Virus record (IMG/VR): IMGVR_UViG_2713896909_000009
Coordinates: 32,673 to 96,672 of that record
DNA: 64,000 nt
Source of the DNA: a virus
Taxonomy: Duplodnaviria > Heunggongvirae > Uroviricota > Caudoviricetes
Strand: one strand, 5' to 3'
In this document: one piece after another, positions 1-64,000 of the stretch
Position numbering within the stretch: position 1 is the first letter of the stretch
Layout of the letters: each line of letters opens with the position of its first letter
Notes under the pieces: generated by a model
The model's input: the letters and a program-made list of their open reading frames with translations, nothing else
The model's database searches: none
What the model was told of the DNA's origin: nothing
Position numbers and translations under genes: made by a program

Positions 1-12659: not shown

Positions 12660-14029
12660 TAATAATCCTCTTGCCAGTCAGCACCGGCATAGTTATCAAA
12701 CCGTGAGTATTGGCCGTTAAAAGCCAATCTCACCGTGCCAATTGGGCCATTTCGTTGCTTACCAATAATCACCTCGGCAATGCCCTTCATTTCGCTATCC
12801 GGGTGATAAACCTCGTCGCGATACAGAAACATGATCAGGTCTGCGTCCTGTTCAATTGCTCCAGATTCACGCAAATCTGAATTTACCGGTCGTTTGTCCG
12901 CACGCTGTTCAAGCGAGCGATTAAGTTGTGACAATGCCACCACCGGTACTTGTAATTCCTTCGCCAACGCCTTAAGTGAGCGAGAAATCTCGGCAATTTC
13001 CAGCGTTCGGTTGTCTTGCAGCTCGGGGACGCGCATAAGTTGCAGGTAGTCGATCATGATCATGCTCAATCCGCCATTTTCTTTATAAACACGACGAGCG
13101 CGGGAACGAAGCTCTGTAGGTGTCAGGGCGCTTGAGTCATCAATAAAAATATTCTGCTTGTCCAACAGAATCCCCATTGCGCCAGAAACCCGCGCCCAAT
13201 CCTCGTCGTTAAGTTGCCCAGTTCTAATACGAGTCTGATCAACACGTGCAAGAGAGGCCAGTGAGCGCATCATCAGCTGGTGGCTTGGCATCTCAAGGCT
13301 AAAAACCAATACAGGCTTATCGCTACGGACTGCGGCATTTTCGACAAGATTCATCGCAAACGTGGTCTTTCCCATAGATGGGCGGGCGGCGACAATAATG
13401 AGATCGGATGGCTGAAGCCCTGCCGTCTTCTTATTGAGATCGGTAAATCCGGTATCAAGCCCCGTTACACCATCATGCGGTCGCTGAAACAACTCTTCTA
13501 TGCGAGATACCGTTGCATCGAGAATGCTGGCGATATCTTTTGGACCACTACCGCTCTTTTGTCGTTTTTCAGCTATTTCAAAAACGCGGCGCTCGGCCAT
13601 ATCCAGCAATTCATTGCTGCTCCGGCCATCTTGCGCATATCCAGCTTCGGCTATTTCATTTGCGACGGAAATCATTTCACGAACAACCGCGCGTTCACGA
13701 ACGATATCCGCATAAGCACAAATATTTGCCGCGCTGGGCGTGTTCTTTGACATCTCCGCAAGGTAAGCAAAACCACCGGCGCGTTCTAATTTACCGTTCT
13801 GTTCAAGTGCTTCAGCAAGTGTTATCAAATCAATCGGTTTGCCATGACTTAATAACCTCTCCATCTCACTGAAAATTTCACGATGAGCACTGGTATAAAA
13901 ATCATCAGCAACTATACGATCTGCAACTTCATCCCAGCGGCAGTTATCAAGCATTAAGCCACCAAGCACAGCTTGTTCTGCACTAAGGGAATTTGGCATG
14001 GATTCAAGAGGGGATGCAGACATTAACAC
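12659..14029 (-). CDS. ban: replicative DNA helicase, DnaB family (P1 Ban-like)
   Basis: Walker A GKTTFAMNL, DnaB C-terminal motifs, 456 aa; P1 Ban is a DnaB analogue of similar size. Confidence 0.9.
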   Translation of the reverse strand: MLMSASPLESMPNSLSAEQAVLGGLMLDNCRWDEVADRIVADDFYTSAHREIFSEMERLLSHGKPIDLITLAEALEQNGKLERAGGFAYLAEMSKNTPSAANICAYADIVRERAVVREMISVANEIAEAGYAQDGRSSNELLDMAERRVFEIAEKRQKSGSGPKDIASILDATVSRIEELFQRPHDGVTGLDTGFTDLNKKTAGLQPSDLIIVAARPSMGKTTFAMNLVENAAVRSDKPVLVFSLEMPSHQLMMRSLASLARVDQTRIRTGQLNDEDWARVSGAMGILLDKQNIFIDDSSALTPTELRSRARRVYKENGGLSMIMIDYLQLMRVPELQDNRTLEIAEISRSLKALAKELQVPVVALSQLNRSLEQRADKRPVNSDLRESGAIEQDADLIMFLYRDEVYHPDSEMKGIAEVIIGKQRNGPIGTVRLAFNGQYSRFDNYAGADWQEDY

Positions 14030-14308
14030 TCCACCCTAGTGTGCTGAATGTCAGATATAGTCGGCATACTCAAATCACTCCTAACGATATGAGTCATCAC
14101 CAGAAAATCAGGATTAATGCGCCGGACTCTTCCCGGCTGTCACACCGAATCGCCAGGGTGGTGAGTCCCTGAATCCGCTATCCTACCAACGGTGACTTGC
14201 ACATTCCGGCTACCTGGTTTGTTGCCTGAGCTAGGGGAAAAGGCAACCCCTTTAACGTCACCAGACCGCTAACGACGCATGTGCCAGACGCCGTGTTACA
14301 ACCAAATA

Positions 14309-14384
14309 TGGTGGCCCCTACCGGACTCGAACCGGTGACCGTGCGATTATGAGTCGCCAGCTCTAACCACTGAGCTAAAGGGCC
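14309..14384 (-). tRNA. tRNA-Ile2 (anticodon CAU, lysidine type) or tRNA-Met
   Basis: 76-nt cloverleaf on minus strand: GGCCCTT acceptor, loop CTCATAA, TTCGAGT T-loop, CCA encoded; anticodon arm matches E. coli ileX. Confidence 0.85.
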
Positions 14385-14658
14385 GGATTACTGTTTACTA
14401 AGTGCTTCAATGGCGCTAACAATGCCGCCTACAACTATGGCAACAATGATAATAAGAACAATTGGATACTTGTCAGCAAAATCCCAGAAGCCCATCACTG
14501 ATCCTTCGAAGCTGTTTTAAATATCGGCCATACCAATGTTACAGCCACTGCCACCAACGCCCCGTCCGATAAAACTGACAGGATTGTGCTGGTGAAATCC
14601 ACCAGCACGGACAGCAAGAGAAAACCAATGGCGATTGCGATACGTGCCTTGCTTGCCA

Positions 14659-15093
14659 TTACAGATAATCTTCCACACGAAGACCTAAACGACGGCCTAC
14701 TTCTTCCAGTACTTTGTGTTCTGCTGGCTCGATTTCACCGTCCGCTTCTGCAATCGTCAGCATGTTAACGAATACTTCTTCCGCTTCTTTTGGGTCGTTT
14801 TTGATATCTTCAATTTCGCGAAGGATATTCATGCGACCAACACGGAAGCCAGCTTCCAGTTGCTCGGTAAAGCGGGTAATTGTTGCGGTAATTTCGTTAC
14901 CAAAATGACTAAGACGCGGATTAGAGCGGATAAGCTGATCAAGTTTCGCTGTTTCTTCTTTTTCGATTTCACCATCAGCGGCAGACACCAACAAACAGCC
15001 ACCGATAATGGCCTCCATCAGATCGCGATTCTCAACTTTTTTCAGCTCTACTTTTGCAGAAGCGACTTTCTTGCCGAACAATTTACCGAACAT
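14659..15093 (-). CDS. TerB-like tellurite-resistance-family protein (P1 TciA-like)
   Basis: Two acidic repeats (AADGEIEKEE ... AEADGEIEPAE) typical of TerB. Confidence 0.65.
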   Translation of the reverse strand: MFGKLFGKKVASAKVELKKVENRDLMEAIIGGCLLVSAADGEIEKEETAKLDQLIRSNPRLSHFGNEITATITRFTEQLEAGFRVGRMNILREIEDIKNDPKEAEEVFVNMLTIAEADGEIEPAEHKVLEEVGRRLGLRVEDYL

Positions 15094-15234
15094 TGGTTAT
15101 CCCTCAATAAAAGTGACATATTTATTAGATTGCGGTGCCGGGTGCCTCCCGGTGACGTTAACCAGTTAACAATTAACGCCGGAATGTTTAATCATCAAGG
15201 AGGATTGTTTTAACTGTTCCGCGTGCGCTTAGCC

Positions 15235-15329
15235 GCATTCACCACAACGGAAAGAGCATTTATGGCTCGCATCGCGGGAAAAAGCCCACGGTAGAGAGTC
15301 GAACTCTACAAATACTCTTACCTGTTGTG
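15235..15329. repeat. dispersed repeat unit 1 (conserved flanks forming a long terminal stem)
   Basis: Left flank GCATTCACCACAACGGaAAGAG, right flank CTCTTACCTGTTGTG; variable interior with internal hairpin GTAGAG-AGTCGAA-CTCTAC. Confidence 0.6.
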
Positions 15330-15382
15330 TGCTCCGTTTCGTGGAGCTAACGGCGGAGTAATCATCCGCCTCAAATTTATAA

Positions 15383-15796
15383 TTAACTGCTTGCTGATGG
15401 GTCATATTCGGTTAATTTAATCAACCGCGAATCAAGAGCTTTTCGATACTCAATCATGCTTTCGAGCTGATTTTGTAATTCCAACTGATTGTCCAAGCCC
15501 ATGGCGAGGAAGTTATCTGTTCCGATAAATCGAACTAGCTTATTTATGCGCTGGCACAGCTGAGCACGTTCGATAATCATTCGCTTGTGGTATTCTTCCA
15601 GACCATCAATTTTGCCCAACGGAGCTGCTATTTCATTAAATTCACGAAGTGGTATTTTTAGTTCGTTACCGAACACATCTACAACATCAATTTCAGATGC
15701 ATTTTCTTTCGAAACTTTATCGACCTGATAACTGGTGCTAACCACTAAAGAAATAACAAACTGCTCTTTCTGCATAATTACCGTTCTCGCACTCAT
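15383..15796 (-). CDS. hypothetical protein
   Basis: 137-aa ORF between the TerB-like gene and the repeat/tRNA array. Confidence 0.4.
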   Translation of the reverse strand: MSARTVIMQKEQFVISLVVSTSYQVDKVSKENASEIDVVDVFGNELKIPLREFNEIAAPLGKIDGLEEYHKRMIIERAQLCQRINKLVRFIGTDNFLAMGLDNQLELQNQLESMIEYRKALDSRLIKLTEYDPSASS

Positions 15797-15958
15797 TGGT
15801 GACAGTTTCTAAATAAATTGTGGTGGTCGGCGCTGATCTCCGACTGCGCCTCTTTTTGTTCATAACCCATAAGGCCGGTCAGTGCGCTTGATGACTGAGG
15901 CATCGATATTTACTACGCCGCCTCGTTGCCATAGGGCGGACTTGCGCGCCAGCAACAC

Positions 15959-16061
15959 GCATTCACCACAATGTTGAGAACACTGGTTGTCACGCGGCAA
16001 CGCAACATTTATTCATAGGTTGGGAAATGAACCCGTTACGCCAATGTTCTCAACGTTGTAG
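15959..16061. repeat. dispersed repeat unit 2 (variant flanks)
   Basis: GCATTCACCACAATGTTGAGAACA ... TGTTCTCAACGTTGTAG; same outer CACAA/TTGT(A/G)G ends. Confidence 0.5.
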
Positions 16062-16191
16062 TGCCGGTTACGGTTCCGGCCAGGCCTCTTCCTCAACGGG
16101 GTGTTCTCCGTACGGACTACCGTTTATTGGTCGTTCCTGCGGTTTATGTTGTGAAGCCAGATGCTTATCTTCTGGTTGCTTCAAAGAGCTG

Positions 16192-16267
16192 CACTTCATC
16201 ACAACGGTAAGAGCACTCGATGCATTTAAGCCAAGCCCCATAAGGGAGAATGCCCTTACCTGTTGTG
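16192..16267. repeat. dispersed repeat unit 3
   Basis: CACTTCATCACAACGGTAAGAG ... GCCCTTACCTGTTGTG. Confidence 0.6.
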
Positions 16268-16387
16268 TTGTGATGACCGGTGCTGATCTCCGGCTTGCGG
16301 TTATTTCAGACTCTCACGGGCGTTTAATTGCCCCGCCGGACAGCTCTTTTCCGCAATAGCTGCAATGTCTTTCGCGCATCAGCCTGC

Positions 16388-16482
16388 GCATTCATCACAA
16401 CGGTAAGGGTACTTCGTAGGGATTCGAACCCTCTGCCAAGCTCGGCGATCTCCGACGTCGCAAAATACCCTTACCTGTTGTG
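16388..16482. repeat. dispersed repeat unit 4 (abuts 3-prime end of tRNA-like gene)
   Basis: GCATTCATCACAACGGTAAGGG ... CCCTTACCTGTTGTG; interior contains AGGG-ATTCGAA-CCCT hairpin. Confidence 0.6.
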
Positions 16483-16483
16483 C

Positions 16484-16616
16484 TGGTGCCGGTTAACGGA
16501 TTCGAACCGCTGACCTCTGGCCTAACATCGAATCGTTGTCATTTGACCAGCAAGGCTGTCTACCGAAGTAGAAACGATGCTTTGGCTCTCGTGCTCTCCC
16601 ACTGAGCTAAACCGGC
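16484..16616 (-). tRNA. tRNA-like gene with about 58-nt internal insertion (identity unresolved; Thr by P1 synteny)
   Basis: Canonical 5-prime end GCCGGTT-TA-GCTCAGTGGGAGAGC and 3-prime end AGCGG-TTCGAAT-CCGTT-AACCGGC-A-CCA, but 80 nt lie between D-arm and variable loop. Confidence 0.45.
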
Positions 16617-16618
16617 AT

Positions 16619-16694
16619 TGGCGATGGTGGGTGGATTCGAACCACCGACCAGTTAGTTAACAGCCAACTGCTCTAACCGCTGAGCTACACCATC
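16619..16694 (-). tRNA. tRNA-Asn (anticodon GUU)
   Basis: 76-nt cloverleaf on minus strand: GATGGTG acceptor, anticodon loop CTGTTAA, T-loop TTCGAAT, CCA encoded. Confidence 0.85.
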
Positions 16695-16963
16695 ACTTGC
16701 CGGGTACGTCTCCGGCGAGGGCTTCCACCTCCGTATGCTTTTCGGCGCACCGCGCCCTGGCTGCAATTCGGTAACAGGGGATGCATAACCCTGGCTTCCA
16801 GCGTGATTAGCGCTTTCAGCATGACGGGATATACCCGTAAATTCGTGGAACTGTACCCAAAGTGCTGTTAAGCACCGCTGTTACGCTGAAAAGAAGACGC
16901 AACAGGAAAGGACGCTGACCAACAGATGGCCCCTTCTCGTTCATCTGGTTAATCACACCAGCG

Positions 16964-16978
16964 CCCTTACCTGTTGTG
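16964..16978. repeat. solo right-flank remnant of the repeat family
   Basis: ATCACA directly joined to CCCTTACCTGTTGTG without interior. Confidence 0.35.
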
Positions 16979-17365
16979 CCTCCCCGTTCCCTAATACACA
17001 GACGGGGACACTCTGCGGTCGATTTTTTGACGGGGGACGACTCATACCCCGTGGCGTCTGGCTTCTTAGGCCGCAGCCATCATCAGATCATCGTTTGCAT
17101 TTACTTTAATGGTCAGTTTCTAAACCGCCGCAAAGTCGCTAACCATGACGAAAACCCTGAAAAAACGCCCACCCGAAGATGGGCAAACAGGATGTAAGCT
17201 CGTTACGCATTTCGGTATTGCCACTTAGGCGTATGGTCAACCTGGCAACTCGGCGTCATGAGGGGGAAGGAGTCACTACCCCGCCATACTTGCCGCCGCG
17301 CCTGTCGCGGCTAACAGCTAAATCGCTCTATAAATCACGATTCATTGAAACCATATTACACTAAT

Positions 17366-17382
17366 GAATTTATTAGAGCAAT
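17366..17382. promoter_or_regulatory. C1 operator-like site
   Basis: gAATTTATTAGAGCAAT, about 16 of 17; positioned to control leftward transcription into the tRNA array. Confidence 0.5.
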
Positions 17383-20300
17383 ATAGCAATAACGTCATGA
17401 GCTACACCACGAGTGTTCCCCTTACAAGACACAGAACGTCTGGCAAAAAGAGGTTCCACTCTGAAGCCACTGTCTTGGTAAAGCTCCCTGATGTTTGGCG
17501 CACCACTATTAGTAATGAGGATCTTTGCACCTCGGCGATGAGCATCCATTAGCAGAGATACCAGGCGTTTTTGCTCTTCAAACTTAAAGTCATGACCGGA
17601 ATAGTTTGTGAACCCCTCTGTATTGGGGAGCGGTTCATACGGAGGATCGCAAAAGATGACATCTCCTTCTCCGGCAGCTTCAATCACCGCTGAAAAATCA
17701 CCACATACAAACTCAGAACGCCCTTCAGCACCGAGGAAGGCTTCCATCTCCTGTAATGGGAAATACGGAGTTTTATACTTCCCATAACCAACATTAAACT
17801 CACCGGCCTGGTTGTAACGCGTCAATCCGTTAAAACAATGTCGGTTCAGGAACAAAAACGCTGCTGCACGATGTAAATCATCATAGGCTTGTTTGTTAAA
17901 CGCATTCCGTACTGCCAGGTATCCTTCCTGTGTGTTGTAGTCCTGGAAAAACCGATGCGCCAGAGTGATAAGTGAATGTCCCTCACGTTGCAGAGTCCTG
18001 TAAAAGTTAATCAGGTCAGCATTCACATCATTTAGCAGATTTTCTTGATATCCGGCATTTATGAAAACAGCTCCGCCACCAACGAAAGGCTCGATCAGGC
18101 GCTTTCCGTCAGGTAAATGCCTAAAGATTTGTTCAAGAACACCAAATTTTCCGCCGACCCATTTAAATATGGGACGGTCAAATTCTGCCGTTAGCTTAAC
18201 TCTCCGTTCTGTTGCTTCATGATTTTTTGCCTGCTGATATGCAGCCTTAATAATCCGCTCACCAATCCATCGCATTACTGGTATCGCCATGCTATTGCCG
18301 ATCGCTTTGTAACGCGGTCCGTCAGCTGCAAGCATCGCGGCCTCTTCTTCGCTTAAATCTGGATAGTGATTGCGAAGGTATGCCAGTTCATCTGAAGTAA
18401 CTTTTTTACGCTTTTCCGTCGGGATCAACGTATGCCCATCAGGAAAACCTTGCAGTCTTTCACATTCGACAGGGGTAAGACGGCGGACAGCTACTGCTGC
18501 GTTTCCTACGTCATAGCAAACGGCTGTTGTATTTTTGGCCATTAAAGATGGTGAAGTATTCTTAGTTGCAGCATGTTGTGTACCGCTCATACGTTCAGGA
18601 AAAGCCAATGTAACAAGATGCTCATGGCTTTCTTGCTCACGTGCCCGCAATGTACCATGCCCTTCTGACCAAAAACCTGCTCCTGTGCTGCTAAAAACTG
18701 CAAGGTCAGTGGCATCTTTAAAGTCTCTCGCCTTTACTGTCGATGCGGTTTCATCGCCAATATATTCCCCAAATGCCGCCATCCTGAAAGCGTTTACGGC
18801 TTTCGTCGATTTCATACCGGGGGTAATGTCAGCGTGTAGGCATGGATTTAGGCTTTCGCCACTGATTGCAGCGCCATTTGCAATAATGGCGGAAGCGATT
18901 TCCTTCTTTTTTCGGCTCGGCGCAATATTCCGGCGCACGCCTTCGAACTCAAAAAGTACCGTTGCGGGATCGAGGTCTGTTCGAGCACTTGCGACAACAA
19001 ACACACGTCGGCGTCGTTGTGCCACTCCGAAGTATTGGGCATCAAGGATTCTCCAGGCCACCTTTCGCTGCGGTCCATAAATACAACCACACTGCGGCCA
19101 CTTTGGAGCATGGCAACCGGTTTTGCCATCCCACCGCCAGAACGCGTTACTTTTTCCTGATTCAGGTCGATCACCTGGTTCAAATGGCGCATCTTCTCCA
19201 GCCAATCCGGCAAGGAAACATCCGAAGGCGTTATCTGCCGATGACAAGACTCCTGGGACATTTTCCCAGACGATAACGGCTGGTTTGAGAAATGACTCAG
19301 CCCGTTTGTCGTCAATTGCATTTGCAAGCTCCACATACTTTAAAGTTAGCGCGCCACGCTCATCATCAAGCCCACCACGTAATCCCGCGATACTGAATGC
19401 CTGACAGTTATGGACCACCGCACCATTGAGGATATAGGAATGATCACCTTCGACTTCTATGTTGTATACAGTATCTAGGCCTACCGATTTAAACTCTTTG
19501 ACTGTTCGTAAAAGCATTCCATGAGCCAATCTTGATTTACGTGACAATTTCTGCGGGCAGATTGTTACCTGATAATAATTCCGTTGATTTACCACGCGAT
19601 CCTCGATCACTTTTTTGGGCTCAACTTCAATAAAGCTGACCGAAGAAACATAACCACAAGTCTGTGACACCCCCGCAACGCCCCAAGCAAGCGCAGGACT
19701 AACACTATTAATTCTAAATCCCGCTTTACCACTTGGTGTCCCATCAGTATCAAGATAGCCTTGTAAAAACACATGACGCAATGGATGCGACATCACCCAT
19801 GCAGGGATACGCTTAGCATGGCTTAACTCGCCAAAATGTTCATTAAGCCAATTGGCATAACACGTATCATTCAAGGTTACTTTGATGCTCCCTCGGATTT
19901 CTCTTGCCACGGAAAATATGTTTTCTGGTATGCGACAATGAAACTTTCTCAATTTCTGGCAATTTATGCAAAAAACAACCGCCTTCTTAGATTTACCTCT
20001 CCATCTCCTAATATATCCATCGCCAACATAAGCGCCCGCAAGATACATAGCCTGTTCTTCAGACAAGAACCGAGAACAAATATCTGGAGATGCAATATTG
20101 AAATTAGTTAGAGCGCACCATTGATATCCTGGCATATCACATGCTGCTCGCCATTCCGGTTCAGACAACAACTCTCTCTTAAAATATGTGCCATTTTTCC
20201 GGGTGTTTTGGGCTTTCCACCGAACAGCCAGGAAGGGATGGTCATTGGTTGTTCTTATACCTAAAGGCTGCCCAACGGCATTAAGTAACCCCGTATTAGC

Positions 20301-20660
20301 TATTTTTGAACCAACTCTTTTTACTTGTTGTAACCGCCCGAGATGACTGACTACGTAATCGCCAGGGCAAACATCTTCTATTGGTTTATAACCATTTTTA
20401 CAAAGAACCATATGCCCCGCGGTAAAACATGGTGTTCCCCCGACGAGCACGTCAGGGGATTCTATTTCCCCAGCCAGGACTTTTTTGGCAAGTTTAGTCA
20501 TGTCGCCAAGGTTGGCGACATGGGGCCAGCGGTGCGCAAGAACGGCCGATGGAAAAGACTCGATTTCAGCAAACCACGCCGGACGCATACCCAACGGTTC
20601 CCAGGCAATACTCGCGGCTTCAATTCCACTGCAAACAGATCCATAGCACAGCTCTTTCAC
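17373..20660 (-). CDS. dmt: bifunctional DNA methyltransferase: C5-cytosine MTase (intein-interrupted) fused to Dam-type N6-adenine MTase
   Basis: C5 motifs [41 protein letters not shown]; Dam motifs [19 protein letters not shown]; 1095 aa including a 341-aa intein. Confidence 0.85.
19407..20429 (-). mobile_element. intein with LAGLIDADG homing-endonuclease domain, inserted at the catalytic Cys codon of the C5-MTase
   Basis: Starts CFTAGHMVL (block A), TTNDHPF (block B), [11 protein letters not shown] and [10 protein letters not shown], ends VVHN followed by Cys+1; excision restores GGTPCQAF. Confidence 0.75.
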
Positions 20661-21562
20661 TGCTTAGCCTCTCCACCAAGGGCATTTACCAGAGCATCAA
20701 CCAGGCACGAAATTTCACTGGTCAACAGGAAGAAATCTGCGTCCAGTCGCTGCGCAACATCTTCACTATCAATATCAGAGTTCTGCTCAAGCAATTCATC
20801 CGCAAATTTGACGCTGGTAAGGCTGAAGTTATGGTCCAGTGTAAATTTAATGCGGTTCTGCCAGTCGAGTGCCAACTTAGTGACGAGCTTGCCAGCTTCC
20901 AGGTGTGTGGAAATTTCATCGCTTCCCAAATCCTGCTTTTTCACTCGGGCAATACCGCCATCCTCAAGCACTGCCTTAAGTTCTGCCGCATCCCCCATTT
21001 GAAATCCCTGTGGAGCACTACCATCACGTACCCAGTCGGTCAGCGTTAATTCAATGGGATTTTCAACACTTAGGGGAACAACAGGAAGAGAACCCAGAGA
21101 CTTACGCATAAGTGCGAGCATATCCTCTGCCTGCCGCGCGCAGGCATTGATATAGATACGTTTAGTTGAACGATCGTAGATCGCCTGGATAACAGAAAAC
21201 TTTGAAAAAGCCCGTGGCAGAAGAGAATGCAGAACTTCGTCTTTCAGGGAATCCTTTTCTGTTTTCTTCAGTTTACGCGCTTGTTCTTGCTCAAGTTTTT
21301 CAATTTTTTCTTGAATAGCTCGCTGGATAACCGGCAGGGGAAGAATTTTTGTTTCGCGCTTTGCTTCAACAAGGATAAAACCATTTCCATGCATAGCGAT
21401 AACTTCGGAATTATCACCAAATGGCGATACAAAACCGAACTTGGCCATATCCTGACTACCGCATGGCGTGAAAAGGATCATTTTCTTTTTATCTTCTAAG
21501 TCGGTCAGATCCGCCTCACGAGAAAGTTTATAAATAGTAATGTTTTTCCAGTGCTTAAACAT
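20657..21562 (-). CDS. rdgC: recombination-associated protein RdgC
   Basis: Near-colinear match to E. coli RdgC as I recall it ([53 protein letters not shown]); start at internal ATG 21562; 4-nt overlap with dmt start. Confidence 0.85.
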
Positions 21563-21833
21563 GTTGTAACCCTTGAATATCAACCACAGAAAGCTCGTCT
21601 TTGTAGAAAAAGGCCAAGTTGTGGCCCCCCCTCGTTTGAGCGTATGAGCTGGGACCAATTTCGTTCTTCCAGACAAATGGCTTCAAATCCGTACGGCGAA
21701 GCATAAAAACGCGATTTGTTCCGCTCTGATTCCCAATGAGGCAAAAGCCTTCTTTCACCTTGATAGCCTGCAAGTTGTCGAGTTCACCGCTGGTTACACG
21801 GCTATCGAACTCCTTGCGGCTTATTAGCTCCAT
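21555..21833 (-). CDS. hypothetical protein
   Basis: ORF upstream of rdgC, start uncertain (track start 21911 overlaps the operator). Confidence 0.3.
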
Positions 21834-21910
21834 CTGCATCTGACGACTCCAAACAAATGCCCATTGAAGGGCGATGGCTGAATGGTACCGAAAACACGAC
21901 ATAAAAAACA

Positions 21911-21927
21911 ATATTTATTAGTGCAAT
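21911..21927. promoter_or_regulatory. C1 operator-like site
   Basis: ATATTTATTAGTGCAAT, about 15 of 17; upstream of the minus-strand rdgC-dmt operon. Confidence 0.45.
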
Positions 21928-22008
21928 TTTGTAGTAAGTAAACGCCATACAGACCACAAATAACCTAAGTTAAAATAACGAAAATCAGAGCAAATCATTG
22001 GTGATGAC

Positions 22009-22293
22009 GTGGCAAGTATTGCAACAAAAGACAGCATTTGTTCGGGGCACGGAGGATTCCCATCCAGGCCTCCTGTAGAGAGTGAACCACTACTTAAAGT
22101 CAACGGAGTCGAAGTGTTAGTTGATGGTAAGCAATATGCACAGCATACCGATGGAAACAGTACGCACGGTGGGCAAGCTATATCAACCAGGGCATGGTTT
22201 ACCGTCAATGGTAAAGGGGTCGTATGCGTTGGTGACCCTGTTTCATGCGGTTCTACCGTAGCGTCAGGAGACGGCCTAGTTCAGGTAAGTTAG
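22009..22293 (+). CDS. PAAR-domain spike-tip protein
   Basis: Gly/Cys-rich PAAR-like motifs CSGHGG ... GDPVSCG in a 94-aa protein; GTG start. Confidence 0.65.
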   Translation: MASIATKDSICSGHGGFPSRPPVESEPLLKVNGVEVLVDGKQYAQHTDGNSTHGGQAISTRAWFTVNGKGVVCVGDPVSCGSTVASGDGLVQVS

Positions 22294-22301
22294 GAGATAT
22301 C

Positions 22302-23090
22302 ATGCTGGAAAAAGACTACCAGTTATCCGCATATAAAAAATTGGCCGCAGCCGGTGGGATGAAAACACCTGGCGCCATAACATCGGCACGAAACAGTGCT
22401 AACACGGCAAAACAGCTTGCAGAAGAATTGATCGGATTAATTTTGGATACAATTGTCTATCCCGACACTATTACCAGCTATGTTTCAACGATCAGAACAA
22501 CCACAACCGGCTTAACGAACATTGGAGAACTGGCAACTAAGCACGCGGACCTGTTGGCTGGTTATGCAGATCTGTCAATGCTGCTTCAACTCAATATTGG
22601 TTGGGATGTTTACTGCCGTGCTAATGAGCGAGAAGTATCAGAACTGCCGATCTCTATTGCCATTGGTGATGTGACTATTACTAAATCGCTTGAGGACGCT
22701 GTAAACGCGCTTAATACATCAAGTTTAGTCACTGCTATGGGGGAGATTAACCAGACCCTTAACACTGGCTCAGGAAGCTCGTCAGGCTCTGGTTCAGGCG
22801 GCGGCACTGCCACTCCCCCACCAGCACTAACAGAAGAGCAAATTGAATCTCTGAAAGTAGCAACTGAACAGTTTGGGGTTGTTTTCAACCAGACAACAGC
22901 GCCCACAACTGCGTTACAACAGCAGTATGAACGAGCGAATGAAAGCGCCAACGTAGCCATAACTGCTTATAACCATGCTATCGGTACCGCGCTTGCGGAA
23001 GCATCAGCAAATAAGGCCAGCACAGCCAGCGCAGTCGCCGCTTTGGTTCCTGATTCTGTTCTTGATGAATTAAACAAAGCGGCACGGTAA
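22302..23090 (+). CDS. hypothetical protein with Gly/Ser-rich linker
   Basis: AGGAG 7 nt upstream of ATG 22302; SGSSSGSGSGGG linker; no catalytic motif seen. Confidence 0.5.
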   Translation: MLEKDYQLSAYKKLAAAGGMKTPGAITSARNSANTAKQLAEELIGLILDTIVYPDTITSYVSTIRTTTTGLTNIGELATKHADLLAGYADLSMLLQLNIGWDVYCRANEREVSELPISIAIGDVTITKSLEDAVNALNTSSLVTAMGEINQTLNTGSGSSSGSGSGGGTATPPPALTEEQIESLKVATEQFGVVFNQTTAPTTALQQQYERANESANVAITAYNHAIGTALAEASANKASTASAVAALVPDSVLDELNKAAR

Positions 23091-23129
23091 CAAAGGACTT
23101 CATTGATAATTTTTCTTCAGGAGGAAGAC

Positions 23130-23552
23130 ATGTCATTCTTTTCTACGTTAAAAACAGCTTTGTCTTTGAAGGAGAAACTTGCTGCTACTGGTGTTCTTGT
23201 TCTGATTTGCGCACTTGTTGGTGCTGGGTTTGCATGGGAACGTCATCAGCTAAAGCAAGCCATGGAGAAAATTGGCAGTCTTGATCAGGCTGTTAAGGAA
23301 CGTGATAAGTCAATAATGGATCTTAACCAGACCATTGAGACGATGAACAAAGCAGAGCAACATTTTCACAGCCAGGCAGTGAAAAATGAATCAGAACAAG
23401 CCAAGTATGCTGACAGGCAAATGGAACGAAAAGCTGAAGTTCAGAAACAACTTGTTGCGGCGGGTAATGTTCGCCAGCGCATTCCTGCTGACACTCAGCG
23501 GTTGCTCCGGGAGTCGATCAGCGAATTTAACGCCGACGCCGACAAAGATTAA
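23130..23552 (+). CDS. Rz-like inner-membrane spanin
   Basis: AGGAGG upstream, N-terminal TM helix (LVLICALVGAGFAW) followed by coiled coil; embedded lipoprotein ORF in +1 frame. Confidence 0.55.
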   Translation: MSFFSTLKTALSLKEKLAATGVLVLICALVGAGFAWERHQLKQAMEKIGSLDQAVKERDKSIMDLNQTIETMNKAEQHFHSQAVKNESEQAKYADRQMERKAEVQKQLVAAGNVRQRIPADTQRLLRESISEFNADADKD

Positions 23553-23718
23553 TCACCCTGCCCCCAAAAGTGCGTTTATGTGCAGGATGCCAGAGTTTAG
23601 CAGTGAATATTTTGATGATCTGCCAGCCTATATCCTCGATACAGAAACGATGTTGATGGGGATTAACAGGAAGAATCGCAACGTTAATGATTACAACCGC
23701 GCTATCAGCGGTAACTAA
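23467..23718 (+). CDS. Rz1-like outer-membrane lipoprotein spanin (overlapping Rz)
   Basis: Lipobox LLTLSGC then Pro-rich segment LTPTPTKINHPAPK; begins inside Rz in another frame and extends past its stop. Confidence 0.45.
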   Translation: MFASAFLLTLSGCSGSRSANLTPTPTKINHPAPKSAFMCRMPEFSSEYFDDLPAYILDTETMLMGINRKNRNVNDYNRAISGN

Positions 23719-23729
23719 AAGGGATTTTT

Positions 23730-24122
23730 ATGTCTGATAAAGTAACAGTAAAGCAAACTATCAACAAAGCGACTTCAATCTACAAAATTGAGCACATCAC
23801 AGTTGGCAAGCCAGGATCTGAACAATACCGTCATGCTTTCGAGCTTGCCGATCAGCTTGGTTTAAAACACCCGGATTGCATCGAGCATGTATTTCCGACC
23901 TATGCTGATGAGCAATGTACTCATGTTCTTACCGAAGAGGATTTTTTCAGCACTGAAGAACGAGAAGGCGTTGATCGCTGCATTGGTGTGATTTGTTCTT
24001 CGGTAAGTGATGAGTTATTCCCTAATGTGCCTGAATATGGTGGTATTGGATACCAATTCCTGTACGGGGGCGATGAGCTTAAATGCTATGAACATGGTCT
24101 TCTCATCGAAAGCGTAGAATAA
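23730..24122 (+). CDS. hypothetical protein
   Basis: 130-aa ORF directly upstream of the replication origin. Confidence 0.45.
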   Translation: MSDKVTVKQTINKATSIYKIEHITVGKPGSEQYRHAFELADQLGLKHPDCIEHVFPTYADEQCTHVLTEEDFFSTEEREGVDRCIGVICSSVSDELFPNVPEYGGIGYQFLYGGDELKCYEHGLLIESVE

Positions 24123-24159
24123 TACAGCTTCCTTCCAACCGGCTTTGTTGGCCGGTTTA

Positions 24160-24250
24160 TTCAACTTATCCACAGCATAGATCCAATAAACAGATCCAAA
24201 AGAGAACCCTAGAAGATCCAAATAAGATCCCGGATCGCTGCAGGCCGCGC
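24160..24250. promoter_or_regulatory. origin-associated DnaA box and GATC cluster
   Basis: TTATCCACA at 24164-24172 followed by five GATC sites within about 80 bp (AGATCCA-type repeats), as in the P1 oriR layout. Confidence 0.6.
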
Positions 24251-24276
24251 CATGTCTGGCCTGAAACGTGATCAAC

Positions 24277-24383
24277 ATTGACTATATGCGATTTTATGTT
24301 GACTGTACACGATTTATTGTTGACTACACGCGATTTTATGTTGACTATACGCGATATAAACATTGACTGTACGCGATTTTAAA
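24277..24383. repeat. incC-like iterons (five direct repeats, about 21-bp spacing)
   Basis: TTGACT(A/G)TAC(A/G)CGATTTTA-like units starting near 24279, 24299, 24320, 24341, 24363. Confidence 0.7.
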
Positions 24384-24457
24384 GCCTGAATATTCACAGC
24401 TGTTGATAACAGCCATCCAAATTGACGTCAGGTCGCGCCACACATGGAGAAACTACG

Positions 24458-25342
24458 ATGCCGGAAGAAAGTAAAGGCTTCCTTAGCGTTGAAGAAGTTG
24501 CAGGAAATACAGGAGAAATCCACAGCCTGAAGCCCAATAACAACAGCACTATACAACCCATTGCTTTGTTGCGTTTAGGTGTGTTTGTGCCAACCTTAAA
24601 ATCTACCAATGTGGCGCTACGTCGCGGATCGTCAGTTACAACAAACACAACGAACGCAACCGAAGAACTATCAAGCCTCAAAATTGTTGAGCAGGAAGGC
24701 TATGAGGGAATTGAAATTCATGGTCCACGCTTGGATATGGATACTGATTTTAAGGTGTGGGTGGGCATAACCTCCGCGTTGTTTGACTACGCACCTGATG
24801 ATGACGGTATAATCACCCTGCCATTCTCCGAGTTTGCCGATCGATGCGGCTATCCACGTAAGCGCCTTTCAAAGGCGTTCCGTAAAAGTATTGATGACTC
24901 TCTGACACGCATTCAGCAGACAGTTGTCAAATTCCGCTTCCCGGCGGCAAAAGGTCATCTCAATAACATTAACGTCAACTTGTTGGCATATAGCAGCCTG
25001 AATACCGAGCTTGATGTTATCGAGATCCAGCCGCAGAAACAGCTATCTGAACTTTACTATGTTGACTATAAGCGAATCCTGAAGCTGAAGATGCTGGATA
25101 AGCTCGGGCGCAAAGAGACGGCCAAGGTACTGTATACATTCTTTGAGGCTCTACCCGCCAACCCGGCACCTGTCAGCATTGAGCGCCTTAGAGCAAGGCT
25201 TAATCTCAAATCATCCGTTAGCGTGCAAAATAGCGTTATCAGAAAAGCCATGAAAGATTTGGAAGCTATTGAATATCTTAAATTTTCAGAGATAAAAAAC
25301 GGCAGGAAAATCGGCTTCCAGATCCATAAGCGCAATCCATAA
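24458..25342 (+). CDS. repA: plasmid replication initiator RepA (P1 RepA family)
   Basis: QPIALLRLGVFVP and GPRLDMDTDFK resemble P1 RepA; flanked by iterons on both sides; GGAGA 7 nt before ATG 24458. Confidence 0.8.
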   Translation: MPEESKGFLSVEEVAGNTGEIHSLKPNNNSTIQPIALLRLGVFVPTLKSTNVALRRGSSVTTNTTNATEELSSLKIVEQEGYEGIEIHGPRLDMDTDFKVWVGITSALFDYAPDDDGIITLPFSEFADRCGYPRKRLSKAFRKSIDDSLTRIQQTVVKFRFPAAKGHLNNINVNLLAYSSLNTELDVIEIQPQKQLSELYYVDYKRILKLKMLDKLGRKETAKVLYTFFEALPANPAPVSIERLRARLNLKSSVSVQNSVIRKAMKDLEAIEYLKFSEIKNGRKIGFQIHKRNP

Positions 25343-25343
25343 T

Positions 25344-25605
25344 ATTGACTATATGCGATAGCGAGAAGTTGACTATAGACGACATTCGTTGACGCTGGTG
25401 GATTTTTGCTGGCGTCAATATTCTGCAAGTCGCTATTGAGATGGCTTTTAGGGTCATTTCATCGCGTATAGTCAACGTTTCTCCCGACAATATCTTACAT
25501 AGTCGATCTTTGGTGGAGTTAAATCGATTACAGTCAACTTTTGACTGTAGTCACATCGCGCATAGTCAACTATTCACATTAACCTTCGCGCATAGTCAAC
25601 ATTTG
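25344..25605. repeat. incA-like iteron array (copy-control repeats, both orientations)
   Basis: Eight or more copies of the same TTGACTATA(G/C)CG core in direct and inverted orientation. Confidence 0.65.
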
Positions 25606-25634
25606 CGCGGTTCTCATCAAGCAGTGGTATTGAT

Positions 25635-26444
25635 ATGCAAGAAGAGAAACAACACTACCTCTACGTTCTGGTGCCGGAGAACGGAGATACTTTTAAAATC
25701 GGCATTTCATGTGGTCCATTGGCACGGTTTAAAGGGCTACAAGTGAGTCCCGATTTTGCGCTTTCACGGGTCTATCGTGGTACGCGTTTGGCAATGGTTA
25801 ATCTTGAGCGGGCTTTACACGCAACCTTTTTCCCCTGGAATGCGCCGTGGGAGAAAAGCGCCGGTGGCGGGCATGCTGAATGGTTTACACGAGAGTGTCT
25901 TGATAAGGTTTTGGCTCATATCGAATATCTAAATGATATGTGGGGAGTGATTCTCGAGCGCATTAAGTCGAATGATTTACTTCAGCGTCCAGTAGATGCT
26001 GCTCGCTCTTTCGAAAAAGAACTGGATGTTACTTCTATCGTGACTTTCAAAGATGACGCAGGAATGAGGGACGTGGCTTATGTCTCCATATCTGGCTATG
26101 ACCCGGACGCGATCCGCGCTCAATGTGAATTGCTGAAAGCAATGTTTATGCTTCGGACTAAATATCCCTGGGAGACAGGGCGGGTGTGCTTCCCTATGGA
26201 AGAGTTAACCGCCACCATTGATTCCCAGCTTTACCACGATAATCCAGAGAAGTTTTTTAGCCTTTTAACCGGTAATGGGCTTAACTGTGTGTCCGGGCTG
26301 GGGCGAAGTAGAATCCAACATGCCTCGCTCTTCGGTCCCTTCTTTTACGATCGACACGGGTACTTTGAGGCTGAACTTCCGGCGCTTACGCGTGCTATAG
26401 ATACTATCGATTTCGAACGATTATTCGCTGCTCTTAGCAAATAA
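25635..26444 (+). CDS. T5orf172-domain (GIY-YIG-like) protein with uncharacterised C-terminal domain
   Basis: YLYVLVPENGDTFKIGIS ... RFKGL ... LERALHATF ... GHAEWF fits the T5orf172 pattern; sits between incA and the parA promoter. Confidence 0.65.
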   Translation: MQEEKQHYLYVLVPENGDTFKIGISCGPLARFKGLQVSPDFALSRVYRGTRLAMVNLERALHATFFPWNAPWEKSAGGGHAEWFTRECLDKVLAHIEYLNDMWGVILERIKSNDLLQRPVDAARSFEKELDVTSIVTFKDDAGMRDVAYVSISGYDPDAIRAQCELLKAMFMLRTKYPWETGRVCFPMEELTATIDSQLYHDNPEKFFSLLTGNGLNCVSGLGRSRIQHASLFGPFFYDRHGYFEAELPALTRAIDTIDFERLFAALSK

Positions 26445-26612
26445 CACTGATGCCCCTGAACGGGGCTTTTTTGTGCCCTCCTTGCAACGCTCAATCGTGC
26501 AAAATGAACTAAACATGCAGAGAATACTATGTACAAGCATCTACGCATACATTATTATTTTATGTAGCATTTTTAATTAAATTCAAAAATACAGCATAAA
26601 GGATGACTTTCG

Positions 26613-27809
26613 ATGAGTGATTCCAGCCAGCTTCACAAGGTTGCTCAAAGAGCAAACAGAATGCTCAATGTTCTGACTGAACAAGTACAGTTGCAAAAGG
26701 ATGAGCTACACGCGAACGAGTTTTACCAGGTCTATGCGAAAGCGGCACTGGCAAAATTGCCTCTACTGACTCGAGCGAACGTTGACTATGCCGTAAGTGA
26801 AATGGAAGAAAAGGGTTATGTTTTCGATAAACGCCCTGCTGGCTCTTCAATGAAATATGCGATGTCAATTCAGAACATCATTGACATATATGAACATCGC
26901 GGAGTGCCAAAATACCGGGATCGCTACAGCGAAGCGTATGTGATTTTCATCTCCAATCTTAAAGGCGGTGTGTCAAAAACTGTATCGACGGTTTCTCTGG
27001 CGCATGCAATGCGTGCTCACCCTCATCTTCTGATGGAAGATTTAAGGATTCTGGTTATTGACCTTGATCCGCAATCTTCAGCAACGATGTTTTTAAGCCA
27101 TAAACACTCTATTGGTATCGTAAACGCAACATCTGCACAGGCTATGTTGCAGAATGTAAGCCGTGAAGAGCTGTTAGAGGAGTTTATTGTTCCTTCTGTT
27201 GTACCTGGGGTTGACGTTATGCCTGCGTCGATTGACGATGCCTTTATTGCATCCGATTGGAGAGAGCTATGCAATGAGCATCTACCGGGTCAGAACATCC
27301 ATGCAGTCCTGAAAGAAAATGTGATTGATAAGCTCAAGAGCGATTATGACTTTATCCTTGTTGATAGTGGTCCTCACCTTGACGCCTTCCTGAAAAATGC
27401 TTTGGCCTCGGCCAATATACTGTTTACACCTCTGCCACCAGCAACGGTCGATTTCCACTCATCGCTTAAATACGTTGCCCGCCTTCCTGAGTTGGTGAAA
27501 CTCATTTCGGATGAAGGCTGCGAGTGCCAGCTTGCGACTAACATTGGTTTTATGTCCAAGTTGAGTAACAAGGCAGACCATAAGTATTGCCATAGCCTGG
27601 CGAAAGAAGTTTTCGGTGGGGATATGCTCGATGTCGTCCTCCCTCGCCTTGATGGTTTCGAACGCTGCGGTGAGTCCTTTGACACTGTTATTTCTGCTAA
27701 TCCGGCAACGTATGTTGGTAGTGCTGACGCACTGAAGAACGCGCGCATCGCCGCTGAAGATTTTGCAAAAGCAGTTTTTGACCGTATTGAATTTATCAGA
27801 TCTAACTAA
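26613..27809 (+). CDS. parA: plasmid partition ATPase ParA (P1 type)
   Basis: 398 aa; deviant Walker A KGGVSKT; N-terminal HTH extension; matches P1 ParA as I recall it. Confidence 0.95.
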   Translation: MSDSSQLHKVAQRANRMLNVLTEQVQLQKDELHANEFYQVYAKAALAKLPLLTRANVDYAVSEMEEKGYVFDKRPAGSSMKYAMSIQNIIDIYEHRGVPKYRDRYSEAYVIFISNLKGGVSKTVSTVSLAHAMRAHPHLLMEDLRILVIDLDPQSSATMFLSHKHSIGIVNATSAQAMLQNVSREELLEEFIVPSVVPGVDVMPASIDDAFIASDWRELCNEHLPGQNIHAVLKENVIDKLKSDYDFILVDSGPHLDAFLKNALASANILFTPLPPATVDFHSSLKYVARLPELVKLISDEGCECQLATNIGFMSKLSNKADHKYCHSLAKEVFGGDMLDVVLPRLDGFERCGESFDTVISANPATYVGSADALKNARIAAEDFAKAVFDRIEFIRSN

Positions 27810-27825
27810 GGAGTAAGAAAACGCC

Positions 27826-28827
27826 ATGTCAAAGAAAAACAGACCAACAATTGGGCGAACCCTTAATCCTTCAGTATTAAGCGCATTTGATAGTTCCTCT
27901 ACCTCTGGTGATCGGGTTGAGCAGGTATTCAAGCTATCAACAGGTCTCCAGGCCACATTCATTGAGGAGGTAATCCCTCCGAACCGGGTAGAAGGTGATA
28001 CCTTTGTTGATCAGCATAACAACGGACGTGATCAGGCAGCTCTTACACCAAAATCATTAAAAAGCATCAGAAGCACCATTAAGCATCAGCAATTTTATCC
28101 AGCAATAGGTGTTAGACGGGCTACAGGAAAAATTGAAATTTTGGATGGTTCCCGGCGTCGAGCTTCGGCCATCTTAGAGCACGTTGGATTGCGGGTTTTA
28201 GTCACGGATCAGGATATCAGCGTTCAGGAAGCGCAAAATTTAGCGAAAGACCTTCAGACAGCATTGCAGCATAGCATTCGAGAAATAGGTCTGCGTTTGA
28301 TGCGAATGAAAAATGATGGAATGAGTCAGAAGGATATTGCCGCTAAAGAAGGTCTATCTCAGGCGAAGGTCACGCGTGCTCTTCAGGCTGCGAGCGCTCC
28401 GGAAGAATTAGTCGCTCTTTTCCCTGTGCAGTCGGAATTAACCTTTTCGGACTACAAAACGCTTTGCGCTGTTGGCGATGAAATGGGGAATAAGGATTTA
28501 GAGTTTGATCAGCTTATTCAAAACATATCCCAGGAAATAAACGACATCTTATCCATTGAAGAAATGGCCGAAGATGAAGTGAAAAATAAAATCCTTCGCC
28601 TGATAACAAAGGAAGCCTCGTTACTCACGGATAAAGGCTCTAAAGATAAGTCTGTAGTTACTGAATTATGGAAATTTGAGGATAAAGATCGTTTCGCAAG
28701 GAAGCGTGTGAAAGGCCGTACCTTTTCCTATGAGTTTAATCGTCTCTCCAAAGAGTTACAGGAAGAACTTGACAGGATGATTGGGCATATCCTTAGAAAG
28801 AGCCTCGATAAAAAGCCGAAGCCTTAA
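27826..28827 (+). CDS. parB: plasmid partition protein ParB (P1 type)
   Basis: 333 aa; ParB-box region GKIEILDGSRRRAS; matches P1 ParB as I recall it. Confidence 0.95.
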   Translation: MSKKNRPTIGRTLNPSVLSAFDSSSTSGDRVEQVFKLSTGLQATFIEEVIPPNRVEGDTFVDQHNNGRDQAALTPKSLKSIRSTIKHQQFYPAIGVRRATGKIEILDGSRRRASAILEHVGLRVLVTDQDISVQEAQNLAKDLQTALQHSIREIGLRLMRMKNDGMSQKDIAAKEGLSQAKVTRALQAASAPEELVALFPVQSELTFSDYKTLCAVGDEMGNKDLEFDQLIQNISQEINDILSIEEMAEDEVKNKILRLITKEASLLTDKGSKDKSVVTELWKFEDKDRFARKRVKGRTFSYEFNRLSKELQEELDRMIGHILRKSLDKKPKP

Positions 28828-28828
28828 A

Positions 28829-28920
28829 CTTTCGCCATTGAAATTTCATTTGTAACCATCTGTTTTTAAAGTAAATTCATCTAAAATTTCAAGGTGAAAT
28901 CGCCACGATTTCACCTTGGA
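28829..28920. promoter_or_regulatory. partition site parS
   Basis: Box A heptamers (ATTTCAC) and box B hexamers (TCGCCA): TCGCCATTGAAATTTCA ... GTGAAATCGCCACGATTTCACC, just downstream of parB. Confidence 0.7.
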
Positions 28921-29052
28921 TTTTACCCTCCTCCCCTATCCCTACAAAAAATAAAAAAATTACTTTTCGCGAGAAAGTCAACAAGTGACTTTTAATAAAA
29001 TCTCTTCCGAAAAGGGATTCACACAAGTGCCTTGTGTTTAAGGAAGAGTAAC

Positions 29053-30759
29053 TTGAGTAACTTACGCGAATACCAGAATCGTATTGCAGATATCGCAAAA
29101 CGCTCTAAATCCGTTCTTGGCTGGACAAGCACTGCGCAGTTCGGCACCGATAATCAATTCATTAAAGATGATACCGCGCGTGCCGCATCTATCCTTGAGG
29201 CTGCTCGTAAAGACCCAATTTTTGCGGGTATCTCTGATAATGCCATCGCTCAAATCGCTACAGCGTGGGCAAGCGCACTGGCTGACTACGCTACAACACA
29301 TAAATCTATGCCGCGTCCGGAAATTCTGGCCTCCTGCCACCAGACGCTGGAAAACTGCCTGATTGAGTCCACCCGCAATAGCATGGATGCCACCAATAAA
29401 GCGATGTTGGAATCCGTCGCGGCAGAGATGATGAGTGTTTCTGACGGTGTTATGCGTCTGCCTTTATTCCTGGCGATGATCCTGCCTGTTCAGTTGGGGG
29501 CAGCTACCGCTGATGCGTGCACCTTCATTCCGGTTACGCGTGACCAGTCCGATATCTACGAAGTCTTTAACGTGGCGGGTTCCTCTTTTGGTTCTTATGC
29601 TGCTGGTGATGTTCTGGACATGCAATCCGTTGGTGTGTATAGCCAGCTGCGCCGCCGCTATGTACTGGTTGCAAGTTCCGACGGTACCAGCAAAACAGCG
29701 ACCTTCAAGATGGAAGACTTCGAGGGCCAGAATGTTCCGATCCGCAAAGGCCGTACAAATATCTATGTTAACCGTATTAAGTCTGTTGTTGATAACGGCT
29801 CCGGCTCATTGCTTCACTCGTTTACTAATGCTGCTGGTGAGCAAATCACTGTTACCTGCTCTCTGAACTACAACATTGGTCAGATTGCCCTGTCGTTCTC
29901 CAAAGCGCCGGATAAAGGCACCGAGATCGCAATTGAGACGGAAATCAATATTGAAGCCGCTCCTGAGCTGATCCCGCTGATTAACCACGAAATGAAGAAA
30001 TACACCCTGTTCCCCAGCCAGTTCGTTATTGCAGCTGAGCACACGGTACAGGCGGCGTATGAAGCACAGCGTGAATTTGGTCTTGACCTCGGTTCTCTAC
30101 AGTTCCGCACTCTGAAGGAATACCTGTCTCATGAACAGGATATGTTGCGTCTTCGCATCATGATCTGGCGTACTCTTGCGACAGACACATTTGACATCGC
30201 TCTACCGGTTAACCAGTCCTTTGATGTATGGGCAACCATCATTCGTGGCAAATTCCAGACTGTATATCGCGATATTATTGAGCGCGTTAAATCTTCTGGT
30301 GCGATGGGGATGTTTGCTGGTGCTGATGCAGCATCTTTCTTCAAACAGTTGCCGAAGGATTTCTTCCAGCCAGCAGAAGACTATATTCAGACTCCGTATG
30401 TTCACTACATCGGTACCCTGTTCGGTAACGTGAAAGTGTACGAAGTACCTGCTGGTATTTGTAAGAACTTAACGACAGAGAACATTCAGTTTAGCTCGAT
30501 GGATGTGCTGTGCTACGTCCGTGATGAAAACCCGGGCAAAGCAGGCTTTGTGACTGGTGATGCTGTCCCAGCTATCCCGTTCCAGCATCCGACTACTCCG
30601 GCGCTGGTCAACCGAACCACTCTGTGGGGTTCAGCTATCAACGATATGCACCCACGCAACGGCGCTGATTACTTCACCCGTGTAACTCTGACTATGGCCA
30701 AAAAAGGCGGGCTTAACTTCATAAGCGGCGACACGATTGATGCCGGTGACTCTGAGTAA
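29053..30759 (+). CDS. putative major capsid protein precursor (P1 gp23-like by position and size)
   Basis: About 62 kDa; AAGGAAG 6 nt before TTG 29053 (track start 29032); first gene after parS as I recall for P1 gene 23. Confidence 0.45.
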   Translation: MSNLREYQNRIADIAKRSKSVLGWTSTAQFGTDNQFIKDDTARAASILEAARKDPIFAGISDNAIAQIATAWASALADYATTHKSMPRPEILASCHQTLENCLIESTRNSMDATNKAMLESVAAEMMSVSDGVMRLPLFLAMILPVQLGAATADACTFIPVTRDQSDIYEVFNVAGSSFGSYAAGDVLDMQSVGVYSQLRRRYVLVASSDGTSKTATFKMEDFEGQNVPIRKGRTNIYVNRIKSVVDNGSGSLLHSFTNAAGEQITVTCSLNYNIGQIALSFSKAPDKGTEIAIETEINIEAAPELIPLINHEMKKYTLFPSQFVIAAEHTVQAAYEAQREFGLDLGSLQFRTLKEYLSHEQDMLRLRIMIWRTLATDTFDIALPVNQSFDVWATIIRGKFQTVYRDIIERVKSSGAMGMFAGADAASFFKQLPKDFFQPAEDYIQTPYVHYIGTLFGNVKVYEVPAGICKNLTTENIQFSSMDVLCYVRDENPGKAGFVTGDAVPAIPFQHPTTPALVNRTTLWGSAINDMHPRNGADYFTRVTLTMAKKGGLNFISGDTIDAGDSE

Positions 30760-30819
30760 TCAGGGGAAGTTCTCCGTTTAACATAGCGCCCCCGCGCGGG
30801 GCGCATAACAGGGAAAGTT

Positions 30820-32409
30820 ATGTCTCAATATTCAATTCAACAGTCATTAGGTAATGCATCCGGCGTCGCGGTTAGTCCGATTAATGCTGATGCAACGTTA
30901 TCTACCGGTGCTACATTGAATAGCAGCTTGTGGGCTGGTATTGGCGTATTTGCGCGTGGCAAGCCGTTTACTGTTCTTGCGGTTACTGAGTCCAATTACG
31001 AAGATGTTCTCGGCGAACCGCTGAAGCCGTCTTCCGGCTCACAGTTCGAACCAATTCGCCATGTATACGAAGCTATTCAGCAAACGTCTGGTTATGTTGT
31101 CCGTGCTGTTCCGGATGATGCGAAGTTCCCGATTATTATGTTCGATGAATCAGGCGAACCGGCTTACAGTGCGTTGCCATACGGTTCTGAAATTGAACTT
31201 GATAGCGGCGAAGCCTTTGCTATCTACGTTGATGATGGTGATCCGTGTATTTCACCTACCCGTGAGTTAACCATCGAAACGGCAACAGCGGACAGCGCAG
31301 GTAATGAACGCTTCCTCCTGAAACTGACCCAGACGACTTCGCTCGGCGTGGTAACGACCCTGGAGACACACACTGTGTCTTTGGCGGAAGAAGCGAAAGA
31401 TGATATGGGCCGCTTGTGTTATCTGCCTACGGCTCTGGAAGCCCGTTCTAAATATCTGCGCGCGGTTGTTAATGAAGAGCTGATTTCGACGGCGAAAGTA
31501 ACAAATAAAAAATCGCTGGCGTTCACTGGCGGTACCAACGGCGATCAGTCGAACATTTCCACTGCTGCTTACCTGCGTGCGGTGAAAGTGCTGAACAATG
31601 CGCCGTACATGTACACCGCTGTTCTCGGCCTGGGCTGCTATGACAATGCGGCTATCACCGCATTAGGTAAAATCTGTGCAGATCGCCTGATTGATGGCTT
31701 CTTTGATGTCAAACCGACATTAACGTACGCAGAAGCACTACCAGCTGTTGAGGATACCGGTTTACTTGGTACCGATTATGTAAGCTGTTCTGTCTATCAC
31801 TACCCGTTCTCCTGCAAAGACAAATGGACCCAATCCCGTGTGGTCTTTGGTCTGTCTGGCGTGGCGTATGCGGCGAAAGCTCGTGGCGTCAAGAAAAACT
31901 CTGATGTCGGCGGTTGGCATTACTCACCGGCTGGTGAAGAACGTGCCGTCATTGCTCGTGCGTCAATTCAACCGCTGTATCCGGAAGATACCCCGGACGA
32001 AGAAGCAATGGTCAAGGGCCGTCTCAATAAAGTATCTGTTGGCACCTCTGGCCAGATGATCATCGACGATGCTTTAACTTGCTGCACGCAGGATAACTAT
32101 CTGCACTTCCAGCACGTCCCATCCCTGATGAATGCAATCAGCCGTTTCTTTGTCCAGTTAGCCCGACAGATGAAGCATAGCCCGGACGGTATTACTGCGG
32201 CTGGCCTGACTAAAGGGATGACCAAACTTTTAGATCGCTTTGTCGCCTCCGGCGCTCTGGTGGCTCCTCGTGATCCTGATGCTGACGGTACAGAACCGTA
32301 TGTGCTGAAAGTTACGCAGGCGGAATTCGATAAATGGGAAGTAGTCTGGGCCTGCTGCCCGACTGGCGTAGCCCGTCGTATCCAGGGCGTACCGCTGCTT
32401 ATTAAGTAA
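30820..32409 (+). CDS. putative tail sheath protein (P1 gp22-like by position)
   Basis: 529-aa ORF between capsid and tube candidates; no sheath motif confirmed by eye. Confidence 0.35.
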   Translation: MSQYSIQQSLGNASGVAVSPINADATLSTGATLNSSLWAGIGVFARGKPFTVLAVTESNYEDVLGEPLKPSSGSQFEPIRHVYEAIQQTSGYVVRAVPDDAKFPIIMFDESGEPAYSALPYGSEIELDSGEAFAIYVDDGDPCISPTRELTIETATADSAGNERFLLKLTQTTSLGVVTTLETHTVSLAEEAKDDMGRLCYLPTALEARSKYLRAVVNEELISTAKVTNKKSLAFTGGTNGDQSNISTAAYLRAVKVLNNAPYMYTAVLGLGCYDNAAITALGKICADRLIDGFFDVKPTLTYAEALPAVEDTGLLGTDYVSCSVYHYPFSCKDKWTQSRVVFGLSGVAYAAKARGVKKNSDVGGWHYSPAGEERAVIARASIQPLYPEDTPDEEAMVKGRLNKVSVGTSGQMIIDDALTCCTQDNYLHFQHVPSLMNAISRFFVQLARQMKHSPDGITAAGLTKGMTKLLDRFVASGALVAPRDPDADGTEPYVLKVTQAEFDKWEVVWACCPTGVARRIQGVPLLIK

Positions 32410-32418
32410 GGGAATACA

Positions 32419-33234
32419 ATGAGCAAAAACTTTTTTCAATCCGGGGCATTTTTGGGGAATGGACTGTCTCGTTTCGCTTTGAACTCTGATCCTGTGCAGC
32501 TGATGGAGTCTGCCCGAGCAAGCGCCGAACCGCCAACAGATCCGGTTATTAATAATAATCCGGAACCGGCGGCACAGACTAACGATAACGTTCCATCTGC
32601 CCCGGCTCCTGAGCAAATCCTGGAAGGGAAAGACGGTAAAGAATGGACCGTCGAACAGGCGCACCAGATGATTCTGGAAGCTGCAAATCGAAGTGCTATG
32701 CAGAATGCGTTGAGTGATGCGGCCGACGCCGTTTTCGCCTGGGCTGATAGCGGTGATCTGACTTTCGACTCCCTTGATGGTTTCGTTCAGGCTATCGCTG
32801 GTATCTCTGATGACGACGACTCCGAAGTTACAGAAGAACAGGACGATGCCTATAACGAAGCATGGGCAAATGTTGCTGACTTCCTCGCAGCATGCGGTGT
32901 AGATGATGACCTGATCGAAGCACTGGCTGACGATGAAGACGACGACGCAGCTGCTGATGTTGGTGCCTCTATCGCTGGTTTAGATAGCGACGACCGCGAC
33001 GAACTGGAAGCGGCGTTTGTTGTTGCTGGCACTTCTGATGAAATGCTGACTGAAGCATTTAAGAAGGTTGTTCGTAATGGTGAGATCAAACTCATCCGTA
33101 AACGCCTGCGTAAAAAACGTCTGACTGCGGCTCAAAAATCGGCGCTGAAAAAAGCACGCCGTAAAGCCCAGACCGGCGCGGCAAAACTGGCCCGCAAAAA
33201 GTCAATGAAACTGCGCCGTAAGCGCCTCGGCTAA
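32419..33234 (+). CDS. hypothetical protein, acidic body with Lys/Arg-rich C-terminal tail
   Basis: Asp/Glu runs (DDEDDDAAAD) then KRLRKKRLTAAQKSALKKARRKAQ. Confidence 0.5.
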   Translation: MSKNFFQSGAFLGNGLSRFALNSDPVQLMESARASAEPPTDPVINNNPEPAAQTNDNVPSAPAPEQILEGKDGKEWTVEQAHQMILEAANRSAMQNALSDAADAVFAWADSGDLTFDSLDGFVQAIAGISDDDDSEVTEEQDDAYNEAWANVADFLAACGVDDDLIEALADDEDDDAAADVGASIAGLDSDDRDELEAAFVVAGTSDEMLTEAFKKVVRNGEIKLIRKRLRKKRLTAAQKSALKKARRKAQTGAAKLARKKSMKLRRKRLG

Positions 33235-33269
33235 AGGAGGAGGCCGGAGAACTCCGGCCTTTAACTTGA

Positions 33270-33851
33270 ATGGCACCTATACCTTATGGGGTTTACAGCC
33301 AGGCTGACGGTGTATCGCCATTTCTGAAAGTTACTTTAACGAACTCTCAGTACCAGGTTACCGGATATATCAGCCAGGGGGCGGCAATGAACATGGCCCA
33401 GAATTGGGAAGCACCTTTTACTGGTATGTCCATGGGTTCTGTTGCTGGTGCCTTCAGTGGTTTTGCGCAGGTTGGTACTGAAACAACGTCTGTTGCTCGT
33501 TGGAACAGCTTAATGGTTTGGGAAGGGGGAACACCGCCGACTTTCACGCTGCCAGTAACTTTCATCGCTTTGTTTGACCCATTCACGGAGGTTTCAGGAG
33601 CTATCGCCGCATTGTCAGCGATGATTAGCCCGGAACTCAAAGATGCCAGTATTGGTGGTCGAATCCCGGAGCGTGTGACGCTAAACATTGGTCGCCGGAT
33701 CAACATCATTGATGTCGCTATCCAGGACCTAAGTTTCGATCTCGATGCGCCCAGGGACAGCAACGGGCATTTCCTGAAAAATACAGTCAACCTCCAGTTG
33801 ACAGGTTCTTCGATATATAACAGCTCCGATATCATTCGGGCGTTCCAGTAA
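33270..33851 (+). CDS. hypothetical virion protein
   Basis: 193-aa ORF in the structural block. Confidence 0.45.
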   Translation: MAPIPYGVYSQADGVSPFLKVTLTNSQYQVTGYISQGAAMNMAQNWEAPFTGMSMGSVAGAFSGFAQVGTETTSVARWNSLMVWEGGTPPTFTLPVTFIALFDPFTEVSGAIAALSAMISPELKDASIGGRIPERVTLNIGRRINIIDVAIQDLSFDLDAPRDSNGHFLKNTVNLQLTGSSIYNSSDIIRAFQ

Positions 33852-33862
33852 AAGGATTTTAT

Positions 33863-34372
33863 ATGGGACACAATAACACTAAGGGAAACCGTAAATTTAT
33901 TAAGGGCCGTTATACAGCCAACGCGGCCAAAGGCGAACGACTGGTATCGTCTGAATTCCAGCTCACTTTTGCTGGCCATGAAGATATCAGCGTACTGGTT
34001 CGCACGTCGCAAATCCCTGAAATGACCCGCGAGGATGTGGAGGACTATGGTCCGAATGGTGTGAAGTTCAACCAGCACGGTCCAATCCGTAACTCCGGGG
34101 AAATCCAGGTCCAGTGCGTGGAGACTATCGAAGGTGATATTCTTCAATTCATTAAAGATCGCATTGCGGCGAAGGACTATGTTGATATCACTATGGCTGC
34201 AACTCCTGAATCCAAATCCTCCGGGGTTAAAGCTGTGACAAAAGCTGCTACAACAATTGAAATGTTGGACTGCAAAATCTACAGTGATGCAATCGACTTT
34301 AGTACCGAAGATGTGACTGCCGCTGTGCGCCCGTCACTTCGTATCGTCTACAACTGGATTGAGTGGGATTAA
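33863..34372 (+). CDS. putative tail tube protein
   Basis: 169 aa; size and C-terminal pattern (LRIVYNWIEWD) reminiscent of T4 gp19-type tube proteins; weak. Confidence 0.4.
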   Translation: MGHNNTKGNRKFIKGRYTANAAKGERLVSSEFQLTFAGHEDISVLVRTSQIPEMTREDVEDYGPNGVKFNQHGPIRNSGEIQVQCVETIEGDILQFIKDRIAAKDYVDITMAATPESKSSGVKAVTKAATTIEMLDCKIYSDAIDFSTEDVTAAVRPSLRIVYNWIEWD

Positions 34373-34543
34373 GTGTCATCCCTTGTATTTTTAAGCTCCT
34401 TCGGGAGCTTTTTTTATAACTATTTTATATAAGAATGCATCGATAACATTGTCTTGAGTTTTATGTTAGATTATTAATGTTCTAATAAACTACAATTATT
34501 GAGGTAGATGTTTGTGCCTGTACTGTTAAAGGGGGACTCTAAA

Positions 34544-35140
34544 ATGGCTGTGATTCCAATGTCGTACTCCCCGGGTACTGTCGCTCGTCGATTTTCGATC
34601 CTGGACGGAGTTACCATCCAGGGTGTGCTTTACCAGGTTATATGGGATTCCAAAACCCCATTTGCAGCTGTAATAGAGGCTGCGCCTTCTGTTATCGATG
34701 GTGATATGCGCCATAAGGTTGTCGCTACTCTTGAACTTCAACGCCGCCCGCAGCTTGAAGGCGTACTGGTAAGGAAGTTCTGGGAGGATAGCGATGTTGC
34801 CCAGATTGAAGGTATCGTGGTTGATGGAACCGTCCGGGATGTCGGTTTAGCCACTTTTGTTTATGAAACCGTAGCTTCAAAAGCCGGAGTTGTTTTGCTA
34901 AGTGACAATGAGCAATACGAAGGCGGAAAGGCTCTTTGGCAGCACATCGCTCGTCGTTCTTCCGAACTAAAAGTTTTTATCCTGGACACCGATACTGCTC
35001 AGTATTACCCATTTGATGGCGAACGTGTTTGCTATGACGGGAAAAGTATTCCTGAATCCGAGATATGGAGTGAACATCCGGATCGAAGTAAGCATGGGGT
35101 TGTTCTTGTCGCAGAATCCATAACTGGAAAGGCGGCATAG
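34544..35140 (+). CDS. hypothetical protein
   Basis: GGGGGA 8 nt before ATG 34544; no motif recognised. Confidence 0.45.
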   Translation: MAVIPMSYSPGTVARRFSILDGVTIQGVLYQVIWDSKTPFAAVIEAAPSVIDGDMRHKVVATLELQRRPQLEGVLVRKFWEDSDVAQIEGIVVDGTVRDVGLATFVYETVASKAGVVLLSDNEQYEGGKALWQHIARRSSELKVFILDTDTAQYYPFDGERVCYDGKSIPESEIWSEHPDRSKHGVVLVAESITGKAA

Positions 35141-35319
35141 CAGTAAAAAATTCCTTGCTCCTTGACAGAGGAGAGGATTAATCTAAGTACGCTAAGCATA
35201 GGTATGGCCCCGGTTAATGTTAAGCGTTGTGCGGGACGCATAATGTTTACTGGGGCTTTCTTTTATCTATTTTGGGATAATCCTGAATTCCGTAGTATTT
35301 GGCATCGGCTGCGGCTACA

Positions 35320-35571
35320 TCAGCGTTTGACTCTATTTCTATAGAAATCACCTGGAAGGGTGAATATCCACATCAGAAGAAACGTTGCAGCAAACATGAT
35401 CCCTAATGGCCAGAATATGCCAAAAAAAATCATTATCCAAAAACGATCCCACCAGGCCATTTCTGCATTAGCTCGCAAAATATATCGACTTAATGCGTAT
35501 ATCAGCCCACCGATTAGTATATAGATGAGAATAGATACCAGGATAGTCATAGCGTTAGTCTCAATGAGCAT
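35320..35571 (-). CDS. small integral membrane protein
   Basis: 83 aa with three hydrophobic helices (ILVSILIYILIGGLIYAL, IMIFFGIFWPLGIMFAATFLLMWIF). Confidence 0.45.
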   Translation of the reverse strand: MLIETNAMTILVSILIYILIGGLIYALSRYILRANAEMAWWDRFWIMIFFGIFWPLGIMFAATFLLMWIFTLPGDFYRNRVKR

Positions 35572-35630
35572 AACGAATATCGCCAGAGCAATGTATAAAT
35601 CCCTCTGCGCCGGGCAGAGGGACTAAATAG

Positions 35631-36146
35631 TTAAAATCGGTAACCGACACCAAGCATCCAAATGCTATTGCTTAGATCACCTGGTTTAGAACGTTCATAC
35701 GAGAGATCAACTGCAAACTGCGGAGCTGGGTTAAATTGAAGCCCAAGTCCATAAGCAAAATCGGTTCCAAAGCCAGCATATGACTGTCCATTCAGTTTTG
35801 CTGTTGCATCCGCATGGCTTAAACCCACCAAGCCGTATGCACTCATTAATTCATTGAATCTGTATGACGGACCAAAAGTAAATGAGGCATACTCAACCTT
35901 GGCTTTGGCGGCATTCCATAGGTTTGTGTTTGACTTTTCGTAAGTGACCGAAGCTAATCCACCCCACGTAGAATCCATTTCGTAGCGATATTTAATATTC
36001 ACGCCTTTTGGATCTTTTATATCTCCGCCTTTAACCGTTGCGCTTCCTTGGGCAAAGTCTAAGGAGAGTGTGTGCTGATATGCGGAGGCAGTCCCAGCAA
36101 CCCCCAAGGCACATGCCAGAAGGGCCGTTAAAACTACTTTTTTCAT
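35631..36146 (-). CDS. outer-membrane beta-barrel protein of the Ail/Lom/PagC/OmpX family
   Basis: Signal peptide MKKVVLTALLACALGVAGTASA, alternating beta-strand pattern, C-terminal GVGYRF; low-GC surroundings. Confidence 0.85.
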   Translation of the reverse strand: MKKVVLTALLACALGVAGTASAYQHTLSLDFAQGSATVKGGDIKDPKGVNIKYRYEMDSTWGGLASVTYEKSNTNLWNAAKAKVEYASFTFGPSYRFNELMSAYGLVGLSHADATAKLNGQSYAGFGTDFAYGLGLQFNPAPQFAVDLSYERSKPGDLSNSIWMLGVGYRF

Positions 36147-36241
36147 GGAAAAAGTTACCTATAAAAACGTTAAAAATAATACTGGTGACAAAATAGTGTG
36201 TATTGAGCGTTAAATACACGTAAAGATTCTATCATTCGCGA

Positions 36242-37084
36242 TCATCCGCGAAAACCAGTTGGAATATAAAATTCCTTTTCTTTTCTTGTAGATAGGACCA
36301 TATCCAGAGCTTCGTTTACCGTCATGCAATGCGGCAGATTATCGAAGTTTGATATCCCGCCCATATCAGGAGAACGCTTGTTCTTCAGGTAAGCATATTT
36401 CCGCGCTGCCGCCTCTACTTTCTGCTTGAACTCATGTTTTTGAGAGCGTTTTTTGGATAACCGCAGATTGTCAGCCTTTGCTTTTGCCTCAGCGATCCAT
36501 GAAGTCAATTTTTTGAGTCTGGTCGTTCCGGCACCGCCGGAAACTGATCTTTTTGTTTTTTTAATTTGTGACTTCTTATTCTTTATTGCCACGTCATCCT
36601 GACAGGGGGAGGGGCTATCATTTTGACATGGGGATGTGGATAAAAAATCGAATAAAGCCAATGTCTTAGCGAGAACAGCTTTAACCTTGGTTGCGGCTGA
36701 AGAGATCTTCAATTTGCTTTCAATTAGCGCATTTTTGGCTTGTTGAGCAAAGGCTAAAAAGGATGGTGTAAACCGGTACAGGTTAGCGCGGCGTTCACGG
36801 TGATCGCCGATAACAATCTCTACCGACAGGATTCCTTTGTTTACAGCTTCACGGAATGCGCGAACGACGGTTGATTGGCTATAACCAGTTTCTGCCGCGA
36901 TCATGCGGTGAGGCTTGTGAATGAAGTATTCACTGGTTGTTGCCGCGAGATTTGCACATTGCGACAGGATATGCCCGGCGCTACGGGATAGACCGGAGTG
37001 TGTTACAAAGCAGGCCAATTCATAGCCAGAAAAAGTAAAATCGCTCATCGTTATACAGCTCAGGAAAGTGACTTTAGCCAGCAT
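36242..37084 (-). CDS. repL: lytic replication protein RepL-like
   Basis: 280 aa directly downstream of kilA as in the P1 kilA-repL operon; HTH-like segment QSTVVRAFREAVNKGIL. Confidence 0.55.
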   Translation of the reverse strand: MLAKVTFLSCITMSDFTFSGYELACFVTHSGLSRSAGHILSQCANLAATTSEYFIHKPHRMIAAETGYSQSTVVRAFREAVNKGILSVEIVIGDHRERRANLYRFTPSFLAFAQQAKNALIESKLKISSAATKVKAVLAKTLALFDFLSTSPCQNDSPSPCQDDVAIKNKKSQIKKTKRSVSGGAGTTRLKKLTSWIAEAKAKADNLRLSKKRSQKHEFKQKVEAAARKYAYLKNKRSPDMGGISNFDNLPHCMTVNEALDMVLSTRKEKEFYIPTGFRG

Positions 37085-37113
37085 TACAATGCTGGTGGTT
37101 CTTACTACGTCTG

Positions 37114-37914
37114 TTAGCGCGTTGCCGCGACAGGTACCAGCACACCAGCATCAAGCAATCGCTTCATCAGCCACTGCTGACCTTTGCCGGTTATACGAGT
37201 CGTGAAAGAAATCCTGCTTCCATTGCTTGTATCGATCACGGTTTCTTTGAGGGTGAAATACCCACGGGATATGTATTCTTGCTTGGGAACGTTCCTGCGT
37301 TCACCAGTTGCGATCAGAATTCCGTTATCACGCAACCAGGTGAAGAGATAGTTTTGGCCCAGGCCGAGAACTTTGGCATAGTTGCCGATTAGAACCCCGC
37401 TGGCGGTAGCAACGCGTTCGGCGAATTCGACTTTAGGAGCATCCATAAGCATTTTTTGCTCCAGCCGTTGCTTTTGCTCTGCCAGGTCGGCAGCCAAACG
37501 GAGAGCTTCAGGGAGACTCTGCGGAATAGCAGGTTGTAATCTTCCGGCTCGATAGTCGATAAATGTCTGGTTTACCTTCAGCCGAAACGCGGGAGAAATC
37601 CAGCCTGCGTACTCCACAGCGAGCAATTCATGGGCAAAAGTGCCGCCGCCACGGCCCTCGAACGAAACTATGCAATTCTGCATAGTTTCTTTTTCAAGCT
37701 CTTCAATGAGCTGTTTGGCTGATTGCGTTCTTAGCCATTGAGCTGGCGCTTTATGGGCACCGAGTCCGCTCGCTCTGTGTAGAGCATTAAGGTTGTAACG
37801 GCCAGCGCGGTCGGTCGTAATTTCAACACCACAAATAACAGGCAGAGTGGTTGAAGGATCGACATTTTGATGAAGGTTTGGTATATTCATATCCGCATTG
37901 AATGTTTGTTGCAT
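37114..37914 (-). CDS. kilA: KilA (KilA-N domain plus antirepressor-type C-terminal domain)
   Basis: KilA-N-like N-terminus (YNLNALHRASGLG ... AQWLR); C-terminus homologous to Ant C-terminus; C1 operator upstream. Confidence 0.75.
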   Translation of the reverse strand: MQQTFNADMNIPNLHQNVDPSTTLPVICGVEITTDRAGRYNLNALHRASGLGAHKAPAQWLRTQSAKQLIEELEKETMQNCIVSFEGRGGGTFAHELLAVEYAGWISPAFRLKVNQTFIDYRAGRLQPAIPQSLPEALRLAADLAEQKQRLEQKMLMDAPKVEFAERVATASGVLIGNYAKVLGLGQNYLFTWLRDNGILIATGERRNVPKQEYISRGYFTLKETVIDTSNGSRISFTTRITGKGQQWLMKRLLDAGVLVPVAATR

Positions 37915-37983
37915 TTTTTCTCCAAATTTGCATCAACCTTCAATCACCAGCTCGAAATGGTGATTCTTTGCACTTAGAAAACG

Positions 37984-38000
37984 AAATTTATTAGAGCAAA
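37984..38000. promoter_or_regulatory. C1 operator-like site upstream of kilA-repL
   Basis: AAATTTATTAGAGCAAA, about 16 of 17. Confidence 0.55.
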
Positions 38001-38553
38001 TTTTTCTGACTCGATCCAGATCGGGTTGGTCGATCTGCTCAGAAACCTGCCAGTTCGCTGGCAGGTTTTTTTGTATAAGGCGTTTTTCAATGTGGATTTG
38101 TGGCTGGCTAAAACGAAAAAGGCCACAGGTTTTACCCTGTGGCCTGTTCGGGCGCAACGCGCTGCTGTTACACTGCGAACTAACGCCCTTCAATGTTGTT
38201 ATGCAATGTGGAGAAGTGAGGCAATCACTGATGCCAACACAGAACTTGAAGCTCCGATGATGACAGGAACAATGATGTTGGTCACAATCCACTTGCAAGC
38301 TTTTTGAAGAGTCATTACGAAGCTCCGCATACTTGCAACAGCAACTGCTTGCGGCTATCCTCTTGTTGTTCAGACATAAGGAATGCCCTCGCTGGTTGCC
38401 TCCATGCAACGTTGTAGCGAGGGTTTTTTCTGTCTGGAGGCTACGCATCCAGGAGTTCATAACCCCCGCATAACGTTGCGCCTCCCCTGAAAAACAGGGT
38501 TGGGCATATCGTACACATGCCTGTAATTTATGGCAAATCCTGGTCTGAATACG

Positions 38554-39600
38554 TTAAGACAAGGACGCCACTGGTTTTAACAAACCAGCATCAAGTAGCT
38601 TGCGAGTTAACCACTGCTGGCCTTTACCCGTTAATTGGGGCGTCAGCCGTATTTGGTAGCCATTTTCATCATCCAGTACCACTTCTTTCACCGTGAAATA
38701 CCCGGCGTTGATGTACTGTTGGCGCGGTACGTTTTTGCGCGCACCAAAAGCCATGAGAATGCCGTTCTGGCGCAACCATGAGAAAAGGGCGTTTTGCTTA
38801 AGCCCAACGACCTTTGCAAAGTTCCCGATCAGGATTCCATTAGCCACTGATACCCGGTCGGCAAAATCGACTTTAGGGGCAGCGGCCACCAGCTGTTGTT
38901 CCAACTGCATTTTCTGTTCTGCCAACTCGGCGGCCAGGCGTAGAGCTTCTGGTAATGTTTGGGGGATCGATGGAGTAGGGGAGTTTGCCTGCTGCAATTC
39001 TTCTAGTTTGTCGATCAGCGAACGGCGGACAGCTTTTGATTCGCGCGCGGCGACTCGCAGGGCTTGTTTATAGGTCATGGTTATGACCTCAAAAGAGCGC
39101 CCGGCCCTTGTGCCATGGGATTTTGCACTTTTGGTGTAAAATTCACCTTCAAGTTCATCGAGTATTTTTTCGATGAATTTATTGTTTCTAACCTCTGGTT
39201 CTCCACATAACTTACGTGCCTCATTGACCATCTTCAACAATGTTTGGCTGTCGATTGTGTCTCCGGTGTTGGGGATGACATTCACGGCTGGAGATGGCGT
39301 AGCTGAAGCAACAGATGCAGGTTTTTTAACATTCAAATTATTACTGGTCATTCTATGTGCCTCCTTTCTCATTTCTGCTGCCACTGTTGCGTAACGTAGA
39401 CGTCCTTGTTCAATCAAATAATCCCTGATCTCGGTTATCAGTAGCCTGTTGATCACAGCCTTATCTGTTCGGGTATAAAAACGCCTGGTTATCATGAAAT
39501 AGTTGGCAATTGCGCCGGGGATCTCCCGTGTCGGCATACAGGTTGTATGCAAAGCGATCGCTTCGGCTATTTCATTCCGGGTGATGAGAGTTTTTTTCAT
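38554..39600 (-). CDS. ant1: antirepressor Ant (Ant1 form)
   Basis: 348 aa; C-terminal antirepressor domain paralogous to KilA C-terminus; downstream of icd. Confidence 0.75.
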   Translation of the reverse strand: MKKTLITRNEIAEAIALHTTCMPTREIPGAIANYFMITRRFYTRTDKAVINRLLITEIRDYLIEQGRLRYATVAAEMRKEAHRMTSNNLNVKKPASVASATPSPAVNVIPNTGDTIDSQTLLKMVNEARKLCGEPEVRNNKFIEKILDELEGEFYTKSAKSHGTRAGRSFEVITMTYKQALRVAARESKAVRRSLIDKLEELQQANSPTPSIPQTLPEALRLAAELAEQKMQLEQQLVAAAPKVDFADRVSVANGILIGNFAKVVGLKQNALFSWLRQNGILMAFGARKNVPRQQYINAGYFTVKEVVLDDENGYQIRLTPQLTGKGQQWLTRKLLDAGLLKPVASLS

Positions 39601-39818
39601 AAAACCCCCTGAACGTCGGCAGAGAAGGGGAGGTTCCAGTAACTAAGTGAATTGCGCGAGTTAGTTGAAAAACGGGCAGTAAAAATGCAGGGGCCATCAG
39701 GCAATTGAGAGCGTGCTTCGTCTTCAGTTGCTGCGATAACGAAGTGATAGTGGTGTTTTTTACAGGAATAGAAACGCCAGATGAATTCTTGGCGTGCGCA
39801 AGGATTGGCATTAACCAT
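39597..39818 (-). CDS. icd: Icd-like small protein (interference with cell division)
   Basis: 73-aa ORF immediately upstream of and overlapping ant, as in P1 immI. Confidence 0.55.
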   Translation of the reverse strand: MVNANPCARQEFIWRFYSCKKHHYHFVIAATEDEARSQLPDGPCIFTARFSTNSRNSLSYWNLPFSADVQGVL

Positions 39819-39849
39819 AGTTACGGCCTCACTAACAGGTTTAACAACC

Positions 39850-39960
39850 TGCTACCCGCTGCTAAACAGGTGGCAGGACGTGACGGGGTTAGCAGACTGG
39901 CGTTAGTGAAACCAGCAGGCCGAAGCCTCCCCATCACGCCCCACCATAATTTGGGCGTAA
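39850..39960 (-). ncRNA. candidate c4 antisense-RNA region (approximate)
   Basis: Between operator and icd; short mutually complementary segments (CTGCTAA / TTAGCAG, CCTGCT / AGCAGG); boundaries not determined. Confidence 0.3.
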
Positions 39961-40133
39961 CGCGGTTTTACGGACACAAAAATACCGCAATATCGGATAT
40001 CTGCGGTTGTCCGCACTAACATTCAGGCTGCTAAACCCGGTCGCAGAATTTGCTACGACGGCGGAACTATAAGCCTGAACGATTAAAAGGTCAATATGAT
40101 GCGAAAAGATAGCATTCGCGACTTAAAAATACA

Positions 40134-40150
40134 AATTTATTAGAGCATTG
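40134..40150. promoter_or_regulatory. C1 operator-like site upstream of the immunity operon
   Basis: AAATTTATTAGAGCATT, about 16 of 17. Confidence 0.55.
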
Positions 40151-40397
40151 TTTGTGTAACAAATGCACAAATGGATCTAATAACCTCTTTTTTTTAAAGG
40201 CGAAAATATGTACCCTAAATGGGTTATAAGGCAGGTGAGGTTATAATGAGAAACTATTATTACCGTTATTATTTATGGCTGGGACTGTTAATGCAGCATC
40301 AAGCGTAAAGGAGATTTGTACCGATTATACGAAATACCTTGGGCAAGTTTACGCCTTTGCGATCAATGACTATTAATCCATGCGTAGGAGTGGATTT

Positions 40398-40715
40398 ATG
40401 CTGATTCGTTTGTTTTTAGTGCTTTCCTTTTTAACATTTAATGTTTTTGCTGATGAAGTTGACTTTTCGAAGGTAGATTGCAATTCAGTGGAAACAAGAA
40501 AAGCTCTTATTGAAGAATATAACGAAATATTATCGTCATATGGAATAACAGTGGTTGATTCTTATAATCAAAAAACTATTCAGAAAGGAATAAATAAACT
40601 GGTCTGTTATGGGGTTTACAAATATTCAGATGGCTCTTCGGAGTATGTTATTTATAAAGCATACCCAAATAGTCTTGGTGAATTAATTAGTGAGTTTAAA
40701 CCGATTAATGAGTGA
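40398..40715 (+). CDS. secreted small protein (possible superimmunity sim-locus protein)
   Basis: Signal peptide MLIRLFLVLSFLTFNVFA; low-GC island adjacent to c4 side of immunity region. Confidence 0.45.
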   Translation: MLIRLFLVLSFLTFNVFADEVDFSKVDCNSVETRKALIEEYNEILSSYGITVVDSYNQKTIQKGINKLVCYGVYKYSDGSSEYVIYKAYPNSLGELISEFKPINE

Positions 40716-40722
40716 ATGGAAA

Positions 40723-41502
40723 ATGAAATTATTTAATGTAATAACATTTTGTTGTGCTATTTTTGCTGGAAGCGCGATAGCTGATAATAAATTGCCAGAT
40801 TGGCTTTCTACCTCAAAGAAAGATTATGATTTAGTAAGGGCATTCTATTTGTCTGGATTTGCTTCGAAAGCAATGAACAATCAATTTGGTTATCATTTGC
40901 CATCTGAGTTGGTTAATGATTTTAAAGATAATGAATTTGCTGCTCAGGAAAAATGGAACACAATTCCAATTGTGTATGGTGAAATAAAATCCATAAGAAT
41001 GGTGAATAATAAACCAATTGTAGAGTTATTTACTCCAGGGGAAAATGCAACGCCACTAAATTATATCAAATTGAAAATATTGGATTCAAAGCAAGACTCT
41101 CTGTTAAAACTAAAAAAAGGGGATGATATATATGCAGTGTGCTCCGGTGCTAATTTTAGCTTAGTGCCAATTCTGAGCAACTGCACTCCAGCAACAGACG
41201 TCATTGATGCTGCACTCTCTTTTTCTGGTGAATATATGTTCCCTGCTTTTGATTCTTTTTCACCTACTAAGCAAAACGTCAAATATATATTCACAAATCA
41301 AGATCCTGTTCAGATGATGAATTTTATAGGGTACCTATCCTTAGTCGATACAACGAAGGATAAGAATAAAATGGATATGGTTCGTAAGTGTACGCCTTGG
41401 AAGCCGGAATGTTCACAACAATTCGTTGATGTAATGGAAGGATTTGATAGCATCATGTATAAATATGAGGGAGAATTTAAAAATTACATAGAATTAAAAT
41501 AG
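40723..41502 (+). CDS. secreted protein (possible SimC-like superinfection-exclusion protein)
   Basis: Signal peptide MKLFNVITFCCAIFAGSAIA; low-GC; position matches where I recall P1 sim. Confidence 0.45.
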   Translation: MKLFNVITFCCAIFAGSAIADNKLPDWLSTSKKDYDLVRAFYLSGFASKAMNNQFGYHLPSELVNDFKDNEFAAQEKWNTIPIVYGEIKSIRMVNNKPIVELFTPGENATPLNYIKLKILDSKQDSLLKLKKGDDIYAVCSGANFSLVPILSNCTPATDVIDAALSFSGEYMFPAFDSFSPTKQNVKYIFTNQDPVQMMNFIGYLSLVDTTKDKNKMDMVRKCTPWKPECSQQFVDVMEGFDSIMYKYEGEFKNYIELK

Positions 41503-41688
41503 TATTTGAAAGGATAGTTAATTTAAGTTTTAAAAAAACGCCCATTAAAGGGCGTTTTATTGTTTTACTCAAAACAACCTGATTATGTGATAACCATATC
41601 ATATCCCTCATTCCACCTACACTGATTACCCCCCCAGACAACAATATTCCTACTCAATGAACAAATGACTACTCGTAGAATCGGTTAA

Positions 41689-42279
<591 letters not shown>

Positions 42280-42289
42280 GAGGGCTGAT

Positions 42290-42901
42290 ATGGGGTTTAA
42301 TGTTGCTTCAGTAAAGTCTTATGTATCTTCGGCATTAACGACGACATTATTTGGCTCCGGCGTTGGTGAGCGGGAAGTCGGTAAGCTGACGTCAATCATC
42401 ATGAACAAAATGTTGTTCGCGCAAGGATGGCAGTTCTCTGTCGAAGTTGATGGACTGGAGGGGGCAGACTTCTTTGCCAAAGACATTACCTACCACGATT
42501 ACAGCATCGAATATGAAACGATTAAAATCGGCGGAGGGAATATCCTTCAACCAACGGAGCGTTCGCCTGGGCAGATAACAATGATGGTCAGGGATACCGT
42601 TGATGGCCTCGTTTTGGACTGGTTTAAGACGGCAAAAAGTCGGGTGATTAATCCAGACGGTACCGGGAATATACCGTCTAAATATTTGCTCAATGTGCGT
42701 ATTTATCGGTTGCTGTCTTCCGGCTTAACCAAACTGGAAAATGAGATGACTGTATTCCCGGTCACTACCGGCGATGTCACCTATGCGCGGGATCAGGTTA
42801 CGGAATTTAAGTCATTCCCAATGACCTTCGCATTGCACAGCACGTTTAACCAATCCTCAAGTTCTTTGGCTTCCCTTCTGGGCTTTAGTTTTTCTCTTTG
42901 A
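42290..42901 (+). CDS. hypothetical protein (structural operon)
   Basis: 203-aa ORF upstream of sit. Confidence 0.45.
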   Translation: MGFNVASVKSYVSSALTTTLFGSGVGEREVGKLTSIIMNKMLFAQGWQFSVEVDGLEGADFFAKDITYHDYSIEYETIKIGGGNILQPTERSPGQITMMVRDTVDGLVLDWFKTAKSRVINPDGTGNIPSKYLLNVRIYRLLSSGLTKLENEMTVFPVTTGDVTYARDQVTEFKSFPMTFALHSTFNQSSSSLASLLGFSFSL

Positions 42902-42915
42902 ATTAAGGAGCAAGG

Positions 42916-54733: not shown

Positions 54734-55318
54734 GTGAAAATGACTTTCAGAATGAGTGCTGAAGCACAAACCATTCGCGTATTTAATTATCTCGATGGTA
54801 CAAATGAATTTATTGGAGAAAGTGATGCCTATATTCCACCACATACAGGGCTTCCGGCAAACAGCACAGATATTGCTCCTCCTAAGATTCCAGCTGGTTT
54901 TGCCGCTATATTCGACACAACCCGAAACTTATGGAATTTAATAGAGGACCATAGAGGAAAAACTGTTTATCACACTGAAACAGGTGACGCTAAAACTATA
55001 TTTAAATTAGGCGCTTTGCCTGAGGATGTTACGTGCATTCCTCCTGATGATGAGTATCAGAAGTGGAATGGAAATCAATGGGTTACAGACGATGAGGCGA
55101 AGCATCAAGCTCAGATAACCTATGCAAACTCAAAGAAAAATGAGTTGTTAAAGCACGCAAGCGTAGAGATAGCGATCTTACAAGATGCTGTTGATTTATG
55201 TATTGCAACAGATGAAGAGAAAGTTTTATTAAATGAATGGAAAAAATACAGAGTGCTTGTAAATAGGTTAAATGAAGATGACATCATTCAAATGAAAGTC
55301 CCTGAAATACCAGTTTGA
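54734..55318 (+). CDS. tail fibre assembly chaperone (Tfa / U-like)
   Basis: 194 aa with C-terminal LLNEWKKYRVLVNRL pattern typical of Tfa. Confidence 0.7.
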   Translation: MKMTFRMSAEAQTIRVFNYLDGTNEFIGESDAYIPPHTGLPANSTDIAPPKIPAGFAAIFDTTRNLWNLIEDHRGKTVYHTETGDAKTIFKLGALPEDVTCIPPDDEYQKWNGNQWVTDDEAKHQAQITYANSKKNELLKHASVEIAILQDAVDLCIATDEEKVLLNEWKKYRVLVNRLNEDDIIQMKVPEIPV

Positions 55319-55372
55319 TTTATATATTAATAAGCCACTGTTGACAGGACTGTTTTACAGTGGCTTGTTTTA

Positions 55373-56521
55373 TTATCCAAACCAATTTTCTAGAACATTT
55401 TCAAATTTATGGGTAACTTGCCACCATAAATAGTTCTCTAATACATATTTCTTTCCGTTATTTGCAATTTGTTCTAATTTTTCGGAGTGTAATGTTTCAT
55501 ATATATCACTAGCTAAACTTTCTGGCAACATTGGTTCATTTATATGAAATCCTGTATGGTTATTTTTTACAAATTCAACCATTCCACCTCGAGTGCTAAC
55601 TAAAACGGGTTTTCCTGCCCCCATAGCTTCTATAGCAACCATGCAGAACGGTTCTTGAAACTGAGATGGGATTACAACTAGATCGGCTATAGGATAGTAA
55701 CGGTACATATCATCTGGTTTTACCCCGCCAACAAGATGACAACGCGAACCAATAGTTCCAGCAAGTTCCCTTACTTGTTTTTGATATGCAGCTTTTTCTC
55801 CTTTATCTTTATTATTGTAGTCACCAACAACTACAAGTTCTATATTGTCACATGATTTTATCAATTTTTTAAACGCTTGTAATAGTAAAACAGTCCCTTT
55901 TTCAGGGGAGATCCTTCCCGCATAAAAGATAACTTTTTTCTCAGAGGGAATGCCTAAATCTTGTTTTGTTAGCGGGGGTAGCCCTTTATCTAGATTGTGT
56001 GGTTCTGTACCATTAGGAACTATACAAATTTCAGCGTCAGGAAGATGTTTTTCATAAAAATCCTTTAAATACTGACTTGGAACAAGCATTTTCACATTGC
56101 TATCTAGCCCTTTCGGTGTAAAGGCATTATGCATATGCATTATCATTTTTGCGTCAGGAGCTTTCTCTCTAATTTGACGATAAAGTTTCATGCTGTTATG
56201 AACAATAATAATGCTATCGTTTGTGATATTGAAATCTTTAGCAATGTTTAACACTCGTTGTGAATATGGAATAGGATCTATTCTGCTCCATTTTTGAAAT
56301 ATCCGTTTATAAAGACGGCTAAACCCTATTCTATGGATAGAGCATCGCTCATTAACAATATCTTTTTCTGAGAAACCATCCTCTCGAATGCATGCTATAC
56401 GATTTGGTATTCTTGTTCTCTTTGCGACTTGATATATCCAAGTTTCAACAGCTGCTGCGCCACGAGGTGGTATTGAAAATATTGGTGTAACTGTAAATAT
56501 TAATTTGTCAATCATGAGCAA
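55373..56521 (-). CDS. glycosyltransferase family 4 (GT-B)
   Basis: EPFCMVAIEAMGAGKPVLVSTRGG and upstream Rossmann features; low-GC. Confidence 0.8.
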   Translation of the reverse strand: MLMIDKLIFTVTPIFSIPPRGAAAVETWIYQVAKRTRIPNRIACIREDGFSEKDIVNERCSIHRIGFSRLYKRIFQKWSRIDPIPYSQRVLNIAKDFNITNDSIIIVHNSMKLYRQIREKAPDAKMIMHMHNAFTPKGLDSNVKMLVPSQYLKDFYEKHLPDAEICIVPNGTEPHNLDKGLPPLTKQDLGIPSEKKVIFYAGRISPEKGTVLLLQAFKKLIKSCDNIELVVVGDYNNKDKGEKAAYQKQVRELAGTIGSRCHLVGGVKPDDMYRYYPIADLVVIPSQFQEPFCMVAIEAMGAGKPVLVSTRGGMVEFVKNNHTGFHINEPMLPESLASDIYETLHSEKLEQIANNGKKYVLENYLWWQVTHKFENVLENWFG

Positions 56522-57059
56522 CTATCCTCTTATAATCTTTTTCCTTTAAATGTTTTTTTAGGGTTGCGGGAGAGCCCGCATACATTGTATTAGCAGGAAC
56601 ATCAGTATTTACAACGCTATTTGCAGCTATAACACTATTGTCTCCTATTTTTACACCTGGTAGCACAGTTGTATTTGCCCCAATCCAAACATTACGGCCT
56701 ATTTTTATTGGAGCGCAAATTGTTTCTTTGGGACGTTTGCTTGGTGTTAGTGGATGCGTGACAGTTGTTAATACAACGTTGGGGCCAATGGCAGAGTTAC
56801 ATCCAATATCTATTGTTTTTGCATCGAGAAAAACACAATTTGCGTTAATGAAGACCTTTTTATCAATAATTATATTGCCATTCTCAAAATAAAATGGAGC
56901 TGTTATTGTTGAGTCTTCACTTACTTTAACTCCTGTTTTTTTTAATGTGATTAATTTTTTTCTTTTTGAGATCAAGGTATAATTAAATATATGTCTTGCT
57001 TTCTTTGCTTTCTTTTTTTGAAAAATTATATAGAAATAATATGTTAGCAAATCAAACAT
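56508..57059 (-). CDS. hexapeptide-repeat O-acetyltransferase (LacA/WbbJ-like)
   Basis: Left-handed beta-helix repeats (IGCNSAIGPNVVL, IGRNVWIGANTTVLPGVKIGDNSVIAANSVV); overlaps GT4 start. Confidence 0.8.
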   Translation of the reverse strand: MFDLLTYYFYIIFQKKKAKKARHIFNYTLISKRKKLITLKKTGVKVSEDSTITAPFYFENGNIIIDKKVFINANCVFLDAKTIDIGCNSAIGPNVVLTTVTHPLTPSKRPKETICAPIKIGRNVWIGANTTVLPGVKIGDNSVIAANSVVNTDVPANTMYAGSPATLKKHLKEKDYKRIVAHD

Positions 57060-57083
57060 TGTTGTTTTACTTCCATTTAAAAT

Positions 57084-57413
57084 TTAACTATCAAATGTGG
57101 CTCCTATTTCTCGCATTTTGTTAAGTATGATGTTTATTTCATTGCTACCGAGAGAAGTTTGGGCAGCTATGAAAAAAAGTATGTGCAATGACATAGATCT
57201 GTTATTTTCTTTGTTTATATATTTTCTCCACTGGCTATCGCTGCTGACCCCGGCTAGTTCTGCCATTTGATTCCCTGTATACCCAAGCGTTTCTTTGAAT
57301 TGACGCAAATCTTGTGATTTGGGGGGGGTGTAGTTGTTTATTAACCTCATATTAAACCCATTATTGGTAAGCTTTCGTTGGTGTAATGGTAGCACCAATG
57401 GGGCTGCTGTCAA
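57084..57413 (-). CDS. putative HTH (XRE-like) DNA-binding protein
   Basis: LRQFKETLGYTGNQMAELAGVSSDSQWRKYI helix-turn-helix-like segment; start uncertain. Confidence 0.4.
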   Translation of the reverse strand: MTAAPLVLPLHQRKLTNNGFNMRLINNYTPPKSQDLRQFKETLGYTGNQMAELAGVSSDSQWRKYINKENNRSMSLHILFFIAAQTSLGSNEINIILNKMREIGATFDS

Positions 57414-57540
57414 GCGTCTTTTCTTTATAAATATAGGGAGCCATCAAAATCTGACATCAATTATCTATCGAAATATTTTGAATGACTGGTGAGAAGTTAC
57501 TTTGCATACCATTACCTCCTGACAACGTAGGAGGGAACTT

Positions 57541-57870
57541 GTGCTTGACACACAGGAATTAGCTCCAGTTGCTATTGCGCTCCTGCTTTCAGTAATTGGT
57601 GGGATAGGCACGTTCCTGATGGATGTCCGAGACGGTCGCCAGTCTGGCAATTTGTTGGGATTGGTTACGGAGATCTTTGTTGCAGTGACAGCTGGCGCGG
57701 TGGCGTACCTATTGGGGCAACACGAGGGCTGGGAGTTATCAATTACGTACTTAATGGTAACGATAGCCAGCAATAACGGTCATGAGGTGATTTCAGGGAT
57801 GAAACGAGTGAATATCGATAGCATTCTGAATGTTCTTACAAGTTTGGTGAAAAAGGGAGGCGGGAAATGA
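57541..57870 (+). CDS. lydA: holin (P1 LydA-like)
   Basis: 109 aa, two or three TM segments, charged C-terminus; followed by overlapping partner gene. Confidence 0.6.
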   Translation: MLDTQELAPVAIALLLSVIGGIGTFLMDVRDGRQSGNLLGLVTEIFVAVTAGAVAYLLGQHEGWELSITYLMVTIASNNGHEVISGMKRVNIDSILNVLTSLVKKGGGK

Positions 57871-58310
57871 TTGGCTGGGGTGTATGCGCTCTTGCGGCAG
57901 CCTTAGCTGATCGCTATTTGCTAAAACGCAAGGACATCACGAATTTAGAGCTTGGTGATGTGGAAATTAAACCGGGATTTATCCGGGTGCCGTTCAAATA
58001 TCGGTCTAAATTCCCGTTTTTGCGCGGTGCAACGGTCAGATATTGGCTCCGTGATGTTCAGAAGCCGACGACAGTGATTGAAGGCGAACAACGTTGCCTG
58101 ACGTCGGCTGAACAGGGCGAAAACAGTGAATGGTTGTACATACCCACTGAATATATGGGTAAAGGAGAACGACTGTGGCATTTCAACGTCATGGTTACGC
58201 ACGGCGACTCGTTCATTAACCCGTTGTATCGGATTTTCCCTGTTACTCAGCAAATCCGCAGAAGTTACGTAATAAATCTCGCACAGGATGTGTCAGATGA
58301 CGAAAAATAA
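57867..58310 (+). CDS. lydB: LydB-like lysis regulator (antiholin candidate)
   Basis: 147 aa, translationally coupled to holin; assignment by position and size. Confidence 0.45.
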   Translation: MIGWGVCALAAALADRYLLKRKDITNLELGDVEIKPGFIRVPFKYRSKFPFLRGATVRYWLRDVQKPTTVIEGEQRCLTSAEQGENSEWLYIPTEYMGKGERLWHFNVMVTHGDSFINPLYRIFPVTQQIRRSYVINLAQDVSDDEK

Positions 58311-58899
58311 GTATGCAACGGTCGATTTTGACCAGGTTAATGAAAAGGGGCTTAAATCCCTTATCACGGCGATCAATAAAACCGGTGTTACGGTAATTGA
58401 GGTTGACTCCAGCAACCGCGCAACTACGAAAGATGGCGTTAAAGTTAAAACCGCAAAGTTGGTTCTTAACGACGGACAAATTCTTGCTATACAGGTAAAT
58501 GATACTGGCGATATATCGTCTGTGAAACTGAATGGAAAAGCTATTCCTAATGCTCAATCGCCAGATATCAAGACGCTTGGTACCGTCATGGGGCAAGCGG
58601 CCCACAAAAACGCTGCAAAATTCCAGAAATCACTGATCGCCAAAGCTAAACGTGTTGCCAATCCGGTAGACAAGAAACCGGCAGTTAAATCCAACTTTCA
58701 GCGCCTGCAAGAGGCAAAACAGCGGAATGCTCAGGTGGTTGCCGCTTATAAATCCGCGCAGAACTCGGTGTCTTTCAATCAACAGCAGATCACTGATTTG
58801 CGGGCGAAGCTGGATAAGGAGACAGGTCGACTCAATAACGAAAAGGCCAGGAATGGCGAACTCAAACGCCGTCTTAAGCAACTGAAAGCAGGAAATTAA
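58297..58899 (+). CDS. hypothetical protein preceding darA
   Basis: ORF with coiled-coil C-terminus; start taken at MTKNKY. Confidence 0.45.
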   Translation: MTKNKYATVDFDQVNEKGLKSLITAINKTGVTVIEVDSSNRATTKDGVKVKTAKLVLNDGQILAIQVNDTGDISSVKLNGKAIPNAQSPDIKTLGTVMGQAAHKNAAKFQKSLIAKAKRVANPVDKKPAVKSNFQRLQEAKQRNAQVVAAYKSAQNSVSFNQQQITDLRAKLDKETGRLNNEKARNGELKRRLKQLKAGN

Positions 58900-58900
58900 C

Positions 58901-60820
58901 ATGGAACAGTTCAATATCAATAAAGGGGTGACGATCAAACCTGGGCTTGACGTGCTTCCCCCGCCAGTGACTGATGATGAATATCGCGCATTAATGGCCG
59001 GTGAGGACCGCTATCTGATGACGGAATCCAACACCCTGGAGGAAATCGAGGCTACGTTCTTCTATGACACGCCGATCCACTGGTGTGCTACGGATTTACT
59101 GGAGGCGATTAGTTCTACTCGTTTGCAGTTACACCGGACCATGCAGGCATTTGTCCGGGCATTGAACCAGAAGCTGAATGGTACCGGAATCTCTGCGGGG
59201 AGTGATAAAACGGGGGATGTGGCCCAGAGCGGCGCGCGCGCGATCGGCGGCGCTGAAATTGGTCGGGCACGTAACGTTAACGGGCTGCCGGTCCTGCCAG
59301 CCATTATTCCGCTCAGTGATGGTCAGACTATCAGCATTCTGTTTCATAGCCCGACAGCGGAAAACCGGATCACCAATAGCGATACGCTGGTTGCTTTCCA
59401 GTTCTTACTGAATAAAAAAGACGTTACTCACACCGTTGCTCCGATGAGTGGACGTGATATGACGCTGGCACAGGTCACCATGAAACTTGCCAACCTTGCA
59501 GAGAAAAACTCGGCAAAATTCCAGCGTGCGCAGAAGAAGAAAAAAGCTCTTGTTGATGAAATAACCCAACTACAGGCTGACAGTGACCAGAAAGAGGATG
59601 CCATGAGCGACCTCGCGGATCAGGTGGCAGCGGTAGAAGGGCAGAAGGCAGATCTGGAGCAGAAAATTAACGCTGTTGCATCGGAAGCGGATTCTCTTTA
59701 TGAAGAGAATGAGCGTTTGCAGACGGAGATTGATCAGCTCAATCGCACAGGTGGGCGCGATACCATTGCTCCAGCGGGGATGACTGGTGGGCACTCGCGC
59801 GCGCTGACGGATCGCCTTGCCAGTATCAAAAATCGTATGCATATGAACGGGGAAGTGACGCTCAGTAATGGTGCATCAATGAAGCAATTCATTGAGGACG
59901 GCGAAGGGTATATCCAGTTAACCGATTCGGATGGCAGCGTGTACATGATCAAGGCTAAATCCATACAGGGTGTGGACATGGCAGATGCGATCGGCAAGCT
60001 GTTTAAAGCCTATAAAGCGGGTAATGTATCGGAATATCTGGTCCAGCCAGAAGAACATAAACCAGAAAACGTCGAACCTGAACCAGCGGAGGATACCGGT
60101 AGCTCTTCGCCTGAACCAGAAGTCTCTGTAGGTGCATATCGATATGCCCTGCAAATGCGTCCGGCGGCCCCTGGCGCGATACCTGAAGGTAACAAAGCAA
60201 TTCTTCCGCGCCCTGATGAAGGTGACCCGTATTATGAATATGCACGCTACGGCATTGCTACTTACGATACCCCGCTTTCTGATCAGCAAATGAGTGAGTA
60301 CGACCTGAAGTTATTGCCTCGCGAGGATTCTTTCGACTTCCTGGCGAAGACACTTACTAATGGTCCGTTTGGCAAATATGCACAAAAAGCTCTGGAGCTG
60401 GCCACCAGCTCACCAGACGAGTTCCGCGTAATGCTGAAAACTCAGTTTCAAAAAACTTTCCCCAATATTGCGTTTCCGGGGGGCGCAGGCACCGAGAAAA
60501 TGGTGCAGAGCATGATCAATGCATTGCAGGCCGAAGTCGGTGAGATTACTCAACCAGAACCGGCCCCGGAACAGCCTGATGAAAAGGTTAGCGAAGCAGA
60601 TGCAGAGGCTAATAAAGCCATTGAATATCTCAATAATGTGATGGATATGCAAAGCACTGACATGGCGGAGATCCGCAACGCCAGAGGCAATGTCAGGGAA
60701 GCGATTGCTGCCCTTCAGGCTGCCGGACGTTTTGAGGAAAACGAAGAGCTGGTTAATGGCGCAGCTCGCCACCTGGCTGATCTGCTGGTAGCAATCCAGA
60801 AAGCGGGAGTAGCGGCATGA
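58901..60820 (+). CDS. darA: DarA-like antirestriction virion protein
   Basis: 639 aa (size I recall for P1 DarA), downstream of lydAB and followed by ddr-like genes; no catalytic motif. Confidence 0.6.
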   Translation: MEQFNINKGVTIKPGLDVLPPPVTDDEYRALMAGEDRYLMTESNTLEEIEATFFYDTPIHWCATDLLEAISSTRLQLHRTMQAFVRALNQKLNGTGISAGSDKTGDVAQSGARAIGGAEIGRARNVNGLPVLPAIIPLSDGQTISILFHSPTAENRITNSDTLVAFQFLLNKKDVTHTVAPMSGRDMTLAQVTMKLANLAEKNSAKFQRAQKKKKALVDEITQLQADSDQKEDAMSDLADQVAAVEGQKADLEQKINAVASEADSLYEENERLQTEIDQLNRTGGRDTIAPAGMTGGHSRALTDRLASIKNRMHMNGEVTLSNGASMKQFIEDGEGYIQLTDSDGSVYMIKAKSIQGVDMADAIGKLFKAYKAGNVSEYLVQPEEHKPENVEPEPAEDTGSSSPEPEVSVGAYRYALQMRPAAPGAIPEGNKAILPRPDEGDPYYEYARYGIATYDTPLSDQQMSEYDLKLLPREDSFDFLAKTLTNGPFGKYAQKALELATSSPDEFRVMLKTQFQKTFPNIAFPGGAGTEKMVQSMINALQAEVGEITQPEPAPEQPDEKVSEADAEANKAIEYLNNVMDMQSTDMAEIRNARGNVREAIAALQAAGRFEENEELVNGAARHLADLLVAIQKAGVAA

Positions 60821-61182
60821 CACTATCAGCTATTGAGTTAATGGACCTCAGCGATAAGTTGGATGCTCTGATGTCCAAAGCTGCTACCGCGAGTGGCATG
60901 GAGTTGCTGGATATCAGCGATGAAATTGACCAGATCATGCAACAGATGGGGTACGGCGCGTCCGGCGGCGGTAATGGCGAGGAAAAACAACCTTCGGTAC
61001 ATGATGGTGTACCAAAACTGGTTGCTGATTTCTTGGCTGATAAATTCGTCGATCAGAGCACCGATGCATTTATCGGTACGTTGCAGGACTTAAGTCAATA
61101 TGTTGGCACATACATCGACCTGGACCAGGTTAAACAGCACACGGCGGCATGGATAGCCGCCAATATTAAAGAGGCGGTATAA
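60817..61182 (+). CDS. DdrA-like protein
   Basis: 121-aa ORF translationally coupled to darA. Confidence 0.45.
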   Translation: MTLSAIELMDLSDKLDALMSKAATASGMELLDISDEIDQIMQQMGYGASGGGNGEEKQPSVHDGVPKLVADFLADKFVDQSTDAFIGTLQDLSQYVGTYIDLDQVKQHTAAWIAANIKEAV

Positions 61183-61194
61183 GGCGTAACAGGG

Positions 61195-62883
61195 ATGAGT
61201 TTAAACGATCAGATAGTTATGACCACCAGCAGCGGATACAACGGTGTTGCGCCATATACCAGCTTGTTATTACATCGGGCATCCGGCATCAAAGATATTA
61301 TTCACCTGATCCGGCTGCTTTCCCGCACAGATCCCCAGGATGAACAGCTGGTACAAGTGCTTGCGCATTTTGTCCGAATCCCTGTTGCAGACGTGAAAAA
61401 ATGGTGTCGATTATTCGGTATCAGCAATTCGTTACTTCGCGGATTGTTAAATCACGCATCCTCCCTTGGGCGAGACGGCTTTGATGAGATAGCGCAGGCG
61501 ATAAAAAACGGAGATATGCCACCAGCTATTGACTGGTTTTCCATTCGCCCAACCAGGGTGAAAGCATTCCTTAGCGCGGCGCAATCAGCATCACCATTGG
61601 CAGAAATGGTTCAGAGGTTGTCGCTCATATTCACAGATCATACCGCGTTTGGTGATCTGGCTCTGGACGAGATGAAAGAAGCCGCCATTCAGTGGGCCGA
61701 TCAACAAAATGAGGTTAACTCTGACTTCTTGCCAGCATTCAGGAAGGCCGTTAGTAAAGCGGATGATGCCCGTGGAATTATGAAGGCATTTAAGGCATTG
61801 CAAAGTCGGGTTAATAAACATGCCGGTGATATCGATGGGGTAACGGCGGAAGGCCGGGATATCCTGAAAGAGCACGGCATAACGCCAGAATTTATTGATG
61901 AGATCAGGACGGATATGCAGCGTGAGGTCGTATCGTCTCTGCAAATCGTAGCCAGGGCGTTGGCGGATGCTAATCCGAAGAGTGCGGCCATTGTTAACCG
62001 GGTTATTGGTGATATTGAAGCATCTGAGGGCATGGGGGCACTGAAACTCTTCCTTTCGCGAGCGTTTAATCCTAACGGCAATATTCTCCCCGGCATTATT
62101 GGTGAGGCTAAAAAGTATGTCAGCGAAGAAGAACTTGAGCATCTTGACCAACTACTTAAGCGATTCTCATATAACCCGCAGACACGCTGGCAAATGAATC
62201 AGCGAAGTATGGGGTCGGTCCACGAGAAAGTGTTATCTGCCATGAACAGTGCGATCACCAATTCATCCGTATCTGAAGAAAAAGCTCTTGAGTGGGCCGA
62301 CTCTTTTATCACGGAAGAAGTGGAAGAAGCCCGCGCTGGACAGAATGGTGGGATAGACCTGCGCAAGGAACTTGCTGATATTTATCGCCTGACCGGCGGT
62401 AAAATTTCGACCCTATCAAAGATAATTCACCACCAGGGCAGGGCATATGCAAATCTTAATGGTGTTGTTGCTGTCAATTTGAACGATGAAAATGCAAGTG
62501 CACTGTGGCACGAGCTGGGTCATCATCTTGAGTACAGTAACCCTGGTTTGTTAGAGAAAGCCCGGTCATTCCTGAAGGCCAATGTTGAAGGGGATAAACC
62601 ATCTTTCGTTAATATCGGTGGGCGTGGCAAGCCTGAATGGTGCTTCAGATCTCAATTGAGTAATATTTATATGGCGAAGGTATACCCGCCAGTCTCAGTA
62701 AGTAACACCGGGAAAATTCGGCAGAAATCACCGACTATTTCCAAAACGTCAGCAACGGAAGTATTCTCTATGGCTCTTCAGTTGTATCATGACAAAGAGG
62801 CCGCTGCCGCATCACTGATGAATGGTGACGGATTGCTGGAACTGTTATTAGGTGTGGCAAAGGAGCTAAATAATGCAGATTAA
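61195..62883 (+). CDS. hypothetical dar-operon protein
   Basis: 562-aa ORF following ddrA-like gene. Confidence 0.5.
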   Translation: MSLNDQIVMTTSSGYNGVAPYTSLLLHRASGIKDIIHLIRLLSRTDPQDEQLVQVLAHFVRIPVADVKKWCRLFGISNSLLRGLLNHASSLGRDGFDEIAQAIKNGDMPPAIDWFSIRPTRVKAFLSAAQSASPLAEMVQRLSLIFTDHTAFGDLALDEMKEAAIQWADQQNEVNSDFLPAFRKAVSKADDARGIMKAFKALQSRVNKHAGDIDGVTAEGRDILKEHGITPEFIDEIRTDMQREVVSSLQIVARALADANPKSAAIVNRVIGDIEASEGMGALKLFLSRAFNPNGNILPGIIGEAKKYVSEEELEHLDQLLKRFSYNPQTRWQMNQRSMGSVHEKVLSAMNSAITNSSVSEEKALEWADSFITEEVEEARAGQNGGIDLRKELADIYRLTGGKISTLSKIIHHQGRAYANLNGVVAVNLNDENASALWHELGHHLEYSNPGLLEKARSFLKANVEGDKPSFVNIGGRGKPEWCFRSQLSNIYMAKVYPPVSVSNTGKIRQKSPTISKTSATEVFSMALQLYHDKEAAAASLMNGDGLLELLLGVAKELNNAD

Positions 62884-63193
62884 AATCGCAGCGCCATTAG
62901 GCGGAGATGCCATTATCGAATTTGATGATAATGAAGAAGTTTCCGGGCGTTTAAGCATTATCTCCGGTGACATTACCGAGGGCATGATCGCTGAAGCCAT
63001 AGCTGGGGCAAATCCCAATAGCTATATGGGATTCGTTAACACCCTTGATGCTCCCGCAAGTGATGTTCTCCGAACGCTGCATCTTTACGCTGGCTGGTTT
63101 GTTGATTGGCCAGCAGTAGATGGTGGCGATGAGGATGATGATGACGATGAAGAGGGTTTTAGTGATGAAACAGTCAACCAACTCTTGTATTGA
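62873..63193 (+). CDS. small highly acidic protein
   Basis: 106 aa ending DGGDEDDDDDEEGFSDE; overlaps stop of upstream gene. Confidence 0.4.
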   Translation: MQIKIAAPLGGDAIIEFDDNEEVSGRLSIISGDITEGMIAEAIAGANPNSYMGFVNTLDAPASDVLRTLHLYAGWFVDWPAVDGGDEDDDDDEEGFSDETVNQLLY

Positions 63194-63396
63194 CAGGAAT
63201 TGGCATAGAATTGATTGTTCAAATTTCATCCATCACATAGACGACTTCATGTTATTTGCCTGATAATTATGGCTTTAATAACCCATGTATATCTTTTGGG
63301 TTATATTATTATCTTTAACAAGGTTATAAGAGCGACAATGATAAATTTATCACTATCGCTCTTATAACTCTTTGTTAGCTATAGCTTTAAACAAAT

Positions 63397-63684
63397 TTAG
63401 TTTTGAGGCAATGCAACAAAAGTCAGCTCTTGATCTTTGATTAATGCTTTTGTTTGTTTGGATGTAATTCCCACTTTAGTTTTTACATCATTGTGGAGCT
63501 TCTTATACGCTTTTATTTCATCTGCTGTATATCGGAAGCCATTTGCACTGTTACTGGACAGTTGAAGTGCGATTACGTCATCACTGACACCCGCATCGCT
63601 TAGCTTAGCTATGCGGGTAATAGTGTGGCCTGCGCGAGTGTTTGGGGTGGATATTTTGTCTAAGAAATTGTTCAGTTTTGCCAT
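63397..63684 (-). CDS. hypothetical protein
   Basis: 95-aa ORF in low-GC region at the right edge. Confidence 0.4.
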   Translation of the reverse strand: MAKLNNFLDKISTPNTRAGHTITRIAKLSDAGVSDDVIALQLSSNSANGFRYTADEIKAYKKLHNDVKTKVGITSKQTKALIKDQELTFVALPQN

Positions 63685-64000
63685 TGTTTACAACCTCTTA
63701 CTTGAGTTTATTGCAAGTAGAATTGCTACTATTCTTTTGCCTCAACGAATCACAATGTACTGGAATAAGAAACTATGAGCAATACTTACGCTTTGCGAAT
63801 ACAGAAGATGAATAATCAACTTATTACTAAAATGTTAATAATATTATTCTGTTACATAGTGTTCGCTATAACAATCGGGAGTTGAATGCTAATTCAATAA
63901 ATAAAGAACCCGCCAATTGGCGCTGAGGAATCCCCAGTAATGGGCGGGTAAAAAAAGACAGGCATAGAGTTTTGTGATCTACTGATTTGTGCAACCAATT

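Follow-up and report, generated by a model that had tools for sequence, protein, structure and literature searches.

What are the repeated, self-complementary sequences that alternate with tRNA genes in the ban operon leader of a P1-like plasmid prophage, and why should this leader carry so many of them? The 64-kb stretch of DNA analysed here (the window) comes from such a prophage of Escherichia albertii, and the repeats occupy the untranslated leader of the repressor-controlled ban operon, which is transcribed from the minus strand. The P1 annotation places this operon under the C1 operator Op72, which bears out the preliminary description of the locus as an operator-controlled tRNA operon. 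The first ~2.2 kb of the leader are almost entirely non-coding and contain a short terminated RNA, tRNA-Asn, a tRNA-Thr-like RNA, modules of the STnc100 type and one small ORF. The leader is strongly mosaic: of the 1116 plasmid matches, a single one covers at least 80% of the 2-kb query. For the hairpin-bearing part of the leader, the P1 annotation lists two doubtful antisense ORFs and no RNA feature, and a literature search found no published work on RNA processing in the P1 ban operon.

Layout of the ban leader

The features of the leader, in the order of transcription, are as follows.

17366..17382, minus strand: C1-operator-like sequence ATTGCTCTAATAAATTC at the operon start (from sequence)
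17166..17189, minus strand: intrinsic-terminator-like hairpin with U-run, just downstream of the operator/promoter, closing a short leader RNA (terminator scan)
16898..16978, minus strand: hairpin unit 5, upstream of tRNA-Asn (fold -50.2 kcal/mol, z -5.2; structural scan)
16619..16694, minus strand: tRNA-Asn (GUU) (ARAGORN; Rfam tRNA, 71.7 bits)
16484..16618, minus strand: tRNA-Thr-like RNA in the slot of the P1 tRNA-Thr (aligned with trnT of P1, D6 and Cyrano)
16396..16482, minus strand: hairpin unit 4, head type A, with the T-arm-like GGGUUCGAAUCCC in the head (fold -40.3 kcal/mol)
16268..16401, minus strand: spacer module (S-module), beginning with GUUGUGAUGAAUGC and the hairpin GCGCAGGCUGAUGCGC and ending with the hairpin GCCGGAGAUCAGCACCGGU and CAUCACAAC
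16200..16267, minus strand: hairpin unit 3, head type B (fold -32.5 kcal/mol versus -22 antisense; structural scan)
16061..16199, minus strand: spacer with a tRNA-Thr 3'-end remnant, CCGUAACCGGCAC, that abuts unit 2 (from sequence)
15967..16060, minus strand: hairpin unit 2, with GGGUUCAUUUCCC in the head (fold z -4.3; structural scan)
15815..15972, minus strand: second S-type module, beginning with GUGGUGAAUGC and ending with the hairpin GUCGGAGAUCAGCGCCGAC and CACCACAA
15383..15796, minus strand: 137-aa ORF with a crAss001_48 domain (ORF list; Pfam PF21825, E 5.6e-12)
15243..15329, minus strand: hairpin unit 1, head type E, with two inner hairpins, one of them with the loop UUCGACU (fold and structural scan)
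15131..15246, minus strand: STnc100-like leader of tciA, first bases GUGGUGAAUGC (Rfam RF02076, 47.3 bits versus a gathering score of 47)

The place homologous to the operator-like sequence is annotated in P1 as the bivalent C1 operator Oban (Op72) together with the promoter Pban, and annotation and sequence together put all five hairpin units between Pban and tciA, a gene that matches Pfam TerB. The stretch preceding the terminator-like hairpin is homologous to the Qin sequence upstream of dicF, and P1 carries a 'dicF-like region' at this place.

The tRNA-Thr-like RNA retains intact acceptor, D and T arms but carries a 76-nt element in place of the anticodon arm; it was missed by ARAGORN, apart from a poor intron model, and is 93-100% identical across 11 plasmids. 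The S-module has counterparts of ~98% identity in the IME207 tRNA leader and in the early-left leaders of mEp460 and of lambdoid phages of the Stx type. Of 5426 complete E. coli genomes, 1060 contain it (719 chromosomal places), and among the chromosomal matches listed no annotated feature underlies it. An sRNA past the S-module of mEp460 looked DicF-like, but Rfam gave no DicF match there. The second S-type module corresponds to a direct repeat (D8) with 82% identity to the end of the first S-module. The junction of the tRNA-Thr remnant with unit 2 recurs in P1 and P7, whereas the 137-aa ORF between units 2 and 1 is an inserted cargo gene that lies outside the RNA family.

A family of hairpins with constant stems and variable heads

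The preliminary description had recognized four units and a collapsed remnant at 16964-16978. The four units stand, but the supposed remnant turned out to be the 5' arm of a further intact hairpin, so that the leader holds five complete hairpins (15243-15329, 15967-16060, 16200-16267, 16396-16482 and 16898-16978). Each consists of a near-constant stem enclosing a variable 'head' of 31-72 nt. On the 5' side the stem reads CACAAC, a bulged A and GGUAAGRGYAUU, which is paired to its complement and followed by GUUGUG; the layout is 6 bp, the bulged A, 2 bp, often a U.U mismatch (or U-A), and then at least 11 bp. The stem, formed by the minus strand of the operon, is 19-22 bp long, which corresponds to some two helical turns of double-stranded RNA and exceeds the 13-15 bp initially proposed.

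The right flank, CYCTTACCTGTTGTG, is present in four exact copies (at 15315, 16253, 16468 and 16964), a count reached by no shuffle, and no further copies with 0-2 mismatches were found elsewhere in the 64 kb. The left flank occurs at 15236, 15960, 16193 and 16389, each time with 0-2 mismatches. Of the left flank as first delimited, the inner part belongs to the hairpin; the outer GCATTCAYCAC (in RNA, GUGRUGAAUGC) lies outside it and is the start of the next downstream module, which in the case of unit 1 is the STnc100 match at 15131-15246. Both flank families were also recovered by a repeat search (D1 and D2), and a structural scan of the whole 64-kb window detected no family members outside 15243-16978. 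The start-to-start spacings of 724, 233 and 196 nt are irregular and the repeats form inverted pairs instead of direct copies, which excludes a CRISPR array; together with outer bases that do not fit the attC core (see below), this upholds the initial judgement that the pattern is neither CRISPR-like nor an attC core.

Individual units have features of their own. The arms of unit 2 are non-canonical yet mutually complementary (UACAACGUUGAGAACAUUGG with CCAGUGUUCUCAACAUUGUG), and the unit is recovered as an inverted repeat (I1) of 23 nt with 87% complementarity. The stem of unit 5, with CAGCGUCCUUUCCUGUUGCG as its 3' arm, lacks the bulge and is quasi-palindromic, and variants of this unit in relatives include a compensatory change from C-G to U-A. 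Unit 4 begins 1 nt past the CCA of the tRNA-Thr-like RNA, and the same head type A follows tRNA-Thr in ~100 loci. The T-loop-like loops reported earlier are present in units 4, 1 and 2 (GGGUUCGAAUCCC, GAGUUCGACUCUC and GGGUUCAUUUCCC, respectively) but are not a family-wide feature. The units themselves are not tRNAs: ARAGORN and Rfam call only tRNA-Asn and tRNA-Met(CAU).

The claim that conserved flanks pair into terminal stems holds for all units, with fold energies on the minus strand 3.3-5.2 standard deviations below those of dinucleotide shuffles. Across 25 arm sets, 94.1% of the cells were paired compared with 87.7% in shuffles, a value reached in none of 500 shuffles, although the percentage is somewhat inflated because the sequences had been pre-selected for folding; both sides had changed in 11 of the 19 stem pairs (slid controls, 36-60%). 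The flanks are conserved as pairs in related genomes; a lack of such conservation would have counted against the preliminary description. The bulge and the 1x1 mismatch hold fixed positions even in the diverged copies of Qin and mEp460. The strand that is sense for the tRNAs folds better in 27 of 28 head classes (mean difference -5.4 kcal/mol; Wilcoxon p 2e-5), and 18 of 25 sequences have U.G at stem pair 18-31. Compensatory changes thus keep the stem paired, and the structure belongs specifically to the sense strand.

The family extends well beyond this prophage. Members occur in P1, P7, D6 and phages of the SSU5-like and T1-like kinds; one lies just past tR' in the late leader of lambda and another in the dicBF operon of Qin, and prophages from at least 12 enterobacterial genera carry them as well. 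A loose pattern scan of genome contigs yielded many chance matches and lambda-DNA contaminants, from which true members were separated by their arm extensions. The units sit at module borders: 114 of the 256 canonical units start 0-3 nt past a tRNA 3' end, 113 of 114 tRNA-Thr genes have a unit after them, and further units are preceded by a terminator-like hairpin or by a small hairpin of fixed sequence type. An Rfam search, proposed in the preliminary description, was carried out here on the window and on P1, mEp460 and Qin; at neither gathering nor permissive thresholds (E up to 5) did any family cover the units, and the matches obtained, to miRNA precursors and YrlA, were weak and at chance level. 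A Y-RNA/Ro relationship was rejected, given that the YrlA match scores 21-26 bits against a gathering score of 69 and merely spans two adjacent tRNAs. A C1 operator in the 3' arm was likewise discarded, the arm agreeing with the operator consensus at only 10 of 17 positions.

The heads fall into at least 27 classes with unrelated interiors. Taken together, they show no more structure than shuffled sequence (mean z -0.31, p 0.15), as would be expected if the stem is the recognized part. In at least one head, type E, two inner hairpins are kept by three compensatory pairs in the copies of Kluyvera and Erwinia.

RNase III and the Qin and lambda copies

We consider it probable that the units are widespread hairpins of phage leader RNAs that serve as processing ('punctuation') sites for the host RNase III. 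In each, the transcribed strand forms a largely uninterrupted duplex of some two turns (at least 20 bp), and they are located between separately functioning RNA units of one transcript, both of them properties expected of an RNase III hairpin. The most direct link comes from the Qin prophage, where the copy of the family maps to NC_000913 1649173-1649256, with the 3' arm at 1649238-1649256. A DicF species of 190 nt is lost without RNase III, and its 5' end was assigned to an RNase III cut by primer extension, according to a recent preprint (bioRxiv 10.1101/2023.04.14.536235, citing Faubladier et al. 1990). The end of DicF in NC_000913 lies at ~1649434-1649439, so that, with a length of 190 nt, the species would start at ~1649245-1649250, inside the 3' arm of the Qin copy. 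We infer that the Qin cut falls in this arm, on the basis of the 190-nt gel length and not of the mapped nucleotide ('between positions 813 and 814').

The Qin dicBF site resembles the units in its 7-bp base ending in AAC/GUU, 1-nt bulge, 2 bp, 1x1 mismatch, long upper stem and variable head, and also in its setting, an untranslated part of a repressor-controlled prophage operon beside an sRNA and an STnc100-like module. It differs in that the arm has diverged (CAUAACGCGAAAGCGCAUGG versus CACAACAGGUAAGAGCAUUG), only one copy is present, and no tRNA adjoins it. In the published work on this site (Faubladier et al. 1990; Ragunathan and Vanderpool, bioRxiv 2023) the hairpin is not treated as part of a repeat family, and an RNA-seq study of RNase III (PMC5371410), in which the DicF processing paper appears in the reference list only, gives no results for dicBF.

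In lambda, a canonical unit with identical arms is located at 44788-44861, 8 nt past the tR' terminator; no other part of the late transcript is untranslated over a long distance. Daniels, Subbarao, Blattner and Lozeron (1988, Virology 167:568) reportedly described sites of RNase III processing in this late leader, and the lambda copy of the family may be such a site. Unlike the P1 leader, the lambda late leader has one copy and no tRNA genes.

Among known processing signals, functional parallels are the T7 RNase III signals (R0.3 ... R18.5) and the stems of the rRNA operons, where RNase III cuts release stable RNAs, including the rrn spacer tRNAs. By analogy, the units could be viewed as another set of dispersed related hairpins, or long-range stems, between the units of a polycistronic transcript, although they have no sequence relationship to the T7 and rrn stems. 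In the T7 sites the loops are small and a single cut is directed by an internal loop, whereas here a hypervariable head of 31-72 nt is enclosed by arms that hardly vary from one phage family to another. A hairpin made for cleavage only would not need such a head, an observation that counts against a pure punctuation reading. RNase III does not require sequence conservation, and yet the arm sequence hardly differs between genera; this points to an added constraint, either another binding partner or recombination.

Under the RNase III reading, the ban operon would be transcribed on the minus strand from the C1-controlled promoter, and each near-constant arm pair would fold at a module border. 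RNase III would then cut both arms, presumably ~8-12 bp above the stem base, separating the stable RNA on the upstream side (tRNA or read-through terminated sRNA) from the downstream sequence. After such a cut, the tRNA would retain a short 3' trailer to be trimmed by exonucleases, the downstream module would begin at a new 5' end, and the variable head would come free as a by-product or product. The P1 copies are expected to be cleaved in this manner, and each of these consequences would follow from that cleavage. In broader terms, the proposal that the repeats are a family of structured RNAs or processing cassettes has held up, given the compensatory pairing, the sense bias of 27 of 28 head classes, and the coincidence by length of the Qin copy with a mapped RNase III site.

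The downstream neighbours of the hairpins are related to the STnc100/PasD sRNAs: the module that starts at the 3' arm of each unit (GUGRUGAAUGC...) resembles STnc100, with one copy scoring high enough to pass the Rfam threshold. The neighbourhood is shared as well, comprising a prophage 'moron', a leader and terB (bioRxiv 10.64898/2026.05.13.724894). The units themselves are not matched by RF02076, whose sole match, at 15131-15246, takes in 4-12 nt of the end of unit 1.

Competing readings and implications

Two alternatives rank next. It is conceivable, if unlikely, that the hairpins are the counterpart in bacterial viruses of pri-miRNA cassettes, in which a constant stem recognized by RNase III acts as a scaffold for processing and stability and delivers rapidly exchanged head RNAs that act in trans. 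The head would then be the true product, freed as an RNA of 40-70 nt acting on targets in the host or in rival phages; some heads might mimic tRNAs, for instance as decoys for tRNA-targeting defence nucleases, and others might regulate RNAs of the host or rival phages. Such cassettes are compatible with RNase III cleavage and would account for the at least 27 unrelated heads between near-identical arms and for the different heads held by the same slot past tRNA-Thr. They are also favoured by the three compensatory pairs in the inner hairpins of type E across Escherichia, Kluyvera and Erwinia, by compensatory changes in the stem and inner hairpin of type F (from inspection of the IME207 and L047 copies), by the T-arm-like hairpins of several heads, with type A resembling an acceptor-plus-T minihelix, and by neighbour modules that belong to a reported prophage sRNA family, STnc100 and PasD. 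However, the heads as a class do not exceed shuffles in structure and show no significant strand bias, no loop motif or seed common to them was detected, and the T-arm-like pieces may be debris of nearby tRNA genes, such as the tRNA-Thr 3' remnant that precedes unit 2. Slightly less probable, in our estimate, is a role primarily at the DNA level, with the constant arms as linkers for homologous recombination of tRNA and sRNA modules and the RNA hairpin incidental. The strong mosaicism of the leader fits this view, as do the break-points that coincide with the arms, the association of one head with various downstream modules and of various heads with the same upstream tRNA, and the identical arms in unrelated phage types. 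But linkers need no inverted copies and no bulge or mismatch at fixed positions, nor do they need a strand preference (G.U pairs; 27 of 28 classes) or compensatory changes on divergence. Recombination is better seen as a consequence that coexists with an RNA function; the constant arms of the RNase III hairpins probably also act as homologous joints at which heads and neighbour modules are exchanged between phages.

The remaining readings seem far less plausible. That the units sponge or mimic the host sRNA GcvB, like the prophage anti-sRNA AgvB, is very unlikely even though the 5' arm starts with CACAACA, which is the target consensus for the R1 seed of GcvB (consensus and AgvB precedent in PMC4104026), the 3' arm and tail CUUACCGUUGUGAUG match GcvB nt 58-72 at 14 of 15 positions (sequence confirmed by Rfam, 199 bits; 9-mers shared in both senses), the arm sequence is conserved in genera that also conserve GcvB R1, and the location in a phage leader or moron is shared with AgvB. 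The predicted R1 duplexes reach -16 to -20 kcal/mol, which a fraction of 0.05-0.15 of composition-matched shuffles equals or betters, and are far less stable than the intramolecular stems (-32 to -40 kcal/mol) that bury the motifs; the 20-mer also has an equally good chance match elsewhere in GcvB. AgvB, moreover, is an sRNA of 51-60 nt that ends in a terminator and exposes its motif in a single-stranded 5' end, whereas the units have no Rfam AgvB match, and the terminator scan found no terminator following them. We give slightly less credence yet to an antitermination signal, a nut-like site or rrn-type anti-Rho signal for the 2-kb untranslated leader. The 3' arm of many types contains the boxA-like UGCUCUUA or UGCUCUUU, with a 5-bp hairpin (GCGCA-GGCUGA-UGCGC) 12-14 nt on, and the block ...GUGCUCUUUCCGUUGUGGUGAAUGCGCAGGCUGAUGCGC is conserved across genera; this block may be boxA/boxB-like. 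The units also occur in leaders of operons controlled by repressors or antiterminators (P1 ban, lambdoid early-left, lambda late). Yet the boxA-like UGCUCUU(A/U) is paired in the stem and is lacking in type A, unit 2 and unit 5, a different sequence follows the lambda copy, and the only terminator-like site of P1 lies upstream of all units (terminator scan). Least credible is a mobile palindromic element or integron attC-type recombination site. The size of 68-122 nt, the imperfect inverted arms, the extrahelical base and the variable centre are all reminiscent of attC, as is AAC...GTT, the only strictly conserved outer bases, and the elements occupy many unrelated loci. The attC core consensus, however, is RYYYAAC and GTTRRRY, which the outer cores GCACAAC and GTTGTGR of the units (ends (G/A)CACAAC and GTTGTG(A/G)) do not fit; the stem has no unpaired central spacer, being continuous but for one bulge and one 1x1 mismatch; the strand bias fits a transcript; and the units lie in operon leaders beside tRNAs. 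P1, lambda and T1-like replicons are not known to carry an integron integrase. A MITE or REP palindrome was rejected on related grounds, the interiors not being copies of a single element and no target-site duplications being present at the inspected junctions of P1, IME207 and lambda.

The RNase III reading would assign a role to a leader stretch of P1, lambda and Qin that is devoid of RNA annotation, and would explain how a 2-kb untranslated leader of tRNAs and sRNAs gets cut into parts. The hairpins define an RNA family, constant in its stem and exchangeable in its heads, for which Rfam offers no model and which is common to P1-like, SSU5-like, T1-like and lambdoid phages. The family could be used in genome annotation as a marker of phage ncRNA islands and indicates the sites where phages exchange tRNA and sRNA modules. 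It also raises the experimental question of whether the variable heads are functional small RNAs.

Anatomy of the leader and neighboring features

The 2-kb region matches the Escherichia albertii plasmid NZ_CP117630.1 at 100% identity, and phage P1 and its relatives match it in part, with 96-97% identity at 48-58% coverage. In P1, the homologous stretch is found between dmt and tciA; its annotated features are the C1-controlled operator/promoter Oban/Pban, the 'dicF-like region', trnA (Asn) and trnT (Thr), with tciABC, trnI and ban located downstream, all on one strand. Because this strand corresponds to the minus strand of the window, the leader is described here in the minus-strand (RNA) sense, from ~17380 down to 15093.

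Elements of the leader in RNA order, followed by other RNA features of the window
~17380, minus strand: operator and promoter
Next, minus strand: short RNA ending in a terminator-like hairpin (17166-17189)
16898-16978, minus strand: unit 5
16619-16694, minus strand: tRNA-Asn (Rfam and ARAGORN)
16484-16618, minus strand: tRNA-Thr-like RNA
16396-16482, minus strand: unit 4, starting 1 nt past the CCA of the tRNA-Thr-like RNA
16268-16401, minus strand: 'S-module', starting with GUUGUGAUGAAUGC and a small hairpin and ending with a hairpin and CAUCACAAC
16200-16267, minus strand: unit 3
Next, minus strand: spacer with a terminal remnant of a tRNA-Thr 3' end
15967-16060, minus strand: unit 2
Next, minus strand: second S-type module
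15383-15796, minus strand: 137-aa ORF, crAss001_48 domain (PF21825)
15243-15329, minus strand: unit 1
15131-15246, minus strand: STnc100-like leader, the STnc100 match that follows unit 1 (Rfam)
Next, minus strand: tciA, a TerB-family gene
14309-14384: tRNA-Met(CAU), homolog of P1 trnI (Rfam and ARAGORN)
39866-39951 and 40020-40072, minus strand: C4 antisense RNA and a1/b1 target (Rfam)

Together, C4 and a1/b1 make up the immI immunity elements that a P1/P7-type phage should have. The 137-aa ORF is inserted between units 2 and 1 and is present only in some P1-like plasmids. The Dmt methyltransferase (17373-20660, minus strand; 1095 aa) contains an intein-like insert near the N-terminus, with Hint and LAGLIDADG domains at approximately aa 77-418; dmt has the same 3.3-kb length in several further P1-like plasmids (E. 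albertii pEA50_2, phage Ro157c2YLVW), compared with the P1 dmt ORF of ~2.3 kb.

A conserved RNA stem with variable heads

The preliminary description recognized at least four repeat units and a collapsed remnant, with flanks that could pair into a stem. The flanks are genuine and far above chance expectation: the right one has 4 perfect copies in the window and 0 in shuffled sequences, and the left one has 4 clustered copies with 0-2 mismatches. Every unit folds into a long terminal stem (z -3.3 to -5.2), with the RNA-sense form 5' CACAAC-A-GGUAAGRGYAUU ... head ... RRURCYCUU(A/U)CC-GUUGUG 3'. Two details required revision. A complete fifth hairpin is present at 16898-16978, as indicated by the fold, the relatives and a structural scan, and the presumed remnant is its 5' arm. 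The outer portion of the left flank, GUGRUGAAUGC in the RNA sense, lies outside the hairpin and is part of the next downstream module; downstream of unit 1, the module carrying this motif is the STnc100 match. The structural scan of the entire 64 kb confined the family members to 15243-16978, and Rfam scans produced no match to an Rfam family for the units.

Covariation was assessed on 25 aligned arm sets with different heads and from different genera. Standard pairs fill 94.1% of the cells against 87.7% with shuffled partners (0 of 500 shuffles reach the observed value), a percentage that is somewhat inflated because units entered the sets only after a closed-stem filter, whose effect on compensatory changes and on the sliding test is smaller. 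Both-sided changes occur at 11 of the 19 pairs, and sliding the partner by 1-3 columns reduces pairing to 36-60%, so that the flanks are kept as pairs across relatives, with compensatory changes, as the earlier pairing proposal implied. There is hardly any variation in the six basal pairs, CACAAC/GUUGUG. Of the 25 sequences, 16 have a conserved U.U at position 10-39, and 18 have U.G, a wobble possible on the sense strand only, at pair 18-31. The diverged copies in Qin, mEp460, unit 2 and Cyrano retain the helix with a different sequence, and the bulge and the 1x1 mismatch are conserved in position in the Qin and mEp460 copies, too. The sense fold is more stable than the antisense fold in 27 of 28 classes (mean difference -5.4 kcal/mol, p 2e-5). 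Covariation, conserved irregularities and strand bias thus all indicate that the stem is an RNA structure. The heads, as a class, are not structured above shuffles (mean z -0.31, p 0.15) and have no significant strand bias; the exception is the type E head, that of unit 1, whose two inner hairpins are preserved by 3 compensatory pairs in the copies from Kluyvera and Erwinia.

These arms recur in P1, P7, D6, SJ46 and all other P1-like loci retrieved, and an exact-pattern scan of viral contigs yielded more than 119 loci, which is a lower bound. Among the canonical units, 114 of 256 start 0-3 nt past a tRNA 3' end, and 113 of 114 tRNA-Thr genes have a unit directly downstream; depending on the phage, this slot holds heads of types A, B, D or E, and the same head type is combined with differing downstream modules across loci. 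A variant unit also follows the tRNA-Ser of P7. Units are further found in the leader of the tRNA genes of the Klebsiella-hosted T1-like phage IME207, in SSU5-like phage-plasmids, in the early-left leader of mEp460-type lambdoid prophages and in the late leader of phage lambda (44788-44861), 8 nt past the tR' terminator. Across species-representative genomes, true members were detected in many genera, among them Serratia, Klebsiella, Pectobacterium, Kluyvera, Pantoea, Erwinia, Enterobacter, Brenneria, Raoultella, Pluralibacter, Rouxiella and Superficieibacter; these copies have near-invariant arms and a different head in each, often lie directly past a terminator-like hairpin, and often have GUGAAUGCGCAGGCUGAUGCGC downstream. 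In total, there are at least 27 head classes. The lambda late-leader sequence also occurs, in identical form, in assemblies of unrelated organisms, namely Pseudomonas, Shewanella, Algoriphagus, archaeal metagenome-assembled genomes and others (four retrieved loci, L141, L142, L150 and L152, and ~25 further ones), often on contigs of ~48.4 kb or very short ones; these copies look like lambda DNA contamination.

Modules that adjoin the hairpins

The acceptor, D and T arms of the tRNA-Thr-like RNA are normal and it ends in CCA, but a 76-nt element substitutes for the 17-nt anticodon arm; there is no ARAGORN call at 16484-16618. Eleven plasmid records, those of Salmonella and E. coli SSU5-like phage-plasmids among them, carry this RNA at 93-100% conservation, always in the tRNA-Thr slot and always followed by a unit, albeit of differing type. 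The 76-nt element is not a one-off disruption. The tRNA sets of P1-like and SSU5-like elements (loci L003-L015 compared with the window) differ, with Asn, Tyr, Thr, Ser(UGA) and Arg(UCU) present in various combinations, along with a downstream Ile2-type CAU tRNA; evidently, tRNA cassettes are gained and lost at this locus.

The predicted P1 genes upl and plp ('putative lipoprotein'; P1 2483-3052, plus strand; window 16027-16359, plus strand) are antisense to the operon and overlie the units, and plp also overlaps trnT. Given this arrangement and the module-sized insertions and deletions by which relatives differ across the region, upl and plp may not be genes.

The 135-nt S-module that separates units 4 and 3 has ~98% identical counterparts in lambdoid prophages, located in the early-left leader with the repressor gene on one side and yfdP on the other, and in a T1-like Klebsiella phage (S-module loci L016, L017, L138 and L139). 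Of 5426 complete E. coli genomes, 1060 contain a match to the S-module region; 719 of the matching places are on chromosomes, and no annotated feature underlies it among the chromosomal matches listed. The ends of the module, GUUGUGAUGA and UCAUCACAAC, can pair with each other, a pairing that competes with the preceding hairpin for GUUGUG.

The first ~150 nt of the ban leader, the P1 'dicF-like region' (window 17166-17330, minus strand), are homologous to a stretch immediately upstream of dicF in K-12 Qin (19258-19380 of the retrieved locus, L226), not to DicF. This segment ends in its own terminator-like hairpin and hence may be a separate small RNA produced from the C1-controlled promoter.

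Proposed RNase III processing and the exchangeable heads

The stem spans about two turns of double-stranded RNA with fixed irregularities and is located exactly at the borders of stable-RNA modules in long untranslated phage leaders, a combination characteristic of RNase III processing sites. In Qin, the 190-nt DicF species depends on RNase III and begins at an RNase III cut mapped by primer extension, a result that confirms Faubladier et al. 1990; the upstream ydfABC RNA is undetected without RNase III, and the authors suggest that processing may stabilize it (bioRxiv 10.1101/2023.04.14.536235). From the DicF 3' end (1649434 and a few U) and the 190-nt length, the RNA start is calculated at ~1649245-1649250, inside the 3' arm of the Qin unit (1649238-1649256), 8-12 nt above its base. 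RNase III sites in the lambda late leader were reportedly described by Daniels et al. in 1988, and the lambda unit is the obvious candidate for those sites. By homology, we propose that the P1-type hairpins are RNase III cleavage sites. Cutting of the five hairpins would divide the transcript into the tRNA pair, the S-modules and the tciA-ban mRNA.

The units would thus belong to the class of RNase III punctuation hairpins of phage transcripts. The Qin dicBF site is a homolog and the lambda late-leader sites are probable homologs, whereas T7 RNase III signals and rRNA processing stems are the same kind of device with unrelated sequences; the modules interlocked with and adjoining the units belong to the group of STnc100/PasD prophage sRNAs. 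We found no earlier description of these hairpins as a family, and they have no Rfam model.

RNase III alone gives no reason for the near-invariance of the arm sequence across genera or for a freely exchanged apical head of 31-72 nt. Two plausible additional roles are compatible with processing. The arms could serve as homologous joints for module shuffling, in line with the extreme mosaicism of the locus, where only 1 of 1116 plasmid matches covers at least 80% of the 2-kb region; also, the heads might themselves be products, in the form of scaffolded small RNAs of which some resemble tRNAs. In many types, the 3' arm includes a boxA-like UGCUCUU(A/U) with a small hairpin downstream, reminiscent of a nut site, but the boxA-like bases are paired in the stem and are missing from several types. 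The start of the 5' arm coincides with the GcvB R1 target consensus CACAACA, and the 3' arm with its tail is identical to GcvB nt 58-72 at 14 of 15 positions; pairing with GcvB was rejected, the predicted duplexes being no better than shuffles and much weaker than the intramolecular stems. The unusual feature of these hairpins is the combination of a constant stem with hypervariable heads, and it is this feature that carries the more novel possibility.

Follow-up and report, generated by a model that had tools for sequence, protein, structure and literature searches.

What kind of RNA is encoded by a gene that has the acceptor stem, D-arm, T-arm and CCA of a tRNA and is 133 nt rather than 76 nt long? 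The gene in question lies on the minus strand at 16484..16616 of the window, that is, the whole stretch of 64,000 nucleotides analysed here, whose source is a P1-type phage-plasmid; the window carries the C4 antisense RNA together with its targets and is collinear with the ban-operon region of P1. The initial annotation had described a tRNA-like gene with a 58-nt internal insertion and had offered three options, namely an intron-containing tRNA, a tRNA disrupted by a small element, and a tRNA-derived structured RNA. Its coordinates proved exact: a covariance model built from the family alignment described below (model R1) matches the gene end to end with 138.9 bits. A covariance-model search found no second copy of the 133-nt element in the window, where it is single copy.

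The tRNA frame and the region in place of the anticodon arm

Read on the minus strand from 16616 to 16484, the frame is GCCGGTT-TA-GCTC-AGTGGGA-GAGC-A-[81 nt]-AGCGG-TTCGAAT-CCGTT-AACCGGC-ACCA, which bears out the canonical arms and CCA of the initial annotation. The 5′ acceptor strand GCCGGTT (16610..16616) pairs with 16488-16494 and is followed by U8 and A9 (16609-16608) and by the fully (100%) paired D-arm GCTC-AGTGGGA-GAGC (16593..16607). On the other side, GTC (16514-16512) leads into the T-arm AGCGG-TTCGAAT-CCGTT (16495..16511), of which GG-TT..A..CC is invariant in the family, and the gene is closed by the 3′ acceptor strand AACCGGC, the discriminator A and an encoded CCA (16484..16494); the CCA is gene-encoded in some lineages only. 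U8, A14 and one D-loop G are invariant across the family alignment.

A canonical tRNA-Asn(GUU) (16619..16694, minus strand) lies upstream, 2 nt from the element, and by homology with the P1 ban operon the two probably form one transcription unit. In P1, JL22 and Ro157c2, the slot just after tRNA-Asn holds an annotated 76-nt tRNA-Thr(UGU). The same tRNA can be read from the alignment in the slot of pLF82, an unrelated SSU5-type phage-plasmid whose PLSDB table lists no RNA genes. A comparison with P1 tRNA-Thr, suggested at the outset, was the right lead, in that the enterobacterial copies carry the frame of this tRNA. Identity between the element and tRNA-Thr runs from G1 into the D-stem and resumes at the GTC before the T-stem through to CCA, and the 3′ side of the element matches P1 tRNA-Thr at 25 of 27 nt and pLF82 perfectly. 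Both genes occupy the same slot 2 nt after tRNA-Asn and share an identical or nearly identical acceptor, 5′ half of the D-stem, T-arm and CCA; however, where tRNA-Thr has its ~19-nt anticodon stem-loop, the element has ~76 unrelated nt without an anticodon. The extra length noticed initially is thus real, but the net excess over P1 tRNA-Thr is 57 nt (133 versus 76) rather than 58, and it results from ~19 nt being swapped for ~76 rather than from an insertion. Loops in the replaced region are of 3-4 nt, and it contains no 5-bp stem with a 7-nt loop carrying U33 and an anticodon; because it has no 7-nt anticodon loop, the element cannot read codons. Judged from these alignments, the anticodon arm is replaced, not interrupted.

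The size excess in the anticodon region could alternatively reflect an intron that is spliced out to leave a functional 76-nt tRNA, and ARAGORN in intron mode can indeed be forced into such a model. However, the forced models of homologues name Ser-cga, Val-gac, Arg-ccg, Arg-tcg, Ile-tat, His-gtg, Lys-ttt and Leu-caa, with introns starting at 30-39, and they differ in isotype, anticodon and intron position even between 93%-identical copies, so that this check, also proposed initially, returned no consistent intron. In the tRNA-Thr alignments, no combination of flanks gives an anticodon stem-loop, and conservation is higher in the presumed intron than in the parts that would be exons. A group I catalytic core (P3-P8) typically takes 200 nt or more, whereas the net excess here is only 57 nt, and no Rfam intron model matches at E<=10. 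Contradicted by the alignments, by the disagreement among ARAGORN models and by the pattern of conservation, a spliced tRNA is highly improbable.

A family across nine phage lineages and its consensus structure

The family as assembled here has 17 distinct element sequences from nine phage lineages, its more distant copies having come from BLAST and pattern scans of IMG/VR and metagenomes; the lineages comprise P1-like and SSU5-like phage-plasmids, N4-like phages of E. coli and Pseudomonas, jumbo-phage contigs of 135-341 kb, and temperate Yersinia-type prophages. Copies identical to that of the window (100%) occur on three E. albertii IncY (P1-like) plasmids, 97.7% identical copies on six E. 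coli plasmids of 106-115 kb, and 92-93% identical copies on three Salmonella plasmids; the copy in E. coli phage Jgk1 is 89% identical, and that of Pseudomonas phage Littlefix (N4-like, Schitoviridae) is 74% identical to the Jgk1 copy. Further members lie on a 341-kb contig (L030, with L053/L054), on contigs of 135 and 259 kb (L067, L072) and 171 kb (L066), on a 70-kb N4-like contig (L071), on a 43-kb contig (L057, with L064), and in a temperate, Yersinia-phage-related group of 42-48-kb contigs and two short fragments (L056, L059, L060 and L069). In this last group (e.g. L059 5323-5452, minus strand), the acceptor can be extended to 9 bp (GATGTGGTG/CACCACATC) with ACCA after it, and an A.A mismatch occurs in the T-stem; the mature ends may follow either the 7-bp or the 9-bp register. 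Among 5426 complete E. coli genomes, six have the element, always on a plasmid.

Homologues were found via exact-match anchors inside the core, so the diversity of the family is under-sampled and the invariance of hairpin H1 and junction strand J7 (see below) is partly an ascertainment effect. Scans anchored on either side gave the same members, the metagenome scan gave minor variants only, and the last two viral scans gave no further members. In the genome-contig collection, every match was a chance one in coding sequence, and many other pattern matches, likewise chance hits in coding DNA, were left out of the 17. On present sampling, the family appears rare and patchy, and alternates with tRNA-Thr in one slot. 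The acceptor stems are different in every lineage while the core is nearly invariant, which points to selection on the core sequence and on the shape of the frame.

The replacement arm is about three times longer than an anticodon arm, and consists in order of a C-G pair, a conserved purine-rich loop of non-Watson-Crick oppositions (RAGA/CAGA), a 3-bp helix (Pa), a small internal loop, a 7-bp helix (Pb) and a four-way junction. In the core, a helix is followed by UU as a linker, by three mini-hairpins and by AACGAU(U/C), which is unpaired. In the window (all on the minus strand), strand J5, CGAGA (16587..16591), faces strand J3, CAGAG (16515-16519), across a symmetric loop between the D-stem and Pa that reads 5′-C-R-A-G-A opposite 5′-C-A-G-A-G in most lineages (L057 and L066 differ). 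Its oppositions are the closing C-G pair (15/17), R.A, A.G (15/17), G.A (14/17) and A.C (12/17). A K-turn reading of this loop was rejected, because the strands are symmetric (5 nt/5 nt) and there is no 3-nt bulge. Helix Pa pairs GCC (16584..16586) with GGC (16520-16522; together with J3, 16515..16522), and its GCC/GGC becomes CGG/CCG in L056. Helix Pb pairs AGCATCG (16575..16581) with CGATGTT (16524..16530), and its pair 41:95 is C-G in 8 members, G-C in 6, G-U in 2 and U-A in 1; this pair flanks AUCG/CGAU. Beyond the UU linker (16574-16573) stands hairpin H1, TCTAC-TTCG-GTAGA (16559..16572), the tetraloop hairpin recognized in the initial annotation, whose stem is invariant in 17/17 members and whose loop is UUCG, UCCG, UUAG or GUAA. 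Hairpins H2 (CAGC-CTT-GCTG, 16548..16558) and H3 (GTC-AAAT-GAC, 16538..16547) both vary in the sequence and length of their loops, and in Littlefix the H2 stem is re-paired as CCC/GGG and the H3 stem changes from GTC/GAC to GGC/GCC. The unpaired junction strand J7, AACGATT (16531..16537), is nearly invariant; its AACGAT is the same in 15/17 members, with one change each in Jgk1 and L051.

The alignment of the 17 sequences was made by hand around the proposed structure, with N padding for register. In this alignment, 98.0% of 642 cells are in standard pairs versus 84.3% in column shuffles, and 18 of the 38 pairs changed on both sides versus 10.2 expected; none of 500 shuffles reached the observed value in either measure (0/500 each). 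The covarying pairs include 7/7 of the acceptor, one of the D-arm, 3 of the 5 in the T-stem, 3/3 of Pa and two of Pb. As a control, the 3′ partners were slid by 1-3 columns, upon which pairing fell to 28-44%. RNAalifold, run on the same hand-made alignment with no structure given, returned the same 38 pairs, and all 38 form in the window copy. The shared family structure is therefore strongly supported: the element combines an upper tRNA half with an intact elbow (U8, A14, the D-loop G and the T-loop UU..A) and a closed long arm that ends in a four-helix junction. One ambiguity concerns the 3′ strand AACGAU-U-CGAU, with which AUCG(UU) pairs in two registers with equal pair numbers. A perfect four-way junction (AUCGUU/AACGAU) was considered and set aside, as the structure described above (model 1) is favoured by ~4 kcal/mol in every member, and none of the registers tested gave any member a better energy. 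The natural variants of Jgk1 and L051 break the alternative CGAU register and not model 1; covariation itself does not separate the two CGAU registers, and the alternative is a possible second conformer.

This structure also bears on whether the gene is simply dead, that is, a tRNA-Thr gene ruined by insertion of a small mobile element, or an assembly artefact. The position of the element in the tRNA-Thr slot and its rejection by standard tRNA finders would agree with such an origin. However, complete plasmid and phage assemblies made independently of one another contain identical or near-identical copies, the element shows no terminal repeats or target duplication, and substitutions in both frame and insert preserve the structure throughout the nine lineages; 98% pairing with 18 compensatory pairs is not expected of a dead gene. 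Covariation contradicts decay or artefact, which we regard as scarcely credible. The same selection on structure, acting on frame and insert alike across nine phage lineages, leaves the tRNA-derived structured RNA as the one of the three initial options that held.

Genomic context, origin and annotation

The only constant neighbours of the element are tRNA genes, which form arrays in most lineages. No protein family beside the element was found to be common across lineages, and the cross-lineage 'ORF' matches were spurious frames through the RNA; the absence of a conserved protein neighbour fits a free-standing RNA gene. In the window, the element probably lies within the C1-repressed ban operon, as judged by homology with P1. 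A cis-acting processing signal, whose tRNA shape would draw RNase P or RNase E (tRNA punctuation) and whose head would modulate the stability or translation of the neighbouring RNA, could suit this position inside the long, structure-rich ban-operon leader. It could also suit the L056/L059 lineage, in which the element stands alone in an early-operon leader with no tRNA nearby; a promoter-like region lies just upstream of it, and the ribosome-binding site of an ORF follows ~20 nt after its end. However, punctuation needs no near-invariant 76-nt head, the Littlefix element comes last in its transcription unit, opposite a convergently oriented RNA polymerase gene, and has no downstream gene to regulate, and in most lineages the element is one unit of a tRNA array. 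A cis-processing role is unlikely.

The element does abut a repeat unit, as initially described: repeat copy D2 (16464-16485) touches its 3′ end. Five long-stem units were seen on the minus strand (~15238-15332, 15962-16063, 16195-16270, 16391-16485 and 16889-16981), with the pattern 5′ CACAAC-A-GGTAAGRG ... CYCTTACC-GTTGTGATGAA 3′, in which one A seems to be bulged out; the insert enclosed differs from unit to unit. The unit directly after the element (16391-16485) is itself tRNA-like, with a T-arm AGGG-TTCGAAT-CCCT, a D-arm-like hairpin GCGA...TCGC and an 'acceptor' of much greater length; the unit is conserved in P1, and in the Salmonella plasmids, too, the element is followed by units of a similar kind. 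Upstream of a tciA homologue, one long-stem unit is overlapped at its 3′ arm by a partial match to the Rfam sRNA family STnc100 (15131-15246, minus strand; 47.3 versus a gathering score of 47, model positions 31-147 of 206).

As to origin, a frame matching that of a resident tRNA, tRNA-Thr, is confined to the enterobacterial copies; outside the enterics the element has an acceptor of its own, which was found in no neighbouring tRNA. Many members share the D-arm (TAGCTCAGTTGGTAGAGC) and the GAGGTC/T-loop sequences with one another and with ordinary tRNAs. In addition, the 3′ 30 nt of the Jgk1 copy are part of a 'tRNA-Ile' of its sister phage Moo19. This Shigella phage gene (L086 2463-2535) is a chimera, in which a true tRNA-Ile supplies the 5′ half and a Jgk1-type element the 3′ end, with the junction at GAGGTCA; ~1.1 kb has been deleted, the acceptor strands do not pair, and the annotation as tRNA-Ile is probably wrong. 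The idea of a mobile cassette was dropped for the reason that a deletion chimera is evidence of frame recombination, not of cassette insertion. It does show that recombination at GAGGTCA happens. Taken together, the tRNA-Thr frame confined to enterobacteria, the shared D-arm and T-loop sequences and the Moo19 chimera suggest, as the simplest history, that the enteric allele arose by recombination joining the core to a local tRNA-Thr frame.

Standard annotation handles these genes poorly. Run on the retrieved loci, model R1 scores members at 108-152 bits versus <=56 bits for true tRNAs at the same loci. ARAGORN in default mode does not call the window copy, nor does the Rfam tRNA model (RF00005), which has a gathering score of 29 and gives it 13.5 bits; with this model the frame alone brings four other members to 35-47 bits. 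The NCBI pipeline labels the 97.7%-identical copies 'tRNA-OTHER', and all six E. coli genomes carry the label, within an Asn-Tyr-OTHER-Ser cluster. With such genes either labelled 'tRNA-OTHER' or missed, censuses of phage tRNAs miscount. Rfam 15, searched at gathering thresholds and at E<=10, has nothing on the core, and the searchable literature yielded no paper with the core sequence or a description of such a family. The family is apparently undescribed: the broad kind, tRNA-derived stable RNAs, is known, and the core is new.

Further tRNA-shaped genes, over-long or degenerate and likewise left uncalled by ARAGORN, were noticed at L004 3585-3713 (Jgk1), L072 1895-2001, L067 677-785 and L037 3918-3989 (Littlefix). 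The one in Jgk1 is 129 nt long, with the acceptor TCCAGGA/TCCTGGA, a T-arm, ACCA and a body different from that of the element. RNAs built on a tRNA frame seem to come in several kinds in the tRNA regions of phages. Elsewhere in the window, ARAGORN calls a tRNA-Met(CAU) at 14309-14384 (minus strand), whose P1 counterpart is annotated as tRNA-Ile2 (CAT, ileX-like) and would read AUA after lysidine modification.

Possible role and comparison with known RNAs

Phage tRNA clusters are usually seen as aids to codon usage or, lately, as counters to tRNA-cleaving defence; the element adds that they also carry a conserved RNA that has the shape of a tRNA and does not decode. We lean towards reading the locus as a member of a conserved phage family of non-decoding, tRNA-derived structured RNAs that are matured like tRNAs and whose head binds a partner in trans. 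The element would be transcribed with the phage tRNA genes and, in P1-type elements, under the C1-repressed ban operon, that is, on lytic development. The tRNA half would recruit host maturation, with RNase P at the 5′ end, 3′ trimming and addition of CCA where it is not encoded, and would confer tRNA-like stability as a natural tRNA scaffold. The conserved junction head would then be the working part that binds in trans. As to the partner, one guess is a tRNA-handling protein, such as a tRNA-directed defence nuclease or toxin or a tRNA-processing enzyme, for which the RNA might serve as an uncleavable decoy or inhibitor.

The element is rare and patchy and alternates with tRNA-Thr, and in this it resembles accessory conflict genes. 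Phage tRNAs have already been reported to counter tRNA-cleaving defence (PMC11464382). On these two grounds, a tRNA-mimic decoy or inhibitor is the reading of the role that we favour, as a speculation. Against a decoy of anticodon nucleases stands the lack of an anticodon loop in the element, which one would expect such a decoy to retain. No acceptor identity element is conserved, which makes aminoacylation unlikely and interactions that depend on a charged tRNA doubtful. A small-molecule pocket or a catalytic core could explain conservation centred on the junction just as well as a protein-binding site. More tentatively, and with considerable doubt, the element may be a natural tRNA-scaffolded effector common to very different kinds of phages, whose junction head is a high-affinity ligand that either blocks a tRNA-directed immune nuclease or toxin or acts as an aptamer soaking up an immune signal, and which passes from phage to phage by recombination in the conserved D- and T-arm sequences, so that it can take the place of a resident tRNA gene.

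A ligand-binding aptamer or small ribozyme on a tRNA frame, acting as a sponge or sensor of a metabolite or immune nucleotide or as a self-cleaving motif, would account for the concentration of conservation where several helices meet (UU, AACGAU and, in H2, the first and last pairs) with varying peripheral loops, a pattern typical of riboswitches and ribozymes. On the other hand, a threshold relaxed to E<=10 brought no match to any riboswitch or ribozyme family in Rfam, the invariant sequence of the H1 stem is unusual for a purely structural peripheral helix, and the element has no expression platform and no conserved gene to control, all of which makes this reading unlikely.

The head and its presumed trans partner offer a directly accessible problem, as the element is small and well defined, and sister plasmids with tRNA-Thr in the slot provide a natural control. 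Temperate phage-plasmids, lytic N4-like phages and jumbo phages all carry the same core, and their hosts include Escherichia, Salmonella and Pseudomonas.

Among known RNAs, tmRNA resembles the element in topology. Its tRNA-like domain has an acceptor and a T-arm, with a long helix in place of the anticodon arm, and is matured by tRNA processing enzymes; in both RNAs this helix leads to structured elements. A tRNA mimic associated with the ribosome or related to trans-translation could moreover be tied to an SsrA-tag-like template that lies 0.5-0.95 kb upstream in the window, the SSU5-like plasmids, Jgk1 and L071. However, tmRNA has G3.U70, a reduced D-arm, pseudoknots, a tag frame and ~360 nt, whereas the element has a full D-arm, no conserved ORF, 133 nt and, at 3:70, a C-G pair in the window instead of the G.U that specifies alanine charging (U-A in 9, C-G in 7 and A.C in 1 across the family). 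By eye, no frame or stop is conserved in the core, and frames end variously or never among members; the ARAGORN and Rfam tmRNA models are silent on the element, in P1 the template goes together with an ordinary tRNA-Thr, and in several lineages that carry the element no template occurs in the flanks examined. A tmRNA-like function is therefore very unlikely. A proposed kinship between core and template (AAAUGACAACGAU versus AAAUGCAAACGAU) was discarded as being at chance level, 20% of shuffles doing as well.

The template is an observation in its own right. This SsrA/tmRNA-style degradation-tag template lies at 17098-17066 (minus strand), at the 5′ end of the ban-operon leader, and is also found in P1 (L001, the 'dicF-like region'), the Salmonella plasmids (L006/L007), Jgk1 (L004 ~3086-3118) and L071 (~350-382). 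The encoded tags are ANDDLMMAAA* in the window, ANDDLMMVAA* in P1, ANDNQYLAVA* in the SSU5-like plasmids and ANDDVVLMAA* in Jgk1 and L071; the E. coli SsrA tag is ANDENYALAA. ARAGORN finds no tmRNA in the window, Jgk1 or the Salmonella plasmid loci, and the Rfam tmRNA_permuted model, whose gathering score is 47, reaches 21 bits in the window and, in L071, 36 bits (E=2.5e-4). The template may belong to a phage mini-tmRNA, a two-piece tmRNA or a tmRNA mimic.

YrlA (RF02553) likewise fuses a tRNA-like module (T-arm and D-arm) to a long stem; however, its ends lie in the long stem and its acceptor-like stem is closed, whereas the ends of the element form the acceptor and its long stem is closed. 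Identity with YrlA was rejected, the match reaching 21.4 bits versus a gathering score of 69 and spanning two adjacent genes, namely the T-arm of tRNA-Asn and the D-arm of the element. RNAC and RNAD of phage T4 (species 1 and 2) are also stable RNAs of ~120-140 nt from a phage tRNA cluster, and their role was still described as unknown in reviews of 2010 and 2022 (PMC3014915, PMC9697503). RNAC has a T-arm and an acceptor-like stem like the element but, unlike it, no D-arm. Homology with rnaC/rnaD was dismissed, as there are no shared core motifs and model R1 matches true T4 tRNAs only; the element may nonetheless help to explain this type of RNA.

One parallel in design is man-made. In the 'tRNA scaffold' of Ponchon and Dardel, reportedly engineered for recombinant RNA expression, the acceptor, D and T arms are kept and the cargo replaces the anticodon arm. 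The design principle is the same, in that a cargo in the place of the anticodon arm is processed and stabilised like a tRNA; the scaffold is a laboratory construct and the element a natural gene family under selection, and the analogy is one of working, not of ancestry. If the head does bind a host or defence factor, the family would add RNA-based effectors of a new kind to those of phages, and the engineered scaffold would have a precedent in nature.

Follow-up and report, generated by a model that had tools for sequence, protein, structure and literature searches.

A Predicted Class-1 Intein with a Nested LAGLIDADG Endonuclease at the Catalytic Cysteine of the Dmt Methyltransferase of P1-like Phage-Plasmids

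Introduction

The locus considered here raises the question of what an in-frame segment of 341 amino acids does exactly between the proline and the catalytic cysteine of a DNA methyltransferase. The Cys of motif IV (PCQ) is the catalytic Cys of C5-cytosine methyltransferases (C5-MTases), and it is this motif that is split in Dmt, a fusion of a C5-MTase and a Dam methyltransferase encoded in the window (the whole 64,000-nt stretch of DNA that was analysed). The reading preferred here, to which we assign a probability of roughly 0.8, is that the insert represents a canonical class-1 intein with a nested two-motif LAGLIDADG homing endonuclease, for which we infer splicing and homing. It seems to have gone undescribed: no account of the Dmt intein or of an intein at the PCQ site was found in the full text of open-access papers, and no reports of splicing or cleavage by this intein or its family members were found in the searchable literature.

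The dmt Gene and Its Exteins

By its gene neighbourhood and its identity to P1 and RCS47, the window was identified as belonging to a P1-like phage-plasmid (Punavirus); it also harbors a C4 immunity RNA. The gene order uhr-hrdC-dmt is that of P1, including the overlap of hrdC and dmt (neighbourhood comparison with P1), the GTG start codon of dmt overlapping the stop codon of the upstream rdgC/hrdC gene. With this setting, the N-terminal PF00145 domain, and the C-terminal PF02086 Dam domain (Pfam, NCBIfam), the gene product belongs to the P1 Dmt proteins. Plus-strand ORFs overlapping the dmt region were dismissed as by-products of the minus-strand gene. The features of the gene and its insert are collected in Table 1.

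Table 1. Features of the interrupted dmt gene (positions in the window; intein residues are numbered from Cys1).
Feature	Position	Strand	Supporting match
dmt precursor ORF, 1095 aa: C5-cytosine MTase + intein + Dam MTase	17373..20660	(-)	
N-extein, aa 1-77: C5-MTase motif I (SVCSGIEA), first half of motif IV ending in GGTP	20430..20660	(-)	
Intein, aa 78-418, 341 aa / 1023 nt, in-frame, between GGTP and CQAFS	19407..20429	(-)	
N-terminal splicing (HINT) region, intein aa 1-110	20100..20429	(-)	Hint_2 match aa 77-126
Block A: Cys1, CFTAGH	20412-20429	(-)	
Block B: TNDH, intein aa 61-64 (TxxH; T61, H64)	20238-20249	(-)	
LAGLIDADG homing-endonuclease domain, ~intein aa 119-292	19554..20075	(-)	LAGLIDADG_3, AF2/Foldseek
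LAGLIDADG motif 1, YLAGAYVGD137G (Asp137)	20013-20045	(-)	
LAGLIDADG motif 2, FLQGYLDTD229G (Asp229)	19737-19769	(-)	
C-terminal splicing region, blocks F + G, ending in His340-Asn341	19407..19472	(-)	TIGR01443
+1 Cys codon (TGT), Cys419, motif IV PCQ Cys	19404..19406	(-)	
Remaining C-extein: motifs VI (ENV), VIII (QRRRR), X (GNS), variable middle segment, Dam domain	17373..19403	(-)	
Dam domain, aa 829-1093, DPPY motif	17382-18176	(-)	

An earlier note on this DNA had placed a 341-aa insert between GGTP and CQAFS of a 1095-aa methyltransferase (19407-20429) and had listed an initial Cys, blocks A and B, two LAGLIDADG motifs, a terminal His-Asn, and the catalytic Cys as the +1 residue; the ORF translation reproduces the boundaries exactly, and all these elements are present. 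Removal of the insert in silico yields, as anticipated there, a 754-aa protein with an intact motif IV (GGTPCQAFS), whose PF00145 match is continuous across this motif and scores 126.2 bits vs. 105.7 bits in the precursor. In the exteins, each of the C5-MTase motifs I, IV, VI, VIII, and X is preserved intact. The Dam domain is uninterrupted in the precursor, and the split affects the C5-cytosine arm only. Hence, the suggestion that the methyltransferase activity as a whole is conditional on splicing was overstated: the dependence on splicing should be limited to the cytosine-methylase arm.

Intein Anatomy and Predicted Fold

The insert combines an exact in-frame position, HINT blocks A, B, F, and G, Cys1, TxxH, His-Asn, and a +1 Cys, i.e., the features by which class-1 inteins are recognized; its C-terminus reads VVHN and is followed by CQAFS. 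Position 4 of block F is occupied by Asn, this position being more usually Asp in inteins. Searches with domain models returned matches above the cut-offs for Hint_2 (Pfam; 29.3 bits, cut-off 28.4), LAGLIDADG_3 (Pfam; 27.6 bits, cut-off 22.5), and TIGR01443 intein_Cterm (NCBIfam; 28.9 bits, cut-off 15.6), the PF14890 Intein_splicing model staying under its cut-off (18 bits vs. the 35.8 needed). Both LAGLIDADG helices end in an acidic residue and belong to a domain with an alpha/beta core, as in two-motif enzymes of this type. The GC content of the intein amounts to 42.7% vs. 52-55% in the adjacent extein DNA.

Sequence searches of the PDB gave weak matches, so a comparison of folds was needed. 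The best of the sequence matches, the Spl DnaX mini-intein (7cfv, E = 0.0011), was limited to blocks F and G; unlike the Dmt intein, the Ssp and Spl DnaX mini-inteins possess no endonuclease, and they reside in another host protein. The AF2 model of the Dmt intein (pLDDT 90.9, pTM 0.89) was compared with the PDB using Foldseek, and the top 16 matches were all intein homing endonucleases, with PI-SceI at E = 5e-18 and TliVMA (TM 0.63), PhoVMA, PI-PfuI, and PI-PkoII among the matches; the fold of the endonuclease domain also matched I-SceI and I-OnuI. PI-SceI (Sce VMA1), TliVMA, PhoVMA, PI-PfuI, and PI-PkoII feature the same architecture, a LAGLIDADG endonuclease with two motifs being nested in a HINT splicing domain. 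PI-SceI and the archaeal inteins, which gave the closest structural matches (E values from 5e-18 to 3.5e-9, TM scores of 0.63 at most), share Cys1, His-Asn, and the +1 Cys with the Dmt intein but are only 11-17% identical to it and differ in host gene, organism, and insertion site. The Dmt intein is also shorter (341 aa vs. 454-537 aa) and is preceded by Pro at -1.

One can ask whether the insert is a true intein at all and not, e.g., a bacterial intein-like (BIL) or another Hint domain, or a free-standing endonuclease inserted in frame. BIL domains are Hint domains that contain no nested endonuclease, mostly lack a +1 nucleophile, and occur in variable, non-conserved proteins. In databases, fragments are annotated only as “Hint domain-containing protein” or “LAGLIDADG family homing endonuclease”, and a non-intein in-frame insertion, the ShiLan domain, is known in a phage methylase (PMC11855218). 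Nevertheless, the insert pairs a nested endonuclease with His-Asn, a +1 Cys, and the four blocks A, B, F, and G, occupies a highly conserved motif, and is missing from orthologs (see below); taken together, these features are typical of inteins and make an origin of this kind extremely improbable. The insert departs from the description of BIL domains, and the BIL structure 2lwy matches it weakly. An element like ShiLan was rejected on the grounds that all intein blocks are present and orthologs lack the segment, as was a conserved non-splicing domain of Dmt, the alternative raised in the earlier note.

Presence and Absence in P1-like Phages, Plasmids, and E. coli

Alignment with intein-free Dmt homologs, as proposed in the earlier note, revealed that the dmt genes of P1, P7, and pEC00592_4 lack exactly those 1023 nt, the codon boundary being the same in each. 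The sequence is CCT/TGTCAGGCA in alleles without the intein and CCA/TGTTTT...CATAAC/TGTCAGGCA in those that have it (slashes mark the boundaries). The Dmt of P1 (NC_005856 gp069) has orthologous exteins without the intein, and its length, 754 aa, equals that of the predicted spliced product; the P1 reference protein features G74W in the GGTPC motif, and STEC799 features G74V.

Phage records with the uninterrupted junction number 13 (P1, P7, SJ46, and others) and those with the insert 5; for plasmids, the counts are 342 and 133, respectively. In a set of 5426 complete E. coli genomes, the intein was present in 152 (~3%) and the uninterrupted junction in 323. Approximately 70% of P1-like dmt alleles are intein-free. 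Phage isolates with the intein include RCS47, vB_EcoM-Ro157c2YLVW, and the “P1” record OP279344. None of the records examined has the intein annotated, the gene being labelled Dmt or Dam-family methylase, so the protein lengths and functional inferences for such alleles are misleading.

The intein shows no sign of decay: all 126 full-length plasmid copies align without gaps and share 98.5% identity or more. In the seven copies compared, frameshifts and stops are absent, blocks A, B, F, and G are free of substitutions, and 10 of the 13 amino-acid-variable sites are situated within the endonuclease domain; the pN/pS ratio of these copies, which rests on the few substitutions within the P1 set, ranges from 0.14 to 0.57. 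The intein resides in dmt alleles of two middle-segment types, P1-type and P7-type, these segments being swapped among P1-like plasmids. A seemingly intact homing intein in a very well-studied E. coli phage lineage would be a tractable model: with its carriage by sequenced phages and by E. coli genomes at the frequency given above, homing, co-conversion, and fitness effects become testable by standard P1 genetics.

An Intein Family at Motif IV of C5-MTases

The Dmt intein is matched by 4394 representatives at E <= 1e-3, and at least 140 clusters of relatives (50% identity level) reside at the same P/C position of other C5-MTases. The author of the earlier note knew of no intein at this site, but the site itself is not a rare one. 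The family junction reads GG[TS]P/C...HN/CQxxSxAG, i.e., motif IV of diverse C5-MTases. In all eight relatives tested, the part following the intein is covered by PF00145, and in seven the best stretch of this match starts again immediately past the intein, at profile position 71. Among the full-length relatives (n = 154), Pro occupies the -1 position in 140 and Cys the +1 position in 149 (149 of the 153 readable).

Conservation was assessed in 138 relatives, 26-56% identical to the Dmt intein. The residues C1, T61, H64, and N341 are conserved in 100% of them and H340 in 87%; in the endonuclease domain, conservation reaches 95% for D137, 98% for D229, and 99% for K206. The taxa of the relatives comprise, roughly, Enterobacteriaceae, Pasteurellaceae, a Pseudonocardia, and a Parvibaculum, most relatives being metagenomic. 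Intein similarity correlates weakly with extein similarity (Pearson 0.36), some pairs being discordant in one direction and others in the opposite one; this discordance was counted in favor of a probable horizontal movement of the family and, like the flank haplotypes described below, lends indirect support to homing.

Flanking Haplotypes and the Case for Homing

The flanks were analysed in 13 alleles, seven with the intein and six without it. The base at -1 is A in 7/7 intein alleles and T in 6/6 intein-free ones. Downstream, a haplotype spanning +24..+117 is common to all seven intein alleles, with different end-points (+126, +129, +160); upstream, a second haplotype (-22..-7, all differences being synonymous) is found in four of the seven and in none of the intein-free alleles. 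The divergence between the two kinds of alleles is concentrated within ~160 nt of the insertion site. A shared flank haplotype with variable end-points resembles co-conversion, such as homing would leave, and ordinary recombination among P1-like plasmids could yield similar flank mosaics. Two alleles, pEC00592_4 and pSA186, are intein-free, yet their downstream flanks are of the intein type. Simple loss of the intein from present intein alleles was considered for them; their T, not A, at -1 argues against it without settling the matter.

During homing, the freed intein or the precursor would cut an intein-less dmt at ...ACACCT/TGTCAG... when two P1-like genomes co-reside, a candidate substrate spanning the intein-less junction being GTGCTCGTCGGGGGAACACCT/TGTCAGGCATTCAGTATCGC. 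In the course of recombinational repair, the cleaved allele would then receive the intein along with part of the adjoining extein DNA.

Alternatively, the intein might splice while its endonuclease is inactive, the distribution and the mosaics stemming from a single invasion long ago and from subsequent ordinary homologous recombination among P1-like plasmids. The near-identity of the intein copies is what a single recent origin would give, most of their variable sites fall within the endonuclease domain, and P1-like plasmids recombine freely, as is evident from the swapped middle segments of Dmt. On the other hand, the Dmt intein retains K206 and the Asp residues of the two LAGLIDADG motifs, all of them conserved at 95-99% in the distant relatives, none of its copies has the nuclease domain deleted even though the family includes a mini-intein (P0022), and allele divergence clusters around the insertion site. 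We therefore consider an inactive endonuclease unlikely, though worth keeping in view, and an active one remains part of the preferred reading.

Predicted Splicing next to a Proline

In the mechanism proposed here, the 1095-aa precursor would be translated from the C1-repressed uhr-hrdC-dmt operon with its C-terminal Dam domain already folded and its cytosine-methylase active site split, the nucleophile of the latter being tied up in the splicing reaction. At the Pro77-Cys78 bond, Cys1 would undergo an N-S acyl shift, the thioester would be attacked by the +1 Cys419, and Asn341 would cyclize with the assistance of His340; a final S-N shift would give rise to the 754-aa Dmt with GGTPCQAFS and the free 341-aa intein. 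The +1 Cys is the catalytic Cys of the C5-MTase and, by prediction, doubles as the C-extein nucleophile of splicing.

The most unusual trait of the Dmt intein is its natural Pro at -1, the last residue of the N-extein (Pro77). In most inteins tested, Pro at this position is reported to block or impair splicing, and the engineered Ssp DnaX intein is among the few reported to splice with it (PMC6486613); there, the Pro was engineered, whereas in the Dmt-intein family it is native.

This trait invites the suspicion that the insert is splicing-dead and fixed, the precursor being left unspliced or subject to C-terminal cleavage only, and Dmt being a Dam methylase whose cytosine-methylase arm is lost. 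In the inteins tested so far, the first step of splicing is indeed disfavored by Pro at -1 (PMC6486613). Moreover, dmt is required for Dam activity alone and in dam- hosts alone (PMC12707154); since it is dispensable in dam+ hosts (PMC10695390; PMC12707154), selection for a working C5 arm may be weak. The C5 activity of P1 Dmt is itself putative, the P1 annotation qualifying C5 methylation with “perhaps”. Still, the 138 relatives, nearly all with Pro at -1, show no variation at Cys1, at the Thr and His of block B, or at the terminal Asn, and such invariance is expected only if the N-terminal chemistry is under selection. Together with the intact extein motifs and the unbroken reading frames of the seven copies compared, this renders a dead insert very unlikely.

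Slow or conditional splicing might, instead, turn the intein into a regulatory switch that delays or gates cytosine vs. Dam methylation during lytic growth. The means could be a redox trap formed by Cys1 and Cys+1 (a possible disulfide) or a rate limitation imposed by Pro at -1; conditional splicing is documented for other inteins, e.g., the DnaB intein (PMC6195587), and the split domain does not include the Dam arm. However, no feature of the sequence demands regulation, a conserved catalytic motif is the usual site of selfish homing inteins, and the majority of P1-like dmt alleles do without the intein, so this role appears quite improbable. A broader speculation, to which we give somewhat long odds, is that a large natural family has evolved splicing with Pro at -1 and with the catalytic Cys of the enzyme as the +1 residue, slow or redox-gated splicing timing Dmt so that the intein is not purely selfish. 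If this were true, Dmt would be a two-stage enzyme, Dam-active as the precursor and cytosine-methylating only once spliced.

The preferred reading, i.e., a splicing intein, has implications of its own. Cytosine methylation by intein-bearing phage-plasmids would hinge on a post-translational step, with a bearing on their methylomes and anti-restriction capacity. The Pro at -1 junction has limited intein biotechnology; provided that the family splices, it would offer ready-made Pro-tolerant scaffolds.

Inteins of Other Phage Methylases

C-5 DNA methylases are reported as an intein host class in actinophages (preprint, bioRxiv 10.1101/2025.01.02.630785), in the same host enzyme family as Dmt (IPR001525/PF00145); the accessible part of the preprint mentions neither the insertion site nor P1 nor enterobacteria. 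The host of the Dmt intein, a Dcm-Dam fusion of a proteobacterial phage-plasmid, differs from these actinobacteriophage C-5 methylases. The DNMT-1 and DNMT-2 inteins of mycobacteriophages reside in N6/N4 methylases (PF01555) (Kelley et al. 2016, PMC5050341). As far as the accessible sources go, they and the actinophage methylase intein of PMC9957025 resemble the Dmt intein in having phage DNA methyltransferases as hosts, a patchy occurrence, and evidence of horizontal spread; DNMT-1 and DNMT-2 differ from it in the enzyme family (PF01555) and in the site (PMC5050341), and the accessible part of PMC9957025 does not give the enzyme class of the methylase. Papers on Pectobacterium phage CB7, Halobacteria RM, the Bryopsis chloroplast, a B. 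thuringiensis phage, and a glacier virome were set aside as irrelevant to the Dmt intein. Three distant relatives from our own search (P0017, P0018, and P0020; 29-31% identity, one of them named Pseudonocardia) occupy the equivalent position with a different junction, SPE/C...N/CTNHS.

Identity and Anatomy of the Intein in Dmt

The window represents a P1-like (Punavirus) phage-plasmid harboring the uhr–hrdC(rdgC)–dmt gene order and 95–97% identical to P1, P7, and RCS47 across 14–24 kb. The termini of the dmt precursor match the Pfam and NCBIfam profiles of C5-cytosine methyltransferase (PF00145) and D12/Dam adenine methyltransferase (PF02086, TIGR00571), an architecture common to this ORF and phage P1 Dmt. 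An earlier note, made from the sequence alone, placed an intein in the PCQ motif of this protein; its coordinates, length, and all quoted motifs were correct on re-checking, and the profile matches, intein blocks, predicted fold, and continuity of PF00145 after in silico removal all agree with its call.

Coordinates of the features in the window
Feature	Position	Strand	Extent or residues
dmt precursor ORF	17373..20660	(-)	1095 aa
Intein	19407..20429	(-)	341 aa; Dmt residues 78–418
Dam domain of the precursor			aa 829–1093, outside the split region
Dmt middle segment	~18380–18860		aa ~600–760
Gly74 codon	20439–20441
Intein Asn323 codon	19461–19463
C4 immunity antisense RNA	39866–39951
tRNA-Thr counterpart	16481–16616	(-)	136 nt
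Segment replacing its anticodon arm	16515–16592		~78 nt
STnc100 match	15131–15246	(-)

The insert, preceded by GGTP (ending at residue 77) and followed by CQAFS, matches Hint_2 (29.3 bits, cut-off 28.4) and LAGLIDADG_3 (27.6 bits, cut-off 22.5) in Pfam and intein_Cterm in NCBIfam (28.9 bits, cut-off 15.6), with the Pfam Intein_splicing profile staying sub-threshold. It carries Cys1, T61-x-x-H64 of block B, blocks F/G, and the His340–Asn341 end adjoining the +1 Cys, as well as two LAGLIDADG motifs terminating in Asp137 and Asp229. The AlphaFold2 model of the intein, built from 15 sequences, had a mean pLDDT of 90.9 and a pTM of 0.89; its best 16 Foldseek matches in the PDB were all intein homing endonucleases, e.g., PI-SceI (E = 5e-18), TliVMA (TM 0.63), PhoVMA, PI-PfuI, and PI-PkoII, followed by free-standing LAGLIDADG enzymes and mini-inteins. 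In silico removal yielded the expected product of 754 aa, the same length as P1 Dmt, with a single unbroken PF00145 match over motif IV (profile positions 5–119), scoring 126.2 bits vs. 105.7 for the precursor. The GC content of the intein is 42.7% vs. 55% and 52% in the neighboring extein DNA. Position 4 of block F, usually Asp in class-1 inteins, is Asn (Asn323) here; among 138 relatives, it is Asn in 86% and Asp in 12%.

Presence and Absence at the Insertion Site

Comparison with intein-free Dmt homologs, the check proposed earlier, revealed a clean in-frame insertion of 1023 nt: the uninterrupted junction reads ...GGAACACCT/TGTCAGGCA..., and the intein-bearing one reads ...GGAACACCA/TGTTTT...CATAAC/TGTCAGGCA.... 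The gene is uninterrupted in 13 phage records (the P1 reference, P7, SJ46, JL22, and others), 342 PLSDB plasmids, and 323 of 5426 complete E. coli genomes; the insert is present in five phage records (including RCS47, vB_EcoM-Ro157c2YLVW, and the “P1” isolate OP279344), 133 plasmids of Escherichia, Salmonella, and Shigella, and 152 of the same E. coli genomes. No gaps occur in any of the 126 full-length plasmid copies, whose identity is at least 98.5%, and the window intein matches its counterpart in the Escherichia albertii plasmid NZ_CP117630.1 at 100% identity. Codon-level comparison of seven copies detected no stops and a pN/pS of 0.14–0.57; of their 13 variable amino-acid positions, 10 fall within the nuclease domain, and blocks A, B, F, and G are free of them.

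Five of 153 copies in the complete E. coli genomes lie on chromosome-labelled records (e.g., NZ_CP015229.1, 1844818–1845840), which may reflect either P1-like elements that have integrated or artefacts of assembly. The record OP279344.1 (“Escherichia phage P1 isolate del res del mod”, grown on MG1655) differs from the P1 reference genomes in combining the intein with a Dmt middle segment of the P7 type; judging from it, an intein-bearing laboratory P1 strain may already exist.

Signs of Mobility

The middle segment of Dmt, which presumably serves the C5-methyltransferase as its target-recognition region, comes in no fewer than three unrelated versions in P1-like elements (P1-type; P7-type, ~82 aa shorter; pEC00592_4-type, ~108 aa longer) between nearly identical flanks. 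The intein was found with the P1-type (extein of 754 aa) and P7-type (672 aa) segments; the third type has so far been without it in all cases seen. In a comparison of 13 alleles, the base at −1 was A in 7/7 intein alleles and T in 6/6 intein-free ones, and all intein alleles had a common haplotype from +24 to +117, with end-points varying from +126 in RCS47 and +129 in the E. albertii plasmid to +160 in pHNSD133T1. In four of the intein alleles, six synonymous changes lie between −22 and −1; no intein-free allele compared has the five at −22 to −7. Where intein-free P1-type alleles differ from the window, the differences cluster within ~160 nt of the insertion site; the haplotypes of upstream rdgC are mixed among alleles with and without the intein. 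In this small sample, the flank pattern resembles what homing co-conversion would leave; general recombination is an alternative source of the mosaic.

The Gly74 codon differs in the P1 reference (G74W) and one further allele (STEC799, G74V), encoding Gly in every other allele examined; at this position, most family flanks read GG[TS]P. Such a substitution might weaken the C5-methyltransferase or modify the target presumed for the endonuclease.

An Intein Family at Motif IV

A word-indexed search retrieved relatives 47–52% identical in other C5-methyltransferases, ~30% identical relatives in actinobacterial and alphaproteobacterial proteins, and one mini-intein, every insertion following the ...P (or E) and preceding the C... 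of motif IV. When 1.84 billion representatives were scanned exhaustively with HMMER, 4394 reached E ≤ 1e-3 and 192 reached E ≤ 1e-30. Full-length relatives, with the consensus GG[TS]P/C...HN/CQxxSxAG, display Pro at −1 in 140, Cys at +1 in 149, and a His-Asn end in 135 of 154 cases. PF00145 spans the post-intein part in 8/8 relatives scanned, its best stretch restarting immediately past the intein, at profile position 71, in seven; one of the eight is a Dcm-Dam fusion.

In 138 relatives 26–56% identical to the window intein, C1, T61, H64, and N341 are invariant, and H340 (87%), D137 (95%), D229 (98%), and K206 (99%) are conserved; hence, the predicted splicing and endonuclease activities both appear to be under long-term selection. 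Intein and extein similarity correlate weakly (Pearson 0.36), and inteins 55–58% identical reside in exteins 17–20% identical, the converse also being seen, which suggests transfer of inteins among divergent methylase genes.

Family members appear to be at differing decay stages: in Mannheimia haemolytica (P0010, 578 contigs), an intact intein precedes a truncated C-extein; a Rodentibacter protein (P0023), annotated as a complete cytosine methylase, begins within the C-terminal 48 residues of the intein; and P0022 has a nuclease-less mini-intein of ~150 aa at the same P/C site.

Proposed Splicing and Homing

From established intein chemistry, the precursor would most likely splice via Cys1, Cys+1, and Asn341, leaving Dmt of 754 aa and releasing the endonuclease of 341 aa. 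With motif IV split by 341 residues and the +1 Cys being the catalytic nucleophile of this motif in C5-methyltransferases, the cytosine-methylase arm should stay inactive before splicing. The conditional methyltransferase activity suggested in the earlier note is thus likely for this arm and does not extend to Dam, located outside the split. Where two P1-like genomes come together, the nuclease would cleave the dmt copy lacking the intein, into which the intein would then be copied during repair. The spliced product may be under modest selection: in dam+ hosts, dmt is not essential, and the annotation of P1 Dmt gives C5 methylation only as “perhaps”.

Inteins that carry LAGLIDADG nucleases and occupy conserved catalytic motifs in the DNA-metabolism enzymes of phages are well known. 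In phage methylases, inteins have been described for the N6/N4 class (PMC5050341), and C-5 methylases appear among the actinophage intein hosts listed, with insertion sites unspecified, in a 2025 preprint (bioRxiv 10.1101/2025.01.02.630785). The open-access papers searched included none on an intein at the PCQ motif or elsewhere in P1 Dmt, and the gene is labelled Dmt or Dam-family methylase in the records looked at, where only fragments bear “Hint domain” or “LAGLIDADG” names; within this scope, the Dmt intein is therefore new and undescribed. Two of its features are of real interest: it occurs in an E. coli phage amenable to genetics, and its native −1 residue is Pro, which has been reported to block splicing in most inteins tested so far (PMC6486613). 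The near-universal Pro at −1 together with the invariant N-terminal catalytic residues argues that inteins of this family probably cope with it.

Neighboring Candidate RNA Genes

The counterpart of the P1 tRNA-Thr gene, adjoining tRNA-Asn, retains intact acceptor, D, and T arms and the CCA end, the ~20-nt anticodon arm being swapped for a segment that includes a UUCG-capped hairpin. Neither ARAGORN nor Rfam called a tRNA here; the folding energy is −49.3 kcal/mol (z = −3.3), and this form is 92–100% identical in 11 plasmid records from E. coli, E. albertii, and Salmonella. A borderline Rfam match, with partial model coverage, to the gammaproteobacterial sRNA STnc100 (47.3 bits vs. a gathering score of 47) was also recorded.

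Follow-up and report, generated by a model that had tools for sequence, protein, structure and literature searches.

Gene content and identity of the locus

Within the window (the whole stretch of 64,000 nucleotides of viral DNA that we analysed), the minus strand carries between positions 17373 and 21927 a compact series of elements in the order operator, promoter Pdmt, uhr, hrdC and dmt. The three genes code, respectively, for a small protein of 94 amino acids, a 301-amino acid member of the RdgC family and a large DNA methyltransferase of 1095 amino acids. The preliminary description of this DNA had singled out the interval 20657-21927, whose limits are exactly the hrdC stop codon and the operator's 5' end, and each element that it described, from the operator-like site down to the methyltransferase start, was found at its coordinates on the minus strand.

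When the region was used as a 1.9-kb query, it retrieved 18 phage records with 96-98% DNA identity, all of them P1, P7 or P1-like; identity to the P1 records amounts to 97.8-98.4% over 1.9 kb of the region, which is also 100% identical to the P1-like plasmid NZ_CP117630.1 of Escherichia albertii. The neighbours on the other side, namely upfC (PAAR-motif), upfB, ppfA, mlp, upfA and oriR/repA, follow the order of the P1 map. These P1-like neighbours and the perfect match to NZ_CP117630.1 therefore indicate that the window comes from a P1-type phage-plasmid (plasmid-prophage), and the feature very probably represents the early, C1-repressed uhr-hrdC-dmt operon of such an element. This operon is already known and not new: Pdmt, Odmt, uhr, hrdC and dmt are all annotated in the P1 record AF234172, where hrdC is labelled “RdgC family”, and the P1 map has shown uhr-hrdC-dmt from 2004 onwards. 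The comparison with P1 that had been recommended at the outset thus finds the rdgC-type gene upstream of dmt in that phage (AF234172), and the occurrence of the three genes here is a rediscovery of the annotated P1 operon that can be filed as known.

Operator and promoter

The first element of the series is a predicted monovalent C1 operator, Odmt (formerly Op68), with the sequence ATTGCACTAATAAATAT at positions 21911-21927 of the minus strand. It matches the consensus ATTGCTCTAATAAATTT at 15 of 17 positions and the annotated Odmt/Op68 of P1 at 16 of 17, the single difference being a T6 to A change, so that the C1 operator-like site proposed ahead of the small open reading frame is confirmed and differs by one base from its P1 counterpart. 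The A at position 6 also occurs in three other operator-like sites within the window, and M25413, an independent deposition of Op68, has the same sequence as the Odmt of AF234172. Sites of the C1-operator type with no more than three mismatches number 10 in the window versus 0.27 expected from shuffled sequence. Being 17 bp long, asymmetric and abutting a promoter, ATTGCACTAATAAATAT has the properties predicted for the C1-controlled operator type.

The adjacent sigma-70 promoter Pdmt (21882-21911, minus strand) is identical to the stretch annotated as “sigma 70 promoter Pdmt” in AF234172. Its -35 hexamer TTGTTT (21906-21911) and its -10 hexamer TACCAT (21882-21887) are separated by an 18-nt spacer, and the -35 shares one base with Odmt. 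With just 7 of the 12 consensus positions matched, Pdmt escapes a simple sigma-70 promoter scan; it was retained on its P1 annotation and exact conservation. In an alignment with two P1 records, promoter and operator agree at every base apart from the one operator substitution. In a P1-like lineage from Salmonella, the operator-like sequence TTTGTTCTAATAAATTA lies at the same distance from a conserved -10 TACCAT.

The uhr gene and the overlapping gene junctions

The small open reading frame noticed ahead of the RdgC homologue is uhr (21555-21839, minus strand), whose 94-amino acid product is 98.9% identical to P1 Uhr and whose ATG is preceded, 7 nt upstream, by the Shine-Dalgarno sequence GGAG. 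A longer frame of 118 amino acids starting at a TTG was discarded in favour of this ATG on the strength of the Shine-Dalgarno sequence, the P1 annotation and the gene calls in the Salmonella lineage. Uhr falls into 27 protein clusters only, all from P1-like elements. Compared with its Salmonella counterpart (64% identity), uhr shows a pS of 0.81, with saturated synonymous sites, a pN of 0.23 and a pN/pS of ~0.29; to judge from this substitution pattern, it is a constrained protein-coding gene. Its product gave no match in Pfam or NCBIfam. An AlphaFold model built from a five-sequence alignment predicts a small alpha/beta fold (pLDDT 71.7, pTM 0.66), for which a Foldseek search of the PDB returned no match at E<=0.001, the best matches being a ribosomal protein eL38-like structure and an FtsH N-domain with a TM of ~0.5. 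The label “nucleoside triphosphate pyrophosphohydrolase”, which originates from PHROG and was copied into RefSeq P1 records, finds no support in Pfam, NCBIfam or the PDB and was rejected.

The genes of the operon overlap at both junctions. The uhr stop codon and the hrdC start codon overlap by 8 nt in ATGTTTAA, and the hrdC TGA (20659-20657) and the dmt GTG (20660-20658) overlap by 4 nt, GTGA, in the sequence ...GCAGTGAAAGAG, the latter overlap having been read from the DNA at the outset; both junctions are the same in AF234172. The Shine-Dalgarno sequence of dmt, GGAGAGG, lies inside the last codons of hrdC. In the Salmonella lineage, the uhr/hrdC junction ATGTTTAA is unchanged and the hrdC/dmt junction reads TGATG behind the same GGAGAGG, which means that both overlaps have been kept in a lineage where synonymous divergence is saturated. 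Stop/start overlaps combined with an internal Shine-Dalgarno sequence correspond to the architecture predicted for a translationally coupled operon, and true translational coupling would extend from uhr through hrdC to dmt. Taken together, the spacing of TTTGTTCTAATAAATTA in the Salmonella lineage and the kept overlaps therefore show that both the operator position and the coupling architecture are conserved beyond P1.

HrdC as a member of the RdgC family

The hrdC gene (20657-21562, minus strand, with its ATG at 21562) codes for a protein of 301 amino acids that is 98.7% identical to P1 HrdC. A 339-amino acid frame starting from a TTG at 21676 was set aside, the ATG being preferred here too because of its Shine-Dalgarno sequence, the P1 annotation and the Salmonella-lineage calls. 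HrdC matches the Pfam family RdgC (PF04381) over practically the full profile (positions 3-298 of 298; E=2.1e-97; 326.5 bits for a cut-off of 25), as well as the NCBIfam models NF001462 (375.8 bits, cut-off 330) and NF001464 (286.1, cut-off 227); against the E. coli-type equivalog NF001460 it scores 417.6, under the strict cut-off of 501. It aligns from end to end with the RdgC structures of E. coli (2OWL; E=1.1e-112, 61.8% identity) and Pseudomonas aeruginosa (2OWY; 41.2% identity). The initial identification of a clear RdgC homologue is thus fully borne out.

Residues of known function point in the same direction. Briggs et al. (PMC2965237) probed ten residues of E. coli RdgC by mutagenesis, of which R97, K98, K100 and K101 form the basic fingertip by which the ring is loaded onto circular DNA, and the others close the ring dimer, at the gate (R118 and F120) or at the horseshoe interface (Q212, E218, H222 and K227). 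All ten fingertip, gate and horseshoe residues are identical in HrdC; the preliminary description had named a lack of conserved RdgC residues as the observation that would speak against its assignment, and these residues are present. A second set comes from P. aeruginosa RdgC, in which eight basic residues line the pore (R4, K70, R81, R122, K146, R198, R208 and R252) and their mutation lowered dsDNA binding (Ha et al., PMC1885664). In HrdC, five of these eight positions carry a basic residue (K, R, K, K and R) and the remaining three are Q80, Q144 and S250, whereas E. coli RdgC has K81, K146 and R252 at the three positions; R81 and R143 of HrdC adjoin substituted positions. The Q, Q and S pore residues provide a modest hint that the DNA affinity or specificity of HrdC may differ from that of RdgC.

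In the comparison with the Salmonella P1-like lineage, the two HrdC proteins are 79% identical and the genes show a pS of 0.71, close to saturation, a pN of 0.125 and a dN/dS of ~0.06. By this measure hrdC is a constrained protein-coding gene under strong purifying selection.

The Dmt methyltransferase and its predicted intein

The last gene, dmt (17373-20660, minus strand), codes for 1095 amino acids with a C5-cytosine methyltransferase domain and a Dam N6-adenine methyltransferase domain (Pfam DNA_methylase and MethyltransfD12). The P1 annotation (AF234172) describes dmt as a bifunctional methyltransferase that acts on N6 of adenine at GATC and perhaps on C5 of cytosine. The protein scores 252 bits against the NCBIfam dam model TIGR00571 and, outside its intein, is 94% identical to P1 Dmt. 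According to Sternberg and Coulby, P1 packaging cleavage reportedly requires Dam-methylated GATC in the pac site, and Dmt therefore has a clear separate role.

A further observation concerns a part of dmt that lies outside the interval 20657-21927. Between GGTP and CQAFS, Dmt contains a LAGLIDADG intein of 341 amino acids (19407-20429, minus strand) that is absent from reference P1, where Dmt has 754 residues instead of 1095; in the alignment of the two proteins it appears as one clean 341-residue insertion, located in the catalytic PCQ motif IV of C5-methyltransferases. The insert matches the profiles Hint_2, LAGLIDADG_3 and Intein_splicing, as well as the model of the intein C-terminal region TIGR01443 (28.9 for a cut-off of 15.6). 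It begins with Cys1, has TNDH at 61 and two LAGLIDADG motifs (at 130 and, as LQGYLDTDG, at 222), and ends with VVHN at 338-341, the catalytic Cys occupying the +1 position. With this full set of motifs, the insert is predicted to be a class 1 intein with a LAGLIDADG homing endonuclease. Its similarity to solved inteins is only faint, and annotation pipelines label the whole intein-bearing open reading frame as a Dam-family methyltransferase.

The intein was found in five phage records, which represent three distinct phages, in 133 PLSDB plasmids from E. coli, E. albertii, Salmonella and Shigella, and in 152 of 5426 complete E. coli genomes; its share of P1-type replicons is about one third. 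Among the intein-bearing Dmt proteins, the cytosine-methylase half has one or the other of two target-recognition regions. The dmt flank at the insertion point is GTCGGGGGAACACCA in the window, and of the 12 nt that immediately precede this point, 4 are different in the intein-less P1 allele, which accounts for the change G74W among them. These upstream differences would look like the trace of co-conversion or a homing-resistant allele. In the searchable literature, we found no description of an intein in P1 dmt or in P1-like cytosine methyltransferases. It thus appears to be an undescribed native intein of E. coli and its plasmids and, given its position in a catalytic motif, it could offer a tractable system for work on conditional splicing or homing.

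Distribution and origin of hrdC

RdgC proteins carried by phages are widespread. We found homologues in at least 346 phage records, mostly of Vibrio, Pseudomonas and Klebsiella phages, and P1-like plasmids bring one into ~9% of complete E. coli genomes: hrdC of the P1 type is present, at >=80% coverage, in 464 PLSDB plasmids and in 472 of 5426 of these genomes, where plasmids are its usual carriers, and it occupies the same place in 18 phage records.

This distribution bears on the origin of the gene. Since hrdC corresponds over its full length to an enterobacterial chromosomal gene and is dispensable under CRISPRi (PMC10695390), it might be taken for a recent capture from the host, or for a host fragment introduced by misassembly as the preliminary description had envisaged, with no phage-specific role. 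The DNA of hrdC is, however, only ~68% identical to that of chromosomal E. coli rdgC, in a match covering two thirds of the gene, and its synteny is shared by hundreds of P1-like replicons, and for these reasons hrdC is not a host fragment. A dN/dS of 0.06 across P1-like lineages argues in the same sense. DNA divergence, shared position and dN/dS thus refute a recent capture without phage-specific role as well as an origin as a host fragment or by misassembly, whose probability we regard as practically nil.

Expression and predicted function of the operon

Published data support the idea, put forward from the operator-like site, that the operon is expressed on derepression. When C1 was inactivated thermally, dmt proved by RT-qPCR to be one of those C1-controlled genes whose induction is early and strong (Ronayne et al., PMC4713147), and hrdC and dmt change alike in RNA-seq of P1vir (bioRxiv 10.64898/2025.12.28.696737). 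Knockdown of uhr, hrdC and dmt by CRISPRi left plaque formation unimpaired (PMC10695390); the operon is therefore unnecessary for lytic growth in the laboratory.

From these elements we propose the following course of events. In the lysogen, C1 would bind to the single 17-bp Odmt, which touches the -35 of the weak promoter Pdmt, and would keep the operon off. Inactivation of C1 by infection, induction or Coi would then allow Pdmt to fire. Since each stop codon overlaps the next start, uhr, hrdC and dmt would be translated as a coupled train, with ribosomes terminating and restarting at the overlaps. By homology, HrdC would clamp double-stranded DNA as a ring-shaped dimer, irrespective of sequence, and would most likely restrain RecA/RecFOR on replicating phage DNA during early lytic growth, and Dmt would methylate the new DNA at GATC and at cytosine C5. 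We infer the binding of HrdC to DNA as a ring from its resemblance to RdgC; for its tempering of RecA/RecFOR on the replicating P1 DNA in this early phase, we see the chances for and against as about evenly balanced. P1 also encodes the RecA-dependent nuclease Ref (PMC4713147). A RecA antagonist made from an early operon, with Ref encoded by the same phage, would be a testable part of the way in which P1 handles host recombination.

A quite different role has been suggested for the lambdoid RdgC homologues on account of the fold that they share with RexA (PMC11077077). Transposed to P1, HrdC would be a RexA-like DNA-binding factor that biases the switch between lysis and lysogeny or excludes other phages, and not a modulator of recombination. 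Nevertheless, HrdC is 62% identical to a genuine RdgC and keeps all the residues tested for ring closure and DNA loading, whereas RexA is detectable by structure only; moreover, HrdC is located behind a C1-repressed promoter and should be off in the lysogen, precisely where exclusion of the RexA type acts. We therefore regard a RexA-like HrdC as very improbable.

The position of hrdC next to dmt suggests another possibility, a dedicated module of HrdC and Dmt in which HrdC would control the access of nucleases or recombinases to new DNA until Dmt modifies it. HrdC would load on newly replicated, not-yet-methylated phage DNA, which would explain an obligatory co-translation, and the two proteins would cooperate functionally. 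The module idea of the preliminary description is, in essence, already written in the P1 GenBank annotation. In its favour, hrdC lies directly upstream of one or more methyltransferase genes, with overlapping stop and start codons, in three lineages, namely P1, the Salmonella P1-like phages and phage D6, and this adjacency has been kept despite an HrdC identity of only 79% in the Salmonella lineage and 52% in D6, where the upstream context is different. However, these three lineages are relatives within one phage lineage, so that common descent, and not selection, may account for the adjacency. Outside P1 and P7, we inspected the neighbourhoods of eight RdgC-bearing phages among the at least 346 records, D6 and seven others (a Nonanavirus, two Vibrio phages, a Klebsiella phage, Pantoea PdC23, Pseudomonas Itty13 and ICP1). 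In these seven, the rdgC gene lies beside genes for helicase loaders, NinB/Orf, RusA, HNH or homing endonucleases or exonucleases, or beside small unknown open reading frames, and none of the seven (0/7) has a methyltransferase neighbour. Phage RdgC is thus associated in general, across the seven phages, with replication and recombination genes, and the hrdC-methylase link appears as a trait of the P1/D6 lineage only, which may be historical. A dedicated HrdC-Dmt module consequently seems rather unlikely to us, and we continue to favour an HrdC that would act on host recombination proteins.

A more elaborate proposal can be made with the intein and the pore residues of HrdC. Since three pore-lining basic residues are replaced, HrdC is possibly phage-adapted; it could be an RdgC tied to Dmt that coats fresh, unmethylated P1 DNA, and this coat might hold off RecA filaments, and Ref with them, or host nucleases until methylation is complete. 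Cytosine methylation would in addition be timed by the intein: possibly, the cytosine-methylase half of Dmt is active only once splicing restores the catalytic PCQ cysteine, and the Dam half might already work in the unspliced precursor. As a whole, this combination of a coating HrdC with intein-timed methylation is speculative, and we consider it improbable.

Comparison with known systems

The RexA protein of phage lambda is, like the predicted HrdC, phage-encoded and related to RdgC by fold: it binds DNA non-specifically as a dimer and has the folds of the RdgC centre and base domains (PMC11077077). It shows no detectable sequence similarity to HrdC and, unlike HrdC, which is predicted to be made only on derepression, it is made from the prophage and acts in exclusion together with RexB. 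With the RdgC proteins of E. coli and P. aeruginosa, HrdC has the fingertip, gate and horseshoe residues in common; it differs from E. coli RdgC in that its gene is borne by a phage or plasmid, is C1-repressed and is only ~68% identical at the DNA level.

Closer to the arrangement described here is that of phage D6 (NC_050154), a distant relative of P1 in which the RdgC homologue orf65 lies directly upstream of methyltransferase genes and overlaps the first of them, much as hrdC overlaps dmt in P1. One of its two methyltransferases resembles the Dam half of P1 Dmt; unlike the fused Dmt, they are encoded by separate open reading frames. The product of orf65 has 52.5% identity to HrdC, and the gene follows baseplate genes and not uhr, with no P1-type C1 operator within 8.9 kb.

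The closest match by far is the operon of P1 itself (AF234172; AAQ14039-AAQ14041), in which the gene order, the 8-nt and 4-nt overlaps, the promoter hexamers and the operator position are all the same as in the window, and from which Uhr and HrdC diverge by hardly more than one residue in a hundred. The window differs from reference P1 by the T6 to A substitution in its operator, by the additional 341-amino acid intein of Dmt and by a glycine (G74) where P1 has W74.

An intein in a mosaic methyltransferase

The dmt gene of the window (17373-20660, minus strand), which codes for a bifunctional C5-cytosine and Dam N6-adenine methyltransferase, harbors an intein of 341 aa (19407-20429, minus strand), which carries a LAGLIDADG homing endonuclease and is missing from the dmt gene of the reference P1 (AF234172). 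The intein is inserted between GGTP and CQAFS, in the C5-methyltransferase catalytic motif, which puts the catalytic Cys at position +1. The intein occurs in five phage records, corresponding to three distinct phages, in 133 PLSDB plasmids and in 152 of the 5426 complete E. coli genomes. In databases, the entire intein-bearing ORF is labeled as a Dam-family methyltransferase, and no description of this intein was found in the literature searched.

The flanks of the insertion point were compared with the intein-less P1 allele. Directly upstream (window 20430-20444, minus strand, against codons 73-77 of P1 AF234172 dmt), 4 of 12 nt differ between the two alleles (GTCTGGGGTACGCCT against GTCGGGGGAACACCA), including a G74W substitution; downstream, there is one difference in 45 nt. 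The upstream differences could reflect a tract of co-conversion or, alternatively, a target that resists homing.

Dmt is a mosaic methylase. The variable central part of its cytosine-methylase half (about 18485-18910, minus strand; residues about 584-725 of Dmt), presumably the target-recognition region, is unrelated in the P1 isolate OP279344 to that of the window and the reference P1. Despite these unrelated regions, the window and OP279344 have the intein in common. In the Salmonella lineage, Dmt proteins measure 774, 845 or 863 aa.

Variant and probably mislabeled genes upstream of dmt

The RdgC-family gene hrdC is given as two genes (RdgC1/RdgC2) in some P1-like phages (ON470615.2 and ON470617.2), and two families, PHROGs 13439 and 21369, each cover one half of HrdC, N-terminal or C-terminal, which implies that frameshifted or split hrdC alleles are in circulation. 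Several frameshifted variants of Uhr, encoded by the adjacent uhr (21555-21839, minus strand), were likewise retrieved in the protein search. PHROG 2213 and the RefSeq records of P1, P7 and RCS47 label Uhr as “nucleoside triphosphate pyrophosphohydrolase”. We rejected this label as unsupported because Uhr has no match in Pfam or NCBIfam, its clusters (only 27) all lie within P1-like elements, and its modeled structure, a small alpha/beta fold, has no significant match in the PDB. The label thus looks like an annotation artefact.

Regulatory context and comparison with P1 and D6

Two overlapping sites resembling operators of the C1 repressor (17355-17371, plus strand, and 17366-17382, minus strand) straddle the dmt stop codon (17373). 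This pair is the counterpart of the ban promoters and bivalent Oban (formerly Op72ab) of P1, so that dmt at its 3' end also serves as control region for the operon that follows. Further operator-like sites occur at 1009, 3101, 3150, 5867, 6774, 37984 and 40133. At the Rfam gathering threshold, the minus strand of the window has matches to two elements known from the P1 immunity region, C4 antisense RNA and the a1/b1 targets of that RNA (39866-39951 and 40020-40072), to two tRNAs (16622-16694 and 14312-14384) and, downstream of dmt, a borderline one to the STnc100 sRNA (15131-15246; 47.3 bits for a 47-bit cut-off).

Phage D6 (NC_050154, 3986-6453) presents a different arrangement. Its hrdC homologue, with no P1-type C1 operator within 8.9 kb, is placed after genes for the baseplate. 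Two distinct methyltransferase genes come next, of which the first overlaps the hrdC homologue, and then a glutaminyl-tRNA synthetase gene.

Follow-up and report, generated by a model that had tools for sequence, protein, structure and literature searches.

What is a nuclease-like gene doing between the replication and the partition genes of a P1-like phage-plasmid, at a junction where P1 itself has none? The question is raised by a stretch of viral DNA of 64,000 nucleotides (hereafter the window, numbered from its first nucleotide), in which an earlier note had placed a gene of 269 codons between the incA-like iterons and parA. This open reading frame was verified at 25635–26444 on the plus strand, where it runs from ATG to TAA and encodes WP_059242015.1, a predicted T5orf172/GIY-YIG nuclease. 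Among P1-like phage-plasmids, the window falls in the SJ46/RCS47/JL22 group (PlasmidFinder replicon type "p0111"), and across the gene region it is co-linear and identical with the Escherichia albertii plasmid pEA22_2 (NZ_CP117630.1), on which RefSeq names the protein "GIY-YIG nuclease family protein". The gene is already in the RefSeq annotation and the domain family of its product (T5orf172) is already known; the literature mentions it only in passing, as "unknown gp57". PLSDB/MOB-suite assigns pEA22_2 to the replicon type 'IncHI1B', while the p0111/RepFIB-like repA is the sole initiator seen in the window region that matches it; this assignment may be a typing artefact, or may reflect a second replicon beyond the window.

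The gene within its replicon cassette

In P1 (NC_005856), the interval between repA and parA consists of nine incA iterons, a spacer of ∼190 nt and the promoter Ppar, with no coding sequence, much as the earlier note had described. That note took the gene for a single-gene insertion into a P1-type junction, and this part of it does not hold. In an alignment to P1, homology spans upfA and its terminator. The ∼100 nt from 24161 still show homology to the P1 oriR, but carry fixed differences between p0111 and IncY elements, and similarity is gone entirely from the first iteron on. It comes back abruptly at 26510, 20 nt ahead of the −35 of Ppar (right boundary 26503–26510), and not one replicon-type-linked SNP lies beyond this position. 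Given these limits, at 24161 and 26510, the gene is the last gene of an alternative p0111 cassette, which takes the place of the P1 IncY oriR-repA-incA module.

The cassette (24161–26510, 2.35 kb) opens with the left half of the origin (24161–24265, plus strand), which holds a DnaA box, TTATCCACA, at 24166 and six GATC sites. Five direct, incC-like origin iterons follow at 24278–24376 (plus strand, consensus TTGACTATACGCGA, 21–22 nt spacing), and then repA (24458–25342, plus strand), which encodes a p0111/RepFIB-like initiator of the Rep3 family with 294 amino acids. Downstream of repA, incA-like iterons extend over 25345–25599, two in the plus orientation (25345–25382) and four inverted (25462–25475, 25524–25537, 25556–25569 and 25586–25599), the last ending 35 nt ahead of the ATG of the T5orf172 gene. 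A Shine-Dalgarno-like motif, GTGGT, stands 6 nt 5′ of this ATG, and both the motif and the start position are kept in the sole distant homologue, protein P0004 of the divergent P1-like contig L003. Behind the gene, an intrinsic terminator (26452–26475, plus strand), made of a GCCCC-TGAAC-GGGGC stem-loop at 26452–26466 and the T-run TTTTTTGTGC, sets it apart from the partition operon, and the cassette ends 66 nt from the end of the gene. Ppar (26530–26558, plus strand), common to P1, and parA-parB (26613–28827, plus strand), whose products are 99.7% and 96% identical to those of P1, lie outside the cassette. Other open reading frames neighbouring the gene are spurious overlaps only, and no known RNA family was found in 23500–27500. 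A near-perfect iteron copy, TTGACTATAAGCGA (one mismatch), is also present within the repA coding sequence, at 25062–25075, and has a counterpart in L003 (7615–7628).

The p0111 and the P1 IncY modules are therefore alike in plan: both lie between upfA and Ppar, and both possess a DnaA box/GATC region, five origin iterons, a Rep3-type RepA and downstream control iterons. They differ in the sequence of the iterons, in RepA, for which identity is just 40%, and in what follows incA, namely no gene in P1 IncY and the T5orf172 gene in p0111. Among the IncY relatives (L048–L112), the repA-parA spacer measures 411 nt in 29 loci and 560 nt, the length of the P1 reference, in 21; the difference of ∼149 nt presumably lies in the incA iteron array. 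A homology between the P1 incA-Ppar spacer and the region 3′ of the gene in L003 was hinted at by a first alignment, but was not upheld.

The expression context can be described in part. There is no C1 operator near the gene, the closest operator-like site being 3.7 kb off, and on the plus strand no terminator-like site stands between repA and the gene. A consensus promoter scan of the plus strand from repA to the gene found nothing, but is uninformative because it also misses PrepA; manual inspection of the same interval gave weak candidates only. Since there is no nearby C1 operator and no intervening terminator, and since the gene is followed by its own strong terminator, I infer that it is probably expressed weakly in the plasmid state, through transcripts that read on from the autoregulated repA. 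Over the whole window, the P1 C1-operator consensus (at most 3 mismatches) has ten matches, against 0.27 expected by chance (1009, 3101, 3150, 5867, 6774, 17355, 17366, 21911, 37984 and 40133), and none of the ten is near the replicon cassette. The window also carries tRNA-Met(CAT) at 14309–14384 and tRNA-Asn(GTT) at 16619–16694, both on the minus strand, and an interval (15775–17373) for which the plasmid gene table lists no coding sequence.

Two domains of the encoded protein

The T5orf172 pattern that had been proposed for the N-terminus is borne out by profile search: residues 8–85 match Pfam PF10544 over profile positions 2–87 of 101, with an E-value of 1.4e-5 and 26 bits, above the curated gathering cut-off of 20. 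The protein also matches phrog_681, annotated 'endonuclease' (E 1.6e-7), and PHROG 2876, a family with unknown function. The nuclease domain, spanning residues ∼1–100, contains the motifs YLYV and KIG as well as Arg31, Glu58, His62 and Glu82, and it adopts the GIY-YIG alpha/beta fold in the structural model. When this model is searched against BFVD with Foldseek, the best matches are phage T5orf172 and homing-endonuclease proteins, ICP1 ORF88 (Odn) among them. Odn, also named gp88, is a T5orf172 nuclease that cuts the origin iterons of a satellite by means of a RepA-derived DNA-binding domain (Barth et al., 2021, PMC8263062). In an alignment of the two nuclease domains, YLYV, K(I/V)G and Arg31 superpose, with Arg31 matching the catalytic Arg of Odn, and Glu58 aligns with Glu180, the residue whose mutation in Odn (E180A) abolishes cleavage (PMC8263062). 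Both Arg31 and Glu58 are unchanged across 41 alleles and in the L003 homologue. The catalytic Arg and Glu of T5orf172/GIY-YIG nucleases are thus retained, which argues for cleavage, and the gene product is predicted to be a site-specific DNA endonuclease of the GIY-YIG superfamily, in its T5orf172 branch.

The remainder of the protein (residues ∼101–269) belongs to no recognised family, as the earlier note had it for the last 170 residues: this region has no Pfam match even at E ≤ 10, and no sequence match in the PDB. An exhaustive HMM search of 1.84e9 representative sequences with a profile of these ∼170 residues returned solely copies and fragments of the same gene and its homologue. In this putative targeting region, no DNA-binding motif is recognised, CxxC motifs are absent, and so are zinc-finger modules of the CapR, DUF723 or DUF4397 kind.

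Structure prediction for this domain starts from few sequences. The full-length AlphaFold model was built from three; its confidence is medium to low (mean pLDDT 63, ∼80 across residues 150–215), and a model of the C-terminus by itself failed (pLDDT 39) and was set aside. Deeper homologue sampling (5.8e9 proteins by word-indexed search, 1.84e9 by HMM) gave just the same gene, its fragments and one homologue with 43% identity. In the full-length model (mean pLDDT 63), residues 183–231 show a winged-helix-like beta-alpha-alpha-alpha-beta-beta pattern. Top-ranked in a Foldseek search of the PDB are RctB, the MSBI1 WH1 domain and RepE54, all with E-values of at least 0.048, and rank 11 in BFVD, below the nuclease matches, is a COG5527 plasmid replication initiation protein (E 0.011). 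Structural matches to RepE, RepA WH1, RctB, Pi and COG5527 are repeated, but sub-significant. On the full-length model, the C-terminus may resemble the winged-helix domains of Rep initiators, a likeness that recurs across methods, with every score sub-significant, and that I treat as a weak lead only. A recent chimera with a RepA DNA-binding domain, in the style of Odn, was considered and rejected at the sequence level, as hhalign gives the C-terminus a probability of 0.1% against an alignment of the p0111, L003 and P1 RepA sequences.

Distribution, recombination and decay

A word-indexed search of 5.8e9 clustered proteins found this gene, truncated forms of it, and a single homologue with 43% identity, P0004. 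By tblastn, 401 PLSDB plasmids carry the gene, all with at least 90% identity, and within the phage collection it is confined to p0111-type P1-like phages. It is present in 412 of 5426 complete E. coli genomes, where seven of its places are chromosomal, presumably representing integrated P1-like elements or cointegrates. Each of the 43 IMG/VR loci in which the protein was found also has the p0111 repA; PLSDB holds ∼395 records with the p0111 repA region (at least 95% identity), against the 401 with the gene, and ∼144 with an intact IncY junction. None of the 55 IncY loci possesses it. Among the 67 loci found with P1 RepA, it is absent from the IncY (100% RepA identity), IncY-like (67–86%) and third-type (41–45%) replicons, and the repA-parA spacers of these gene-less loci span 349–561 nt. 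Nor does such a gene follow the distantly related RepB-family replicon of the Klebsiella plasmids of ∼112 kb. The comparison with related plasmids that had been suggested for this junction hence gives a clear pattern, with the gene going with the p0111-type repA and absent from IncY and other replicon types; across IMG/VR loci and PLSDB, I found neither an IncY element with the gene nor a p0111 cassette cleanly lacking it. The third type of RepA (IMG/VR loci L113 and L114, match 4001–4873) is 41% identical to P1 RepA and 45% to p0111 RepA, and has a spacer of 427 nt to parA that contains no T5orf172 gene. A further E. coli plasmid protein of 197 amino acids (P0005, ABN773_26325) joins an unrelated N-terminus of 79 residues to residues ∼106–223 of the T5orf172 protein, a chimeric sequence that indicates a rearranged allele.

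The homologue P0004 is encoded on L003, a divergent contig of 95.7 kb on which the order of features is the same as in the window: iterons sharing the consensus, repA, inverted iterons, the T5orf172 gene, and Ppar-parA-parB. RepA is 84% identical between L003 and the window, and the neighbours 84–89%, against 43% for the T5orf172 protein. In PLSDB, L003 has as its nearest relative a Salmonella plasmid (L116), whose RepA is of another type and, at 286 amino acids, as long as that of P1. This plasmid has iterons after repA that resemble the P1 incA repeats, and no gene ahead of parA; the heterology between L003 and L116 likewise stops just upstream of Ppar. Co-occurrence in two clades, together with absence elsewhere, makes the association of the gene with the p0111 initiator ancient and exclusive.

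Both flanks of the cassette, by contrast, are freely exchanged between replicon types by recombination. I projected 97 loci onto the window and computed Fst between replicon types in sliding windows of 200 nt: it is ∼0 in every one of these in both flanks, except that holding the left end of the cassette. An apparent linkage of the left flank to replicon type was rejected on this basis, as the signal was traced to its last ∼100 nt, which lie within the cassette. The same parA and parB alleles are seen with both replicon types. An Fst of ∼0 across the flanks matches published replicon-type switches, 17 of which were inferred on the core-genome tree of Salmonella P1-like elements (PMC11165635).

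Constraint on the T5orf172 gene within the p0111 lineage is much weaker than on the genes beside it. Its pairwise dN/dS is 0.33, its missense changes amount to 0.45 of the neutral expectation, and it shows 3 nonsense variants where 3.7 would be expected if neutral. The corresponding values are 0.02, 0.03 and 0 (4.7 expected) for repA, 0.002, 0.01 and 0 (7.7 expected) for parA, and 0.05, 0.10 and 0 (12.4 expected) for parB. Broken alleles include S112* in 5 loci, W68* in 1 locus, and Q228* in Salmonella phage SJ46, type phage of Punavirus SJ46 (L118 301–984; KU760857.1 4324–5007), in which the annotated coding sequence has 684 nt instead of 810 and lacks the last 42 amino acids. In one further locus (L044, IMGVR_UViG_2645727563_000002, 3295–5057), an IS200/IS605-type element replaces nt 295–523 of the gene; this element carries a TnpB-like ORF of 389 amino acids and a Y1 TnpA-like ORF of 141. 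The protein database also holds large clusters of truncated versions. Overall, about 80% of gene copies are intact and ∼15–20% are broken, and since broken alleles occur in full-size elements, SJ46 included, maintenance of the element does not depend on the gene. Over the longer term, between the window and L003, synonymous sites are saturated, and both reading frames are intact with catalytic residues kept; dN is 0.53 for the gene (0.30 in the N-terminal domain, 0.71 in the C-terminal domain), 0.13 for repA and 0.07 for parA.

Possible roles and known systems

The reading I favour, at slightly less than an even chance, is that of a homing-endonuclease-like T5orf172 nuclease, which rides on the p0111 replicon cassette and possibly drives it. 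A free-standing homing endonuclease gene should carry neighbouring markers along by co-conversion, and should alternate between phases of invasion and of decay. The protein would have the classical layout of GIY-YIG homing endonucleases, with the catalytic domain at the N-terminus and a putative, lineage-specific targeting domain behind it. As for such genes, this one stands at a boundary of genetic exchange, beside genes that are essential for maintenance, 66 nt from the right limit of the cassette and with Fst ∼0 on both flanks, and the record of decay is there, in the dN/dS of 0.33, the 3 nonsense variants against 3.7, the IS insertion and the Q228* of SJ46. A gene that goes through a homing-endonuclease cycle, or a conflict gene that is useful only under some conditions, would be expected to leave just such a record, being kept over the long term while decaying over the short term. 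The nuclease would thereby act selfishly or competitively: on meeting a cassette-less relative such as an IncY P1, it would cut the rival DNA, and repair on the p0111 template through the freely recombining flanks would copy the whole cassette, or the rival would simply be lost. With targets exhausted, selection on the nuclease would relax and decay would set in, as in the homing-endonuclease cycle. However, the gene is found solely alongside the p0111-type repA and iterons. It is never seen mobile apart from repA, and thus lacks one defining feature of homing endonuclease genes, that of being the mobile unit by itself; the homing unit, if any, is the whole cassette. The strict linkage could be mere physical hitch-hiking within a non-homologous block, and cassette switching needs no nuclease, because recombination is free across P1-like genomes, with Fst ∼0 everywhere.

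The gene could also be a functionless remnant, persisting only through its position inside the non-recombining heterologous block. Nonsense variants near the neutral expectation and the disruption of about 15–20% of copies agree with this, but missense changes at only 0.45 of neutral, about 80% of copies intact, and full-length reading frames with catalytic residues kept in both lineages despite saturated synonymous sites make it very unlikely. It is similarly improbable that the protein has been domesticated to serve the p0111 replicon as a DNA-binding accessory, possibly one that does not cleave, modulating copy number or handcuffing or acting as a regulator in the manner of CapR, the precedent for which is found among proteins derived from homing endonuclease genes (PMC8096241; PMC10448857). 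The strict and ancient linkage to the p0111-type repA and iterons in two clades, the last iteron 35 nt from the start codon, and a likely co-transcription with repA would all suit an accessory. Yet its catalytic residues are retained, its dN/dS is 10–100 times that of repA and parA, and nonsense, IS-disrupted and truncated alleles in full-size elements, including SJ46, mark it as dispensable.

The structural lead of the C-terminus suggests a more specific target. In such a case, the protein would be an origin-directed nuclease like Odn, whose diverged Rep winged helix (WH1-like) recognises the iterons of a rival, for instance IncY P1, and cleaves its origin, and competitors with the same par system would as a consequence be eliminated or converted. 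Odn is an experimental precedent (PMC8263062), the gene directly adjoins the iterons of a Rep3 replicon, the model has its winged-helix pattern at residues 183–231, and after the GIY-YIG proteins its structural matches are iteron-binding initiators (RctB, MSBI1 WH1, RepE54, COG5527). Nevertheless, winged-helix folds are ubiquitous, the C-terminus modelled by itself reaches a pLDDT of 39, it gives no Pfam or PDB sequence signal, and it has no sequence similarity to the p0111, L003 or P1 RepA (0.1% by hhalign); I therefore regard both the origin-directed nuclease and the proposed fate of competitors as unlikely. A 'homing replicon', in which the Rep-like winged-helix nuclease would cut the origin or iterons of an IncY rival, in a P1-like genome that is co-resident or co-infecting, and repair through the upfA and par flanks would convert it to p0111, is slightly less likely still; if true, it would explain both why replicon types are switched so often and why p0111 elements outnumber IncY elements. 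The earlier note had thought instead of defence, exclusion or addiction. A single-gene nuclease of this kind, carried as phage-plasmid cargo and protecting the lysogen from unrelated phages or plasmids, would fit with nuclease domains being common in defence, with fast evolution between lineages (43% identity against 84–89% for neighbours) and patchy loss, both typical of conflict genes, and with the lack of a nearby C1 operator, which makes expression in the lysogen possible. But no PADLOC-DB v2 family matches at E ≤ 1, PHROG 2876 is of unknown function, there are no partner genes, nonsense alleles stand at the neutral expectation, and the position is fixed inside the replicon cassette rather than in a P1 variable or defence hotspot. 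The family is moreover limited to two P1-like lineages among 5.8e9 proteins, unlike typical defence genes, which spread horizontally. Relaxed constraint and recurrent nonsense or IS-disrupted alleles in complete elements also tell against the note's proposal, and the role of a toxin-antitoxin or addiction module does not suit a single gene, between iterons and its own terminator, for which loss-of-function alleles are common. Defence is on balance an unlikely reading, although a role in exclusion or competition against rival replicons or genomes is possible, and is close to the homing-endonuclease-like reading that I prefer.

P1-like phage-plasmids are major carriers of resistance and virulence genes, and the literature documents frequent switching from IncY to p0111, without a mechanism. 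A nuclease at the edge of one cassette is a candidate driver, or at least a beneficiary, of this replicon switching. If rival origins are its targets, the principle established for Odn would extend from the conflict between phage and satellite to competition between plasmid replicons; if not, this is simply one more decaying homing-endonuclease-like gene.

Several known systems bear on this choice. T5orf172 homing endonuclease genes of phages, including those of ICP1 and T5-like phages, share with the present gene the nuclease domain (PF10544) and a modular design of nuclease and variable targeting region. They adjoin essential genes at the boundaries of genetic exchange (Barth, Dunham & Seed, 2023, PMC10448857), as the gene does here. 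In contrast, the nuclease domain is here N-terminal, the orphan targeting region is without CapR, DUF723 or DUF4397 modules, and the host is the plasmid-replicon cassette of a temperate phage-plasmid, in which the gene is never a separate mobile unit. In T4, I-TevI and the Seg proteins possess an N-terminal GIY-YIG catalytic domain of ∼95 amino acids and a C-terminal DNA-binding region, and their genes are intergenic and free-standing. The present gene resembles these in its N-terminal catalytic domain, C-terminal region and intergenic, free-standing position, but its family is T5orf172 rather than canonical GIY-YIG, homing is here putative, and none of the linker, zinc-finger and HTH modules of I-TevI was detected in the protein. 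With Odn it shares the T5orf172 domain with aligned catalytic Arg and Glu, and a theme of replicon modules, iterons and module swapping, to which a Rep-like targeting domain is a possible addition, as a structural lead only. However, the DNA-binding domain of Odn is N-terminal and clearly related in sequence to the RepA_N of PLE, whereas the C-terminus here has no sequence similarity to RepA; and Odn is encoded by a phage and directed against a satellite, whereas the gene described here lies within the replicon cassette itself. To this picture the present analysis adds the exact boundaries of the cassette, the exclusive and ancient linkage of the gene to the p0111-type RepA, the orphan C-terminal domain, a quantified relaxation of selection with recurrent loss, and the parallels to Odn and homing endonucleases, with their weak Rep-like lead.

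Follow-up and report, generated by a model that had tools for sequence, protein, structure and literature searches.

Between the tail-fibre chaperone gene and lydA of a P1-like Escherichia albertii plasmid prophage lies an operon of three genes, encoding an HTH regulator, a sugar O-acetyltransferase and a WaaK-type GT4 glycosyltransferase. As judged from sequence comparison, this cassette probably serves lysogenic conversion by editing LPS at the cytoplasmic face, with the masking of phage receptors as its probable effect. A preliminary description had proposed surface-polysaccharide modification by a plasmid prophage, and the proposal is supported by the comparative evidence, which also refines it: the GT4 enzyme is a member of the WaaK subfamily, and the cassette is linked to the receptor-binding tip of the fibre. 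For O-antigens and periplasmic enzymes, the conversion of LPS by lysogeny is textbook knowledge. A phage-borne, core-type LPS editor at the cytoplasmic face is not described in the literature searched, and a search for papers on WaaK-like genes of prophages or phage-plasmids found none.

Architecture of the Cassette

In the window, i.e., the whole stretch of 64,000 nucleotides that was analysed, the gene order is fibre gene S, macro-domain protein gene, chaperone gene U, then the GT4, acetyltransferase (AT) and HTH genes, and finally lydA. The three cassette genes are oriented opposite to the flanking late operons and have Shine-Dalgarno sites. As the preliminary description had it, the two enzyme genes form an overlapping minus-strand pair in a low-GC patch, with a small HTH protein gene beside it: GT4 (55373..56515, 380 aa) and AT (56508..57059, 183 aa) are both found as open reading frames, the HTH gene (57084..57350, minus strand, 88 aa) is real and lies upstream of both, and the GC content of the three genes is 0.33-0.38, to be compared with 0.464 for the whole window. 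The mechanical reading frame of GT4 extends over 55373-56521, but translation is likely to begin at the ATG of position 56515, which is served by an AAGAGGA Shine-Dalgarno sequence and agrees with the PGAP call. The overlap between GT4 and AT is then 8 nt, ATGATTGA, and it becomes 14 nt with the TTG start of GT4. For the HTH gene, a frame of 109 aa (57084-57413) is a mechanical extension, and homologues align from its Met22.

Upstream of the HTH gene there is a sigma-70-like promoter candidate (57386..57413, minus strand) with TTGACA, a 16-nt spacer and TG-n-TACCAT, i.e., ten of twelve matches and an extended -10 element; since promoter-like sites occur in the region as often as expected from shuffled sequence, it is only a candidate. 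At the other end, a hairpin at 55332..55366, between the convergent GT4 and chaperone genes, is a candidate bidirectional terminator. It was spotted by eye and then confirmed by folding, in which the minus strand reaches -15.9 kcal/mol (z -4.8) and the plus strand -21.2 kcal/mol (z -5.2); a pattern scan of the region called no terminator and missed this hairpin because of its branched loop. No gtr-type Dam/GATC sites for phase variation were seen when the sequence of 57351-57540 was read. The region 55373-57413 seems, on balance, to be a self-contained lysogenic-conversion operon in a cargo slot behind the fibre chaperone gene.

Replacement of the Cin Switch

In P1 the order of genes is S-U-U'-Sv'-cixL-cin-lydC-lydA, and the statement in the preliminary description that cin has this place was right. 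The synteny comparison puts the cassette exactly at the position of the Cin system and its C-segment, from the fibre chaperone gene to lydA, in place of lydC-cin-cixL-Sv'-U'. To the right, homology to P1 restarts ahead of lydA (57481..57540, plus strand) and amounts to 97.5% identity from 57481 onward; the late promoter LPdar is presumably located at 57495-57513. The 64-kb window contains no Cin-like reading frame, LydC was not found in it, and it has a single chaperone gene and a single cix-like site. This site (51769..51788, plus strand) lies inside S, has two mismatches to P1 cixL, and shows 88% homology to the P1 cixL/Sv' junction. It is a remnant of a lost Cin inversion system, of which the recombinase, the pair of inverted cix sites and the alternative Sv'/U' set are all absent from the window. 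The cassette thus shares its position with the Cin system and differs from it in having no recombinase, no second cix and no alternative Sv'/U', and in its unrelated function. From its location in place of the switch follows that the phage has one fixed fibre and a putative receptor editor, rather than two alternating fibres. A survey of P1-like phages gives lydC-cin-Sv'-U'-U-S as a variable region and notes an unexplained 'serine acetyltransferase' in JL22. The P1 S fibre binds to the outer core at its terminal glucose (10.1101/2022.07.24.501295).

A Glycosyltransferase of the WaaK Subfamily

That the first enzyme is a GT4 glycosyltransferase, as had been claimed, is confirmed by Pfam (Glycos_transf_1, 3.5e-37). 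Its score against NCBIfam NF012028, the WaaK/PRK15484 subfamily, is 657.9 bits with a cut-off of 618, and the match covers protein residues 3-381 and positions 1-379 of the 380 in the profile, which is a 'subfamily' model and not an equivalog. The EX7E motif (E288 and E296) is invariant in an alignment of 12 sequences. Within the WaaK family, GT4 is placed as the sister of the R2-type waa genes. The better conserved part of the protein is the N-terminal half, which in GT-B enzymes binds the acceptor. The identity to waa-cluster genes next to waaL is 54-63%, with 60% to WaaK of E. coli R2, and this is too low for specificity to be read from the sequence. GT4 is a member of the subfamily of LPS outer-core GlcNAc transferases, and its acceptor and linkage can be proposed by analogy.

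WaaK (RfaK) takes GlcNAc from UDP-GlcNAc and attaches it to Glc II of the outer core. It is responsible for the alpha-1,2 GlcNAc branch in the outer cores of R2 and Salmonella, and this GlcNAc is the receptor of phage Felix O1, hinders rough-specific phages and controls O-antigen ligation by WaaL (PMC13293308; PMC8744999). GT4 resembles WaaK in scoring above the same NCBIfam cut-off, in its full length of 380 aa and in its EX7E motif. Unlike WaaK, it is located on a phage-plasmid, between the fibre chaperone gene and lydA rather than next to waaL in a waa cluster, belongs to a separate mobile clade, coexists with the host WaaK and is paired with AT and an HTH leader. The E. albertii type strain, which is the sole E. 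albertii chromosome examined, has a WaaK homologue in its waa cluster with 54% identity to GT4, and so has Salmonella a waa-cluster WaaK homologue of its own. When the host already has a WaaK, the phage enzyme is redundant unless its acceptor or linkage differs; probably, therefore, one of the two does differ.

GT4 has a dN/dS of 0.066 at a dS of 0.6 and AT one of 0.14; on such ratios (0.07-0.15) both enzyme genes are under purifying selection.

WabB is a core GlcNAc transferase encoded by plasmid pO157. A large group of E. coli sequences with 60% identity, considered as a candidate for it, proved to be the chromosomal R2 waaK and no plasmid gene.

The Acetyltransferase and the HTH Leader

AT is a left-handed beta-helix protein with hexapeptide repeats (Pfam Hexapep, 7e-15), of the LacA/Maa/NodL type, and matches LacA (PDB 1kqa) at 5e-28, with its His102 aligned to the catalytic His115 of LacA. 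Against the NCBIfam equivalogs it scores 105 bits for Maa (cut-off 314), 103.6 for LacA (cut-off 347) and 72.6 for WbbJ (cut-off 243). The preliminary label 'LacA/WbbJ-like' can thus be kept as far as the LacA/Maa-like hexapeptide family is concerned, and is to be dropped as far as it implies a WbbJ orthologue, since all equivalog cut-offs are missed. By these profile scores, AT is a member of the family and the orthologue of no named enzyme. The integral-membrane Acyl_transf_3 (AT3) domain was not found in it. An in-frame 9-nt repeat, present twice (three times in CP070291), and runs of A7/A8 occur in AT, the 5' coding region of which contains no frame-shifting tandem repeat of the NeuO type; the change from A8 to A7 in one record is indistinguishable from a sequencing error. 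In Mu-like and Serratia prophages the AT family alone fills the same slot, from which follows that AT does not need the product of GT4.

The HTH protein belongs to phrog_20491 (9e-25) and has about 100 homologues of 86-90 aa, which align from its Met1 and are named 'XRE family transcriptional regulator' in their source records. The match to Pfam HTH_31 is weak (E=0.008; 16.9 bits, cut-off 27), and there is no NCBIfam match. An AF2 model (pLDDT 84.3) has five helices, and its top Foldseek matches in the PDB are all of the XRE type (Aca1/Aca2, C-proteins, SinR and HipB), with probabilities up to 0.98 but E values of at least 0.07. In size, in its five-helix XRE-type fold and in being encoded first in a cargo operon, the HTH protein is similar to Aca proteins and to the C-proteins of RM systems, small HTH autoregulators that head the cargo operons of mobile elements; it differs from them in that the fold matches are weak and in that no operator or promoter was found to be conserved ahead of the HTH gene across the family. 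In most relatives a terminator stands directly before the HTH gene rather than a promoter of its own, and the upstream region in the window cannot be aligned to that of the relatives.

The HTH gene belongs to the operon and is a hallmark leader of cassettes of this kind. Over 80 viral loci, the gene that follows it encodes an AT3 O-acetylase in about 28-30 cases and in 10 cases a hexapeptide AT. A WaaZ_KDO_III protein is encoded there in Citrobacter, and the WaaK-like GT4 in Salmonella. In the contexts examined in detail, the HTH-led cargo converges on tail or fibre genes.

A Mobile Clade Linked to the Fibre Tip

All copies of GT4 with at least 67% identity form one clade and reside in prophages, islands or phage-plasmids outside waa clusters, and all relatives with at most 63% identity reside in waa clusters. 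Mobile-clade genes have a fibre or chaperone gene as their neighbour in each of four backbones, namely the P1-like and the IncFII/P2-like ones, integrated Salmonella prophages and IMG/VR contigs.

The fibre module of the window (53035..55318, plus strand), assigned by alignment and by Pfam Macro and Caudo_TAP, consists of the C-terminal receptor-binding part of S, the macro-domain protein (53846-54715) and chaperone U (54734-55318). From 53035 to 57059 the window aligns without interruption, at 85% over 4,044 bp, to the unrelated IncFII/P2-type phage-plasmid pEA32_4, and the aligned block contains the fibre tip, the macro protein, the chaperone, GT4 and AT up to its start codon. Such an alignment between unrelated backbones indicates that the module of fibre tip, macro protein and chaperone is co-inherited with GT4 and AT as a single block. 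The linkage is not obligatory, since about 1,600 E. coli chromosomes have the trio of fibre tip, macro and chaperone genes and no cassette; the macro protein was for the same reason rejected as an obligatory partner of GT4.

Cassette DNA was found in no deposited phage genome, and tblastn of GT4 in such genomes returned only two Salmonella records mis-filed as phage.

Proposed Function and Alternatives

If the cassette edits LPS, its action can be pictured as follows. Transcription of the operon would run against the late operons and probably start at a sigma-70 promoter of its own, at a level most likely set by the HTH protein, in the manner of the leader regulators Aca and C-protein. GT4 and AT would be made as two soluble enzymes at the cytoplasmic face, where the retaining GT4 most likely moves GlcNAc from UDP-GlcNAc to a glucose of the lipid A-core before flipping, with acceptor and linkage as in the analogy above. 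With acetyl-CoA as the donor, AT would O-acetylate a hydroxyl on a sugar, which may be the new GlcNAc itself, in an intermediate of LPS or of another envelope glycan. The changed core would alter phage binding, and most plausibly hide the receptor of the neighbouring fibre, as well as the receptors of other core-binding phages. In the lysogen this would give a shield against superinfection, and released progeny would not be wasted on lysogenic siblings. Several observations count against this picture: the WaaK homologues already present in the E. albertii type strain and in Salmonella, the fibre trio that also occurs without the cassette, a promoter candidate that does not rise above the shuffle background, the negative outcome of the operator comparison, the frameshifts and IS insertions in several copies, and the loci that have AT alone.

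Related strategies are known. Like AT, NeuO of the E. coli K1 prophage CUS-3 is a prophage-borne, soluble hexapeptide-repeat O-acetyltransferase; it modifies a surface glycan in the cytoplasm and lowers phage susceptibility (PMC3046976; PMC13001214), for which a role in superinfection exclusion has been proposed (PMC13001214). NeuO (PDB 3jqy) is a detectable relative of AT (2e-10), with LacA and Maa much closer. In contrast to NeuO, AT shows no heptanucleotide repeat for phase variation, works beside a glycosyltransferase encoded in the same operon and probably acts on LPS rather than on polysialic acid. The classical serotype-converting modules, gtrABC for glucosylation and the AT3 O-acetylases Oac/OafB/OacD, of P22, SfII, Sf6 and BTP1 are likewise cargo of temperate phages; they alter LPS and keep the carrier phage and its relatives from adsorbing. 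In many relatives of the cassette the HTH-led slot is filled by AT3 enzymes. Phage AT3 O-acetylases block tailspike action (PMC9558356). The gtrABC and AT3 enzymes are integral membrane proteins, act at the periplasmic side on O-antigen and are usually encoded next to int/attP, whereas the cassette, which belongs to a plasmid prophage and lies beside a fibre chaperone gene, has two soluble cytoplasmic-face enzymes with a core-type transferase; the families of the GtrA flippase, the bactoprenol glucosyltransferase GtrB and the membrane protein GtrC were matched by none of its three proteins.

It is conceivable, if rather unlikely, that the editing of LPS is the same and that the benefit selected is the bacterium's, with phage exclusion as a side effect. 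The carriers are gut isolates from wild birds, poultry, pigs and humans, the WaaK GlcNAc governs O-antigen ligation by WaaL (PMC13293308; PMC8744999), and NeuO has both immune and phage phenotypes (PMC13001214). The tight and repeated linkage to fibre tip and chaperone in unrelated phages is, however, easier to understand with a phage-receptor function, and the cassette is rare, with 9-10 occurrences in 5,426 complete E. coli genomes. An altered core or O-antigen attachment changes, in such a scheme, the response to serum, bile or antimicrobial peptides, or immune recognition, in the guts of birds and mammals.

There is a smaller chance still that the enzymes act on another glycan of the cytoplasmic face than the LPS core, i.e., that the cassette is a classical serotype converter; candidates are the Und-PP-linked O-unit, the enterobacterial common antigen and colanic acid. 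The subfamily status of NF012028 leaves room for this, WbbJ and WcaF are among the next-best named relatives of AT, HTH-led cargo elsewhere is mostly AT3, known for O-antigen acetylation (PMC9558356), and the hosts already have WaaK. Against it speak the nesting of GT4 in the WaaK family beside the R2-type genes, its well conserved acceptor-side domain, and the occurrence of a WaaZ-type core enzyme in the same slot in Citrobacter.

Very improbable is the possibility that the cassette is a passenger without current function, i.e., decaying horizontal DNA of low GC content in a recombination hotspot. AT is interrupted by IS insertions in CP117630 and CP104510, GT4 is cut short by IS1 in GmM062, four records have homopolymer frameshifts, and in other phages the slot carries unrelated cargo; the enzyme genes nevertheless keep their dN/dS of 0.07-0.15 across a dS of 0.6, the reading frames are intact in four backbones and several host genera, and the frameshifts, all of a single base and in long-read assemblies, may be sequencing errors. 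A role of the enzymes in the virion or on the phage genome, for instance by glycosylation or acetylation of fibre protein or DNA, is hardly credible: a weak Pfam match of GT4 to GT4-conflict (6.7e-13) and the adjoining fibre and macro-domain genes hint at it, but the WaaK match is far stronger, PADLOC defence-system models match neither GT4, AT nor HTH, the cassette is on the strand opposite to the late operons, and the closest relatives of GT4 also include lone chromosomal island genes with no phage structural genes.

With receptor masking by LPS editing as the preferred reading, it may tentatively be extended to a widespread and hitherto unrecognised modular system in temperate Enterobacterales myoviruses, in which an XRE-type leader is combined with interchangeable LPS editors behind the fibre chaperone gene, fibre tip and receptor-editing enzyme are swapped between unrelated phages as one unit, and the mobile WaaK clade is adapted by phages to LPS-core conversion. 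To edit the receptor would then be an alternative to switching the fibre by Cin. The editors counted here are WaaK-like GT4, WaaZ-like and HtrL-like proteins and the hexapeptide and AT3 acetyltransferases.

If core receptors are masked, the cassette would shape infection of E. albertii, E. coli and E. fergusonii carriers, also by therapeutic or transducing phages like P1, and it could alter O-antigen ligation and thereby serotype and immune recognition. The block of fibre tip and editor with its HTH leader gives a simple genomic signature for receptor-editing prophage cargo. The Salmonella paralogue of GT4, 67% identical, is very common, so that the question can be tested in a model organism.

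Gene families and anatomy of the cassette

Two overlapping minus-strand genes encode a GT4 glycosyltransferase and a hexapeptide acetyltransferase (AT), and upstream of them is a small HTH gene; the preliminary description, which saw these genes in a low-GC patch, is confirmed by reading frames, protein families and base composition (GC 0.35 for GT4, 0.33 for AT and 0.38 for HTH, against 0.464 for the window). The GT4 gene (55373-56515, minus strand; 380 aa) starts at the ATG at 56515, the PGAP-called start, with an AAGAGGA Shine-Dalgarno sequence; the mechanical reading frame begins further out, at a TTG at 56521. The AT gene (56508-57059, minus strand; 183 aa; Shine-Dalgarno GGAAG) overlaps GT4 by 8 nt, ATGATTGA. 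About 100 homologues of the HTH protein, each of 86-90 aa, align from Met22 of a 109-aa reading frame, and from this it follows that the HTH gene (57084-57350, minus strand) encodes 88 aa and that the longer frame is a mechanical extension.

From a candidate promoter the operon order is HTH, then AT, then GT4. This sigma-70-like site (57413-57386, minus strand; TTGACA, 16-nt spacer, TG-n-TACCAT) is a candidate only, since promoter-like matches in the region are as frequent as in shuffled sequence. Folding predicts a hairpin common to GT4 and the convergent chaperone gene (55332-55366, both strands), with stabilities of -15.9 and -21.2 kcal/mol and z-scores of -4.8 and -5.2 on the two strands. 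No conserved operator emerged from comparing HTH upstream regions among relatives, most of which have a strong terminator and an upstream reading frame of 51-57 aa before HTH. This frame, with a hydrophobic C-terminus, and the GC-rich terminator stand directly before HTH in comparison loci L005 (7465-7620) and L069 (3791-3964), and both are missing from the window.

GT4 matches Pfam Glycos_transf_1 (3.5e-37), carries an EX7E motif (E288 to E296) and aligns end to end with NCBIfam NF012028 (PRK15484, 'lipopolysaccharide N-acetylglucosaminyltransferase') at 657.9 bits, the curated cut-off being 618. Sequence comparison thus assigns it to the WaaK/RfaK family, while its location is outside the chromosomal waa cluster that defines WaaK by genomic context. 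WaaK adds a terminal alpha-1,2 GlcNAc branch to the outer core in E. coli R2 and Salmonella, and O-antigen ligation by WaaL needs this GlcNAc (PMC13293308), which is also the receptor of Felix O1 and impedes at least one phage specific for rough strains (PMC8744999).

AT is a left-handed beta-helix enzyme with LacA and Maa as nearest solved relatives (1kqa, 5e-28); the catalytic His115 of LacA pairs with AT His102 in the alignment. Its scores lie far under every NCBIfam equivalog cut-off (Maa 105/314, LacA 104/347, WbbJ 73/243), and it is therefore a member of the family and the orthologue of no named enzyme. The 5' part of the gene (56930-57010, minus strand), encoding a lysine-rich N-terminus, contains a 9-nt tandem repeat, AAGAAAGCA, and A7/A8 runs. 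The repeat has two copies, and three in CP070291; in one record A8 is shortened to A7. On/off switching of AT by slippage is possible, and is indistinguishable from sequencing error.

The HTH protein has a sub-threshold match to Pfam HTH_31 (E=0.008), and its AlphaFold model is a five-helix bundle (pLDDT 84). Among PDB structures, Foldseek matches the model best to Aca1, Aca2, R-M controller C-proteins, SinR and HipB, each of them an XRE-type leader regulator, at probabilities up to 0.98 and E-values of 0.07 or worse.

A mobile clade of WaaK-family enzymes

Homologues of GT4 fall into two groups. Those with at most 63% identity are all in chromosomal waa clusters, adjoining waaL (E. coli R2 and Shigella 60-61%, Citrobacter/Enterobacter/Silvania 59-63%, Salmonella diarizonae 56%, the E. 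albertii type strain 54%), and those with at least 67% are all outside such clusters. A neighbour-joining tree groups the mobile copies into a single clade within the WaaK family, with the R2-type waa genes as its sister. Identity to the waa copies is 0.63-0.72 in the N-terminal half, which in GT-B enzymes binds the acceptor, against 0.47-0.58 in the C-terminal half.

Mobile copies occur on P1-like elements and on pEA32_4, an E. albertii phage-plasmid of 49.5 kb that combines an IncFII-type RepA with tail genes of P2 type and in which fibre, macro and chaperone genes are followed by GT4 (92% identical) and AT (67%), convergent on the chaperone. An integrated Salmonella prophage has a small reading frame, AT and GT4 convergent on chaperone, macro and fibre genes; an IMG/VR contig carries macro-chaperone-GT4 without AT; and in Salmonella arizonae-type genomes, island copies that stand alone are preceded by an HTH copy 62-63% identical to that of the window. 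A paralogue 67% identical to GT4 (7001-8143 of loci L013 and L014, both Salmonella enterica chromosomes) belongs to a prophage region and has an integrase, an SMEK_N protein and fibre and chaperone genes of P2 type close by. Distributed very widely in Salmonella (2,509 index blocks), it is separate from the waaK of the waa cluster (about 55% identity), and a literature search for it found no description.

Position in the carrier and linkage to the fibre

The window is a P1-like phage-plasmid, and its segment 55000-57600 is 100% identical to plasmid p2RM9973 of Escherichia albertii RM9973. The cassette flanks code for P1 tail-fibre S, chaperone U, LydA, LydB, Hdf and DarA. The gene order is S-U-U'-Sv'-cixL-cin-lydC-lydA in P1 (NC_005856) and S-macro-U-[GT4<-AT<-HTH]-lydA in the window, where homology to P1 restarts at 57481, directly before the LPdar late promoter. 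The entire 64 kb lacks a Cin-like reading frame and LydC and has a single chaperone gene. A cix-like recombination site, TCCAATACCTTGGTTTAAGA (51769-51788, plus strand; two mismatches to P1 cixL), is kept inside fibre gene S despite the loss of invertase and partner site. The P1 order, the missing Cin and LydC and the lone cix-like site together bear out the statement of the preliminary description that P1 carries its cin system at this position.

Between fibre S and chaperone U is wedged a gene for a 289-aa macro-domain protein (53846-54715, plus strand; Pfam Macro 2e-19, phrog_2613 2e-136), whose ATG overlaps the S stop codon and whose C-terminus has repeated GAHSH motifs resembling the HxH repeats of the fibre tip. 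A literature search for a macro domain within a fibre module found no paper.

Window 53035-57059 aligns with pEA32_4 in a single unbroken block of 4,044 bp at 85% identity, which takes in about the last 270 codons of the fibre gene, passes through macro gene, chaperone and GT4, and finishes exactly at the AT start codon. From this block it follows that GT4, AT and the receptor-binding tip have moved as a unit between phage-plasmids that are unrelated but share a host species. Between the same two elements (dS 0.6), dN/dS is 0.066 for GT4, 0.14 for AT, 0.15 for the chaperone and 0.12 for the macro protein, values that indicate maintenance of all four by purifying selection. Fibre and enzymes need not go together; the trio of fibre tip, macro and chaperone alone is found at about 84% identity in some 1,600 complete E. 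coli chromosomes, and the full module in 9-10 of 5,426 complete E. coli genomes, plasmid-borne every time.

Cassette copies elsewhere are mostly intact. Single-base changes in A6, C6, A8 or C8 runs (CP117651, CP070291, CP148313, CP148442) are indistinguishable from long-read sequencing errors. ISKpn26 lies within the 3' part of AT in CP117630 and also within the cassette in CP104510, and IS1 truncates GT4 in GmM062. Past IS1, this P1-like E. coli plasmid (L059, 1-3985) has genes for a GT4, an NAD-dependent epimerase, a glycosyltransferase and an acyltransferase, and its lydB is followed by an inserted ars operon.

The HTH gene as a marker of cargo

A cargo hotspot lies behind the chaperone gene, on the opposite strand. 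On the E. coli ST131 chromosome NZ_CP103672 (L060, 6402-8301) a reverse transcriptase and SLATT pair, which looks like defence-type cargo, occupies it in the same convergent orientation behind the same fibre-macro-chaperone trio of a common lambdoid prophage. P1-like phage JL22 has there a 'serine acetyltransferase' whose presence the original paper called unexplained (PMC9603915). This gene, sacF (ON018986; L050, 2860-3336), encodes a different hexapeptide protein of 158 aa, convergent on tfa, and fits the pattern of fibre-adjacent acetyltransferases; JL22 keeps cin and the alternative fibre. The AT family of the window occurs alone in this position in Mu-like Salmonella prophages and one Serratia prophage.

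The most informative cargo marker is the HTH gene, with relatives on at least 110 IMG/VR contigs. In the 80 examined, the gene directly 3' of HTH encodes an Acyl_transf_3 (AT3) acetyltransferase, with or without an SGNH domain, in about 28-30 and a hexapeptide acetyltransferase in 10 (three of the window type with GT4, two preceding an HtrL_YibB protein); about 17 loci have no gene there or a short one, and other genes account for a few. HTH is followed by a WaaZ_KDO_III protein in Citrobacter braakii and by an AT3 enzyme in Serratia, both convergent on tail or fibre genes. AT3 enzymes (Oac, OafB, OacD) are classical phage O-antigen acetylases (PMC9558356). In the contexts inspected in detail, HTH-led cargo is envelope-glycan-modifying, and this supports the same functional class for GT4 and AT independently of their own family names.

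Proposed function and relation to known systems

The best-supported reading is that the cassette would be a lysogenic-conversion operon, presumably expressed in lysogens, that edits LPS at the cytoplasmic face. GT4 would most likely transfer GlcNAc onto a core glucose, AT may O-acetylate a sugar of LPS or another envelope glycan, and HTH is predicted to set operon expression. Outer-core sugars are the targets of P1- and Mu-type fibres; for the P1 S fibre the target is the terminal glucose of the outer core (10.1101/2022.07.24.501295). Because fibres bind these sugars, WaaK GlcNAc creates or hides receptors and the enzymes are co-inherited with the fibre tip, the function most plausibly under selection is receptor masking or superinfection exclusion. 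A host benefit, by serum or immune effects of changed O-antigen attachment, is a rival that may hold together with receptor masking.

The main difficulty for LPS editing is redundancy, since a WaaK encoded in the waa cluster is already present in Salmonella and in the E. albertii type strain. From this it follows that the mobile GT4 should differ in acceptor or linkage, which sequence cannot tell.

A literature search for WaaK-like genes on prophages or phage-plasmids found no description, and RefSeq only names the gene. In mode of working the cassette would resemble the serotype-converting modules of phages P22, Sf and BTP1, and NeuO of CUS-3 (PMC13001214). The gtr/AT3 modules, however, consist of membrane enzymes of O-antigen type and adjoin int/attP, whereas the cassette encodes soluble cytoplasmic-face enzymes with a core-type transferase, and adjoins the fibre chaperone on a plasmid prophage. 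NeuO acts on capsule and has a frame-shifting phase-variation repeat, while the AT of the window, with LPS as its likely substrate, is without such a repeat and shares its operon with a glycosyltransferase and an HTH leader.
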